Shown here: piece by piece, positions 1 through 64,000 of the stretch
Layout of the letters: each line of letters opens with the position of its first letter
How positions within the stretch are numbered: the stretch's first letter is position 1
DNA from: Auanema rhodensis
Taxonomy: Eukaryota; Animalia; Nematoda
Assembly: GCA_964057225.1 (NCBI GenBank)
Contig: OZ059896.1
Span: 8,804,001-8,868,000 of the forward strand
Length of the DNA: 64,000 bases
Direction of reading: 5' to 3'
The notes under the pieces: generated by a model
Databases searched by the model: none
Seen by the model: only the letters and a program-made list of their open reading frames with translations
Told to the model about the DNA's origin: nothing
Position numbers and translations under genes: made by a program

Positions 1-556
1 TTGTAGGATAGTTGGGTTTCCTATATAACTTTCGAGCATAATTACCCTTCTTTCCCGGTTTTCCTGATTTGCCAGGTGAGCCAGGCCATCCATCTTTCCC
101 AGGTGAACCTGGAGGTCCCGGAGGACAGGTATTTCTTCCAGAAGAACAGGAAGCACAAATATCATTAGATCGTTTCTTACGTCCTAGTATGGCATCTAAC
201 TCTTTGCTAGCTTTTTGAATTCCGAATCCATTATTAGTTCGGATCATCTCACGCCAAGCATCATCAGCAAAAGTCTACAAAACAAGAAAATTTAAATAAA
301 ATATAAATTATACATATATATGCATATAGTTAATAATAAAATTATAATTAAGTATTTGTTATAATTAAATAAATTAAGAAAATAAATAAAAAAATTTTTT
401 TTAAAAACTCACACGGAAATCAATCATATCCATCATTACATCATCATATAGTTTATTCATTTGTGTGAATATAGATATAAGCATTGTCATTGCCAATGCA
501 ATGACAATACCAGATGCCACGCATCCGGCTATCACGAGTGTTCGAGTAGCTGACAT
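1..556 (-). CDS. Nematode cuticular collagen, 5' part (exons 413-556 and 1-274; runs off the window edge)
   Basis: MSATRTLVIAGCVASGIVIALAMTMLISIF (Col_cuticle_N-type TM segment), phase-0 intron 275-412, furin site RKKRS, C-x-x-C-x6-C then Gly-X-Y (GPPGSPGKDGWPGSPGKSGKPGKKG). Confidence 0.93.
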
Positions 557-1751
557 ATCAGCTACTCGAGAAAAGAATTCAGAATGAACTATCCGAAAAC
601 AATAATGTTTCTTCACTGCTTTTAAAGCATTTTCAAATACGGATGTGAGATTTTTAAGTTTTTTCAACTTGTGATTTTCTCGATTCATTCATCAGTTTTT
701 TAGATTATAAAAAGTAGTCGCTATCGGGTAACCCCTGAACTGATGGGACGTTTTTCATTCATTTACAAGCAGTATTCAAGATTTTCGATGAAAATATTCA
801 AATATTTTCATTATTCTTTCAAAGAATTTAATATGAAAATGAGAAATAACGAGAAATATATCGAGGGAAAAGTGAAAGGAAAAAAAATGATCTGACAACA
901 CTTTAAATAGATCATTCAACATCACTTGTGATCCGATTTTGGTGACGACATTCTTTTGGTATTTGATTTATAACAATGATATCATTTGCTTTATTGTATA
1001 TTTCTTATAACTATATTATTATTATTACATTTAAATTATTTTTTAAAAAAAGTTTTATTCAAAACTAAATTATTATTATTATAATTCATCTCCATATTAT
1101 TATAATTTATCACAGAGATTGGCACTACAATATAAGGAAAGAAATTATTTGTTTATTCATTTGTTGTTGTTTTTGTTGTTGTTGTTGAACAAATTTTTGA
1201 AAAAAAAATTGGATAAGAGCTGATGAAAAAGAAAAAAAAATTAATATAAGCTCCTAAATACATATAACAATTTAAATTAATTTTTTTATAAAACATTTTG
1301 TTTATTATTTAAGTAAATATAAATAAAAATGACTTGCAATTGAGAAAAACCGGTATGTAGTCAAAGATTTCCTATACTCAGAATAGATATACACAGAAAA
1401 AGTCAAAATTTTAGACAAAAAAAAAATTAAAATAGTGGATCTGAGATCAAGCTGAATAATGCTAGAAGGGTAGGATGTGATGAATGATCTTTTAAAGAAA
1501 ATGGGCTATGCCCAAAAAAAATTTCACAAAATCTCGCTGTTGGGTATAAAGCTTATATGGTTCTTTAGGAATGTTTGCATAAGATCATTAAAACTTGAAG
1601 CATTTTACTATGCCTAAACCTAAGCTTTGGGAGAGATTTTTGAATATTTTTGAATAAAAAGAAACTAAAAACTCTCTTTCTTTCATCTATATTTGAATTA
1701 TTAAAGAAATATAATTAAAGCCTAACTATAATGATTTGGAAATCATATTGT

Positions 1752-2296
1752 TTAGACTGTTTTTAAGGTTGCAAGTTGTTGTTTTAAGGATTTGATGATG
1801 TTGTCTTGTTCAATCAGCTGACGACGAAGAGCGTCATTCTCACGAATCAATGCTTCTTTTGCTTCATCTTCATTATGAGCTGTTTCCTAAATTATATATT
1901 ATTATTATTATTATTATAAAATATTTATTATACTAACCTGTTCAACAAATTGACGAAGTTGTTGAAGTTGAGCTTTAATATCTTTAACTTCATTTAATCC
2001 TTGATCCAAATTACAATGAATAGAAGATTGACATTGAACATTTGATGTATAAAAAGGTGTTATAACACTAAACAAAATATAATAAATTATAATATTATTC
2101 TATTCTTATTGAAATTTTAAATATTTTTGTTAATCTATGTGCTTAGAAGATGAAACACAGACGGCGATTGTATAAAGAAAGGAACAACACAGGCACGTTA
2201 ACCCCAATCGAATCGCTTGTTCTGTTCGGTGTTGTATATACATATATGAATGTAAATATTGCTATTGTTACTATTGCTTTTTCAAGATTAACATGT

Positions 2297-2346
<50 letters not shown>

Positions 2347-5115
2347 CCTCTCTCTCTTTCTCTCTCTCTCTCTTTCTCTCTCTCTAGTTAGAAAAAAAAG
2401 CTTCGAAATGAATAATAGTAACAGTTGCAGTAGATATACATATAAATACTTAAATGTAATATATATTTAATTTCAAATATAATATAAAAATATTTAATTT
2501 ATAAATTACTTTTTATCATTTTTTCTGATTGAAACAAAAATTTATTTTATATTTGATTTCAAGTTGGGACTGTGTAATATGTACAAATATTGACAACAAT
2601 TCCAACACTTTTTGAATGACAGCTTAGCCGGATTCCGGTCAAAATTCAGGAAAACGCAGAAACAAATCATGTTTGATTTTAAAAAAAAGAAAAATATCAA
2701 TATATTTCATACATTATATAGTTAAGAAGAAAGAATATAAAATTAATTATTTTAAAGTGAATACCTTTGAGCTGGACGTGTATTTCCATTATCAGAGCGA
2801 CGAGTTCTAAAATATAAACATATAATTTAAAAAAGGAATTATTATTATAAAATTAATTTGTTTATAATTTAATTTAATAAAATTTCTGACCTTTGTTTAC
2901 AACATGATAGAAATTGGGTAAATTTCCAAAATTGATTATCATGAAGCATGGAAATGACGTCAAGGGGGACTTCAAGAAGTTAAATACGGTTTGTGGGATA
3001 GGGAATTGAAAAGGATTTAACAATACAATGATGGAAATGAGAAAGAGGGTGGAGGGGGGGGGGGTTGAGGATCAGAGTCAGCGAAAAAGAGAATTTGAAA
3101 TATCATAATCTAGATTTGGATAATAAATGATAGATAGGGATAATAAAGAGAAAATGAATTAGAAACAAAGATGAAAATAATGTTTTTTCAGTTCAAAATA
3201 ATTTTTAAATTAAAAAAAAAACATTTTTATTTTATTTTTAAATAAAAGAATTATATATATTTATATATAAATATAATTAAATTAAAAATTAATGAAATTA
3301 AAAAATAATGTTAATGATGATCATGACTGATTAAATTAAAAACTTCTTATCAGCCAATTGACCTCGATTTGAAATGAAATGAAAGAATTTGAAGAAAATT
3401 GTGTCCATTTAAAGAAATATAATTGTTGAAATATAATAATATTAAAGAAAATATATAGTTAAAATCAAATAATTTTTGTTAAGAAGTAATAACACTTACC
3501 TTATAGCTCGTATAACGTTTGCTAAGAAACAATCAGCCATTCTATGTAAATGGTGATGATGATGATGATGAGTTTGAAAGAATTTTATGAAGAAAGTTTG
3601 AGAGAGAAATAGAAAGAGAGTGAGTGTGTGAGAAAGAGAAACAGAGAAACAGAATTGTCGTTCGAATTGAGAAGATGGAAAGAATAAAGGAAATAGGAAA
3701 ACGATGGGGTGGAGTAAAATGGACGGTGAAACTGGAGATGAAGAAGTGAATACAGTCTCGACTGAGAGAAACAGAAAGATACTGAACGTATAGATATATG
3801 TACATACGTATGTATATATAAGAAATAAAGAGAGAAAATGAGAAATTATTTAATTTAAATATTTGGAATTTATGAAATTTGGGGGAAAAAATAAAAAAAT
3901 AAAGAAAAATTGGAAAGTTCATACATATGTATATAATAAAATATTTAAATTATTAAGAATATTTATATTTTTTAATATAAATAATATAATTATTCCTGTT
4001 TTTCTTTTTTTTAAAGTAATATTCTTATTTTTTTCTTCAGAAAAATATACAAATACCTATTCATATCTATTACAGAAAATGAAATATTTTGTATTTGTTG
4101 TCCTTCATAGTCATAATTATTTCAAAAAAATCATAAAATATTCAAAATAGAACTCACATTGGTGATGGAATGGTTGGAACAGACGTTGATGGAATAATAG
4201 TTGGATGAGCTACTCCTGTCAATGCTGACGAATCAACTTCTTCAGCAAAGGAACGATCGATTGAAATGAGAGTAGCTTTTTCAGCTTCAAATGCTTCCAT
4301 ATGACGGACGGCTGATAGACGGTCCATGGATTCTGAGTGAGAAAATGTGTCTCCGACGAGCATCGGCTGGTCTCTGAAATAAGTATTATGTTATAATTAA
4401 TTAAAAAATTAAAGTTTGCTATTGAATTAAATATTAGAATATGTCATTTGCAATATCTCCTAAAGCATATTCCATGAAGTTTGCAACTTAGAATATAGAA
4501 AATGGAAAGAAAATAGCATAAGTTTGAAAACTATTTTATTATATTAATTATAATATTTTGCATATAGTTAAGTTTAAAACTCAAAACTTACAATATTTCA
4601 TCATCTATTAAACCTTTGTCATGATCATGATGACGTCCTAGCAATGGTGAAGCTACACTTCGATCATAACCTATAAACAAACATATAAAAGTAATAAAAT
4701 CAATAATATTCAAAGTTTTTTCTCTCAAAATTCTTTATTTTCTCTAAATCTATATTAGAAATTGATTTTAAAAAAGGATTGCTTGAAGATTATTTGGAGA
4801 ACGAATGCATACAGCAGTATGAGCTTAAACCTACAGGTGATTCTTCTTCGATTCATATTTGGTCAAAATTCAGAAAATGGGTGGGGGTATGGGAAGATGC
4901 TCTGTTATGGTTGCCGGAATGAAGGGTGAATCTTAGAATAACAGAATGAGTCACGCGAAGCAAAGTCCGACTAAGGGATAGAACTAAGTGACTTAGATGC
5001 GTAGCAGGTCCTCAGAATGCTGAATAAAGCCGAAGGCTAGAGAGCAGAGGATAAAAAGAATGAGATGAAGAGAAGAGACTAGTTTGCAGAGGAAATAAGA
5101 AAGAGAAAGAGAAAA

Positions 5116-5165
<50 letters not shown>

Positions 5166-5532
5166 GAGAGGAGGCGGAGTTGTGGTTCATTTGCCGTGCA
5201 CTGGCAAGGATTCTGCTTGTGAAGAAGACTACGGATGGCGTCTATTGAATTTAAAGCTGGGCCACAGAAGAAGGAGACGACTGACAAAGTATAGTTAGAT
5301 GAGAGATATACAATGGAATAGAAGAGACAGCTAAAGAGCTCAAGGAAATTGGGATGAAAGAAAATCCAAATAAGCGAAACTAGAGAGCATAATCTTGAAA
5401 TGCTGACAGAAATGGCTGAAAGATAATTAGAGTAGAACATCTACCATCATCGCTTTTCATGTCCATCTCTGGTTTCTTCAGTAGTTTCAAGTACTTTCCA
5501 TCATAGTGTAGTTACATGTACATAGCAAGTCG

Positions 5533-5565
<33 letters not shown>

Positions 5566-8500
5566 TCTGGCTCGCTCATGGTTATGAACACTTGTATCGA
5601 ACATATTCTTCTAATTCCATATACACAAATTTGAAATATTAATTAATTTATAATATTATACATATATTTATCTATTTATGTGAAAATTTAGAGTAAAATA
5701 TATGTTTTAACTATTCAGTAAATAACTTACTACTACTGTTCAAATTTCCATTTCCATCACTTTCTTCTTTAATTGTTTGAGCAAACGTTTGATCACCAAA
5801 TCTAGAAATATGATATATAAAGATTAAAAGGCAAATTTCCAATAAAGAAATTGAAACCTTCTTCTACTCCACGGACTATTATTCCATTTATCGAATGTTA
5901 ATGGATGATTTTCTACCATCGGAGAATTTTCTACAACAGTTGATTCAAATTCAGCCAACGGAGCACGAGGAGAACTAAATATATTTAAATTTTAAACAAA
6001 ACTATTTTAATTTTAGTTTTAAAGAAAAGAAAAGTATTACTTGAAAGATATATCCATTGCTGGTCGAGATGATGAGAAGGGCATGGACTTTGGTGGTGCT
6101 GATCCCTGCAAAAACATTTTTATTATATGAATATGTGTATAATATTAATTTATTTTTTAAAAAAAATATTTAAACATAGAAAGTTTTCAATTGTATTCAG
6201 TTTCGTAAGTTGAAATTAGAATGAAAAGGTGGAGATGGGAAGAGGAACAAGAAAATCCATTAAGAACCTAAAAACGATGCTTCGCCTCTGGCCCATTCGG
6301 CATCATCTAAGTCTACTTGAGAAAAAAACAAACGAGAGAAGATGATGAAAGATTGTAATGAGGTTGTCCGTGAATGGCGTTTCTCATACATATACTATTA
6401 TACATTCATGCATCAAATAAAGTTTTTGTATAAAGAGCTTAAAACTTTATGAAACTTATGCGTTAAATTTGTGAAAAAAAGCTTTACCAGTAACATGAAG
6501 TTTCAATGTTGTGTCATATTCAATATAATTTTTATTATATTTTTAAGATGAATAAACTCTAATTTTTATAAATAAAATTTTATTTATATATAGATAAATA
6601 GATATATATATATGTATGTATTTACATATGTATCATCAAAATTTGTTATAATATTATGTAAATATATAGTAAACTATACTATAACATATAATATTATTTT
6701 TTAAAGAATAGAATATTTTATTTAAATCAATTTTTAATCCTTAGATTAATGTATAAACATAAAGTTTCCATATTTTAATCCTTTATAGTCCATCAAAAAA
6801 GACAGAAAGAGATCTTTTGTCAGATAGATTGCTAACGATGATAAGATACTTCTTTTTCTTTTTTTTCCCACGAGATTCATGTAAAAAAAAAGATTTTAAC
6901 TTATGTATTTCTTGACAAAGTGAATGATACATTTTAGAATTGCAGATTCATATCAGATTCGTTTTAAACATTTTTTCGGGGAAAATCATTATCTACTAAC
7001 CTTCTGATGACGGCGTTCTGAACGTCTGAAGAACGATGGAGCAAACATCCTTCCGGCACTACGAAGTGATCTAAGAAGTCTATTTTGAAAATTTAAAAGT
7101 TAAAATCGAAAAAGTTGTATGGCTTGAAGCAGAAGACAAGCAACTATTTCCTTTTTTTCGGAAATCTAATTAGTACAAGCTAAAGCAGAAGCAGCCTTGA
7201 TCAGAGATGCTTGACCGAAGTTAATAGAAAAAACTTTTTTCGCACTAACTTCGAAGAATATTAATTTTGAGTCCTTTCTGTCTCATTTGAACAGAAAGTT
7301 CATTTTAAGTTCAAAAATAACAAATAACGGAGCTTACCGTGTAGCTAATGGAATCTTAGCTGGTTTATCTTTTTCTTCTCGTTTCTTATCAGCCTATAAC
7401 ATATAATAAATAATTAAATTCTAACATATACTGAATACCTTAGCAGCTAATTTCCTTTCTCTTTTCGATAATTCTTTTGTTGATGACATGCTTGATGATG
7501 TTGATATTTCCGGACGAGATTCTGATGATTTAATTGGTGATGTAGATTTAGATGATGTAATAGCTCGTGGAGGTGATGGAGCACAAAATACAGGTGGACG
7601 ATCTTCTATATTATATATTTATAATTTTTTTTATAAAATAAATTATATATAATTACCTCGTCTGATGATTACTTCTTCAGGTATAGGGGATGCACGTATA
7701 TGAATACTTTTCAATGGCAGAAGTATTTCGCCAGCTTCATCTTCAGAAGGAGTTTGTTGAGTATCCATAGGAATTTCTTCTTCTGGAGATGTCATTTCTC
7801 CCTAAAACATTATTCAATTATTCGTGTTAATTCATTGTTTTATCAAATTTCTTACCGATATTGTACTCATTTTACGTTCGGCTCGATCACTTTGACTATT
7901 TTCACGAATACCTTCCAAATGAAGAGATGATGGATCTGGTCGACGTTCCAATGACATAGCTGGGCTACGTCGTCCCATAACAAAGAGGGTTGTTCGTTCA
8001 GGTGAGAATGATGTTTCTTTTCCACTTGATGATGACTTCATTATCAATTCTTCTTCGTCAGGAATGACATCACCACGTGGGCCGCGACGTGTCATCAGAG
8101 GAGTTGTTGCTGTCAACACATACATGTCAGAAGGCTTCATACGTGGTCTCGGAATATCTTCCTCATCATCAGTTGTATCAGCAACCTCTGGTGAATGAAT
8201 TTTCTCAGTGATGGCAAACTTATTGAATTTCTTCATAGCAATTGGAGTTGTAGCAGTCAACACGAATCGTTCCGGTGATCTCACTACCTCATCTTCATAA
8301 GGTGATTTGGATCGGTCAGCAGCAGTGAAAGTTGAAGAAGTTTTAAGTTTTTCTTTTTTAACCCGTGTTACTTCTCTTCCACGTTGTAAATCGGTGTAAT
8401 CACTCTTTGATGTAGGAATATCTGCTGTTTGCTTATTCTCAACCACAAAAGTTCGGAACTTGCGTATAGCCAATGGCGTTCGGCTTGTTAAGATGAATCT

Positions 8501-11500
8501 GAAATAAACAAAGTTATATTAAAATAATTTGAAAATCAGAATTCTTACTTTTCAACTGGCTTTTCATCGTCGTAAGCTTTAATTAACTTTCTGGGCTCTT
8601 CTGATTTCGTTCTCTGTTTATGCGCTAATGGCCCTACTGTAGCTATTGGCTCTGTGAGTTCCCCCTCTTCTATCCATGGCACATCTGGACTTGGTGGCCT
8701 TTCCCCGATAACAAAGGTATGATGTCTGCGAAGTGTTAAAGGTGTTTTTGTGACAAGTACAAAACGTTCACACGGAGTTGCATCCGTTTCCGGAGACGAT
8801 CGTTGACGAACAATTTTCTTTGTCTTTCGCATTACCTTTGGTGAAGCAACATCAGCAGTAGTTGCAACTTCCGCCATTTCAAGCTTCGGTTCAGCATCAC
8901 CAACGACGAACGTCTGATGTTTCCTAGACGTCAATGGAGTCTTAGCAATCATGACGTATCGTTCAGGGCTTCGTGGTTCTTCCGGAGATGGAGATCGAAC
9001 TTTCCTTTCTTTCTTGGGTGACACGATGGCTTCTAATGTGGTTACAGCTTCAGCAACTTCCACCTTCGGTTCAGCATCACCGACGACGAAAGTCTGATGT
9101 TTCCTAGACGTCAATGGAGTCTTAGCAATCATGACGTATCGTTCAGGGCTTCGTGGTTCTTCTGGAGAAGGTGATCGGACTTTCTTTTCCTTTTTGGGTG
9201 ACACAATCGCTTCTACTGTGGTTACAGCTTCAGCGACTTCGAGCTTGGGTTCAGCATCGCCGACGACGAACGTCTTGTGTTCTGGGGAAGCGATTGGTGT
9301 CTTAGAAATCATGACGTATCGTTCAGGACTTCGTGGCTCTTCTGGCGAAGGTGATCGGACTTTCTTTTCCTTTTTGGGTGACACAATTGCTTCTACTGTG
9401 GTTACAGCTTCAGCGACTTCGAGCTTGGGTTCAGCATCACCGACGACGAACGTCTGATGTTTTCTAGATGTCAATGGAGTCTTAGCAATCATGACGTATC
9501 GTTCAGGGCTTCGAGGTTCTTCTGGAGAAGGTGATCGGACTTTCTTTTCCTTTTTGGGTGACACAATCGCTTCTACTGTGGTTACAGCTTCAGCGACTTC
9601 GAGCTTGGGTTCAGCATCGCCGACGACGAACGTCTGATGTTTTCTAGACGTCAAAGGAGTCTTAGCAATCATGACGTATCGTTCAGGGCTTCGTGGTTCT
9701 TCTGGAGAAGGTGATCGGACTTTCTTTTCCTTTTTGGGTGACACAATCGCTTCTACTGTGGTTACAGCTTCAGCGACTTCGAGCTTGGGTTCAGCATCAC
9801 CGACTACGAACGTCTGATGTTTTCTAGATGTCAATGGAGTCTTAGCAATCATGACGTATCGTTCAGGGCTTCGAGGTTCTTCTGGAGAAGGTGATCGGAC
9901 TTTCTTTTCCTTTTTGGGTGACACAATCGCTTCTACTTTGGTTACAGCTTCAGCGACTTCGAGCTTGGGTTCAGCATCGCCGACGACGAACGTCTGATGT
10001 TTTCTAGACGTCAAAGGAGTCTTAGCAATCATGACGTATCGTTCAGGGCTTCGTGGTTCTTCTGGAGAAGGTGATCGGACTTTCTTTTCCTTTTTAGGTG
10101 ACACAATCGCTTCTACTGTGGTTACAGCTTCAGCGACTTCGAGCTTGGGTTCAGCATCACCGACGACGAACGTCTGATGTTTCCTAGACGTCAATGGAGT
10201 CTTAGCAATCATGACGTATCGTTCAGGGCTTCGTGGTTCTTCCGGAGATGGAGATCGAACTTTCCTTTCTTTCTTGGGTGACACGATGGCTTCTAATGTG
10301 GTTACAGCTTCAGCAACTTCTAGCTTAGGTTCAGCATCGCCAACGACGAACGTCTTGTGTTCTGGGGAAGCGATTGGTGTCTTAGAAATCATGACGTATC
10401 GTTCAGGACTTCGTGGTTCTTCTGGAGAAGGTGATCGGACTTTCTTTTCCTTTTTAGGTGACACGATGGCTTCTGCTGTGGTTACAGCTTCAGCAACTTC
10501 GAGCTTAGGTTCAGCATCGCCGACGACGAACGTCTTGTGCTCTGGGGAAGCGATTGGTGTCTTAGAAATCATGACGTATCGTTCAGGACTTCGTGGTTCT
10601 TCTGGAGAAGGTAATCGGACTTTCTTTTCTTTTTTGGGTGGCACGATGGCTTCTACTGTGGTTACAGCTTCAGCCACTTCGAGCTTGGGTTCCGCATCGC
10701 CGACCACGAACGTCTGATGTTTTCTAGAAGTTAATGGAGTCTTAGCAATCATGACGTATCGTTCAGGGCTTCGTGGTTCTTCTGGAGAAGGTAATCGGAC
10801 TTTCTTTTCTTTTTTGGGTGACACGATGGCTTCTAATGTGGTTACAGCTTCAGCAACTTCCACCTTCGGTTCAGCATCACCAACGACGAACGTCTGATGT
10901 TTCCTAGACGTCAATGGAGTCTTAGCAATCATGACGTATCGTTCAGGGCTCCGTGGTTCTTCTGGAGAAGGTGATCGAACTTTCTTTTCTTTCTTGGGTG
11001 ACACGATGGCTTCTAATGTGGTTACAGCTTCAGCAACTTCCATCTTCGGTTCAGCATCACCGACGACGAACGTCTGATGTTTTCTAGATGTCAATGGAGT
11101 CTTAGCAATCATGACGTATCGTTGAGAACCCCTGAAGTCTTCTAGGGATATATCTCGCTTCTTTTTTTCTTTTGGTTTTCTTTCTAGAGATATTGATTTC
11201 CTTAATTTCGTTTTAGGCTCTGATTCACCTATTACAAACGTCTGATGTTTTTGAGATAGTTGTAAAGGTGTTTTAGTAACTAATATAAATCGCTCTGGAG
11301 ATTTGGCGTCTTCCATTGATTTTGACCGAGGGGTTCTCATCTTTTTCGTCTTTTTCCTACTTTCCAGGATCACTTTTTCTGTCTCAGAAATCGGTTCTGA
11401 TTCCCCAATAACGAAGGTACGATGGCGGCGTAATGCTTCCGGAGTTTTGACTGTCATGATGAAGCGTTGTTGGATAGGTTGTTCTTCTGATTTAGATCTT

Positions 11501-14500
11501 TTCATCTTGTCCGCTCTTGAATATGTTGGAACAGTTGGCTTGAATGGAAGTTCCTCCTTCTCCGAAACGATCTTCTCAGAATGATCATCAGCTTTTCCTT
11601 CTTCATTATAAACAGTGGTAGTTGTTGTTATTGTTGTTGTAGTCGTCGTTGTCATACCATCTTGACGGTTAGTAGCTTGTAAAACTTGACGTGTTGTTGT
11701 TGTTGTTGTTTTCGAATCGGATGTCATTGGAGCATTTGATTCAACAGATTTACCTATTGAAGCACAACTATTCTCTTTATCACCAGGAGATTCAACTATA
11801 GGCGACGGCTGAAAGTATAATGTACTGAAGTTGTTGAAGATTCAATAGAAACTAACCGACACACATATTGGTTCCATACTAAACGAAACACTCAATGGAA
11901 TTTGATTTCGTTTTTCAGCTTTCAGAACAACTTCATTAGTAGGTTTACTAAAACAAAGTTTTATAATAATATTTTAGTTTTCTTTAATTAATTATATGAA
12001 ATTTTTAGTTTTTATAGCTTAATTGAGAAATTACTGATTCATTAGTTAAAGTCATTTCAACTTCAATTTAGTCTCATCGAAACTCATCAATCAGTCCTAG
12101 CTAAAGCATCTAGCACGGCTGCTTCTCTTGAGTTCAATTCATCATCAATTGGCAGGAAAGGAACTATCAAACCAAAGTTTGAGTTTGACCAACTCCCATG
12201 AGACAAACTGCAGGAATCACTCCCTCCTTCTAACGCTTTCTCTCTCTCTCTCTCTCTCTCTCCTCTTTCACTATTGTTATCTATCTTTCTTGCAATACAT
12301 ACATACATATGAATGAATGAATATATCTCAATTGTTTTCCCGAAGATTTCTGATCATTTCAAAATACATTTAATTTAATTAAAATTTTGTGTTTGAAAAA
12401 TGTTTTTCTACTTTTCTCACCTTTCAACTATTTCCAGGACTTCATTTTCTGGTGTTTGTAAAGTTGACACAGGGGACATTGTCATTTCTGATTCAATGTC
12501 CTTTGATTTCTCCATAGATTCAACTTCCTCTACAATAGCTTCTGATTCTATAAGAAGAATATATAAAAATATATTTGATTTCTATTCAAATATACCATTT
12601 GATGATTCAACTACTTGAAGCTTCTGCTGTACAATTGTTAAATCATTATTTTTCAGATGATTATCATATTGTGACTCATCATCACTAAATAATGGTTCAG
12701 GATTCTGTGGAATAATAACCTAAAATGAAAAAATTAAAGTTTTTATTCAAAAATTTAATCTTACTTTTGATGTTGATGGAAGATCTGATGATAACTTTAC
12801 ATCCATTGATGATGATTTGATGACACGATTAGCATTCTCATCTATTCTTTTTGGTGGAACTTTACTCTTTGGTGTTGGCCGAAAACTGGAAAAAAAAATT
12901 TTTTTTTATCATCGTAAACGAATTTCATATAACGAACCCAGAAAAGCTTTGACTTGTCTTAATGGAATTGCTACGTTCAGTTGAATTTGATCGACTTCTT
13001 ATTCGTGTCAGCTTCGATAACTTATTTCGAACTGAATGAGCAACGCTCATCAAGGGGCTCAATGGAGCTGATGGGTTGGAAGCCGAAGATTTTTCTATTC
13101 CTGATTTTGATGTTCCCATGGTATTTCCTCGTTTTTCCCGACGACGACCTCCACTGGCTGCAGTTGTTGCGCTGACGTTGTTATTAGAAACGTCACAACT
13201 ACTTGGAGTATTAGCAGTAGTATTATTAGTACTCAATCGAGGAATCTGCAAAAATAAAGATTTAAAAGGGTGAAAAATAAAATTAAAATCATGGCTGATG
13301 ATCAAAGTTTTTTGAGAAAATAATTAAGGAAAAATCCTCCTGAAAAGCTTTTCAAAGTGCAATTTCAAGTTTTAAGTTTAATATTAAGTTTTAAATAAAA
13401 TAATTTTTAAATATAAGTTATATAATGATAAGCAGCGATTGAATAAAATATTTTATCTATACGATTAGAGTCATAAAACGAATTCTAATAGTATATTCTG
13501 AATATGTCATATATGTATATGCTTTAATCCACATGCTATGACTATGACATCTTTTGAATAGCTTTCACCCATCCATCCACTATTTCTCTTTCTAACAATT
13601 CTCATTGCTCTTTCTTTGTCTCTAAGTCAAATTAACTATTCATATAACTATTTTAACTAGAAAAGAATTATATAAAACTTTCAAAAAAAAAAACTAAATT
13701 TTTCATAAAATTATGAGAATATTTGCTTTATTTAAGGAATTGCTGTAAATATAATCTAATTTTATGCAAATAAAATGCAAAAAAAAGATAAAGATGCTTG
13801 AGAATATATAGAGAAATAGAAAATTCTAAAATATAAAAAAAGATTTTCAAAAAAAGCAGAAAAAGTAATTTAAAATTGGAATAAGAAGGAACGAAATAAT
13901 AATTATAAGAAAGATATACATATGTAGATTCCAATATTAAAACTTAGAATTAAAGAAAAATTATATGAAATATCCAAGATTTGAGAATATCCAAGGCTTA
14001 TTCTTTAAAAGATTTCAGACAAAAATAAGGAATTGAATAACATAAGAAATCTTTGAAAGGTTTTCTTTTGTTTTTGATATCAGCGCTTGTCTCCACATGC
14101 TTGATTTGAAAAAAAAATGTTTCTCAAGCTAGAATATGCACAATGCAATCAATAAAGTTTTTTCCAGGATTTAGTTGTCACATCCTTCTTAGAAAGAAGT
14201 GAAGAAAAAAAAAGTATTTGAAATGAGGAGATGAATATAAGAATTTTCTTATAAAAATATATTTTTAAAGTTTTTTTTAGCTAAAATAATATAAATGATA
14301 TAGTTAATTAATAAAATATTTGTAAAATACAAAAATGAATACTGCTGAGCTGAATCAGTCTAGTGGATGAAAATTCGAAAGGCTTCCGATATAGACAATA
14401 GAATAGAGGGTGGTTTTCAGGGAACAAACGGCACTTGGCATCTAGTCATTTATATCTGAATTCATCCCTCGGGGTTACAGATTCGCGACACGACGAAGCT

Positions 14501-17500
14501 TTCTTCTGGACTTTATGCCCACAGGACATAGACATCCGAATTCTACGTCGCCGGCAGTCTTATCGTCTTTGTATCTTGTACGTATGCTTCATACGACAAG
14601 TAGAAGCAGGATAAAGGTTGACCGGAAGTGAAAAAAAAATAATCAAATAGCTAATTTGATGACCTTACCTTAGATGCTTTTGGAGGATTTTTTCCTTTAT
14701 CCTTATCCGGTTTTTTCATATTTTAAATGGTTTTCGTTATGAAGATTTTTTTTTTCAGAAAAAATAAGATGAGAATATGGAAAGATAGCAAAAGCAGTTA
14801 ATGGAAATGTGGTCGAATGATGCTCTTCGTCTTTACAATACTCAGTAAGTAAAACGATGGACTGAGGACCTTAACATCATGGATTGAAGGATTAAACGAT
14901 GAAAGCGATGTGAAACATACATGAAGAAACAAATAGGAGGAGAAAGAGGATCAAAAAGATGACAACGAACGTCCATTTTAAGTCAAAGGACATGCCATGA
15001 TAGTAATGTCATTTCAAAAATAATAAATGAATGAGAAGAAATCTTAAAACCTTTTTCTTTTACTTGAATAGTTTCAAATGTTAGTATTTGATTGACAAAT
15101 AGAAAGTAAGAGAACAGGAATGAGTGAGAGAGAGAGAGAGAGATTTGTATTTGGCGCTTATAGTTATAGAAACTTTTTTTTTCTACTCAGCTTCTTCTTT
15201 TTTTTTGAAATATGAATTAAAATATATGAATACGTACCCCAGCTACTGCTGCTGGATTTTCAATTATGACACAACCCGCATCAACTGGTGAAACAACTTC
15301 AATCTGAAAATAAAAAAATATTATATACATAGTTAAGAAACTATATGATTTTATACTTTTTCATTATTATTAACAGATACTCTTGATATGTGACTCATGA
15401 TACTTTCATTTGATTTTGATTCCGGAATAGTTGGAATAGCAGTGTTGAGAGGTGGTCGTCGTCGTGGCTGAAAAACAAATATTTTCATTAGGGCATGTGC
15501 TTTCTGATTAATTTTGTGGTAGCTGAATTTAATTACAAAATAGCATGTATGAGGTAAATTACATATGAAGCTTGAAGCACTCTATCATATTATCCAGGAA
15601 ACATACATGCATCAATATGTATACATGTTGAGCTATGTATATGTATAGGTGTATATATGAAATAAAATATTTTTTTTATACATTATACATTTAAAAAAAA
15701 ACAATTTATATTAACTATATACGTATAGTATATATAAATTATATAATTGTATAATTATATTGTTATTTTCAAGAGAAAACAAGAAGGTAATGGATGTTTA
15801 AAAACAAATGAAGTGAAGATAGTTTAAGATGGAGAACAACCGATCGTTAAGCTTAAAACTAAAAAAATGAAAAAAGTCATTTTAATGATTGAAAATTGAG
15901 AAAAGAAAGAAAATTACGGTATTTTGCTCAAAAATGTTTCAAAAGAGAATAAGAACACTTAGTATCGAAAGTAAATTGAAACAAAAAAAAAGTTACAAAA
16001 AGAATTAGATTACAAGAAAAAAAAGAAGAAAAGAGGAAATAAGTAAAAGGTTTTTTTTCAATTCTACTGTTGTTACTAGTGCTTTCAGTAAAAGATTGAG
16101 AACGTTGTAATCAATTCTGGTTGAAAACCACAATGACATCTGTAGATTATTGCCCCCATTTGACATTGAATTTTTAATTTTTTTTTTGTCGAAGCTTTGA
16201 ACGAATAAATAAAATTAATCAATAAAATCAATGAAATCTTTTAAAAACTATAAAATATATTTGAAATAATATAATTAAATAGGAAAAAAACTTCAAAAAA
16301 TACTAGAAAGATGATGAGTATAGCCAGAAATATGCTTTTCTATATATGCGTCGTACATATAGAAAAGCATATTTCTGGTTATGCTCTTACTTAGTTTCTT
16401 TCGTTTTTTTTAGTTTTCTTGAAGACATACATGATCTCAAGAGACTAACTCTCAAAAAAACGTCCTATAATTGATAATAATCATTTTAAAAGTAAAATTC
16501 TTAGAATAATTAGAATAATTATATTATAATATATTATAAATAATATTTAAAATGTATTCAATTAAGATAATGAGTAAGAGAAATATAAAGAAAAAGATAA
16601 AATTAAGTTAAAATAAGGCAATACTAAGTATCTCATAAAAAATGTTTTATAAGCTGAAAGAGACAAACAAGTCACAATTTTGTATTTTAAACTTACTCTA
16701 TGTTCTTGCTCACGACTTTTCCGACTACCATATGTATTACTTCGGGACGTTGAAGTATCAGCATGCTCTAAAACTGGCCGTGTTGATGGTATAATCATCA
16801 ACGGAGTATGGGATCTGGGATATGGATAGGAAGGTCGACCACCGGTCGAAGATGACCGAATAATGGACGATTTATTCCTGAAAAAAGGCTTTATAAATGC
16901 TGAAAATGTAAATATTTTCTTCAATTTCTTCAATTATTTCTTTTTTATTTATGAAAAAATTTAAATTTCATGAAATACCTTTTCCAAGGAAATATGAAGT
17001 CGAGCATGAAAGCTCAATTTATAAATTTAGTTTAAAAGCATTTGAAGTCAAACTGATAGAAGTCAGTCAAGATTGAAATTCATATTAACGTCACATATCC
17101 GTTGTTATCTATGTATATAAATATAAAAAAATTATAATATTCATATAAGAAATAGAAACAAAAGAAAAACGAAATTTTAAAGTTTCAAGTTTTTAAAATT
17201 ATATTTGAATTTGATAAGTATTATTACTATATATATATATAGAGAGAGTTAAACTAAATCTTAATGAATATGCATGAAACATCAAAATAAATGAAGTTGA
17301 TGCTTGGAATATTTCTGATTTTCGTAATCAATGATTCCGGATTGTTATAAGCTACTAATGGATTTCTATTTGGTCGGAAGAGAAGATTATGAATTAGAAA
17401 ATAAAATAGAAATACTAAAGAAAGAGGAAAATCTGACGAAAAGGTGTGAATGATTCTATAGTCTTAGGCTTTGCTATATACATATGTATGTACGTGAATG

Positions 17501-19966
17501 TACAAAGATACATACATGTATGCAGCTCAATGTCAAAGCTTTCTATTATGTAAAGAGAATGTTTGAAAATACACAAAGATATTCAATCTATTCCTTAGTT
17601 TCAGAATTGGTCTTATGATTCATCTGTACTATTTGTATATTCTTTAGTTAGAAATACAATATTAACATATGAATAAGTGTAATTAAGAAGGAAAAAAAAA
17701 CAAAAAGTACGATATTTGATATGAAAATGAATTAAAATGTTTTTTTTATGAAAATAAATAAAAGTATGAGAATAGAGAATTAGAGCATCATTTTTTCTTT
17801 TTTTTTGACTAAAAAGTAAATGGAAAGAATAAACGATCAGTAATCGTCATACTTTTCCAGAATAAATAGCTTAGTATGTAAAGGATTAAAAATAGATTCA
17901 TGGTATGAATATAACTTTCCTTTCTTTTTTAAAAAAAAAGAGAAAAGAAAATAATTATAAAATTTATATAATTTATAAATGAAGTTTTGTATTTTGTTCA
18001 TTTAAGCATAACAAAACATCTTCTAAAATGGAGAACAAAGTTGAAAAAAGTCTTAGTTTACTTCACAAATGACTCCATTTGGAACCTTTAATCAAGCACT
18101 TGCTTCCAAAAGACTATCATAATTTATTTATTTGCTTTTTTTCTTGAGAAAAATCTTTTCAAACTCAATTTTACGTTTTTAAATATTTTTCAATGAACTT
18201 TCTACTTTCAATACATCTGAAGTATGAAAATGGAAAAAAAAAGATTAACTATATACTATATGTAAATTATAATATAATAATCTATAAGAAAAAAAACAAT
18301 TTATAGTATAAATATAAAAATATTTTCAGATATATAGTTGAAACTAAACAGATTTTTGTTTAAAACAGTTGTTGAAGTTCAGTAAAAGCTGAATACAACA
18401 TGAACTGATGAAATGGTACTTCCGATGGCATGACCCGATAATCGAGATAGACCTCATTAACATATAGAATGAATTGGAATATAAGTAAAAAGCTTAATCT
18501 ATTTCAAAAATTTTTAAAATATTAAAATAAAAATTAATTTTTGATAAAATATTTTTGATCATTTAGTCATAAATAATATAATTTATACTATACGTATATA
18601 TTATTAATTTATATTATAAATATAAATTATATTCTTTCATAATCATTCAACTTTTTATTTTATTTTTTTAAATTTAACGATCCCCTCCCTCTCATTCTTC
18701 TTCTTAGAGTTTTTTTTTCTCCTATCTTTTCGTTATATAGACATTGATGATGAGTAAGTATACTACTACATAGATGAAGAATAGAATTTGCCTACAAAAT
18801 AATTCAACGAATGGATGACCATTCTTATCCAATAGACATTGAATTTACTTATCCTTCAAAGTAATATAATAGATATAAATATATATATTTATCTATATAT
18901 TTATATATATTGAATAGCAAGCTGTCTATATATATGTCTATATCTTTCTTTCTTTTTTTGTTTTTTTTTTTGGTTTAATTCTTTTCATTTATATATTATT
19001 CTATTATATAATATATAATATTTATAATATTATATATATATAAAGAATTTATTATTTTAAAAATAAAATGATTAGCCAGTATAAGAACAATAACTTGTTT
19101 TCATTGTGAAAGGATATAAACTTTAAACTGTTGGTCAGTATTTCATGACAATATTATGCTTATGAAGGAAAAGCTTCCCTTGGCTCTGGCTTTCACGAAA
19201 ATAGACAAAATAATGGAGTTCTTCGCTCTTTATTCCAATGTAAAGGATTTACATTCGTCTAAAGAAAGAGCAGAAATGGGTAAAGATGGCGAACCCAAGT
19301 GTTGGGTGAGGGTAACTCTATGAGCACCCAATTAGGCTTATATTCAGACATTTAAAGCATCAGAATCTTTTCGCATTCGTTCTAATCCACAGACTTAGAG
19401 GCACAAGAAATAGATGAAAAAATGGAAAAGAATTGTGAAAGAAAGAGAGATAGAGAGAGAGAGAGAGATAGAGATAGAAAGAGAAAGAGAGAGAGAACAA
19501 ACGAGCCCTGAAAATAAAAGGTAGAATAAGAGAAAAAGTATCTCCAAGTATGAGGAAGAGAGCGAGAAGTGGAGAGAAGAGTACGAATCCGAACGATGTC
19601 GCAGAAGGAAAAACAAGTGAGCGTGTAGTAAGCAACCGTTCTCCATGCCAGTATCAGTATATTACGTGAAAGTGACGTAAGTCTAACCCCAAATACTTAA
19701 ATGCTAATGAAGTATATAGTTATGAATATTATTTTTTACTAAAAATAATAGTAAATATATATAATTCTTTTGATTCTTTTTGATATTTGAAGAAAATTAT
19801 TTTATTCTAATCTGTTATTCCCTTTAGTATTTAAATTAAAACTAACTTTTCAATATGGGAAAAGCATAAGATAAGATCCATTTCATCTAGTTTCATTTTA
19901 TCCCAAAAATATATTCAGAAACTAACAAGAGAAAGATAGCAAGTATGCCATACGTACTATTGAAAA

Positions 19967-20002
<36 letters not shown>

Positions 20003-21161
20003 TGCGTGAGATGGAGAAGGAAATAGAGATCAGAGAAAAAGAGATAGAATAAAGCAGATGAAAGCTTCTAGTAATTTCCGTATTGAAATCGGAGATTTTG
20101 AATTGAGAAGGAAAAAGTGAAACCTGAAATAGCTCTAAAGGCTTTTGAAGACACCTCCATATATAGTATATACATATGTATATTAAAATCTATATATATA
20201 GTATATCTATATACATCATATAATGTATTTTAAGGTCAATATTTATAAAATATAATATGTGAAGCTAAATTATAGTTATCATAGCTAATAAAGACTAAAA
20301 AATATCTTTAATAAGAAACTAAAACAAATGTGAGGAAAATGTTGTTAAAGAAATTTCTCAGCAATTCGAGTATCCACAATAGGTGCTTGCACCGGGCCAA
20401 ACACAAGAGAACTAAGCTCTACTTCTCTGACCAACTTTCGTTTATTCAAGCTTCTTGTTCTAACCTGGCGATATCCTAGGAAGGCTTGGAATTTTATTGA
20501 TTTGCACATGGATGCACATGGCTTATATACCTAGATAGTCAAGAGCCCGTAAATCATATGAAGTCATAGACAAAAATATTATTAAAATTTTTCCATAATA
20601 TAATTAATATAATTAAATATTATCTTTTTTTAGTTTAATAAATAAATAAATAATATTGTTTTGATATTATTATATTTTTAATATTAAAAAAAAACTTTTT
20701 TTATGCATAACTAGTTTATCTAAAATTATTTGAATGTCTAAACACATTGATCAGTAAGTGTCAAGTTTCTAATTTAAATAGATATTCTGTCACTATCTAT
20801 CAAAAATTGAATTAATTTAGAAATTCTATTGAAAAGAGAAAAAAAAATATTTTAAACTACTAATTAATGTGACAGAATTGAAATTAGGCGTATCTCAAGT
20901 CAATTGGCGCAACAAAGCTACCAAGAAGATTATATCTTCTGAATAAAAAATGTATTCTTTTTAAAATAAAACTATATTTAATTTATAAAATAAATAATAA
21001 ATCATATTATTATTTTATAAAATAATAGTTTCATAGAAAATTATTTATTTTATTTGTGAATATTTATGGTTATAATGGATTACAGATTAGATGCAAGAAT
21101 CATATAATTTAGCACATATATAGTCTAACAAGCATCATGTTGTTCAAGTATGTTTGAATAT

Positions 21162-21239
<78 letters not shown>

Positions 21240-23710
21240 TCTATATCTTTCTCTTATTCACTATTTCTCTTTCATGTATGTATATTCAAACTATAAAAAT
21301 ATGTTCTATGCTTATATTCTTCCAACTACTTAATGATGTGCCGACAAGAAGAATACGAGAATGGACAGATCGTCGGTTCACCAGCAAAAAGCTTTGTATG
21401 AAAGACGATGCTTATTTCATCTTCAGAAAGTATCTTTCTCTCTCTTTCTCTCATTTTTCCATGTTCTATCTGCTCTGTTCTCTCTTTACTCCCTGTTTTC
21501 CTTTCTCTCTTATTCATCTTTCTTGTTGGCATAATATCGTCATCATATTCGGTAATTAGAGTAAAACTGATAAATCTGTTCCTAATAAGCTATTTGAGAA
21601 TGTCTTTGTGCATATGTCAGCTTCAATTGTTACTGAATATTTGCTAATTAGACATGAAATATGATTTTATGATCAATAATATTTCTAATATATTTCATAT
21701 GTTAACTAATATTCTTAAAATTTTAAAATATATTCTCAAAACTTTTCCCTTATTACTTGATATTTCATTTATGGTTATGTAGGCTTTGAAGCTTCTATAA
21801 ATGGTTATGCTTCGAATGGTTACCATAGTGATGCTGAGAGAAATAGAGAAAGAACATGCAAATTAGAAGAAAAGACAAATGGTTTTGAAGACAAAGACAA
21901 ATTAATTTAAATGCTTTTACTAATACAAGTTGAAGGTGTTACCCAAAGCTTTTTTTTTTCGTTCATAGTCAAGGAATGTTTTGAATAAAATCATCAGAAG
22001 AAGCCTTAACTATAGTATATAAGAAGCCTAATAACAGATTAAAATCATATAAAACGTTCAAAATATAATTTATAAAAATATTAAAAGAAAAGCAAGCTAG
22101 GAGAAATGAGTTTGTAGTTAACTGAGCTTGCCTGCTTGATGCAGCTTCTCGCACATTTATGGGAATGTAACCTAAGTAGTTGTAGGCGAAGAGCATAGGT
22201 TTGCCAGTTATTATAAATTATATATAGATATATATGGTTAAGATAGAGAGAGAGAAATGAAATAAAAGTACTTTTAAGAGGTAAATACGAAGAGAACTAG
22301 AGAAAGAGAGAACGATAGATTGTAGGAAGAGCATATGGCTGGATGAGATAGAAAAGGTTAACAAATTAGAAATTTATGAGTAAATCTTTCATTATAGAAT
22401 ACATATTTCAATGAAAGTTCTTATAAACTTCTATTATTGAAGATATTAATATATATTTCTTATTAAATATTATGTTATAATATATAGAATCTTTCAAATA
22501 TTTTCCACTATATTCCTTATAAAACAAAAAGATTTCTAACTAGTTGTTTTCGAATTTGAACTACATATGTATGTTGGCAACGATTCAAGTAAAGGTTCAA
22601 AGCTGGTACATTAGTCAAAAATGATTTCAGGAAACAACAAGTAACTGTAGTCAATTAGAAACCATTTTACTTAAAAATTTAGATGAAAAGAGTGAAAAGT
22701 CAATTGGTATGTTGGAAAGAAGAAGTTGTAGATCATGGTCGACGTGCCGACAACTAGATCCAGAAAGACCCATCACCCCATGAGCAGATTCAGAATTCCC
22801 TGTGGGCATGTTCAAAAGACAGACAAGACCAACCAGCGTGTAGTTCCGTTCATATCGCCATTTTTTCCATCAGACCATTCAGATGACATTGAGATTTGAC
22901 GAACGACGATAACGAAGTCAAAAGCCGAAGCTTTATCTGTAATATTCTTGCCAAAACTTTCTTTCAGGGACCTCTTCAACCTCTCGAATTCTCTCTCCAT
23001 TTCCCGTTTTCTCTCACTTACATACTTTGCCCTAGAATTATTGAGTGATCGAAAGAAAGGTTACTTGATTGCTCATTAAGAATTCTGAAATAAAATAAAG
23101 AGCCACTTGTCATGATTCAGTAAATTGGACAGATGGTCAACTTTTCATCATGACAGAAGACTTCCTCAGGTTGATTTCAAATAATTTTTATTATGTGAAT
23201 ATAAGTTAAATTTCAAATATTATTCATAGAATAATAAACTATATATTTACACATGTATATATGAGTAATCAACGTAATAAACACAAGAGAAATATTAATA
23301 GAAGTAGATAGTACATAGTTAATTGAAAACTATTTCCAGGAGAAGATTTACTATGATGTTTCTCTTTTTTTTTATATTTTTAGTTAATTTATTTATTTCT
23401 ATATTTATCTATTTTTCTCTATATATTATATACATCACAGTTTGTTCAGCACTCTGTCCCAGATCTACATGTATCTCATGGGAGTAGACTGAGAAGCTGC
23501 TGATAGGCTTGGGATGGCCAGAAAGACAAATGAGTCTCGACGCTAGAATTCAATGCAACAGTTATGACACAGAACTGTTGACAACTACATTTTATAAAAT
23601 TATTAATAGATATAATATTCATATTATAAGCAAATTATCGAATTAACTTGAAGAAATTGAAGAAATTATAAAAGAAAGAGAACTTACCTAGGCATGAAGA
23701 TAGTTGCCAT
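1752..23710 (-). CDS. Large multi-exon, multi-promoter Ser/Pro-rich protein with a giant repeat exon and C-terminal coiled coil; CCSER (FAM190)-like by inference
   Basis: Exon chain with compatible phases at the junctions checked (e.g. 16697-16877, exons starting at 15467 and 13245, 8549-11808, 7856-8498, ~7001-7070, ~4159-4374, ~2766-2806, ~1938-2067, 1752-1886). Ends LNEVKDIKAQLQQLRQFVEQ-ETAHNEDEAKEALIRENDALRRQLIEQDNIIKSLKQQLATLKTV*. Gene existence is solid; family identity is inferred from remembered CCSER coiled-coil sequence. Confidence 0.75.
2301..2385. repeat. (CT)n microsatellite, intronic
   Basis: Direct inspection. Confidence 0.95.
5098..5168. repeat. (GA)n microsatellite
   Basis: Direct inspection. 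Confidence 0.9.
8880..11122 (-). repeat. Coding tandem repeat, 180-bp (60-aa) unit, about 12.5 copies
   Basis: atgacgtatc recurs every 180 bp from 8951 to 11111 (13 times); unit SPKKEKKVRSPSPEEPRSPERYVMIAKTPLTSRKHQTFVVGDAEPKLEVAEAVTTVEAIV. Confidence 0.98.
16316..16386. repeat. Near-perfect inverted repeat (hairpin) in intron
   Basis: GAGTATAGCCAGAAATATGCTTTTCTATAT ... ATATAGAAAAGCATATTTCTGGTTATGCTC. Confidence 0.9.
19445..19495. repeat. Imperfect (GA)n microsatellite
   Basis: Direct inspection. Confidence 0.85.
21162..21253. repeat. (CT)n microsatellite
   Basis: Direct inspection. Confidence 0.95.
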
Positions 23711-26700
23711 GCGGTCAATAGAAAAATACGAATATCAGCTGGCCAAATATGAATACACTTCTTGATAATGTGTTTCTTACGTCGTCACGTCAGAAGGCCA
23801 GATGGACGGACGACGATCGTCGTATAGACGACTTCAGATGTCTGTAGATGAATATAAGATATTAAAGAGTTTATGATAATGAAGAATGGAATATTAAATG
23901 AAGGAATATAATAACTCAGAAAAGAATGAAAAGCTTGAGTAGCTGTAAAAGGAAAAGCTTATAAGAGGAGAGGCAAGATGCATTCGACTGAGTATGTGCA
24001 TATATGGGTATGAAAAGGCCTGAAGGGGAGTATCTCGAAGAGCTTGGGTGCTTAACGGATCGGCACGAACTGCCGGCAGTTTTGAAAAGAGTAATAATAA
24101 AGCTACAATATGCAGTATTAGGAATCAAATTTAACGTAAATAGTTGAAAGAAAAGTGCAAATGAAGTACAGTTTAAGAATAATATAAGGAAAAACGAATA
24201 ATAGATATGAATACGAAGCAATAGAGATGCGTCTAGTTGTAGTTCATCTCGAGTTCTTGATTCAGAAGTAGAAGCGGGTCGACCTTTCATTCTGAACGTC
24301 GTCCGTCCGTCTCTGTCTCTTCGTGCTCAATTGTCAGTTTGCCTTAGAGCAAATTCCGACTGGAGCACGGATTAGGTGTTACTGCTCCATGCCTCACACT
24401 TTCTTCTCACTCTCTCTCCCTTCATTTCTCGCTCTCTGGCACTCTCTGTTATTTCTGCCGGTTGCTGCCTTTACTTAGACGAGGAGTCTCTCTCAGCTTC
24501 CGTTCTCCTCTCACTCAGCTGCTCCTCCCCTTTCCTTCTTTCCTCGTCTTCCTCTCTCTCTCTTTATCTCTCTATTTCTTACTTTCTTACTCTTTTACTC
24601 TTAAATTCTCTTCCTCCTATCTCACTCTCTATCTTGCTTAGATACTCCCCCTGCTCCGGCATTAGCAACAATCAGCCGATGGGGCGGAGCTAATTGAATT
24701 GCCAATCCTTTGAGATAGCATAATAAATATGGAGAACGGAAGATATATAGAGAAGAACAGAAAGTCTATAGAAGAGACACAGGATTTGAATGAAATAAAA
24801 GGAAGTCAACTGGACACAAGAACTGATCAGAAAACCTCAACTATCCAAAATGAGATTCAGAAAGTGAGTGAGAGAACGGGAAGAAAGTGACAGAGAAGGA
24901 ATTGTCCAAGATAGGAGCAAGATAACTACTGGTGTTAGTAGAGAAAAACGTAAATATGGAGCAAAATAGAGAGATTCAGAGCCAAAGAAAGCGACGAGCA
25001 ACGATAGACGAATAAAGACGAAAAAGATACAAGAGAGACATGAGAGAAAACGAATAAGTATCCTGATGATCTGTAAAGCTGTCCATAACGAATCACATCA
25101 CTATTACTGAAGTGAATTTATTGAATGAATAGAGAGAAGCCTGCCGAGTTATGGCTACACAACAAGCTTTAAGCTTCATGCTTCCTAATATGGCTAATTT
25201 GCTGCTGTTGTTCGCGCCTATGCTGATGTTCTGTGCATCTTCGAGATCAATGCATTTAGGCATGGTCGTTTGCTCATCATTTTAAAAAAATTTGAGATCT
25301 TGAGATCTTTTTTTTTTCCTTTCAAATCTCATCAAAAATTTTGAATAAGCTTCGTAAAAATATGAGAAAATATGCTTAACTACTATTTTCTCTTCGTTTT
25401 TTTTGCATTTTCATGGAATAAATTTGGTTGCAGCCTGTAAGATAATCATTATGCATTTTATTGAATATTGTTTGATAAGAAAATATTTTTCATAACTTTT
25501 AAATGAATAAATATAATTATTTCTGTAAAATATAAACATATAGTTATATAGTTATATGTTGAAATGAGACCAAAAACTTGTGATAGAAAGTAAGCAAAGT
25601 GACATTAACTAATATTCTACAAACTGTAACATCTTAATAAATGCAAAAGGAAAAACAGATTGAACCGGTGGCTGTCATGGTGACGTCATCCGGTGAATCA
25701 GCAATAACCTAAAAAGGAATAGTAGACAGGTAACTATACATTAAAAATAGATGGCTAATTAATATATTACTTTCCTTCCCTAACATTGAATTAGTTTTGA
25801 CTAATGTTTTTGGAAGAAAGCTTACAAGCTATTCGACATGACAGAATATTATAAAATTTGAAGAGCTAACAATCATTTAAAGCTTCAGAATTGTAGATCT
25901 GAACAGCTGGACAACGAGCTTGTTTCCGGTAAAAAGCTCAATCGCCTTCATTCATTGCTGACAAATGTTGCAAAAAAGACAAAAAGTCAGAATAATAGTA
26001 TGTAATAGTTTAATCTTAATGTCATATATAACTATATTTAGAATTATAAATAATAATAATAATAATAAAGAAATATTGTAATATTATAGTAAACTACGTA
26101 TAAAATAGATTTTATAAGAATATATTTTTATTTAAGCCAATAGTTATAAGAAAAAAAAACAATTGTTGTGGTGGGAGTGTATGAGTAAAAACAAAATATC
26201 TGACCACTGAATAACAATTTGTTTTATTTTCTTAATCATTTTCTAACTCGGTAAATAGCTTTTCCTAATGAGAACCAAATTTAACAGAAAAGGAAGACAA
26301 GAAATTTTGTATAAAATTAATCAAAAATACATAGCTATTGATAGAAAGTTAAGTATAATATATTATATTATAAGAGAAGTATTTTTAAATTATTTTGTAA
26401 AAATACTTTATAATTAGATTTTAAAACTTATTTTGAATGCTTTAATTCAAATCATTTTGTGTTTATAATCAAGAAAATATGATAAATATACTTTATTCTA
26501 TTTAATTATAATAAATATTAATCTATTTAACTTGAATATATAATATGAAATAAAGAATTTGATGCTAAGGTGCAAATTTTAACTATTATTATGCTATTCG
26601 TTAATATTGATATCATCATTTTGAGATTCCTGTACAACTCTGTAAGAAGCTTTGGCACAACATTCTGGAGTTTCAAATTCCAGTTTTCCTTTGGAATTCA

Positions 26701-26734
26701 AGCAAATGGTCCGTTCTACTTCATTTGTTCGGAC

Positions 26735-28436
26735 TTAAGAAATTGATGGAACTGCTGGTTGCAACAAGCAAACATCTGTTTTTCCTGCCAAAGGTCTTGT
26801 CTGAAATTTTATTTTTTTTTCTTCCGACAAAGAAACATAAATATTTGATTTGGTAAAGAAAAAAATAGGAAATAGTACTTACTCTAATGGCTTTTCTAAA
26901 CTTTCTTAAGCTGGAATCTCTTCGTATCTCGCGATCAGGAGGTTTGGCGAATTGCGAATTGTAAGAAGTTTTGGTATGATCAGGTTTTCGTCTTTTTGAC
27001 AACATCTCCTCGTTTTTTTCCGAATCATTACCAATAAATGGTGGTCGATAAAGAATTAATGGAGGTAAATCTCCATATACATCTCGTTTTGGCAATTCTC
27101 CAAAATATTCAACCATTGATCTTCTCTTATTACTATAATAATAATATTTAAATAATTTAATATTATTTTAATTTTACCGCTCTCTAATAAATAAAAAAAA
27201 GAATAAAATAGCTAGAATAACTGTACTGACATTCAATGTAGTACTTATGCCTGTCGCTACATCAAATATATTATCTAAAATATAGAAAATATGTTTTGTT
27301 TAATAGAAAGCTATAACATCGTATAACTTTAACAAACCTTGGTCTGTATTACGAGTACTCTTGAATTCAGTAACTAAGACACGATCACAATGAACTCCAT
27401 CAAAGTTTGAATGACAACTATAATGATTATAATCTTTGAAAGAACAATATGAAGTAGAGTGTTTGTTGAGAATATGAAATAACTTACACACAAGATGGAA
27501 TTCCACCCATCATGATACAGTCTCCATGATTCCCGCACATATCATTCTTATCAGTTGGACATACATCATGGTTCGCAGGAATAACTCCCTTTAAAATAAT
27601 TGTTTTTCGGTTATATTTTCAATAAAAGTCAATAAAATTACTTTGCTAGACATTCGAATCTGTCTTGTGTGATAGATGTCATCTTGAAATTTAGATTCAC
27701 AAACATAAAGGCCGTCATGAGAGGGATCATATACAGGAATAAATACTGTTATACTAAACAAATAATAAAATTAATATTATAATTAATATTTATAATTCAA
27801 ACCTTTTAAGTTTTTCATCTTTAACACCAACTTCATCTTTCTTTTTTCTTAGTGAAAATTCATCACTAACAAAATTGTCATCTCTAATACAACGGATGAT
27901 AACAGATGAACCTTGTTCTACAACAACTGAATGAGTTACAGATGGATCAGGTTCATCAGCTGAAATACAGTATATTAGATTATTTTTCGGGAATATGATG
28001 ACAAATGATTGAACATACATGAATTCAAAGTTAATTCATATGTCGGATCCAATGCTCTTTCCGGTAGCATATTCTGAAAAGGAGAATGATTATGAAATCG
28101 AACCGGATATTCTGAAGCACTATTGTAGAAGACGAAGAAAAAAAATTTCATAATTGCAAGAAAACTATTGGCGAATAAAAGTAAAACACATGCATATTCT
28201 TGCACAATAGAAATGAAATAGATAAAAGATTGTTTAATAGAATAGTTGAAAGATCAATATTTCAATTATTTATATTTATAAAAAAAATTTGATAAACTAT
28301 ATGTAAATAGTTATAATAAAAAATTATATAAAGCAAAATTCATATGTATTCGAAGTTAAAGAGAAAATTATTTGAAATATGCTTTCCCGGATGAAATGAG
28401 AAAAGGCAAACAACATGCTAAAACTATAAAGAGCAT
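26735..28436 (-). CDS. Ig + EGF + transmembrane protein (neuregulin/vein-like architecture; igeg/siss-1-type candidate EGFR ligand). Both ends uncertain
   Basis: Ig domain (VVVEQGSSVIIRC ... HDGLYVCE), EGF motif CPTDKNDMCGNHGDCIMMGGIPSCV|CHSNFDGVHC, TM VSTVILAIFILFFYLL, basic cytoplasmic tail; candidate signal peptide MLFIVLACCLPFLISS at 28436 lacks a clean GT donor. Confidence 0.8.
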
Positions 28437-30944
28437 AATCGAATCATCAATATATTGAATAGCAAAGATTCTTTTGATAATATTGAAGGTCGACGACGTA
28501 ATAGTAGGTGGTAAAATATTAAATGAAAGTGCATGGTTCAATGAAATTTATAAAGAAAAAACGTCAAGTATATTATAGAAATCTTTAAAAATAAAAATAT
28601 TATATGAAATTTAATAAAAAATTCGAAAAAAAAGGGAAAATTACAGTTCGTATTGATCTATGGTGGTCCATAGAGTCAGCTGAAAATTGATAAAAATGTC
28701 TTCGAAGTATAATAAGAATTCAGCATTAAGCTTGATAACAATGGAATGAAATCAACAGTTCAGATCGATTACAATGAAGAAATCAAAAAAAGTTCAAATT
28801 TATCTTTTAAAGATCTACGTGCTTATTCACGTGGGTACGATCAAATGATTTTATTCATTTACAGCTTGACGCAGAGCACGGTTGCTCATAAATTCTCCAC
28901 CTTCTTCATCCACTTTTCATATTTCTTTTACTCCTCCCATACCCCCACACACTATGCTTCCACGTCACACTTTTCATCTTCACTTTCTTTTCGACACATT
29001 TGAGCAACCTGTGCTTCTTTATGCTGAGCCTCTTATTTCGTCGTCCATCGGTTGAACAATCTCACTTTAACATTTCTTAGTCTCTCACCTTTATTCACGT
29101 ATCTATGCTCACCGTCATTTCAAATATTTACTTTTCTTTTCTTGTCATGCTCACCTTCTCTTTCGATTATAAATCCAATTGTCTGTATTTCCAGTTGTCA
29201 CCAATTGAATTCAAAAGATCAGACTCATTAGATATAGGATTTATCTTTGATTATATCAAAAAAATAGAAAACTAAGAATAAAGGAAAAAGTTAATCAGAA
29301 TCATATATAAATAAATAAAAAGGAAACACAAACTATTCATGAAATAAATAATAAATATATGGAAAAATATAGTATAGTGTTAGTAGTAAACAGTCTAGAC
29401 GTGTAGAATAGTAAATACAGAAGCCATTCTTTTTAAATAAATAATTTGGTTGTTATAGTTAATGAGTCAGATTAGGAATGCTTATAATCAGTTCAATCCT
29501 TATCTGTGGAGGCGGTCATTCCAATAGACAATTAATTAGCTCAGTGTAAAAGGAATTCGAATGAGGATGATGTTAGCCTAAAGACACCATTCCACTTCCA
29601 ACGCCCATATAAATTAGAAAAACCATTAGAGAAATCGAAAACTTCATCGTCTTCATCTACACAAAATAAGTTAATTTTGATGAGAATAGTGACTTGTTGC
29701 TATTAAATCCGTTCATGTTTGTAGGGCGGCATTAAATATCTTGAAAAGACCTTGAAGGACATTACTCTACTTGCACTCGGAATGTTGAAATTTTGAAGAT
29801 ATGAATTGAAAAAAAAAAGGAATCTTAGCTATTCAGAAGTTCTTCTATATCTTATCATGTTTGAATGTTTGGGAAAAAACACATCAGTAGCTTCATAGCT
29901 GTAGCTGTATGTGGCAAAATGAATGACGTATCCTTGCCTAAGGTGTTCCTCCCACAGTCTATACAGACCGGTTATGAAGCCATTCAATAATCTGATGAAG
30001 CCATGATGAAGAACATAGCACCAACATATGTATTCATTCCTATACAAGATATAATAACTTGATAGTATAATGCATGTTTAGAAGAAGTAATAAATATTAT
30101 TTTCATATATATTATACAATATAATTTCCAAAATAATCTTTTTAATAATTTAACAATGAATGTAATTATTTGAGTTTCACATTACCTCAATTCTTAATCT
30201 TTCATACGGCTCAAAATAGCAAGGGAGAGATCAAATAGTTCCGAAAATATGACGTAAGATAGTAAATTGAAATGAAAAAAATGAGTAACGTGAACGAATG
30301 TCAAGTGAAGATTACTGAGAGATTCTCTCAATTCCAGTTTGATTTCCTACGACACTTGACAATGACCTTATATAGAACAAGCATAAGCTGGAAGTATGAC
30401 TCAGAATCTTGAGACCTCGTTGGTTCTGCTTCATCATTTACACAAAGTGTTAACGTCATCAGTTGTTGCATACTGAAGCTTGTTCTCCTATTGCCTTGAC
30501 CCTTCTATGCTTTCTGTCTTTTCAAATAAGATCTTCGTAATATATTTTCTTTTTTTTCTTATATCAAATAAAAAAAAATAATAAATATCAATGATTCATT
30601 CATTACATAAAATGTTTATTTTATTTAAAAAAAACCACTAAAACTCAATTCCATTAAACAAATACATATAATTTAACTGAATAGATCTCTTTTATATTGC
30701 TAAAAAAAATGAATTATTCCAAATATTAAAAATATCAAAAATTTTTGAATGAAAGAAAAAACAATTTTTGCAAATTAAATTATCATTTTACTCATGACTT
30801 TTGTTTCAAAAATAATTTGTTTTTGTTCAGTCAATATTTACTAATAATCATTAAAAGATCTGTTTTATCAGCAAATTTCTTAAAGAAATAAAAGAAATAA
30901 AATTAAACTGATTTAGTATAATACACGCTTAATTTCAAATATTC

Positions 30945-32316
30945 TCAATGGCCTTTTACTATAATTGTTACTCTAGGATGAGAGGGATTTGATACAGTTA
31001 CCGTATTCGTAGAACGACAGTGTTTAGAAAAAACAGCTTTATATTGAAATAAGAATAAAACCAATCTATAAAAATTATAAATATACATATATTATTATTA
31101 ATATTATTATATTATAAAATTAATAATTTAATTTTTAAATATAATATTATATATTCTTACCCATCTAATGTATGACATATATTCCATGCAAATGTACTTG
31201 TGAAGAAAACATATAGAACGGAATCATGTAATGTTGAAACAAAATAAAAGTTAAGCAATTCATAAAAAAATAAAAGACCCTGTACACAAGCCTAAAAAAA
31301 TGTTTTTTTTTGGAAGAAAAAACTAGTAACATTGACATACTTGTAAGAAAAATCGTAGTTCAACTTGTCGACGTCTGTGTGCTCTACTTCCTATCGTGTG
31401 TACCATCTATAAAATTATTTTTTAACATAGATTGTGAATTGATATTAGGATTTACATTGTTTCGAAGACGTAAAGAAAATAATGTAAGTGTATCCAAGAC
31501 AGCTATGACAGCGAATACAGAGCATCCGGTGAAAAAATCAAAATATCTTGATATGTAAACACCACAAGCATTATCCGAAAAGTTCCATGTTAAAGTACTT
31601 GGATGATATAAGATATAGCAGTGATCAGCTTAAAATAATTAGTATATTATAGTTATATATATATTTATTCTATTTTTGAATAATTTTAAAAGAAATAAAA
31701 CAGAAACATACTCCAGAAATATGGTATAACATGACATATAGCTATAATCCATACACATATAGTTACATATATTGTTGTTACTCTAGTAAGAATCGCTTGA
31801 CCCTTCGATATAAATATAAATAAATATATTTAATATTTAATACTTACTAATGAAGGAAAAGTAATAGTTATAAAACGATTAATAGATATAGCCAAATGAG
31901 AATAGACACAGGCATCCCAAAACAATATGTTTAACTGACCAAGATGTTTTGCAAAACGGCTTTTCCATAAATGATCATCTTCACTGAAATTCAAATATTT
32001 TCATAAAACAATTATGATTATACAAAGTATACATAACACTAATTGGTGTAGCATAAACTAAAAAAACTGTTAAAACTCCAATATTTGCTATACAATGCGA
32101 AAAACATAAAATACCAAAAGCATTTTTAAGTAAAGGATTCTTAAGTACAACATAAATAGATAATCCATTAAAGCATAAGCCACATATACTCATCTAAAAT
32201 AATAAATAAATAGTATTATAACCATTATTTTAATTTTATAAGAAAATTAGAAAACTTACTACAAAAATAAGAGAAGCCAGAAGAATTCGCTGTAAATCAT
32301 TAGTAAATGATGTCAT
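30945..32316 (-). CDS. Serpentine chemoreceptor, Srx-family 7TM GPCR
   Basis: MSICGLCFNGLSIYVVLKNPLLKNAFGILCFSHCIAN, SHLAISINRF, CYILYHPSTLTWNFSDNACG, TWHGICHTLDG are typical Srx motifs; multi-exon. Confidence 0.88.
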
Positions 32317-33520
32317 TATAGTTTATTTAAAATATGTTAAAAAACTATTTAGATGTTGTTTTACAGCTAATTAAATATTTCAGTATAGCATTAAGACCAC
32401 AGCCTTTGAAAGCAAGTATATAAAGAAAAATTTTTGTAATTTTTTTTATAATATATAGGCGTATATATAGATATGTTATATATTCAAAGTGAGAATTGTT
32501 TGGGAAAATATTGAAATAATGAAACACATGATAACCTAAACATTGTGGGAATCGTGTAACTTTCGAAAAAAATTAATTGTTATAATCAGTCACGTACACA
32601 TGTAGTACTATAATCTCTCATAAAACTTGAATTTGGTGGGATTTAAGTTTAAAAAGTAATTAATGATCTGAAAAACCAATTTGCAATTCTGCATACATCT
32701 TCAACTGCAAAAACTGTAGCAGAATTGTTTTTTTTTTAAATAATTTGTAAAGTTTAAAAAAAAATTATAACTATGAACAACAAACAACATATTACCCATA
32801 ACTATATATATATCTATATATCTATATAATGAAGTAAACAATGAGAAAAACAATAATTTCAATAATCTTTATAATTAAAAAAAACTCTAATCATTCATGA
32901 CTAAATATACGTATATTATGATCATGATTTTTGTACTTTGTAGTTAAGTCAAGAATATTATATATACAATGCTTTTACTATATATAGATATATGTATATA
33001 TTATTTAATATATAGTAAAATATTAAACTATTACCAAAATGATTAAAACGGACTAAATATCACCAGATATCCTGATAGCTTTTAATGAAATATTGAATCT
33101 CCGCTTCAAAATTGATATAAATTATAGAATATATGATATTTCAATATTTAAATGAAAATTTTTAAAAATTATAAAAAACCTCAATGTACTTATAATTATA
33201 TTCTCTTCTTTTTCCTTATTCTGTTATTTTATCTTAATCATGAATTAGAAATGTTTGATTTCATGAAATCGCAATAATTATTGAGAAAAAAAAAAGAAAA
33301 ACCATATTATTTTAGTTGAGAAATATATAAAAATAATACAAAAAAACCGATAATGATATAGTTTTCTATATAATCATATCGAAAATTTCATATATTCAAA
33401 ACTCAACTATGGTACTTTCATTTATATTATTAATCTCATTTCCTTGTCTTTAATGTAATTTAAGCATCCAATTTGTAAGAAAAATTGTATTTAATATGAA
33501 ACATTGAATTAATCTCTGAA

Positions 33521-35197
33521 TTAAATAGCCTTTTCGAGACAACCCCCTTGTTCCATACTTCGTATCTGTGGTCCTACAGGCCAAATGCAATACTTAGCTG
33601 CATCTATTGCAACATCTCTTGTGAAATCAGATGGTTTTTTCAACCATAGGGAATAACGTCGTCCAATAAAATCATCATCAGTCATCAGTAGAAGACGTTC
33701 TGATGATACACTCAATTTTCCTTTGAGTAATAATTCACTCGGATGACGAAGTAAAGCATCACTTCCAGTTGGTTCTAAATTAAAAGATGCGTCCATTGAA
33801 ACAATCATTCTATATCCTGTTTCTCTTTCACATTCTCCAATCCAACTGAAAACAGATTATTTATATATTTATCATTCAAAAATTGCAACCTTTCACTATG
33901 ACATTTAAGGAAATATTCATTTTCCGATTCTAATGTTATAGTACATCGTTCATTAAGAACATATGATGGATCTGATGCATATAGCAGCCATTGTCCTTCG
34001 AGCTAAAATAAGAATAAAGTGAGATTTTTCCAATTTTTTAAGAATTAGTTACTTCATCAATATTATCCAATGTATTTGGAACATTGCATTCCGTTGGTTG
34101 AAGTTGACTACAAGTTGCAGGTTGTGAAGTTATTTGATGAAGACATGGCATATTGCCAACTTGTTGAGCTTCCTAATAATAATCAAATTACTAACTTCAT
34201 TAGTAAATAAATAGTTTTTTCAGTCAGGCAAAGAAATATTCTCACCTTTAATCTCACTTCGTCTCTTAGACCTGCAGGATGAAGCAATACTACTTCACCT
34301 GTTCCCAGACGAGCTAAGAGATGATTACGAAAAGAAAATTCAATCTCAATCGGAGAAGACAAGCATCCAGATGGACTGAAACAAAGTTTGGCATACTTTC
34401 AAATGATTGTATTAATTTCTAACTCATCACTAATTTTCTGGAAAGTAACTCCATCGAAACGGAAAGCTCTCACATCCGCATACTTTCGAGAGGAAGCAAC
34501 CGCCTGATAAGCTATTGAACCATAATTAACCTAAATTTAAGTTTAATTTTATGAACATTTTGGATAATTTCAAAACCATCAACTCAGTTGAATTTAAAGT
34601 TTGCCATTCAGCATCTGCATCAGATTCAGCTACATTAAGACAAGGAATTTGTTTAAGTTGTAATGCATCAAAAACACAATCATCTAAGTAATAATTAAGT
34701 ATAACTATTATATAAAATAAATTATTGAATAATACCATGAACGGCAGTATGATATAGTACACTAGGATTAACACAAACTGTCTTAGCAATTGTTTCCAAC
34801 ACAATAAGTTCTGCATGATCAATGCTTTCATGACGAGATATGACATAAATAGCTTTTTCATCACAACTAAATCATATGCTGATTTTTAAAAATTCATTTA
34901 ATATTGCAGGAGATATACCTTCCGTCAGCCTTATTTGCAAGACAAGAGTATACTACACCTACATGTCGGTTAAAGAATAGAAAACGAAATATCACTGCAG
35001 GAAGTGAAATTACTAAAATCAAAAAATCAAAGAACTAAACAAACTTGATGTTGAATTTTTTGTTGTCGATTCATATTGCAGTTCATACCAATAATCTGAT
35101 TGATCATGTTCTTCCTTCATAGTAAACACTCGTGTGAAACAGTCCAGTGGTTCTCCTGGTAAAGCTCTACAAAAATAATTCATGAGATTATATGTGT

Positions 35198-35261
<64 letters not shown>

Positions 35262-38200
35262 GTATAACTAATCAAAAACCAAAATATTTTAATTATGATG
35301 TTATGTCAATATTTTTGAAAAGCAAAGTAATGTATTCCGCGATCTTGCAAAATTTGATCATTCTCATAACTGTCGAAAGAACTTTAATTGCATAATTGAA
35401 TGAGAAAATCAAAAATATATTTGATATTTGATACTTACGCTGATTGTCGAAGTTTTAAAACTGCAGAAGATGAGGATACAGTAAAGATTCTGCCAACCAT
35501 GGCATATGTATCCATTGCCATTTCATCATAACGCGAAACTAGATACCATGTTCCTGCCCTTTCCATCTGAATCAAATTTATTTAGTTATAACATATGCTA
35601 TGAATGAAAAACCGCTTGAAGATCAGCTTTAACACCCTTGAGTTGTTTCAAAAGACATTGTGGCTCTTGTACATTTGTTAAAATATACAAAACATCATAA
35701 TGAGATAAAGTAACTAAATCTCTTCTCAATTTAGTTGTAGCAGACATTTCAGTTCCACATAAAGCTGAACAAAATTTTATTTCTTTAATTTATAAAGTAC
35801 TGAAACTTACAATGTAAATCAAACCATCTTAATGAATCTTTATCAATATGAACACAATCCAAATATGGTAAAATCATTGTGAGGTCATTTCTTGAAAAAT
35901 GTCGAGATCTGTAGTAGTAAAGTATTAAATTATATTTAATTGTTATTAGAAAATTAAATTTTAAAACTAACCGAATCATAAAATTGACATCATGTTGAAC
36001 ACAATTACCATTGGAATCTCGTTTATAACACCAATACAATACAGCTCTTTGATTATCAATGTACAAAACTTTATATCTGACTAACAAAGAAATTAAACTT
36101 TAATTCAAAAAATGGACTTACAGCTCATTTTACTTTTGTATTTTGGAACAAACGAATAACTATATTCAACAGTTACATTCAGAATATTATCATCGTCAAT
36201 GATTACAATTCCTTCTCCTGGTCCAACACATTCACTATCAGTTTCTTTTTGAGCAAAATATTGAATATTAAGTAGAGAAGGACTAAATAAAAATATTTCT
36301 AATTCAAATAAGAGAATATTACAAACTCTGTTTCATTTGCAACCATGTTCACTACAGTTGATTGTAAAAATATCTTAGGATCAGCATTCAAATCCGCAGC
36401 AAAATACCTGAGAAATATTTATTTTTTATTAAATATTTATATAAATGTAGATTACTGTTTTATGACTTACCATACTCCCTGCAATATCTGAGATGTCAGA
36501 GGAAATTTGGTTACTGTAGAGCATAAGTCTGTCACATCAGGTCCAGTGATCTCTAACTCAGTACACTCATCTGTAAATTAAATCAACTTTAAAGCCTTAA
36601 TAGAAATTAAAAACAGACGGAAAGTATTGAGAAAAACTAAATCTGTAGGATCAATACAATATGCTTGTAATTGCCGATATATTTCATTAATTGTTGGTTG
36701 ATCCATATGATCTTCATCTGACCATACATATACTCTGAAACCGAATTTGAAATTTGACATTGCTTTAGATTTAGAAAGAGAAATATGCATTTACCTGTTT
36801 GAATCACAAGCTCCATGCTCATCAACTTTCAAGCATTGAATTGATATATACTCGTCTCCATTCTCCCAAATAGCATTTCCAGACCCTATATAAAGAATGT
36901 TTAAAATCCCATTACATTTCTTTCTACAGACAGTCAATAACACTATTATTTCCTGAAATACTAGTGTAGTTAGATGATACTGAGACATAATTTTTATTTT
37001 CCAAATTTTGGAAAAGCTCAGTTTTCATACATCTATTCTGTCTGAAACAATCAAATAAACTTAAATTAATTGTTTTATTTCACCTTATCCATTCACAAAT
37101 TGCATGCTGTTTTGAATCATATACACACGAGATATGAGCTACCTGTTCTAAGCTTAAAATTGGATCGATGTAAGCCACAACAGTTAAAACACGGGGTTCA
37201 TCCTAAACACCAAACTTCATATAATCACTATCTGTTCTTACATACAAAAAACTTTGAAATATTATTAGAAGGTGGACGGAAGTTAGCAACTTTACATTCA
37301 ACATCCACAAATTCATTGTTTTCATCAATCTTAGCATGAATAAGTTTTTGATCTTCATCGACAATTTCATCACCACATGCTGCTGAAGGTAATAAATTAA
37401 GACTAAAAGATCTCCAAAAACTTCGGAAATACAATATGTTTCGAGTATTCGAAATTCCAGAATATCAATGCAAGCAGAATCTTCGATAAGTTTTGCAGAT
37501 TTAAATAACTGAAATCCTTTTTTCATTGTCAAGAAGATACTTCATACCTGTAAAGTTTGTGGATGTCTCGAATTTGACATTACCAATACTAATTCTTCAC
37601 CACGTTGACATTCTAAAATATATGAAGATCAGACAAAATGAAATTTTTATTTCTATTTCGAAGTTAAACCTCAAGTACTTACTCCCATCGTTTTCTCTTT
37701 TAGAACAACCATATAGAACCATATTCATTTCTTCATTTTGTTCACCACTGTACCCATGATAAATTGGGAAAAGAGACACTAAAACTTTACAATTTTCAGA
37801 AACTCTTACTAATAAAATTACTGTTAAAGAGTTGTCCATCTTCTTTTATTACTGTCATATTATAACCTTTCTGATTCTTTTGCCATTCCCCTTTTAAAGG
37901 AGGTTCGCATGTACCATTACTAAAAACCATAAATCATCTTTTTCAAAAACAAAATTAGATGTCGTCATTTAGCTGTGGTGTCCGCTTACAAACAGCTGTA
38001 CTTCTTGATGTTTCTAATGAACTATTACTCACACAGTATGATATTCGGTCATATGAATAGTATCACCATCTACATCAAGTTTTATCATTGAAGAATTAAT
38101 ATTAGGAGGAACGAAGCTTAAGATTTTAGGCGGCTTATGAGCCACGACAAACCATGATCCATTATACTGAATATAATCAAAACTTTTTTTTATCACACAC

Positions 38201-38324
38201 ATCATATTACCTGATTAGGTTCAAGGTCAAGAACTGAAAGATTGACCTCACATGAATGTATTAAACTAAACAAACATAATGTATGAATAAATGGAAAAAT
38301 CAGTAGATGACGTCGTGGAGACAT
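33521..38324 (-). CDS. Secreted poly-lipocalin (calycin) protein, about six tandem domains, many short introns
   Basis: Signal peptide MSPRRHLLIFPFIHTLCLFSLIHS; repeated lipocalin GxW motif (YNGSWFVVA, LQGVWYFAA, AGTWYLVSR, LEGQWLLYA) plus two degenerate units, each ending in C-x6-7-C, a hydrophobic strand and a helix. Confidence 0.75.
35212..35253. repeat. (TA)n microsatellite in intron
   Basis: Direct inspection. Confidence 0.9.
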
Positions 38325-38449
38325 ATAATATGTTCCAAGCATAAGCACCTGATCTTAGAAAGCAGCAGTTCATCCATCATTCCCTCTCAAAATAATCGAT
38401 AAGAAACAGACATTTATTGAAACGAGAAATTAAAACACTAATGTTGATT

Positions 38450-38939
38450 TTAGAATAGTTTCAAATCTTTCAAAGTGCTCTTAAGAAAGTTCCGTGGATA
38501 AGGCTTCAAAGCAATACATACTGGATGATCATCTTCTATCCATACCTAATAAACAAAATGAGTTTTTTTTTAAATATCAAACATATATACTTTGTGATCT
38601 ATATTAGCTTCTTCTAGCTTCGTTTTATACTGTAAAAGCTGCTCCTCACTATCAACCTGAAAAATATGATAAAAAAAGAAATATTAGATAGACTTACTCC
38701 TAATGTAACTTTATGCATGCGATCTAAGTCTTGGGTGTACAGTGATACTTCAGGTGTATCCCTGAATATCAAATATTATTGTTTAAAAAATTTGAAACTA
38801 ACTTGAACAACCACATAGCAGCACTAGCAGCATGAGCAGCTTGAGTAATAACAGCACCAAAAGGCCATTTCAACTCTGTGGACAAATCACGACGTAATAT
38901 AATATACATCACATGTACGGCGGGAGCATTTGGTGCCAT
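38450..38939 (-). CDS. PTRHD1: Peptidyl-tRNA hydrolase 2-domain protein PTRHD1
   Basis: VMYIILRRDLSTELKWPFGAVITQAAHA ... MHKVTL ... VWIEDDHPVCIALKPYP; 4 exons. Confidence 0.92.
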
Positions 38940-39058
38940 TTTATTCTTCAATAATGATTGAAAACAATACATATTATGTTGAGATATCAGAGGAAAGAAC
39001 CTTCACAAAAATTTTTCAAAATCGGACAAATATAAATATATTTTTCTACATTTCTCTT

Positions 39059-39764
39059 CTAACATTGTTCCAAAAAAGCTTCGCAGCACCGGCGACATTG
39101 ATGATATACCTAAAGTAGATGATTAATATAATTCTAAAAACTGTTTCACCTGTTCAAACATTTCCGAGCCATCTTCATAATATGGATCAGGTACAATCTT
39201 AACATTTTGAGGATCGAACTCTCCCAATAAACTCAATTTAGCTTTAACTTTCATATTTTTTTGTTTTGCAGATGCTTGAACATCTTCCAAATCTCTGAAA
39301 TATAAATTTTTTCACAAAAATATATAAGAATTACCTCATATTGTTGTTATCCATTCCAAAGATATAATCGAAATCAACAAAATCTTCCTCACGCACCTGG
39401 AATAGAAACCCTAATATTGGTTAATAACCCTCAACGAACCACACGGACTTTATGGGTATAGCTTGTGATTCCAAACTTTTTCAATGTAGCTGTAGCTCTT
39501 TTTTCAGGATTTTTGCCGGTATGATACCCAATAACAGCAGCACTGTCAACTTTCCATCTTAAAGACCAAATATATATTTAAACAATGCAAATAACGAACT
39601 GATCAACAACTCCTTGTTTTTCGATCAAGTCCAAGAATACAGCTTCTGCTATTGGTGAGCGACAGATATTTCCTAAAACATATAATATTAGAATAAAACA
39701 TGAACAAACTTCATTTACCCAAACAGATAAATAGAACACTTTTCATTTCTTTGTTTGGTGCCAT
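39059..39764 (-). CDS. ACP1: Low molecular weight phosphotyrosine phosphatase
   Basis: SVLFICLG|NICRSPIAEAVF P-loop, VDSAA..YH, FDYIFGMD, VPDPYY. Confidence 0.96.
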
Positions 39765-40038
39765 CTTATATTTCTGAAGCAGGCTATACAATTCTTACCG
39801 GATGCTGCTGCCAACTTTAACTATGTCAGACGTCCACATAAAAATTGATGGTCGTAATTTGGCGTAAAGAAAACCTGATATGAAGGAGGCTTGATAAGTA
39901 TTGAAGTCTACAACATGAAAACTCTAGCTTCCTTTAAAAAAACTCATGCTTATTAGACAAAACATTCTATATCGCTATGTCCTATTATTGTTCGTTTTCT
40001 TATATACCAACTTTCACATTTATTTAAGAAGATTCAGC

Positions 40039-41661
40039 ATGATATCTTTATACGATGAAGAGGACAATGTTCCTTTCACCCCCATAAGACGACCAGAATT
40101 GGAAAAGGACAAATTGAAAGAAAAGGATAAAGAAAAAGATAAAGACAAAGAAAAAGATGAAAAGAAAAATGGTATGTTGATAGGAGAACACGCAGATATT
40201 AAAAATTTGTTCCTAGATGGTTCCAAGGATATTACTATGAAGTTTTTACAAGCACAGATAGCTCATAAACGACATACAACTACTTCTGCAAATGTAGTTT
40301 TTCTTCAAGTTTCTCCTCTATATTCTTTTTAGAAACATTTTCTTAATCCTGTGATTGATCTCTCAGCTCGTAATAAGTCTAACATGAACTTAAAACGCTT
40401 AAATCCTATTAAAGCAGTACCTCTATCTGATACAGCTCCATTATCTTTTTTACCCAAGGCTGCAACAGACGATAGTGTAAAAAATTTCTTACTGTTCATG
40501 AAATTGCAAAGCAAGATTTTACAGATTCTGTTATTTGGTGAAGCCGTTATCAAAAATGAATACCAACCTGATTTACCAAATGACTATTTAACTCAAAAGC
40601 GTAAAAAGGATGAAAGAGAACAAAAAGAACGAGCGGCTAAAGAAATAGCAGACAGGTTTTTATAATCATTTCAATTCCATATCTAATACATATTTAGACT
40701 TGCGAAAGAGCATAAAGAGGAGGCCAAGAAAAGAGAAAAAGGAGCTGCCATTGCTCCACCGTTGGCTCTTCTCGAACCTGCTCCACCTGAACCCGTATGT
40801 TTATATATTTTTTAATTTTATGAAGAACTAATTCATTAAGTCGTCATCATCATCTTCATCTAGCTTTACTCCTCCAACTTTCCTTGCAAAGTTTGGTAAG
40901 AGCACTTCTCGAGGTTTAGGCGTAGCAGCAAATATCATGAGTAAATACGGGTATAAAGAAGGATCTGGATTAGGTTATTTAACTAAACATTGTTTATAAT
41001 AAATTTATGTTCAGGAAAAGACGAACAAGGTATTAATACAGCTCTCCAAATAGAAAAAGTTGGCCGCAGTACTGGCGTTATTGTTAACGAGTCTGCAAAA
41101 ACTGAAGAATGTAAGTCTCATTTTTTTCCATTATATTATACACTTTTCAAATTAAGCTCAAAATTCTTTCGCAGCTCCGTCATTACCTTCTAGAGCTACT
41201 AATAATGCAGCAGTTATGAGCACTTCCAGTAAAGTACTACTATTAACGGTATTACTTGGTTGATGTTTTAATATATACATTTTAAAATATTACAGAACGT
41301 TGTAGGTGCTGATGAAGTAGATAATGAATTGGAAAACGAAATTAGGGGTGAACTTAGTAAATATGGTCAGGTGCAATCAATTCATATTTCTAAGGTATAT
41401 TAATTTCGACATAATCACGGTTTTTTTGTTTCTTTTTCAGGTAGAAAATGTAAGTGAAAATCTAGCAGTTCGAATATTTGTTGAGTTCACAAATGTAGCT
41501 CAAGCCATAAAAGTATGAGATTATTAAGTTTAATATAATACTGTTTTACTTTGTAGGCGTTTGTGGTAATGAACGGGCGGTTTTTCGGAGGGAGACAAGT
41601 AGCTGCTTCCTTTTATAATTATGATGATTATATAAATAAGGACTATGATAAAGCTGCTTAA
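40039..41661 (+). CDS. RBM17: Splicing factor 45 (G-patch + UHM domain)
   Basis: MISLYDE start, NEYQPDLPNDY motif, G-patch VAANIMSKYGYKEGSGLG-KDEQGI, UHM AVRIFVEF...MNGRFFGGR. Confidence 0.93.
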
Positions 41662-41801
41662 TGTATGAAAGATTAAATATATATATATACATAAATATAT
41701 GTAATACATATCCTATTTTGATTTTATTATTGTGTTCAGTGGTGTTGTCCTCTAACTATTTAAACTTTGCATGTAACACTAACGTTAAATAGGTTAAAGA
41801 A

Positions 41802-43036
41802 ATGGCTTGTGAAAGTCTTCGAATAGCTCAAATCGACTCAGCTGTTTTGGATACTGAGTTCAAGCAACTGGCTCTGGAGCAGGTGGAATCTGCCATCGAA
41901 GTTTTGCCTTACACTGTAGTGAGAAAGTTGGATAGTTTGAAGCCTGAAGTATCCCTTTTGCTAGATTCTTGTTTATGGTCTATTCGATATTCCCAGGGTT
42001 AATATACTTATATATGTAAAATTGAAATTGAAAATAATTTTAAGGTGCTTCTCTTGGTCAGATAGAAGAAGATGTCGCTTATAAAGATTACGATACGTCT
42101 AAGGTTCTAGACTTAATTTTTTCGTTTTCTTTCTTACTACGATATAGATTAATCTTCATTATTGTTGGTCCATCATATTACCATACTTAGCTCAAAGAGC
42201 ATCCACATCAGCAAGAACTGGGAGGCTGGAAACTGTTCTTCGTAAAGTTGAAGCTTTATTTGAAGTTAGAAATAAATGAAAAATAACGGTATAGCTGGAA
42301 ATTTCAGATTTTTAGCCTGGCTCATTATTTGAGATTTTTACGAAGAGGTGGACATAGTACAATTCCTGAACAAATTTTGGGTTTAAGAAATTGGAACAAT
42401 AATCCTCCTAGTATAGGTTCGTCGCTTTTAACCGTTGAAACGCTGAAAATTATATAAGCGTTGTAATCAAAGTTCTCTGCTCGAACTACTCATAACCAAA
42501 AAAAAATTTTTTTACAACATCATGTTAAGTTTAGTTTAAATTTTTAGTTCCACCAGAAATTTATATTTCCGCAATTATATTGTGCATCTTGAAGTAAAAG
42601 TATATCATTTAATACTACCCTCACAATAATATATTTATTCTCTCTCTGAGTTGATGATCGTTAGTTACATAAAAACATTATGGATTAAAAAAATATTATG
42701 CAAATCATTATTTCAGGAACAGTCAATTATGAAACACAGAACAGGGAACTACTATGGCATGCATTTAGAGATGGTTTGCAACTTGCATGGCCTTTTTTTG
42801 CATTTTTTCAAAGATATTGGATGAGATATAATCGTTCTTTCTATACTAAAAAAGACGAGAATTGTTCGAATTGTGGAGTTTGTTCTAAAACAGCAGTAAT
42901 CCCAGTGATCTGGCATCAATGTGGTCACATCGCTTGTTATTGGTGTGACCGTTCAAGAAAAGAAGGATACAGCTTGTGTGCAGTATGTAACGAACCAGGA
43001 TCATCCAAATTCAAAATGGGAGAAAAAATGAAGTAA
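41802..43036 (+). CDS. prx-2: Peroxin PEX2 (RING peroxin)
   Basis: LRIAQIDSAVLDTE, KPEVSLLL, ASLGQ, VNYETQNRELLWHAF, C-terminal RING CGVC..CGHIACYWC..CAVC. Confidence 0.93.
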
Positions 43037-43629
43037 GCAAAGATATATAGAAGAGCCAAAGAGTGTTCCGTTATGGATATGAGAAGCCTGTAATACTTAA
43101 GTTGGAGTTGTAAATAACTTTAATCTGTGATAGTTCCATTGTCATATTTTTCTTTTCCAACTGTATATATGTTTGCAACTTTATTAAAACTTTTTCTTTA
43201 TTATCAATCAAATTTCAAATCATTTTGATTATTTCACTATTTGCAAAATAGTGTATCGTGTGAAATTGACCAAGCTTTTTCACCGGGTCCACGAAGTTCT
43301 GAGTCAGTTGGTCCGTTTCGTTCGCGAAAACACACCTGCCACTGTGAGTTACTGAAGTTTTAAACAATCAGCAGACAACATCAATCCGATCACAGTAAAC
43401 GGACAACAAGTGTGAGCACGAGAAGAGGAAGAAATTTTTGGCCTCTCATTGATATTCCTCAGAAAGTTCTCATTCATATCAATACTGATCAAAAATTGAA
43501 AGAAATTTGATGACAATTTCTTGTACTTGTGTGACATGTACTTTTTTTATTTTAAAAGTTCAATTGAATTCAGAAAACAAAAAAAAAAGTTGAAAACAGT
43601 TTGATTTTCTGAGAAAAATAAATACTTAC

Positions 43630-43797
43630 TTAGTGCTCGTCTTTACCACCAACTGACATAGCTGATGTGGCAACCATGTAAAGAAGTGCCATGAGGCAAG
43701 CAAGAATAAGAAGGTTAACGATCAGAATGATAGTGTTCTTATCGAAATGTTGCTCTGCAGCTTCTACGATGGATTGTTTACGAGAATTACTGGCCAT
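43630..43797 (-). CDS. 55-aa single-pass membrane micropeptide, phospholamban/regulin-like (inferred)
   Basis: MASNSRKQSIVEAAEQHFDKNTIILIVNLLILACLMALLYMVATSAMSVGGKDEH*; TTTCAG acceptor 7 nt before ATG, GTAAGT donor directly after TAA, codon-like composition; not in ORF track (<60 aa). Confidence 0.8.
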   Translation of the reverse strand: MASNSRKQSIVEAAEQHFDKNTIILIVNLLILACLMALLYMVATSAMSVGGKDEH

Positions 43798-44535
43798 CCT
43801 GAATCTGAAACAGATTATATCAATGAACAGACTTACTATTAAGAAAGTTTCATAAAGGTTAAAGAAAAATGAGATGATAAGCTTGATCGAGAGATGGAGC
43901 TCTTCAGAAATATTTACTTTATATTTGAGATAGTAGTGCTACGAAAAGTATTCCTAAGTTCATCCAACTATCATTTTTCTCAGATCAATCATTTTTAAGA
44001 AGTATAAACAGCACTAAAATTTGGAAATGGAAAAACTATAGGAAACAGAAAGCGGCGAACTCAAGGAGAAAGTTTGTGTCGTTTCAATCCGGAAGAAACT
44101 AAGAGGTTCTCAACGGATAATGGGAGGAGTCTTGTTTCTTGAGCTGATAAACTATCACAACAGGGTCGTTTACTGCTGATGGCCTATCCTACAATCAATA
44201 AGTTCTGAATTTTTCTCGTACCCTTAATGACTAGCATAAAACAACACCTGCAAAACATAAACTGCAATGTGCTTCACAATTGCAGATAAAATACAAATAA
44301 CCACAAAGAAAATATTGAAAAAAAAATTAAACTAAGCTCGGTAAAAAAGAAATCATCTTTCATTCACATTATTAAACACATTATTCAGATATCAATTAAA
44401 AAATACTTAAACTACTTCTAAGGAAGTCATCATAAATTTGCAAAATTTAAATTGCGTTACTACAATTAATACCAGTTTTTCATAATCACACGACATCCAA
44501 CCTATCAAAAACTATTACTATTGGAATTGCCAAAA

Positions 44536-45573
44536 CTACAACTTGTTGGATTCAAGAACTTTTACAGCAGTTCCAGGTTCAATATGACCTAATTTTTCGC
44601 CTAATGAAAAAAGAGCAGTTTGTAGCTCATCAGTTATATATTTTCTTCTAGCTAATCCTTCCATATCTCCTGTTGTGCGCATTTCTTCAGTATCAATGGG
44701 ATTTCCAACATATATTTCCACTTTCTTTATGTGACAAAAATATTATTATTAATTTTATTGCTAAGATTACCTGCCCGAATCGCGGATAATACGGAGGATA
44801 CGTCGGCCATACTTTGTCCATATTTTGGCACCATATAGGGATTACAATAGGAGGCTTTTTGGAATCCATAACCAAACGACCAACACCCCATTTGAATCTG
44901 AAAAATTCTAAAATAAAAACAAATTGGTGGAAACCGAACCTCAACGGAGTTTCAGTTACCCTTCCTTCTGGAAAGATGTGTACCCAATCGTTATTATTCA
45001 ATTTTTCTACAGAAAAATTCATTCCATCCTGATAAACACCGGCACCACGCACACAAGGAACACAACGACCAAGAGAAAAAATACTGAAAGACAGTTAATA
45101 CATTTTTTTTCAAAAGCGTAATTACTTGGTATGCCACTGCTTAGAGAAGCATATATTATGAGCAGCTAGTGTATATCTATTCCTATTCAAGTTACGAATG
45201 AGTTCAGACCAAGATAACATTACTGAAACGTTTTTATTTGTGTGTTATAAAATATGACTTACCCCACATCAAAGGATCATCAATATTACATCTGTGGTTA
45301 GATATGGTTATCAACGGTCTCGAAGTATCTTCTAGTTGGCGTACAAATATTTCCTTATTACGAACGATCAGTTTATTGCCTATAATAACTGTTTATGTAA
45401 AATTATGAAACAAAAGAAATACCTTTGATGAATAAAATCCGAGATACCGAAGACACAAAGCTCATTGTAGCAAAAGATTTCATTTTATACAAAATTGACT
45501 GTTTCTTCGGGAAAGGCCAAGCGAACTTGAAGCCCTCCTTAGAAGCCGCAAGATCTCTTTGCGTTCCCGTCAT
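44536..45573 (-). CDS. acl-3: Tafazzin (cardiolipin transacylase)
   Basis: RPLITISNHRCNIDDPLMW, YTLAAHNICF, GRCVPCVRGAGVYQDGM, WVHIFPEGRV, FKWGVGRL. Confidence 0.95.
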
Positions 45574-46319
45574 TAGAAAACAATGCAGAAACTAAAAACT
45601 AATTAAATATCTGAAAGTAACACAATGAAACAATATCGTAAGCTAATATAAGCAGAATAGAAACAGAATAACAGTAACTCAAGGAAATTAACATGCTGAA
45701 GAGAGAAGAGCAGCGTGCGTACAAAGTTTTTAGTTGAACGTCAAAAGTAGGCTAGATCGTAAATGATAAAAAATTGGGATCAGGATATATTAAAATTATC
45801 AATTTTTTAAGTTTCAATAGTACTGTATAAAATATGAAACTTAAGCAAACCCTTATACGAACTTATGTTGATAATCAATAATAACAAGAATATTTGAATC
45901 GCATGCGATAGATTTATGTTCAGAACAATTCATATTGTTATTTTTCTGTTTAACTGTAACACTGATTTGAAATATAGTCAGGAAGCTTCAAAAACTCACA
46001 AGCTTGACAGTATCATTGCAAAGATTCAGTTTTTCACAATTCTGCGTTACTTGAAACATTCACATCAAATCCAAATTTGGTTTATAAAATCGTACAAAAT
46101 GAACGATTTTTATTTTGTACTGTGTCAATAAAATAATTCAGATGATCCTATAATAAACATAACATAATTGACATGTAATATGTACTTCTGTTGTAGAATA
46201 CCGTATATATTCCATAAGCAAAATTTCACATATCAATATTCCCAAATAGCCTTTTTACGTGAGATCAGCAGTCCTCGATAAAAGCAGCTTCCACTGTTTG
46301 AACGTTCACTGTTCCGAAT

Positions 46320-49300
46320 ATGTCTTGTTCTCGGATGGGATTGAAGCATATCTATTTTTTAATAGGTACTTATTAGTTTTTTTATAAAATCTTCTATTTC
46401 CTATTTTTAGCATTGCATTGTTATGGAGTATTGGGACAGCAAAGTTGTGATGTAGAAAATTTTAAAAATACATCTTATAAATTGAGTATTTTAGATAAAT
46501 AATTTGGAACCACCTTTACGTTATGCGTTCACTGGTTGTCAATACACAGGAAGCAGCTTGAACAATGGCTGTGAAATATCTTTAAGTTGTGAAACAGGTA
46601 CTGAAGATAAGTTGATCTTAGCAAAAGTAAATATTTACAGGATTCATGCCTACATCACCCATGCCCTTGATGACTTCAGGAGGAATACAAAAAATACATT
46701 GCTCAAATGGCAAATGGCTTTCAATGTCCAACGCAGTTAACATTTTTTGTACAAAAGGAAACATAAAAATTTAAAATTCAGGAAGTGAGAGTTATGCAGT
46801 GCGTTGAAGGATGTTTGAGGCGAAATTATACAACTGAGATAGTAAACAGCGAAAGCATGTATTCTTATTTCGACCCCGATACGGAAAAGTCTTATTCAGC
46901 TGTATGTAGATCAACAGGTTAGATGTTTTAAATAATGTATTTACAATTTTCTGTTGAAGTTGTCACCAAAATAGAAGATATTGTGAAAAATAATCCGGGA
47001 ATTTCTCACTATTACTGTCCCATCTCACCTGAAGACGGAAAAGTAAATAGTGGTGGATGTGAGAACATTTGCACTATGACATATTCAATTCCGAGAGGAA
47101 GTAAAATTATAAAGGTTTTTATACAAGTCGTAGATTCTTGTTGAAATTCGATATTCAAGCATTTTATTGAGCTCAGTCCTGATATGTTTATGTATACATT
47201 TGGAGGAATGGAAATGATAGTTGGATGCGAAGAAGGATATGCATATGATCCAAGCAATCTCTATGCTTCTTATGGGCAACAAGTCATTGAATGTGATGGA
47301 ATTACAGCGAAGCTTATGGATAAAGTAACTGGAACTGAAGCTGTGATAGCCCAATGTGTTCCACAACAAAGTTGCCCAGAATTTATCCCAGTATTAATCA
47401 AATACATTGCCAGGCTTTACATTTTTTTTACAGTCGGCTGATTCAGTTCTTACCTCGGAAAGTACAGAGTGTTCATCACGTAACGGCCTGGTTCCATCCG
47501 GATGTATTCGATCTTACGAATGTTCAAAAGGTATTATGGTAATAATTGTGAACAAGTTTAACTATTATATAAAGGGTATTATCCTTCTTCTATGGAGTAT
47601 TTATACAATCGAACACAAAGAGTAAGATGTCAAAATGGTACATGGTACGATCAAAGAAATGCTACTATTACTTGTGTATGCTTAATATAGAGTTTTCTAA
47701 TATATATCGTTGGTTTTTCAGCCCCTAACATGCACTGCTGGATGTGTTAATCTCAATTATGACTCCATCGTAAAATATTTGCAGTCCAATAGCCACCAGA
47801 TTACATATGACGAATTTGATAGCGGTGATGGCAAGAAGTTCCATTGTTTAACAAGTTTGAACTCTTATTTGTACATATATATTTAAAATTTAAAATTTAG
47901 GCAAATCTCGTACAGACATTACGCAATTTATTGAAAAAATCCAGAAAGAGGAAAATCATTACTTCTGTCGTAACACCGAGTTAAATAACAAAACTTATAT
48001 TGTGATTGAGATGGAATGTTTGAACACTTGCCAAGCTCTCCAAATTACAAATTTGCCTCCTGGAGTGGAGCTTATTAAGGTTATTCAAATATAATAACTA
48101 AGCTGACAATATAATTATTCTGTAGAGCCCTAAGTCATTTGAAGTTTTCGGTTCTTCTTTAATTGCTGGGCATTCGTCCTATGACTTCCAATGTCAATCA
48201 GGATATCAATACATCAATATTGATCTTCGAAATTTTGGAAAACAACGATTCACTTGCCTCGGGAATAACAGTTATACTGAATTGTTTTCCCAGTCAGCAT
48301 TTGAAGCCCAGAATATCGAATTCAGTCAATGTCAAAAAGTAATATCAATTGATTTATGATGAACATTACATAACACTTGAAGGTCTCCTCTTGTTCACTT
48401 TCGGATATAACAAAGGAAGAAAATGTCATAATCGTCAATCAAACTTGTGTTGGCTCCGGCGATATAAACTGCGAAGTTACTTTAACCTGCGCTCCTGGTA
48501 TATTTTCTATCATGGGCTTATTATTACATATATTGCTACAGGATTTTATCCAACTTTAACACAATTCCAAACAACTCGTTCGATTCGGAAAACTTGTAAT
48601 ATAAATTCAGTTGGAGTTGCTCAATGGATTGAAGTGGTATCTGGTTCACCTGATCCATATCAATGCGTTGAAGGTTGTATTGAACGACCATCTGAAACTC
48701 AAGTAATTATCCACAATGGAACAGAAATAGTTTGCTGTATATACAAAATAATAGTTATTTTCTTATCAATACTTTTCCAGCTCTAACTTCCTCTGGAAAT
48801 GGTAATCCATTTTATTGCAATTCTGGCAATTCAACAAATGATTATAAATGCACTCGAACTTGTTACCCTCTCGGAATTGCAGAAAATCTCTCTAAAAAAA
48901 ATCTTTACGTAAGTTCCTAAATATTAAAAAGTGTGTCAATTGTATTTTTATTTTTTTGCTTACAAACATATAGCATCAATTTTTATTTTAGAGTACTCTA
49001 ATCCTGGACCGATTTGTAGCTGAAGGAGATGGTTACATTGTGTCATGTCAAAATCGTAAACATAATAATTTTCCTTTTTAATAGTACAGTTTTTATTTAG
49101 AATATGTTTTTCGAGAAACAAAAACCAACAGCAAGGAGTATCGCTGTAATGGAAAAAACAATTATATTGACGTCAGTACGAATACAGTAACCAACTATGC
49201 TACAGACACTTGTATCCTAGAGGTATGATCTAACTTTTCAACTATTTTATAAGACTTTGTTAAAACTTTTAGACCACTAATACGTGCTCTGGCAATCTTC

Positions 49301-49750
49301 CAGTAATTGACAATTATACTTCTCGAAAGCTCAGTTGCGTAAAAGATGCAAATAACCGTTTTGCTCCCGGGTGTCTCGTTGAAATAGAATGCTTGCATGG
49401 TACGTCTCATTACTGAGTGTAATAGTCTGAATACAAACTTTTAAGGAAGCTATTTTTCTTCAAAGTCAACAGAAACCGTTAGGAATTATGTTTGCCAAGA
49501 AAACGGTTTATTTATGAATGTTGCTACTAAAGCTGAAATAAGTGTAATCAACGATCAATGCCGTATGTTCGATAATCCAACCACAAACCCTACTCCTACA
49601 ATCCCTACAACAACGAGTAAGTTCTGTTTTTTTCTGTATTTCATAATTTATGTTCACTGTTCCTCGTTTCATGTTTTGTGTTCTGTGTCTCTAATCTATT
49701 CAGAAAAAAATTTATTAATTATTAACAAAAAATTGAACCGGAATGTTTAA
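46320..49750 (+). CDS. Secreted cysteine-rich protein with repeated sushi/CCP-like modules; family not identified
   Basis: Hydrophobic leader across exons 1-2; three recurrences of SC...C...C-x5-C-x-x-G...C...W...C-x-[EA]GC, each followed by a second Cys module; many ~40-nt introns; T/P-rich end. Exon boundaries approximate. Confidence 0.7.
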
Positions 49751-49844
49751 AACTACACGATGGAATACGCAAGAGGAGGAACGAAATTATGTTTCTTTAC
49801 GATAAGCCACAGAATCAAATCTTTGCATCAGGAGTGAACCACGT

Positions 49845-52400
49845 CTAGTACAGCCTTTTCTCGAATCTTAAAAATTGGATAAAAATAAATCATTTCTTCT
49901 ATGATATGGTATAAATATAGATATAGACAATAGAAATAGGGTGACGATTTTGTGCATATTGTGCCACATCACTACAATTTCTCACCCCCAATAAAAAGAC
50001 CTGGGGTGGTCTGATGAAATAAAAAGTTGTCGGGTTCTATGCTGTAAATTTTTCAAGAACGATAAAGTGCACGATGATTGTTATTAGTATTTTCTTTTCG
50101 GTTTGTTTAAAAATATGCATAAACTTACGAATGAAGAGAGTGGACTCCTCCCTCTGCTTGAGCATTAGAAGAACGCTGCTCGAAACGAACATTACCAGCA
50201 CTAACACCGCAGCTAGAAAAAATTAAAAATTATAGAAGCGAGATATTGGACTAACTGGAGGTCTTCAAGTGATTTAATACCAATATCTTGGAAACCATGT
50301 TGAACACCTCTAATGAGATATGGAATAAATTTATGGCAAGATCCACGATCTTTCATAGTAGCAGATACACCTTGAGCTACTTTGATTTGATCTGATTCTC
50401 TATAAATTTTTCATCAGGTGCCTTATATTGTCTTAATCATACGCAGTAAAATATCTATCCTGGCTAGATGTGTGCGCTTCCATGGCATCTAGTGATCCCA
50501 TTCCTCTGTATTTTTTCACACGAACGCCCGCAGGACCCCAGAAATATTCTCCAGGAGCCTAAAACAAAATGATCAATGATTCACTAACAAAAACTTGAAT
50601 TATCTGATTCGATATCCTGCTAAAATTTCTAAATATTTTTTTAAACAAACTATTAAACTAAGTACGCAAATAAAAAAAGCATACATTAGTTTACGATTTT
50701 TCTCTAAACTGATGCATCTACGATTTCGCAGTTCAAAATCGGGGAAAACCAAATTTGACACATATTTAGATATAAATAATCAAAAAATATGTAAAATCAT
50801 ACTTCAGTTGTAGCAGCTAAAAGGCCTCCCATCATCACGACCGATGCTCCAAGAGCGACAGCTTTGGTAATATAACCAACATCACGAATACCTCCGTCAG
50901 CGACGACTGGAATACCCCGGGAACTGGCATAGTGAGCTACATGATAGACAGCTGTTGCTTGAGCTCTTCCGACAGCCATAACTGCAATCATATTCAGATA
51001 ATAGTTTTCCGTCCAAGAACAGCTTACTATCTTGAGTGATGCAAATAGATCCACTTCCCATACCAACACGCAATCCATCAGCTCCAGCATCAATAAGACA
51101 TTTAGCTTGCTGCCTGGTTACAACTATAAAAATAAAAATCTCAGACTAGTTCTTCTTGAATGAATTCAAGGAATAGCTTAAACATACCATTTCCAGCGAT
51201 AACATCAACTTGAGGGAAGGTGTGCTTTATATACTTAAGCATATCAATTTGATAAGAAGAGGTTCCATTAGAAGAATCCTAATAACGCATATATAAGCCG
51301 ATTTGGAGGATAAAGACTTACAATCACAATTACATCAACACCGGCTTCCACTAGTAATGCGACAGTTTTCTTGCTTGTTTCCTTGGTGTTGACAGCAGCA
51401 CCGCATAAAAGCTGTCCCTTTGAATCATATGAAGCCATTGGGTAATCGCGTGCCTATATAAGCATTAATTGCGATTTTAATCTTATTTATGCTCTCACCT
51501 TCAATAAATCAGCGCGACATAGCAGAGCAATTAATTCTCCATTATCATTCACAATTGGTAATTTTCCTAATAGATGAAATGCAAACCTAATATTTTAAAA
51601 AATCTGACTTACCTAATCTATTTTGCTTCAGAATTTGTTGAGATTTTTCCAAGTCATCCTTGATATTTCCCAAGATCAAACTGTTCACACTGACCATAAT
51701 CTTTAAAAAAATTTATGATGTAACTGATACGGATGACTTTGAATTTTACATCAGTAACGGGAATTTGCTTCTGTTTGTCCACGTCATTTTCGAAAAAGTC
51801 AAAATCTCTTGAGCTGATCATTCCAAGAAGTTTTGATCCAACTTTTCCAGTTTCAGTAATTGGAGCACCGGTATATCCAAATTTTTTTTTAATTTGAATC
51901 ATATCATATACAGTGTCATCAGGACGAAGACAATGAGGCTGCATTACAAATCCTTGCTTAAATCTCTGCAACAATAAAAAAGACTAAGAAAGTCTTGCTG
52001 GAGGCTAACCTTGACTTTCAACACTTCAGCAGCTTGGTCTTCTGGATTGGCAAAGTTACCGTGAATAAAACCGATACCTCCATAAAGCTTTAAAAAAATA
52101 GAAATCATATTTTTGAAATAAGATCTTACAGCCATAACAATAGCCATTCCAGATTCAGTGACAGTATCCATAGGTGAAGAAGCTAGAGGAGCTTTAATTG
52201 AGATATTTTTAGTAACCTTCGTATCCAGTTTCACATCATGAACAGAAAAGTCGATGAATCCAGGCAAGATGTTGAAATCACTTCAATATCCAAAATATAT
52301 AACACCTTGGAGTATGAGCCTACTTGTATGTGATTCCTGAGGTGCTTACCATGAGATCTTTTAGAGACTGGCCATCTTTAAGATCAGAATCAAAAACCAT
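49845..52400 (-). CDS. IMPDH: Inosine-5'-monophosphate dehydrogenase
   Basis: GITYN|[24 protein letters not shown] pair, [41 protein letters not shown]|FEKRLY*. Confidence 0.98.
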
Positions 52401-53150
52401 TTTTACGATATTCGGTGGAACGATTTCTTAAGAATAACATGTGAAAAGTTTATAAAATTTAATACAAAACAGAAAATAATGAAGATTTTAAGGCATACGC
52501 AAACATTGGAAAGCAAATGCAAATGCAAGAAATTTCAGCAAGATAAGTTTAGGTTTCAACGACACAGCATTTTGTCGGTGCAAAGAGCGCCATCAAAGCT
52601 CTGATATGAAATGGCAAAATTCTGTTTCTGCAGCAAACCATTAGGATCCATGTTATGATTTAAATGGGCGGAGTCAACAAAGATGGCGCAAGATATATCC
52701 AGATAACTAACGTGAGCGTTTGAAGACCTGAAGAGTCTTCCAAGACTACGCATGCAATCAATATAAGACAATAGTAAAAATACAAGAATTTTGAACTTCG
52801 TAGTACATTAAACAGCTGCATCAAGTGACAACTAAGTTCGACTTTATCATAGGAACAACTAAAATCAAGACAATCAGTAAATGACCTAGCGACATCTTTC
52901 TATCAACACTGAAGGTGTACTAACATTTTGATGTCACAAGCAAACATCTTATATTTCGCTAACTGCGCTTATCAGCTCGTTAAATAAAATAAGATAAGTC
53001 TCAAAGACCTAATTGCTACCCTTATCAAGTAAAGATTAACAGTAAATAGCCCTAATTATGAAAAAAACTTGAGCAAAAAAATCGCTGAGGATGGCCGATT
53101 AGTTTGCACTAAAACCATTCATTGAAATAAAATAAATTTCATGGACTTCA

Positions 53151-53282
53151 ATTGATACAAGGTCCTGCCGCGGAACAGCAGAATAACGGAAACTGGCACA
53201 ACCAGCAAAGCCTTTGGCCACCTACCACCGATCACTCTGCGTTACCAAGGGAACGAAAATGGATGCAAAGAGCTTTATCAAT
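53151..53282 (-). ncRNA. Candidate structured RNA element of unknown family between ribo-1 and IMPDH
   Basis: GC-rich island with nested stems whose imperfect pairs are G-U only on the minus strand; no recognised snRNA/snoRNA/tRNA motifs. Confidence 0.45.
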
Positions 53283-53499
53283 GAGAATTGAGTGTTAAAA
53301 TAGTGGAGTGCCATTACACTACAAGGAACTTATTTAATCATTAATAAATAATTTACCCATAAATAAAACGTAGACGAGATAAAGATTAAAACAACAACTA
53401 CACTAAAATGAATAACAAGCACATTCCAATGAATATTAGTATCAAAGGAAAGATGGTGACTATTTGTGAATTAAGTTATTAAATAAATAGGTTGACAGC

Positions 53500-55782
53500 T
53501 CAAAGAGCGGCGAGAATAGTATCGGCTCTGTTTCTGGCATCCGATACCTTATTCTTGAAAACAACATCTTCAGGTCCTGATTTTTGTTGACTCTTCATAA
53601 GAGAACTAAGGTATACATCAACATTCTCCAGAACAAATTTGTCATAACGAAGGAGATCGGTACCCTGAGACACAAATCCAATTTATTTAAAAAATAAAAA
53701 AGCAAAACCTTCTCGAAGGAGCTCTCACTCAATGCTTTCAATGTATTCAATGTTAACTGGATCTTCTCGTTCATCTCACTTCTGCTGTGTTCAAGTGATT
53801 TCTTTGCAACCTACAAAACATATGTAAAAAAAAGAAAGAAAGATATGCATGCCTTCAAGATTTCTTCATCACGAGTTGCCTTGAACTCACTAGCATTAGA
53901 AAGGAAAGAAATGTACAAGTTTTGTTTTTTCTCTACCAAACTGTCTAAGGTTGACACAACACCACGTACTTTCTCTCTAATATCCTTTTCTGGATCCTAC
54001 AAGAAAATAATTAAAATTTGGTAATGTATATTTTAACGAACCGAAACTATGGTGAAGTCCAGACGAACATAAATGATAACCACTACAAACAAACACAAAA
54101 AGAAGATTGTTGCCATGAGAGGCTCACGAAGTAAATGCATGGAATCGAATTCATATGATACCTAGAAAAAAAGGTTATAAACAAAAAACATAGAGAAAAG
54201 CTTACAGTAAATGGCTGAATATGATCATCAACAAGGCGTTCCTTCTGCAGAACAACTACGGTGCGTCCAACAGTATCCAAATAAGTAGCTCTAACTTCAT
54301 CAGGACGACGATCCATTGTATATGGAGTAGATATTTTCACTTTTCTAAGAGAAAGAAAAAATATTATCATCTAAAACAAGTGTTACCCTGCAAGTTCGGG
54401 AAGAACGATCTTGGTAGTAAGCTTTCCAACAGCAATGTTATCGAAGATATGGTCAAACACACGCATTTTCAAGGCAAAATTATTTCCTTTCTGGTACAAG
54501 TACTCAGAAGCAGGAAGATTATATCCAATAACATAAGAAGTTCTCCAGCCACCAAACAATGGATATCTAATAAATCAATGCTATTAAAATAGGAACACAA
54601 CTGAAATTCACCTAGGTCTGATATCTACTTCAACACTATCTGCTCGTAGACGCATACCAGAAGTAGAAATATTTCCAATTTCATCTCGATAATAAATATC
54701 TTTAGCAGTAGCAGGTAATACAGTCTAAAATATGTGATAAGCAGAACTTCAAGTAAGTATGAAATTACAATGAATCTTTGTAAAGCTGGTTGCCGTTTTC
54801 CTCTTCTGTCCATTTGGAAGTCCAGGCGAGAGAATGATCCCTGCAAAAAAAAAAGAAGGTAAGAATAAAAATTATATTAACCTTGAGTTCAGCTCCCTTG
54901 TGAACTAATTCAATGTAATCTTCAACAGCAATATTTCCACCCCAGTGAGAAATTTCAATAGAACGTTCAACAACAGTAGCCACAACGAATGGGTAGTTAT
55001 TTTCATAATGAATAGTAATAGCCTTCTATAAATTAAAAACCATAAAATAATATAAATAGCTTAATAAACCTTGTTGAAAGCAGGTTGATTAGAGTAAGGT
55101 CCATATGTTACTGATTCACTTTCTTGTTTGCTTGGAGAGACAGAAGTAGCAGAAAGTGTTTTTCCAGAAGCTAATTTGACGAAAGTTTTTTCTTTCATCA
55201 CTGCATATGCAGAAGCATAATAAGCATTTCCATGATATTGAACGAATCTAAGATTAATTTAGTTATAGGTTCTTTAAGAAATTATTACTGAGATTCTGAT
55301 TGAGCTATTTGAGCTGGGAAAGGAATAAGAGCCTCAGTGAGACGGTAATCCACAGTCAGTTTAATACTTTTTCCTTTGGCTACAGAATTGGAAAGCTCTA
55401 ATTTATATGCCTACAAAAAAATGCCATAAAACAAAACATTTTAACAATAAAACAACCTTAAAATCACTATTAGAACCAGCTGAATCTTTGGTAAGCTTCA
55501 GTTTTCTTTTTTTTCCTGATTCTTGCACTTCGAAATGAGCAAGGTGTTTTTCTTCCTCTTCCGATAATAAGAGCAATAAGTTATTAGAGTCAGCTCCATC
55601 ATTTTCGAATGTAACTGTTGAAGTTACTTTTACGATCTGAAAACGGTTTACTGAGTTTATTTTTAATAATTAGAACTTACCTGTGTGGATATATCTATTT
55701 TTCGGTCAACATCCGACACCTTCCAGGCTGATGTAATTAACGCTAAGTTAACTACCAGCACCAACAAGCTGAGAAATTTCAT
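53500..55782 (-). CDS. ribo-1: Ribophorin I (OST subunit 1)
   Basis: Signal peptide [73 protein letters not shown]; one GC-AG intron 53811-53852. Confidence 0.96.
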
Positions 55783-56031
55783 CCTTAAATTGAAATCGTG
55801 ATAAAATAACGAAATGTTATGTTTTATTCCTTGTATGACATAAGTTGTTCTCAGAGAAATGTACAACATAATTATAACATGATTTATTTTTAGTTATGAT
55901 TGCAAACCAGAAACAAGATATCCAAATTGTTTAAAATTGGAATGAAGCTTTAAGCAAATAAAATACTGTAAAATCATCTAAAACTATTCTATTGTTGGTG
56001 AGCATGAGCTTTCTGCGTTTGAAATATTTTT

Positions 56032-56051
56032 CCACGTAGCGAGTGACGTCA
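56032..56051. promoter_or_regulatory. bZIP-type sites (CCACGT and palindromic TGACGTCA) in the ribo-1/rpn-1 divergent promoter
   Basis: CCACGT at 56032-56037 and TGACGTCA at 56044-56051 in the 410-bp head-to-head interval; function inferred. Confidence 0.4.
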
Positions 56052-56192
56052 AGCCGATCTGTGTGGGACCAATTTACGTATATATCAGGGACGATGATAT
56101 TTTCGAGCCCTTCAAATAACCAGTGCTTATACTCATCTATTTTCTTGATTATTTTGGTAATATGCGATTTTTTTAAATATATAATTTTTCAG

Positions 56193-59100
56193 ATGGTAGC
56201 GTCTACTGAAGAAAAACGCAATGATTCGTTAGAAAAAGTTGAGAATGTAACAAAAAAAGGTGTAAAGGAAGAAAAAAAAGATGAAATGGTGAATTTTTAA
56301 ATTTTTATTTGGTTAAATTGTGCTTCTACAGACAGAAGAGGACAAAAAATTAGAAGAGGATCTTAACATGCTTGTTCAAAGATTAAGTGTAAGGTTTAAG
56401 TTATGTTACTTTATACTATGTAATATATAGGAGAATGATGCTTCTCTTCATCTGCCATCACTTGAAAGCATGAGATCTCTAATTCGAGCTTCAACTACTT
56501 CAATGACTTCAGTACCTAAGCCATTAAAGTTTATGCGTCCCCATTACGGAAAAATGAAGGAAATTTTTGAGAAAATGACTGACGGACAAGCAAAAGTATG
56601 TATTTATTTATCTTGTTTATTTTATTTTGCTCTCCTTTTTTTAAGAAGCTATGTGCTGATATCATCTCTGTTTTGGCTATGTGTTCTGATGAAAAAACTG
56701 ACTGCATTAACTTCAGAATGAAGGTAAGAAAGTATACCCTGCTTAATTTTAATATGTCGTGATTAGGGCCTTGGCGAGGCAATGGGAGACTGGGGTCATG
56801 AATATGTTAGACACTTGGCTACTGAAATGGCTGAGGAATGGAGATCATCAGGAGATGGTTCAGACAAAGGAAAGATCAGGTATTAATTTTTATATAGTTT
56901 TTTTGTTCAATTTATGCATAACGTTTAGACGCGAAGAGCTCACAACTATGGCTCGTGACATTGTTATCCATAATATGAAGCATAATGCTGAGGTATATAG
57001 TTACATTTCAGTTTTTTTTAAATGTTTTTTCATTATTAGGTTGAAGCTTGTGATCTACTTATTGAAATTGAGAAGCTTGATCTTTTATTGGAATATGTTC
57101 AGGATGTAGATCATCCTCGTGTCTGCTTGTATCTGTTGAGGTAGATAATAAATAAAATAAAACAATATGCAATTTGCATCTTCAGCTGTGCTCCTCTTAC
57201 TCCCGATCCAGATAACATCATCCTCATCCGGTGTGCTAAAGATATATATTTAAAGTTTGATCGTTATTTGGAAGCTGTCCGTTGTGCTATTATGCTTAAT
57301 GATACTGAAGAAATCAAAAATATTTTCATGAAGACTACTGACTCGTAAGTTTTTTCAATGTATTTTTATAACACAATTATTGCTTTAGTCTCTTACAACA
57401 ACAAATGGCAATCTTGCTTGGAAGACATCAAGTTTTCTTAGACTTTGAAAATGTTCCGAATGGAGCTCAACTGTCTGAGTTAAATTGTAACACTCATCTT
57501 TATGAATATTTCCGTTCATTGGCTAGAGAATTGGATATTATGGAGCCAAAAACTCCTGAAGGCATCTACAAAAGTCATCTCGAACATAGTAGTATGTTTC
57601 AATTGGAATATTTTTATGTGGTTTCTTTATATTTCAGGACCATTCGGAAATACAAGTGCACCAGATTCTTCACGAATGAATTTGGCTGGAGCTTTTGTAA
57701 ATGGATTCGTTAATTGTGGATTTGGAGTTGATAAGATGATGGCTGAAGGAGAAGATGCTAATAGATGGTTTTATAAGAACAAGGAATATGGTGAGCATTT
57801 TTTTTGTTATATGAAAACATTTTTTATCAAGGTATGTTCTCTGCTGCTGCATCACAAGGTCTTGTTTGGCGTTGGGACATTGATACTGGTTTGAGCAAGT
57901 GCGATCGCTTCTTATATGTGAATGATGATTTTATCAAGGTGATATTACGAATTATTTAAATTTAGCATTGTTTTATTTAAGGCTGGAACTCTTCTTGCTA
58001 TTGGTATCATTTCTTCTGGTATTCAAGATCCCTGTGATCCAGCTTCTGCTCTCCTCTTAGACCATGTTCACTCAGAAAGAACAGTGATGAGAGTAGGATC
58101 AGTTTTGGGTTTAGGATTAGCTTATGCTAACTCAAAACGTGAAACTGTCACAAAAAATGAAGATGGTGGCGTTATCCATGAACTTAAGAAGGTAATTTAA
58201 CAAGATAGTTTGTAAGCTTTCATGTTTTCCATTCTAAGGTACTCACTGATACTAAAGCATCATCTACCGCCGAAGTTAAAGGACTTGCTGGTTTATCTCT
58301 TGGTTTAATTATGGTTGGTACCGCTGATCACACCGTGGCCATGGAAATGCTTCAAACTTTGATGGAAAGAAGCGAACAAGAACTTGCCGATCCTAACATG
58401 CGTTTCTTAGCTCTAGGAATCGCACTTATCTTCCTTGGTCAGTTTCAAAGCGAAATTATTTATCTGATTTACAATTTGTTCAGGTACTCAAGAGAAGAGT
58501 GAAGTGTTTGTCGAGTCTTTGAGATCTCTCCCTGAGCCTTTTGGAAGCATGGTTTCAACCCTTGTTGATGTATGTGCCTATGCTGGTACCGGAAATGTTC
58601 TTAAAATTCAAAAACTTCTTCATATGTGTTCTGAACATTACGAAACTGCAGAGGACAAGAAGAAGGTTAATATTATTTTGATTTTATAAGCATATTTTAC
58701 GTTTTCCAGGACAAAAAAAAGGATGCAAAAGAGAAGGAGAAGAAGGAAGACGGCAAAATTGACCTTTCCAGCCAACAAGCTGTTGCGGTAATTGGAATTG
58801 GCCTTATTGCCATGGGTGAAGAAGTTGGATCTCAAGTAACAATTTTAGCTTATTTTTGTTATTACTACTTATTGTTTTCAGATGGCTTTAAGAATGTTTG
58901 GTCATCTTATTCGATATGGTGAACCTGTTATTCGCCGTGCAGTGCCATTGGCTCTTGCTCTTATTTCCGTTTCTCATCCCCAATTGAATATTCTTGAAAC
59001 TTTGAGCAAGTTCTCTCATGACGCTGATCCTGATACTGCACACAACGCGATTTTTGCCATGGGTTTAGTTGGAGCTGGTACCAACAATGCTCGGCTAGTA

Positions 59101-59773
59101 TCTATGCTTCGCCAGCTTGCTAGCTATCATCATAAGGATCAGGTATAAGCTACTGAGGAGAAACATATTAATTGCCTTGTTAAGTTCTCTTTGATGCTTG
59201 TAAGAATTGCTCAAGGATTAACCCATCTCGGAAAGGGTACTATGACGATGAATCCATGGCATTCTGACAGACAGCTTCTCTGTCCAAGCGCTGTTGCTTC
59301 TCTTTTGACCATATGTTTCGCCTTTTTGGACACCAATAACCCGGTACGCTTTATCAAAATAGTTTTATGTTTACGTTATATTTAGGTTCTTAATAACAAA
59401 CAACATTATTTATTGTATGTTCTTGTACTTGCAATGCAACCAAGAATGCTTGTAACATTGTGTGAAGATGAATTAAAGCCAGGCCAATTGAAACAAGTTT
59501 CTGTAACAGTTAGAGTTGGTCAAGCTGTTGATGTTGTTGCACAAGCTGGAAAACCTAAAACTATTACCGGTTTCCAAACGCACACAACTCCAGTTCTTCT
59601 TGCTTACGGCGAGAGAGCAGAGTTAGCAAACGATGAATGTAAGAAAAATATTTAAGCTGTTTTATAATCGACGAAATGTTTTAGATATCTCAATGACTCC
59701 TTACTTGGAAGGACTTGTGATTCTCAAAAAGAATCCAGAATACGAAGCTACCCCGGTGCCCGCTAAAAAATAA
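56193..59773 (+). CDS. rpn-1: 26S proteasome non-ATPase regulatory subunit 2 (Rpn1/PSMD2)
   Basis: [84 protein letters not shown]. Confidence 0.98.
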
Positions 59774-60100
59774 GTACATATTCCTCTAATTTATTTTCGA
59801 GTATCTCCAAATAACTGGCGATAATCTTTAAAACGGCGTATTTTTACTTTCGTTCTCTACCGTGTGCTTGTTCGCGGGGTAATAATTTTTCTGTCTGATT
59901 TACACCCATGTAATCTCTAACGAGCACATGTATGCATGGTGTCACTACTTGTAAACTGTTTTGTGAATATGTACAATTAAGTGCAATCACTGGTTTGAAT
60001 TAAATATTATCTTAACTATAGTTGTTCACTTTTTATTGAAATGTATCGATATAATTTATTTACTTAATAACTGGTGAGAAGTGAGCTGGCACATAATGAG

Positions 60101-62235
60101 TTACTGAAACAATCTCTACTTGCTTTTACAAAATATTTTCTACCTGGCAGAGAACATGGCTTGAAGCTACAACACTGGCTGTCTCCATAAACCGAGGAAC
60201 AAGTCTAGCTGACAATGTGAAGCACTGAAAAAATGGTGTGCTTTCTCTTCATGTTTGAAATAAACGTACTGCTTCTCTCCAATATGATGGGACAGCTTGG
60301 CACTGGTTGGAGTGAATAGAAGCTACAGCGTTGTGCTGAACTTCCTTCTCAAGAAGAGCATTCTTAAAACAAATAAAAAGATTGAGAAATGCACTATGAT
60401 TATACCTTTAAGTAGTCCATAGTGTCATCACAAGCTTGTTGCTTTAAACTTTTCTTTTCGTCCATAGAAAGAGCATTCATATTAATAGCTTAAGTTTTAA
60501 AAATTGTTATCAACTGCATTATTCATCATTTTTTACCAGATTGAGGATCGCAAACGTGTTGTCTAACACAGATATCACGGGGATCTACTTGCTTGATAGT
60601 CATGTAAAGAACAGTTGGAAGATAAAGAGACAAGAAGTCTTGACAAGATGCACTAAAGTTAGCTGGGAGAAGAGAGTCGCAAGCGAAGTCCTGGATTTTC
60701 TTAGACAGCTCGTTCTATAGGATTGTCAAATGGTTAAAAAAAATATATATATATATATAATAACTCTATCTTTCTCAAGTCCAGAGAGAACTCCCTCATA
60801 CTCGAGCTCACAATCCAAGCAAGATTTCAAAACAATTCCTTGGCTCGTTTGAAGAGTTTTGGCTCCAGCCCAGAATGCTCTCAAAGAGCTTTTCTCGTGT
60901 GGAATAGATGTCTAAAACTCTAATATTGCACAAAGATAAAATAAAGTGAGCACAGAGGTTCTTTAATATTATGCCTTTATTGAAAAAACAGTCGACTGGA
61001 CAAATTCTGAACAACGATGTTTCATAATTATGTTTTTGAAACAGCTCTCGAACAACAGAGAACCAGAGACAGTAGGAAGAAACACGTAGGGAAGGGTGGA
61101 CAGTATTTATAAAGGGAAACAGAAAACATTAGGTTGAATGAGATTCCTTTCCAGGAATTCAGCAGTTGGACATTTTTAAAGCTCGTAGAAGAATTTAACC
61201 AATCCTACCAAACGAGTAGTGTTGGCACCTTTGGGACAGAATCCAATGGATGAGCAAGCCTAAATATTGTTATGGTAATAAATATTAGTAAAATATAGAA
61301 ATATTACCTTCTTGGTGTCTTGGAGGATAGCATCAAGCTCTTGGAAGAAACTTGGGAGGAATTGTTCAACGAGCATATCACACTGAAAAATTACACATGT
61401 TTAATGATATGAATATAAATAAATTACCATTCCACGGTAGCTGTAAGCATGAATACAGATATTCTTAGCGAAGAATTCCTTGATAGACTTTTGCTTTTCC
61501 TTATCTTCGACAAATTGCTTCAATTCAGTAGCAGCAAATTGACATTGGTCACAGGCAAGATCTTTCTAAACAAAAAAAGAAATGTTAATAAATTAAACAT
61601 CAGAAAAAAAGATTTCATGAAGTCAGCTGCCAGAACAGATCAACGGATTGATTAAAAGATCTAAAAAATGAAAACTCACAATTCCCTCAACTTGATCGAT
61701 GGCCTTCTTGGCATAAAGAAGACCAATACGGTGGAAAGCATCAAGACGGGGGTTGGCACAGAGATGGAAAGCCTTGCAAACCTTTACTCCGTCCTCCTGA
61801 AAATAAAATGATCATTCACCGTGTAGAACTTTTTTTCAATCTTAGAGGAAAACAACATAAATTACACCTACAATGTATGGCTTGACTCTCTTGATAATAT
61901 AATCAATGTTCTTAACAAAGACAAGGCATTCGGTTTCATATGAAGTTTCGTGGCATAAAGCGCTAAGAAGGAGCTTCAATTCACGCATTTTCTTCTCATC
62001 CTCGGCGGCATTGATGAAACGCTTGACAATCTGAAAAGGAATATTATCACTCAATGTATAATCATCTGTATATCTTCAAATCTAGAACTGAAAATGAACT
62101 TACTCCCACACATTGGTCACAAGTGTTTTTAGAATCGACAACATCTACATCAATACGGTTGCTAGAAAGCATGGCATCCTTTCCTTCATAAGCGAGGCAA
62201 GCTCCTACAAGAGCCAGAACAATCAGCAACTTCAT
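60101..62235 (-). CDS. spp-10: Prosaposin-like protein with up to four saposin B domains (spp-10-like)
   Basis: Signal peptide MKLLIVLALVGACLA; CDQC..LC..EC..VCKAFHLC; CDQC..IC..CD..ACSSIGFC; CLDC..AC..SC..IC..VC; degenerate fourth domain. Orthology to spp-10 is from memory; last exon boundary uncertain. Confidence 0.82.
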
Positions 62236-64000
62236 CTAAACGAAATGATAACTGATAAGTCAATATAACAAAATTGCTAGCAAAAATTAAAGATGGTAGA
62301 TACTGGGTGATACACCGGCGAATAGAAGGTCTTGAGATCGAAACTGGCGATCTTGTGACCGGGATTTAAGTGAAAATAACAGAAGAACAACTGTTAGTTG
62401 AATATGTGAGAGCAGAGAAATTTGGAACATTCCTGATAGAGTGGAAGGAACCCTGTGATAATGAACAAGAAAATAGAAATTACAAAGAAAAAGAGATAGA
62501 ACCAAACGATATAGAGAACTCAGATAAATGAGATAAATGGTTAGCCAGCACGGATAATGACTAGGACTGATGATTTAGCTATATTAAAAACTAAGTTTAC
62601 ATCTACTAACACTGCCACCCGTTAATTTTTATTGGCCACCTATCTAGTCAGCAAAATGTTGTCTCGTCTAATATTTTCACTATTTTCTGCATTAGAGACC
62701 GTATTGAATAGAAACAAAGCCAGAAAAGAACAAATGAGTAAGCATCTTAAAATATATATAAAGTAACAGGAAAAAAGGATAAATAATTACAAAACGCCAG
62801 TCTCATAGTGTTCTAATTGATATTGAAAAGTATCAACATCTTGTGTAATATAGCCTTCAATTTCTTATCACCTAACCAAAAGAACTTTTCATACAGGTAA
62901 AGTGCTGCTTCAAAATGTTGTTAATTCAAACACAAAATCTAAGTAAGATTGAGACTAACAATAGTGCGATTAAGAGGATTAAGAAGTAAACACAACTAAG
63001 AAAATGAGTCTGAAGTAATTTATAAAAAAACCCAAACAAAATCAGTTAATATCAGGATTAGTTTTAATATACAGAATTCTAACAGAAACCTTTTTGAAAA
63101 CAAAAAATGGAAAATCTTATCTTAAGGTAAAGATTTATAACCATGCTGAGAATTGAAATCAAAAGCAAAATGATAAGTGATTGGTACATGAGTGGAATTC
63201 AATATAATGAACGATTCTAATCCTCAATTTCTCCCTATCTTCTTTATCAATGGAAGCAATTCCACATAAGACGGTATATGAAATGCTTTTAAAAAATCAA
63301 TTCATCAAATCTATTTTCATTTCAATACAACATATCCTCAAATTGAAAGAAATATTATTAAATCTCAAAATACAACAACATCATATCAAGATGATCCATT
63401 TTCGAAATAACAAATAGTTATTGATTAATACTACATTGTAAAAAAACCGTTGTATATAGCTATATGACCTATAATAAACTAAATGGATTAGCAGACAGAA
63501 ATTTCTTATATTATATGATCTACCAAGTATATATATATATATGTATCGTATATGTAAAATATATATTTGGTATTTCTATAATATACATAATAGATTTTGT
63601 TTTATTAATATCAATGTAGTTTGATTTCATTTTTTTCTTTAATTTATTATTTTGGTAACATTTGAATTGTTTTACTTTGATATTATTGTCTAAGTCATCT
63701 TTATTTCTTATTGATATCTTACAATATCCTTAAGCCAGTATCTGATTTGTTACAAAAATAAGTAGCAAAATCAAAAAACCATAAATCATTCTCTATGAGA
63801 TTTTGTTTGGTGACACTTTGTTCAGCCATGTGGCTCTTTTGAGAGATTGCTTATCATATGTTCAACGTGTCATTCTTATGGCGTTATCATATAAGTTCTG
63901 AGCAATGCTGAATTCCATTATACAGATTCTTATGAGGGCTCACATAATAATCAAAGTAATATATATAAGAACGGATAATAAATTATCTTAAAGATTTCGT

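What the first reader, a model, noticed from the sequence alone, without database searches (positions are those of the whole stretch)
43630..43797. Phospholamban-like micropeptide between PEX2 and tafazzin
Seen: a 55-aa ORF with a strong TTTCAG acceptor just upstream, a basic kinase motif R6-K-Q-S9-I-V-E and one TM helix I23-V42 containing L25-x-x-N28 and a TM Cys. Known: phospholamban (52 aa) has R-R-A-S16-T-I-E (PKA site) and L31-F-I-N34, with L31 and N34 essential for SERCA inhibition. Ser-to-Asn spacing is 18 there and 19 here. Arthropod sarcolamban lacks this PKA-site domain, and I know of no described nematode regulin. Inference: a nematode SERCA (SCA-1) regulator under PKA control.
Basis: partly seen in the sequence, partly recalled or inferred. 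Interest (0 to 1): 0.9.

Follow-up and report, generated by a model that had tools for sequence, protein, structure and literature searches.

The report
Conserved nematode phospholamban-like membrane micropeptide
The 55-codon reading frame is a real, transcribed gene, the orthologue of C. elegans ZK809.8, found across nematodes; it has the layout of a phospholamban-type calcium-pump regulator, but neither descent from phospholamban nor action on the pump is shown, and databases already auto-name it "Cardiac phospholamban".

Summary
Observation confirmed. The ORF 43797..43630 (minus strand) exists as described. It lies between PEX2 and tafazzin.

- **Transcription:** RNA contigs join it, right after its TAA, across a 542-nt intron to a 3'UTR exon.
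- **Conservation:** about 60 homologues span Nematoda, including Romanomermis-type, Plectus, filariae, Strongyloides and Caenorhabditis. The tafazzin / micropeptide / PEX2 order is kept. pN is about 0.1 while synonymous sites are saturated.
- **Key residues:** N28 is invariant (45/45). L25 (44/45), S9 (41/45) and R6 (39/45) are nearly so. The TM Cys is not conserved (4/45).
- **Helix face:** conservation in the membrane helix follows a 95-100 degree period, so one face is conserved.

Interpretation partly supported. The phospholamban (PLN)-like design is real: tail anchor, R-K-x-S-hydrophobic site, L-x-x-N, helix-break-helix. Homology to PLN is not.
- The hhalign score of 18.4 equals the mean of column-shuffled PLN profiles.
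- The Pfam PLN model matches 2 of 45 members, below its cut-off.
- No PLN chain was found in the PDB by profile search.

No test of SERCA binding was possible. The C. elegans orthologue ZK809.8 and several others already carry the automatic name "Cardiac phospholamban". I found no functional paper. SERCA regulator: about 0.4.

The parts
43633..43797 (-). Coding sequence of the 55-aa micropeptide, orthologue of C. elegans ZK809.8
   Evidence: ORF. Homologues at E 1e-20 or better. pN about 0.1 against saturated pS. Covered by RNA contigs.
43630..43632 (-). TAA stop codon, the last three bases of exon 1
   Evidence: Sequence. The joint at 43630|43087 is present in four runs.
43805..43810 (-). TTTCAG acceptor, the probable spliced-leader trans-splice site. 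The mRNA body starts at 43804, leaving a 7-nt 5'UTR.
   Evidence: Contigs stop at 43806 (X4) or at 43811 with one mismatch plus 4 unaligned letters (X3). That is the pattern expected if the SL1 3' end GTTTGAG overlies genomic GTTTCAG; this is an inference, as the contig letters were not seen. Acceptors also sit directly before the ATG in L006 and N. brasiliensis.
43762..43782 (-). Basophilic kinase consensus R6-K-Q-S9-I-V-E12
   Evidence: Conservation is R 39/45, S 41/45, E 42/45, with I/L/M at +1. Phosphorylation was not tested.
43657..43731 (-). Membrane helix I23-M47 with L25 and N28 on a conserved face (N21, I24, L25, N28, I31, L32, L35, L39, A43)
   Evidence: AF2 helix 20-50, with pLDDT 94-97 in its core. 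Conservation periodicity peaks at 95-100 degrees, and 8 of 10000 shuffles reach it.
43633..43656 (-). Short C-terminal (luminal) tail ending K-D-E-H
   Evidence: E54 is present in 40/43 members and the last residue is H or N in 35/43. The luminal orientation is inferred from the tail-anchor topology.
43088..43629 (-). 542-nt GT..AG intron in the 3'UTR, beginning immediately after the stop codon
   Evidence: The joint is in contigs of all four runs, with CT..AC ends on the + strand.
42639..43087 (-). 3'UTR exon, antisense to the last (RING finger) coding exon of PEX2
   Evidence: Contigs X3 rec10 and X4 rec13 span 42639/42642-43086 joined to 43629-43806/43811. The PEX2 exon joint 42414->42715 and its reading frame are.

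Best explanation
This is a real gene for a tail-anchored membrane micropeptide, the orthologue of C. elegans ZK809.8, conserved throughout nematodes. Shown here: the gene is transcribed, its transcript is spliced, and its protein sequence is under strong purifying selection. Predicted by AlphaFold: a short cytosolic helix (8-17) followed by one long membrane helix (20-50). One face of the membrane helix is conserved and carries an invariant Asn. A near-invariant R-K-x-S-hydrophobic kinase consensus lies 12 residues before the membrane. A short tail ends in an acidic motif. Inferred mechanism: the peptide inserts into the ER/SR membrane. It docks through its Asn-bearing helix face into a transmembrane groove of a partner. 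By analogy with phospholamban, sarcolipin and the other regulins, that partner is most likely the SERCA pump (SCA-1), whose apparent Ca affinity it would lower. Phosphorylation of S9 by a basophilic kinase such as PKA or CaMKII would relieve the effect. I treat it as a functional analogue of phospholamban, not as a demonstrated homologue. Gene real and coding: above 0.95. SERCA regulator: about 0.4.
For: ORF and motifs are. Spliced RNA contigs occur in four runs of one study. Their word depth is about 1300-2000, against about 10 for the PEX2 and tafazzin contigs of the same runs; depth is only a rough guide. About 60 homologues cover Dorylaimia-type, Plectida and Rhabditida clades III-V. The order tafazzin, micropeptide, PEX2 is kept in C. 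briggsae, Loa and Wuchereria. pN is 0.09-0.11 against pS 0.58 or more. The AF2 model is helix-break-helix with mean pLDDT 78. The families share 7 conserved identical residues, a count reached by 10 of 300 shuffles. Asn34 of PLN and Asn11 of SLN are critical for SERCA inhibition through Thr805, and a polar residue at that depth is expected in all inhibitory regulins (PMC8396278). Divergent Romanomermis-type members lack S9 but carry RR[AM]S further upstream. A basophilic site in the cytosolic part is therefore kept even where its position moves.
Against: There is no direct evidence for SERCA binding, for phosphorylation, for ER localisation or for expression in muscle. The profile similarity to PLN is no better than chance: 179 of 400 segment-preserving shuffles reach the observed score. 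Pfam PF04272 matches only 2 of 45 members, at best E 0.0055, among about 30 unrelated TM families. No PLN or SLN chain appears in the PDB profile search. The PLN domain Ia helix is absent, because only 8 residues precede S9. The PLN cysteines and the F32/F35 aromatics are absent. The conserved face follows a heptad g-a-d pattern with Asn, which fits homo-oligomerisation equally well. The Ser-to-Asn spacing varies within the family: 19 here, 20 in Meloidogyne and Heterodera, and much longer in the Romanomermis type.
Confidence: 0.4

Rival explanations
1. It is a conserved tail-anchored micropeptide that has nothing to do with SERCA. Its Asn-bearing leucine-zipper-like face would drive homo-oligomerisation, or binding to a different membrane partner such as another pump, channel, translocon or lipid enzyme. 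The kinase site would regulate that other interaction.
For: Only one helix face is conserved, and it follows a heptad pattern: I24/L25, N28, I31/L32, L35, L38/L39. From general knowledge, Asn in TM helices is a classic driver of self-association. There is no statistical link to PLN. [quoted passage not shown]
Against: SERCA is the recurrent target of this class of peptide, with seven regulins listed in PMC8396278. No nematode regulin turned up in my paper searches. The combination of LxxN at the cytosolic-leaflet depth with a juxtamembrane basophilic site is what PLN uses. The acidic C-terminal tail and the very hydrophobic TM argue for ER rather than mitochondrial targeting (inference).
Confidence: 0.35
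2. It is a true evolutionary homologue (orthologue) of vertebrate phospholamban, as the automatic database name implies.
For: ZK809.8 and orthologues in three other species are named 'Cardiac phospholamban' in UniProt/GenBank. The raw hhalign P-value is 0.006 with the functional residues aligned. The conserved-identity test gives P of about 0.03. Romanomermis-type members have RRAS-x-x-T-E-I-R-P, resembling PLN's RRASTIEMP (hhalign P 2.5e-4, probability 43%).
Against: The shuffle control removes the hhalign signal. The Pfam match is below its cut-off and no better than matches to unrelated TM families. The same family is also auto-named TRIQK, SecG, FlhB and Col_cuticle_N in other species, which shows that such names come from weak TM hits. 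My PLN search returned only vertebrate proteins. No intermediate family was found in 1.84 billion representatives. The RRAS match in the Romanomermis type lies at a different position from S9.
Confidence: 0.12
3. It is a chance ORF in a non-coding or UTR transcript.
For: It is very short, lies in a single exon, and no protein identical to it is in the searched collection.
Against: The amino-acid sequence is conserved across the phylum, with saturated synonymous and few non-synonymous changes. Synteny is conserved.
Confidence: 0.01

Closest known systems
C. elegans ZK809.8 (UniProt A5Z2S9, NP_001122836.1) and its nematode orthologues such as C. briggsae CBG06103
   Same: It belongs to the same family, at E about 1e-23 to the family profile. 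The core is shared: SRK(Q/H)SIVEAAE.HFDKNT.ILIVN..IL..L..LLYMVATSAM. The position between tafazzin (acl-3) and PEX2 (prx-2) is the same.
   Different: The window's species was not among the predicted proteins searched; the nearest protein is 87% identical over its aligned part. The window peptide has C34 where most members have V. The C. elegans gene model has a 9-residue longer N-terminus.
Phospholamban (PLN, Pfam PF04272)
   Same: Both are tail-anchored peptides of about 52-55 aa. Both have a basophilic R-[RK]-x-S-hydrophobic-x-E site. Both have Leu-x-x-Asn at the cytosolic end of the TM helix, 18 or 19 residues after the Ser. Both have helix-break-helix architecture.
   Different: There is no significant sequence relationship. 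The domain Ia amphipathic helix before the phosphosite is missing. F32, F35 and the three TM cysteines are missing. An 8-residue luminal tail ending in D-E-H/N is added, where PLN ends within the membrane.
Sarcolipin and endoregulin (regulins with a luminal tail)
   Same: They share the TM Asn (SLN N11) and a conserved short luminal tail. In SLN the tail is required for inhibition (PMC8396278).
   Different: The tail sequence is unrelated: RSYQY against G-G-K-D-E-H. SLN has almost no cytosolic domain. I made no sequence comparison with tool-derived SLN or ELN sequences.
Arthropod sarcolambans
   Same: They are invertebrate SERCA-binding micropeptides and tail-anchored (10.1101/2020.07.19.211243).
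   Different: From general knowledge, sarcolambans are about 28 aa and have no phosphorylatable cytosolic domain. They were not compared here because I had no tool-derived sequences.

Membership tests
Nematode ZK809.8 micropeptide family | Significant full-length sequence similarity | tested here: met
   E 5.6e-21 to 1e-10 with a single-sequence query. Profile hits reach 2e-30. ZK809.8 itself scores 1.1e-23.
Nematode ZK809.8 micropeptide family | Conserved position between tafazzin (same strand, upstream) and PEX2 (convergent) | tested here: met
   Window. C. briggsae, Wuchereria and Loa.
Phospholamban (PF04272) | Match to the family profile above the curated cut-off | tested here: not met
   The window protein has no PF04272 hit at E up to 10. 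PF04272 matches 1 of 22 and 2 of 45 members, at best E 0.0055, alongside about 30 unrelated families.
Phospholamban (PF04272) | Profile-profile similarity beyond that expected from composition and topology | tested here: not met
   The hhalign score is 18.43. Segment-preserving column shuffles give mean 18.41, sd 3.85, and 179 of 400 reach the observed score. The conserved-identity count is marginal at P about 0.03.
Phospholamban (PF04272) | Cytosolic PKA consensus R-R-x-S with a hydrophobic residue at +1 | tested here: met
   The motif R6-K7-Q8-S9-I10 is present, with R 39/45 and S 41/45. The motif only was tested; phosphorylation cannot be tested here.
Phospholamban (PF04272) | N-terminal amphipathic helix (domain Ia, residues 1-16) preceding the phosphosite | tested here: not met
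   Only 8 residues precede S9, and they are variable and of low pLDDT.
Phospholamban (PF04272) | Leu31-x-x-Asn34 on the pump-binding face of the TM helix | tested here: met
   L25 is present in 44/45 and N28 in 45/45 members, both on the conserved face. The importance of Asn34 is stated in PMC8396278. The importance of L31 rests on my own knowledge (Kimura et al. 1997).
Phospholamban (PF04272) | TM cysteines and the Leu/Ile zipper of the pentamer | tested here: inconclusive
   C34 occurs in only 4 of 45 members. A heptad Leu/Ile pattern exists (L25, L32, L39; I24, I31, L38), but the oligomeric state cannot be tested here.
Regulins (functional class of SERCA-binding micropeptides) | Tail-anchored single-pass peptide with a polar residue at the Asn34 depth | tested here: met
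   AF2 predicts a helix at 20-50, there is no N-terminal signal sequence, and N28 is invariant.
Regulins (functional class of SERCA-binding micropeptides) | Binds the M2/M6/M9 groove of SERCA and changes its Ca affinity or Vmax | not testable with these tools
   No complex prediction and no assay was available.
Sarcolipin | Luminal tail R-S-Y-Q-Y | tested here: not met
   The tail here is S-V-G-G-K-D-E-H, and the family consensus ends [KR]-D-E-[HN].

The most novel reading that the evidence does not exclude
Nematodes have their own regulin: an abundant, phosphorylation-gated inhibitor of SERCA (SCA-1). It would combine a phospholamban-type R-K-x-S switch and L-x-x-N pump-binding face with a sarcolipin-type conserved luminal tail, having arisen independently of or diverged beyond recognition from vertebrate PLN. 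That would give a genetically tractable C. elegans model (ZK809.8) for kinase control of Ca re-uptake. It would also give a nematode-specific handle on muscle Ca handling in parasites.
Probability: 0.35. Interest if true: 0.75.

Novelty: new member of a known kind. Interest (0 to 1): 0.55.

Why it matters
If the peptide regulates SERCA, phosphorylation-gated micropeptide control of the Ca pump would not be a vertebrate speciality. The seven listed regulins (PMC8396278) include no nematode member, so C. elegans genetics could then be applied to the problem through ZK809.8. The family is specific to nematodes and highly conserved in parasitic species, including filariae, hookworm relatives, Haemonchus and Strongyloides. 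That makes it relevant to the muscle physiology of parasites. If the partner is something else, it is still an abundant, phylum-wide micropeptide with a clear interaction face and no known function. The idea is not wholly new, because public databases already label the C. elegans protein "Cardiac phospholamban". My tests show that this label rests on a weak, statistically unsupported match.

Tried and rejected
- **Single-sequence Pfam and NCBIfam scans:** only sub-threshold noise such as DUF3377, Orf78 and RIFIN.
- **PDB profile search with the family alignment:** no PLN or SLN chain; the two matches have E above 0.5.
- **ESM Atlas feature search:** no usable hit.
- **Fold searches with the AF2 model:** Foldseek against the PDB found nothing. 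VIA-align wide gave only generic long helices at Z below 5. Fold comparison cannot discriminate a single helix.
- **BLASTP of the divergent member P0099 against human PLN:** no alignment.
- **Paper searches for a nematode regulin, ZK809.8, its accession or its tryptic peptide:** one incidental mention only. The sarcolamban preprint does not mention nematodes. The conserved-sORF catalogue PMC4568590 does not contain the peptide in its held supplements.
- **Source organisms of P0099 and P0100:** could not be found by accession. P0099 is placed by its 69% identity to a Romanomermis protein. P0100 remains unplaced.
- **Alternative readings rejected:** the ORF as part of a larger coding gene is ruled out, because the TAA is inside exon 1 and the downstream exon has no conserved frame. 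A KDEL-type retrieval signal is unlikely, because the C-terminal residue is H or N rather than L (general knowledge).

Full report
**1. The observation**

The minus strand carries ATG at 43797-43795 and TAA at 43632-43630.
- R6-K-Q-S9-I-V-E;
- a hydrophobic stretch I23-M47 containing L25-x-x-N28;
- C34.

TTTCAG lies at 43810-43805, seven bases before the ATG. The neighbours are as stated. PEX2 is on the plus strand, with its RING-finger last exon at 42715-43036. On the minus strand, at 44363-45641, is an acyltransferase with the tafazzin-type HxxxxD motif. I reconstructed both from splice joints in RNA contigs.

**2. It is a transcribed, spliced gene**

Four small runs of one study hold the stretch. 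Their contigs skip the short GT..AG introns of PEX2 and tafazzin, so they derive from RNA.
- All four runs contain a joint that removes 43088-43629 (GT..AG on the minus strand). It links the ORF exon to a second exon at about 43087-42639.
- The donor GT follows the last base of the TAA directly. The ORF therefore ends as read, and the intron lies in the 3'UTR.
- The second exon has no conserved frame. It is antisense to the PEX2 RING exon.
- Contigs carrying this joint have word depths of about 1900-2000 (X1, X2). The PEX2 and tafazzin contigs of the same runs have depths of 11-15. Contig depth is a rough measure, but it suggests an abundant mRNA.
- At the 5' end the contigs stop at 43806, or at 43811 with one mismatch and four further unaligned letters. 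This is what an SL1 leader ending in GTTTGAG would give over genomic GTTTCAG. It is an inference, because I did not see the contig letters.

**3. It is a conserved protein-coding gene**

A single-sequence search found 22 proteins of 55-96 aa at E 6e-21 to 8e-8, all named ones from nematodes. Two further searches raised this to about 60 proteins: an exhaustive profile search of 1.84 billion representatives and a profile word search. The named species include:
- Caenorhabditis, Haemonchus, Nippostrongylus, Necator, Angiostrongylus and Dictyocaulus;
- filariae, Enterobius, Syphacia, Gnathostoma and Thelazia;
- Strongyloides, Panagrolaimus, Bursaphelenchus, Aphelenchoides, Ditylenchus, Meloidogyne, Globodera and Heterodera;
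- Plectus, and a divergent Romanomermis-type group.

The C. elegans member is ZK809.8 (NP_001122836.1, UniProt A5Z2S9).

The gene order is kept in C. briggsae, Wuchereria and Loa: acyltransferase, then the micropeptide on the same strand, then a convergent PEX2.

Against two strongylid relatives, non-synonymous divergence is 0.09-0.11. Synonymous sites are at or near saturation, with pS 0.58-1.06.

**4. Anatomy of the family (45 sequences, alignment A4)**

- Invariant: D19, N28, I31, L32, L39.
- In 90% or more: S9, E12, K20, T22, L25, L35, Y40, A43.
- R6 is present in 39 of 45.
- C34 is not conserved (4 of 45).

Conservation over residues 21-44 has a period of 95-100 degrees per residue, and only 8 of 10000 shuffles reach that moment. 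One face of the helix is therefore under constraint: N21, I24/L25, N28, I31/L32, L35, L39, A43. This is the signature of a helix-helix interface in the membrane.

AlphaFold2 with this alignment gives helix 8-17, a break at 18-19 and helix 20-50. Mean pLDDT is 78, rising to 94-97 in the TM core.

The C-terminal tail is variable in length but ends in [KR]-D-E-[HN] in most members.

Clade IV members add further upstream basic-Ser sites such as MRRPS. The Romanomermis-type members lack S9 but have RR[AM]S about 12 residues further upstream. A basophilic kinase site in the cytosolic part is thus a family constant, even where its exact position is not.

**5. Is it phospholamban?**

I collected 26 vertebrate PLN sequences. 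My typed human query was returned as 100% identical to PPLA_HUMAN.
- **hhalign:** The score is 18.4, P 0.006, probability 6%.
- **Shuffle control:** I shuffled the PLN columns separately within the cytosolic and TM segments. The mean score was 18.4 (sd 3.9), and 179 of 400 shuffles reached the observed score. The profile similarity is explained by shared topology and composition.
- **Conserved-identity count:** counting only residues conserved and identical in both families gives 7, reached by 10 of 300 shuffles. This is marginal and post hoc.
- **Pfam:** PF04272 does not match the window protein. It matches 2 of 45 members at best E 0.0055, among about 30 unrelated TM families.
- **PDB:** a profile search finds no PLN or SLN chain.
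- **Fold searches:** uninformative for a single helix.

Homology to PLN is therefore not demonstrated.

The name "Cardiac phospholamban" is attached in UniProt/GenBank to ZK809.8 and to the Nippostrongylus, Haemonchus and Gnathostoma proteins. Other members of the same family are auto-named TRIQK, SecG, FlhB or Col_cuticle_N-domain protein. This shows how fragile such names are.

**6. What it most likely does**

The design features match the PLN/SLN type of pump regulator:
- a tail-anchored peptide of about 55 aa;
- an invariant Asn three residues after a near-invariant Leu, at the cytosolic-leaflet end of the TM helix and on the one conserved face;
- a juxtamembrane R-[KR]-x-S-hydrophobic site;
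- a conserved short luminal tail;
- apparently high mRNA abundance.

The regulin review PMC8396278 states that Asn34 of PLN and Asn11 of SLN are critical through contact with Thr805 of SERCA M6. [quoted passage not shown] It lists seven regulins and no nematode member.

I therefore take a phospho-regulated SERCA (SCA-1) regulator as the single most likely mechanism, at about 0.4. It would work like PLN in its switch and like SLN or ELN in having a luminal tail.

The main rival, at about 0.35, is that the same Asn-bearing, heptad-patterned face mediates self-association or binding to a different membrane protein. Nothing here discriminates between the two. No tool for complex prediction was available, and I found no tissue or localisation data.

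**7. Prior knowledge**

I found no paper describing a nematode regulin or the function of ZK809.8. The one paper that names the gene lists it as a miRNA target in a transcriptomic screen. The gene is annotated in C. elegans and several other nematodes, and the PLN label is already public. The window's own species was not represented among the predicted proteins searched; the nearest protein is 87% identical over its aligned part.

**8. Verdict**

The finding is a worthwhile, directly testable lead.

Noticed in passing
window 42639-43629 (-) versus PEX2 exon 42715-43036 (+): The micropeptide mRNA has a 3'UTR intron that starts at the base after the stop codon. Its roughly 450-nt 3'UTR exon is fully antisense to the RING-finger coding exon of PEX2. 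In the same runs its contig depth is about 100 times that of the PEX2 contigs. Antisense interference with PEX2 is possible but was not examined.
   Followed up: partly
L009:4714-4753 (N. brasiliensis), L005 and L004 just after 8171 (Loa, Wuchereria), L006:4169-4180: Donor-like GTAAGT or GTGAGC motifs lie 1-10 nt after the stop codon in these species too (directly after it in the window). A 3'UTR intron next to the stop may therefore be conserved across clades III and V. C. briggsae shows no such motif. Only the window's intron has RNA support.
   Followed up: partly
P0099, P0120, P0121, P0124 (Romanomermis-type homologues); L001:1426-1671: These divergent members carry RR[AM]S-x-x-T-E-I-R-P in the cytosolic part, which hhalign matches to PLN's RRASTIEMP (P 2.5e-4, probability 43%). 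They have I-N-F-L-I-L in the TM helix, like PLN's I-N-F-C-L-I-L. The site lies at a different distance from the membrane than S9.
   Followed up: partly
L002:85-417 (P0100, assembly GCA_024449465.1): This is a 110-aa single-exon relative with the D-K-x-T ... N-x-L-I-L ... L-L-Y core and two upstream RRxS-type sites. I could not determine the source organism. It may or may not be a nematode.
   Followed up: no
window 43755-43798, run X1: One high-depth contig (453) goes back from 43798 to 43755 with 7 extra letters between the two sides (table 5c). It is probably an assembly artefact at the 5' end of an abundant transcript. It remains unexplained.
   Followed up: no
database gene models P0012, P0074, P0083, P0073, P0075, P0077: Many public gene models of this family are wrong at one end. 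Some read through the post-stop intron, and others are fused to upstream ORFs. This probably helps explain why the family has been overlooked.
   Followed up: no

What the first reader, a model, noticed from the sequence alone, without database searches (positions are those of the whole stretch)
49787..50128. IMPDH cassette exon paralleling the human retinal IMPDH1 C-terminal extension
Seen: the last intron (49867-50128) is about 6x longer than typical here and contains tttacag|56 nt (50041-49986)|gtgag. Inclusion replaces FEKRLY* with [44 protein letters not shown] (44 aa, stop 49787-49789); reading through the donor gives ...GLFIGGEKL*. Known: human retinal IMPDH1 includes 17-nt exon 13b at the equivalent HS|YEKRLY junction, shifts to the same frame (both lengths are 2 mod 3; both tails contain GCT from the RLY codons) and is less sensitive to GTP inhibition. 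Inference: convergent or ancient splice control of IMPDH feedback and filament behaviour. The donor also lies in a hairpin (CACCCCA...TGGGGGTG).
Basis: partly seen in the sequence, partly recalled or inferred. Interest (0 to 1): 0.8.

Follow-up and report, generated by a model that had tools for sequence, protein, structure and literature searches.

The report
Conserved alternative tail exon in nematode IMPDH
The long last intron of this nematode's IMPDH gene holds a small frame-shifting exon that is used at a low level, is conserved as coding sequence in the sheep parasite Haemonchus contortus, and swaps the enzyme's last six residues for a 44-residue tail, much as the vertebrate retina does with IMPDH1.

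Summary
The claimed donor hairpin is no more stable than shuffled sequence.

The exon is used. Spliced contigs of four RNA runs of this organism confirm all 13 introns. One run joins 49986 directly to 49866. Contigs of two other runs end exactly at 50041, the predicted acceptor.

The exon is conserved. H. contortus has an annotated 550-residue IMPDH product made by a 74-nt cassette, also 2 mod 3, in its last intron. The two tails share an S-I-[ED]-P start and a TRRxS..RF[DN]SVA end. Past the canonical stop, codon positions 1/2/3 are identical at 7/13, 11/13 and 2/13 sites, which marks the shifted frame as coding.

C. brenneri has a similar unannotated 50-nt candidate and Diploscapter an annotated short alternative tail.

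No similarity to fish retinal tails was found, so I read the parallel as convergent. Effects on GTP feedback and filaments are untested. I found no paper on this. Verdict: a real new variant of a known kind.

The parts
49692..52400 (-). IMPDH gene: ATG at 52400, 14 coding exons, 513-residue canonical product, mRNA 3' end about 49692-49699
   Evidence: Spliced RNA contigs confirm all 13 introns. The frame was checked locally. Exons hit Pfam PF00478 and PF00571. The in-frame exon pieces are 93.8% identical to Auanema sp. JU1783 IMPDH P0301.
50129..50212 (-). Penultimate coding exon, ending ..GGVHSLHS with the Ser codon split (phase 2)
   Evidence: Reading through its donor gives TCG TAA, an immediate stop after HS.
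49867..50128 (-). Last intron of the canonical mRNA, 262 nt
   Evidence: The joint 49866>50129 is present in all four runs at contig depth 51-130.
50042..50128 (-). Upstream sub-intron (87 nt), removed when the cassette is included; acceptor context cttgaaaaatttacag
   Evidence: Contigs of runs X3 and X4 end exactly at 50041, as expected for an assembly-graph branch at the acceptor. The acceptor context resembles the one in H. contortus.
49986..50041 (-). 56-nt cassette exon (2 mod 3), encoding I-E-P-D-N...F-I-G
   Evidence: It is the only candidate in the intron that starts S-I-[ED]. The counterpart in H. contortus is 74 nt, L007:13037-13110.
49867..49985 (-). Downstream sub-intron (119 nt), donor G|GTGAGA
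   Evidence: A contig in run X1 joins 49986 to 49866, skipping 119 nt with GT..AG on the minus strand, depth 5.8 against 50.7 for the main joint. In X3 and X4 this stretch is retained in the contigs that start at 50041.
49845..49866 (-). Canonical end of the coding sequence: FEKRLY plus TAG (49847-49845)
49787..49866 (-). Same exon read in the shifted frame after cassette inclusion: 25 more residues, stop TAA at 49789-49787
   Evidence: The stop lies inside the mRNA, which ends about 49692.
49805..49849 (-). Conserved block of the alternative tail, [15 protein letters not shown], containing an RRxS basophilic-kinase consensus
   Evidence: It aligns to H. contortus TRRPSAVL-RFNSVA with 10/19 identities, E = 1e-4. 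Identity by codon position is 7/13, 11/13 and 2/13, with 7 synonymous-different codons and none identical; Fisher p = 0.0012.
49711..49716 (-). AATAAA polyadenylation signal
   Evidence: Read. Contigs end 12-19 nt downstream, at 49692/49699.

Best explanation
This is a conserved, alternatively spliced, frame-shifting cassette exon in the last intron of IMPDH, in an Auanema-type rhabditid nematode.

Most mRNAs splice 50129 directly to 49866 and end in FEKRLY. A minority use the acceptor at 50041 and the donor at 49986. Because the cassette is 56 nt (2 mod 3), the last exon is then read in a second frame that runs 57 nt past the normal stop. The hexapeptide FEKRLY is replaced by a 44-residue, basic, probably disordered tail. 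The tail starts I-E-P-D and ends in the conserved block TRRxS..RF[DN]SVA.

Shown: the exon is used, and its shifted frame is under protein-level selection between this species and H. contortus.

Inferred: by analogy with vertebrate IMPDH1(546), losing the C-terminal Arg (R511 here, R512 in human) and adding a floppy tail would destabilise the compressed, GTP-inhibited octamer. That would make this isoform less sensitive to GTP feedback. The conserved RRxS would offer a phosphorylation handle.

The stated confidence of 0.6 covers the whole statement. I put about 0.85 on the exon being real, used and coding, and about 0.35 on the GTP-feedback effect.
For: 1. Usage. The contigs match the window at 99% or more with no differing letters and are spliced at all 13 introns, so the runs are RNA of this organism.
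- Run X1 has a contig joining 49986 to 49866 (GT..AG on the gene's strand) at depth 5.8, against 50.7 for the main joint.
- X3 and X4 contigs (49863-50041 and 49860-50041) end on the exact predicted acceptor base.
- The other long intron (244 nt) has zero coverage in all four runs, so this is not general pre-mRNA or DNA background.

2. Conservation.
- H. contortus locus tag V3C99_009482 has two NCBI products. P0163 has 512 residues and ends FEKRLY. P0166 has 550 residues and carries a 44-residue alternative tail.
- Its cassette, L007:13037-13110, is 74 nt, also 2 mod 3, and has a similar acceptor and first codons.

3. Coding signature.
- In 13 aligned codons beyond the overlap with the canonical stop, identity is 7, 11 and 2 of 13 at codon positions 1, 2 and 3.
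- No codon is identical, 7 are synonymous-different and 6 change the residue; Fisher p = 0.0012.
- BLASTP of the two tails gives E = 1e-4.

4. Further relatives.
- A metagenome contig of a relative, L002, shows tcttacag|AATCGAAGGGG (S-I-E-G) about 90 nt after the donor, just before the contig ends.
- C. brenneri has gattcag|AATAGAACAG..GCAG|gtattt, 50 nt, 93 nt after the donor.
- Last introns are long in all five rhabditid loci read: 262, 1127, 361, 1382 and 686 nt.

5. Analogy. Papers state that IMPDH1(546) replaces five C-terminal residues with 37 mostly unstructured ones, loses the E510/R512 contacts across the octamer, and is less GTP-sensitive. AlphaFold2 on P0166 gives pLDDT 24-35 for residues 499-550.
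Against: - Inclusion is low: contig depths of about 3-8 against 50-130. Contig depths are poor measures.
- The donor joint was assembled in only one of four runs, and all four runs come from one study.
- The acceptor joint 50129>50041 was not among the joints the tool listed, so it rests on contig end points.
- In X3 and X4 the contigs that start at 50041 run on unspliced through the cassette donor. That form would give a shorter tail ending GGEKL*.
- Only two species carry the long conserved tail in my data. In C. brenneri, D. pachys and M. belari the shifted frame of the last exon stops after 8-11 codons.
- C. elegans has no annotated alternative C-terminus among the products listed.
- No protein-level evidence and no biochemical test exist here.
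- The tail had no alignment depth in the structure prediction, so its low confidence is expected anyway.
Confidence: 0.6

Rival explanations
1. What matters is removal of FEKRLY rather than the particular tail. Several routes through the long last intron all delete the C-terminal hexapeptide: donor read-through giving HS*, use of the 50041 acceptor without the second splice giving a 22-residue tail, and cassette inclusion. The added residues would be largely dispensable.
For: - Donor read-through gives TCG TAA. Auanema sp. JU1783 has an annotated 507-residue product ending HSLHS beside the 513-residue one.
- X3 and X4 contigs run unspliced from 50041 into the last exon, and X1 and X2 have unspliced contigs across the cassette.
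- D. pachys has an annotated alternative exon with its own stop and a 12-residue tail, in both gene copies.
- The C. brenneri candidate tail lacks the conserved block.
Against: - The codon-position pattern and the shared RRxS..RF[DN]SVA block show selection on the tail sequence itself between Auanema and Haemonchus.
- Many database models ending in HSLHS are probably gene-prediction artefacts caused by a missed 22-nt last exon.
Confidence: 0.2
2. The cassette is regulated unproductive or non-coding splicing, and the conserved stretch after the stop codon is a 3'UTR regulatory element, not protein.
For: - Inclusion is low.
- There is no peptide evidence.
- The middle of the cassette is not conserved in sequence or length; BLASTP found no alignment.
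Against: - A UTR element would not concentrate differences at third codon positions: 2/13 identical there against 11/13 at second positions.
- Both cassettes keep 2 mod 3 and an open frame, and both tails are 44 residues.
- The alternative stop lies downstream of the normal one in the last exon, so the mRNA is not an obvious decay target.
Confidence: 0.1
3. It is a cryptic exon: splicing noise in an unusually long intron, with the H. contortus annotation being an equally noisy transcript model.
For: - Depth is low and the donor joint appears in one run only.
- AG...GT pairs are common in AT-rich introns.
Against: Independent noise would not produce all of the following in two genera whose IMPDH is only 79% identical:
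- the same acceptor context and the same first codons;
- the same length class;
- a shared tail motif with synonymous substitutions.
Confidence: 0.07

Closest known systems
Vertebrate retinal IMPDH1 C-terminal splice variant: human IMPDH1(546)/(595), zebrafish Impdh1a (Burrell et al., bioRxiv 10.1101/2021.08.03.454821; PMC9022972; PMC8688572)
   Same: - An extra small exon late in the gene changes the reading of the end of the coding sequence.
- The last 5-6 residues (EKRLY / FEKRLY) are replaced by a 37-44 residue, predicted unstructured extension.
- The C-terminal Arg that bridges the compressed octamer in human is lost.
- The canonical form remains the major one in bulk RNA.
   Different: - There is no sequence similarity between nematode and fish tails.
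- No N-terminal extension was seen here.
- The Glu (E510 in human) is kept, as E or D, in the nematode tail.
- The nematode tail has its own conserved RRxS..RF[DN]SVA block.
- Tissue specificity, GTP sensitivity and filament effects are untested.
- Identity of the intron position in vertebrates was not tested here.
H. contortus IMPDH product XGW30556.1 (P0166, locus tag V3C99_009482, assembly GCA_041937105.1)
   Same: - Same gene and same last intron.
- Cassette also 2 mod 3, with the same S-I-[ED]-P start.
- Same shifted frame of the last exon, 44-residue tail, and shared TRRxS..RF[DN]SVA end.
   Different: - The cassette is 74 nt rather than 56 nt and lies 708 nt rather than 87 nt into a 1127-nt intron.
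- The middle of the tail is unrelated in sequence.
- The tail ends right after SVA, whereas the window adds YRKET.
- It is filed only as 'hypothetical protein'. I found no paper describing it.
Diploscapter pachys IMPDH 'isoform A' models (PAV63076.1 and PAV72507.1)
   Same: An alternative exon in a long last intron (1382 nt) follows the same HS junction, starts with Ile and replaces FEKRLY.
   Different: - The exon carries its own stop and gives only 12 residues.
- There is no frame shift into the last exon and no RRxS..RFDSVA block.

Membership tests
IMP dehydrogenase (eukaryotic, with CBS/Bateman insert) | IMPDH catalytic barrel domain (PF00478) | tested here: met
   Exons 50803-50979 and 52130-52279 hit PF00478 at E = 1e-19 and 1e-13.
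IMP dehydrogenase (eukaryotic, with CBS/Bateman insert) | CBS pair inserted in the barrel | tested here: inconclusive
   Exon 51750-51965 hits PF00571 at 21 bits, below the 24-bit cut-off for this single exon. The orthologue P0166 passes at 48 bits, and the window pieces are 93.8% identical to Auanema IMPDH P0301.
IMPDH1(546)-type C-terminal extension isoform (vertebrate retina) | Extra exon late in the gene whose inclusion shifts the frame of the last exon | tested here: met
   The 56-nt cassette is 2 mod 3, and the junction 49986>49866 is present in RNA.
IMPDH1(546)-type C-terminal extension isoform (vertebrate retina) | Last five or six residues replaced by a 30-45 residue unstructured extension | tested here: met
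   FEKRLY is replaced by 44 residues. The H. contortus counterpart has pLDDT below 36 across the tail; that low value is expected without alignment depth.
IMPDH1(546)-type C-terminal extension isoform (vertebrate retina) | Extension homologous in sequence to the vertebrate one (Y-x-F-[VL]-P-F-T...) | tested here: not met
   BLASTP of the P0166 tail against a fish IMPDH1a tail aligns only the shared GVHxLHS core. The tails are listed.
IMPDH1(546)-type C-terminal extension isoform (vertebrate retina) | Same intron position as the vertebrate extra exon | not tested
Fish tails diverge right after HS-Y, which is compatible with the same position but is not a test.
IMPDH1(546)-type C-terminal extension isoform (vertebrate retina) | Reduced sensitivity to GTP feedback | not testable with these tools
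   This needs enzyme assays. The vertebrate data come from the papers read.
IMPDH1(546)-type C-terminal extension isoform (vertebrate retina) | Cell-type-restricted expression (photoreceptors) | not testable with these tools
   Only four bulk runs kept as contigs were available. X1 shows relatively more cassette signal than X2-X4, but the samples are coded.

The most novel reading that the evidence does not exclude
An alternative C-terminus switch for IMPDH is ancestral to a large part of the rhabditid nematodes. It would be a cassette about 90 nt into the last intron, starting S-I-E and 2 mod 3 in length, seen here in Auanema, a metagenomic relative, Haemonchus and as a candidate in Caenorhabditis. 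It would produce a feedback-resistant, phospho-regulated (RRxS) enzyme in cells with high GTP/cGMP demand, such as cGMP-signalling sensory neurons. That would be an independent re-invention of the vertebrate photoreceptor solution.
Probability: 0.15. Interest if true: 0.8.

Novelty: new variant of a known kind. Interest (0 to 1): 0.62.

Why it matters
IMPDH sets the flux into guanine nucleotides. The only well-studied case of splice-controlled tuning of its GTP feedback is the vertebrate retinal IMPDH1, whose mutations cause blindness.

A second lineage uses the same trick: a frame-shifting micro-exon in the last intron that swaps the C-terminal residues for a floppy tail. Because the tail sequence is unrelated, this suggests the C-terminus is a general evolutionary handle on IMPDH regulation.

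It also offers genetically tractable free-living nematodes in which to study what such tails do. The conserved RRxS..RF[DN]SVA block is a concrete, testable element.

There is an annotation consequence too. Many nematode IMPDH models end prematurely at HSLHS, and the alternative isoform is missing almost everywhere.

Tried and rejected
- Hairpin at the cassette donor: not more stable than shuffles, so dropped.
- Literature. No paper in the library holds IMPDH1 together with 'exon 13b'. No paper was found on nematode IMPDH isoforms.
- Single-exon search of the representative library: mostly fragments. It gave the leads P0001-P0006.
- Contigs of relatives.
  - L001 is too short.
  - L002 ends 20 nt into the putative cassette.
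  - L005 comes from a GC-rich organism without a last intron.
  - L006 comes from an unidentified organism with short introns; it has a 48-nt last intron and no cassette.
- A global alignment of P0006 with all exon pieces (A1) was misaligned and discarded. A smaller one (A2) was used as the profile instead.
- Region search with the H. contortus tail: it found only itself. Tails as diverged as the window's share too few exact 5-residue words for this search to find them, so the blank only shows that no closely similar tail is annotated elsewhere in that collection.
- Degenerate DNA pattern for FEKRLY-TAG-A in metagenome contigs: 92 hits, none next to an IMPDH exon. All were chance matches.
- P0003, P0005 and P0162 had no encoding contig on record, so the Auanema sp. 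JU1783 locus could not be read.
- The MAFFT alignment of the cassette regions of five species is informative only for the window against H. contortus.
- Joined sequences. No search or fold was run with a joined (spliced) protein of the window. Exons were sent one by one, by reference. Joining was done only inside local scripts, to check frames and translate tails.

Full report
**The observation**

The IMPDH gene lies on the minus strand, with its ATG at 52400.
- The penultimate exon ends ..GGVHSLHS at 50129, with the Ser codon split.
- The last intron is 50128-49867 (262 nt).
- The last exon encodes FEKRLY, with the TAG stop at 49847-49845.
- Inside the intron, tttacag precedes a 56-nt stretch (50041-49986) that is followed by gtgag.
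- Inclusion reads HS plus 44 residues and stops at 49789-49787.
- Reading through the cassette donor gives ..GGEKL*.

The other introns are 42-64 nt, apart from one of 244 nt; the median is 45. The proposed hairpin at the donor is no better than shuffled sequence (z = +0.56).

**Is the exon used?**

One search found four runs of one study that hold the stretch. Laid on 49000-53000, their contigs match at 99% or more with no differing letter. They are spliced at all 13 introns with GT..AG on the minus strand. The runs are therefore RNA of this organism.

- The canonical joint 49866>50129 has contig depth 51-130.
- Run X1 also has a contig joining 49866 to 49986 (skips 119 nt, GT..AG on the gene's strand, depth 5.8). 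This is exactly the predicted cassette donor spliced to the last exon.
- In X3 and X4, contigs of 179 and 182 nt span 49863/49860 to exactly 50041.
- A contig of an assembly graph ends where paths branch. An end on the predicted acceptor base in two runs therefore implies both a spliced and an unspliced path there.
- The joint 50129>50041 itself was not among those listed; the tool withheld two joints.
- X1 and X2 also have unspliced contigs over the cassette.
- The 244-nt intron has zero depth in all four runs, so the signal in the last intron is not general background.
- Contigs end at 49692/49699, 12-19 nt after an AATAAA. The alternative stop therefore lies inside the mRNA.
- Inclusion looks low, a few percent to roughly a tenth, and relatively higher in X1. 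Contig depths are crude measures.

**Whose gene is it?**

- Single exons hit Pfam IMPDH and CBS.
- A representative search with the 72-residue CBS exon gave fragments of relatives.
- A profile of an Aphelenchoides IMPDH plus window exons given by reference (A2) then retrieved the nematode IMPDHs.
- The in-frame exon pieces are 93.8% identical to Auanema sp. JU1783 IMPDH, which also has 513 residues. They are 78.7% identical to H. contortus and 77.3% to C. elegans.
- The window is therefore from an Auanema-type rhabditid.

**Conservation**

H. contortus has two NCBI products under one locus tag. One has 512 residues and ends FEKRLY. The other has 550 residues with a different 44-residue end.

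On its locus L007 the penultimate exon ends at the same HS junction and the last intron is 1127 nt. A 74-nt exon (13037-13110, gttacag|CATTGACCCC..ATGG|gtaggg) is annotated, and the last exon is then read in the shifted frame up to TAA.

The two species compare as follows:
- Both cassettes are 2 mod 3, and both tails have 44 residues.
- The acceptor context and first codons are alike: cttgaaaaatttacag|CATAGAACCCGAC against cttgacgttacag|CATTGACCCCGTA.
- The middle of the tail differs in sequence and length; BLASTP found no alignment.
- The part encoded after the canonical stop aligns [15 protein letters not shown] with TRRPSAVL-RFNSVA, 10/19 identities, E = 1e-4.
- In the 13 aligned codons beyond the overlap with the canonical stop, no codon is identical, seven differ synonymously and six change the residue.
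- Identity is 7/13, 11/13 and 2/13 at codon positions 1, 2 and 3; Fisher test of position 2 against position 3, p = 0.0012.

This is the signature of a translated frame under purifying selection, not of a UTR element or of noise.

**Wider distribution**

| Source | Last intron | What is seen |
|---|---|---|
| L002, metagenome contig of a relative | incomplete | tcttacag\|AATCGAAGGGG (S-I-E-G) about 90 nt after the donor; the contig ends there |
| C. brenneri | 361 nt | Unannotated candidate, gattcag\|AATAGAACAG...GCAG\|gtattt, 50 nt (2 mod 3), 93 nt after the donor. The shifted frame of its last exon stops after nine codons and lacks the conserved block |
| D. pachys | 1382 nt | Annotated alternative exon in both gene copies, starting with Ile, with its own stop (12-residue tail) |
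| M. belari | 686 nt | Only weak candidates |
| L006, unidentified short-intron organism | 48 nt | No cassette |

- C. elegans products in the cluster (534, 522 and 338 residues) all end FEKRLY.
- A region search with the H. contortus tail found no other annotated protein.
- Replacement of FEKRLY through the long last intron thus looks widespread in Rhabditina. The long conserved tail is shown only for Auanema and Haemonchus.

**A side effect of the donor**

Reading through the donor gives TCG TAA, so HS is followed at once by a stop. This explains:
- the 507-residue second product of Auanema sp. JU1783;
- the many nematode database models that end at HSLHS.

**Mechanism**

Shown: a minority mRNA includes the cassette, and the shifted frame is coding.

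Inferred from papers on vertebrate IMPDH1:
- In IMPDH1(546), five C-terminal residues are replaced by 37 mostly unstructured ones.
- E510 and R512, which bridge protomers in the compressed GTP-inhibited octamer, are lost.
- The variant is less sensitive to GTP. Zebrafish keeps the extension.

In the nematode tail:
- The equivalent Glu is kept (E, or D in H. contortus).
- The Arg becomes Asp (Val in H. contortus).
- A floppy basic tail is added. AlphaFold2 on P0166 gives pLDDT 24-35 for 499-550, though that is expected without alignment depth.

I therefore consider reduced GTP feedback the most likely effect. The conserved RRxS would be a candidate phosphorylation switch, and RF[DN]SVA a docking element. 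None of this is tested.

**Relation to the vertebrate exon**

Fish retinal-type tails (Y-x-F-V-P-F-T...) show no similarity to the nematode tail. I could not test whether the intron position is the same in vertebrates. I read the resemblance as convergent design rather than shared descent. The isoform should not be filed as a member of the vertebrate retinal variant family.

**Limits**

- There is one study and only contigs, with no raw reads.
- One junction is direct and one is inferred.
- The long tail is seen in two genera only.
- The caps on reads, protein searches and locus look-ups are exhausted.
- No search or fold used a joined protein of the window. Joining was done only in local scripts, to check frames.

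**Verdict**

This is a real and conserved alternative C-terminal isoform of nematode IMPDH. It is so far visible only as an unnamed gene model in one species and is not described in the papers searched. It is a new variant of a known kind, and its function remains open.

Noticed in passing
window 52419-53000 and beyond (towards 53500): Unspliced RNA contigs of 1.0-2.8 kb at depth 17-91 cover the roughly 1-kb stretch between the stop of the upstream gene (about 53500, minus strand) and the IMPDH ATG. This could be a very long 3'UTR of the upstream gene, a separate non-coding RNA, or an operon-like spacer.
   Followed up: no
window 49000-49620: There are low-depth RNA contigs downstream of IMPDH. 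They include a 45-nt intron, 49056-49100, with GT..AG on the plus strand (run X4). This points to a weakly expressed convergent gene.
   Followed up: no
window 50126-50131 and database models P0162, P0280, P0290-P0292, P0294: The last-intron donor read in frame is TCG TAA. Any gene model that misses the 22-nt last exon therefore ends at HSLHS. Many nematode IMPDH entries (Ancylostoma, Necator, Cooperia, C. nigoni, Auanema sp. JU1783) end this way.
   Followed up: partly
L003 (QFQM01000822.1 of GCA_003243255.1): A 1140-nt contig filed under a Flavobacterium psychrophilum metagenome-assembled genome carries an IMPDH piece 79% identical to this window's exon 12. It looks like eukaryotic, probably nematode, DNA binned into a bacterial genome.
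   Followed up: no
window 50559-50802: The second long intron of the gene (244 nt) has no RNA coverage in any run and no internal GT[AG]AG donor. It served here as a negative control. Why it is long is unexplained.
   Followed up: partly
L010 5710-5750 (Mesorhabditis belari): The shifted frame of the last IMPDH exon ends in ..STKDEL*, an ER-retention-like ending. This is probably a coincidence. A 35-nt candidate cassette (attag|ATATTC..TATAG|gtgagg) lies 63 nt into the 686-nt intron.
   Followed up: no
P0155 (C. japonica, UniRef A0A8R1EUE5): A 72-residue IMPDH fragment model continues after HSLHS with RRSQLKPALP instead of FEKRLY. It may be another alternative or mispredicted C-terminus in a Caenorhabditis species.
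   Followed up: no
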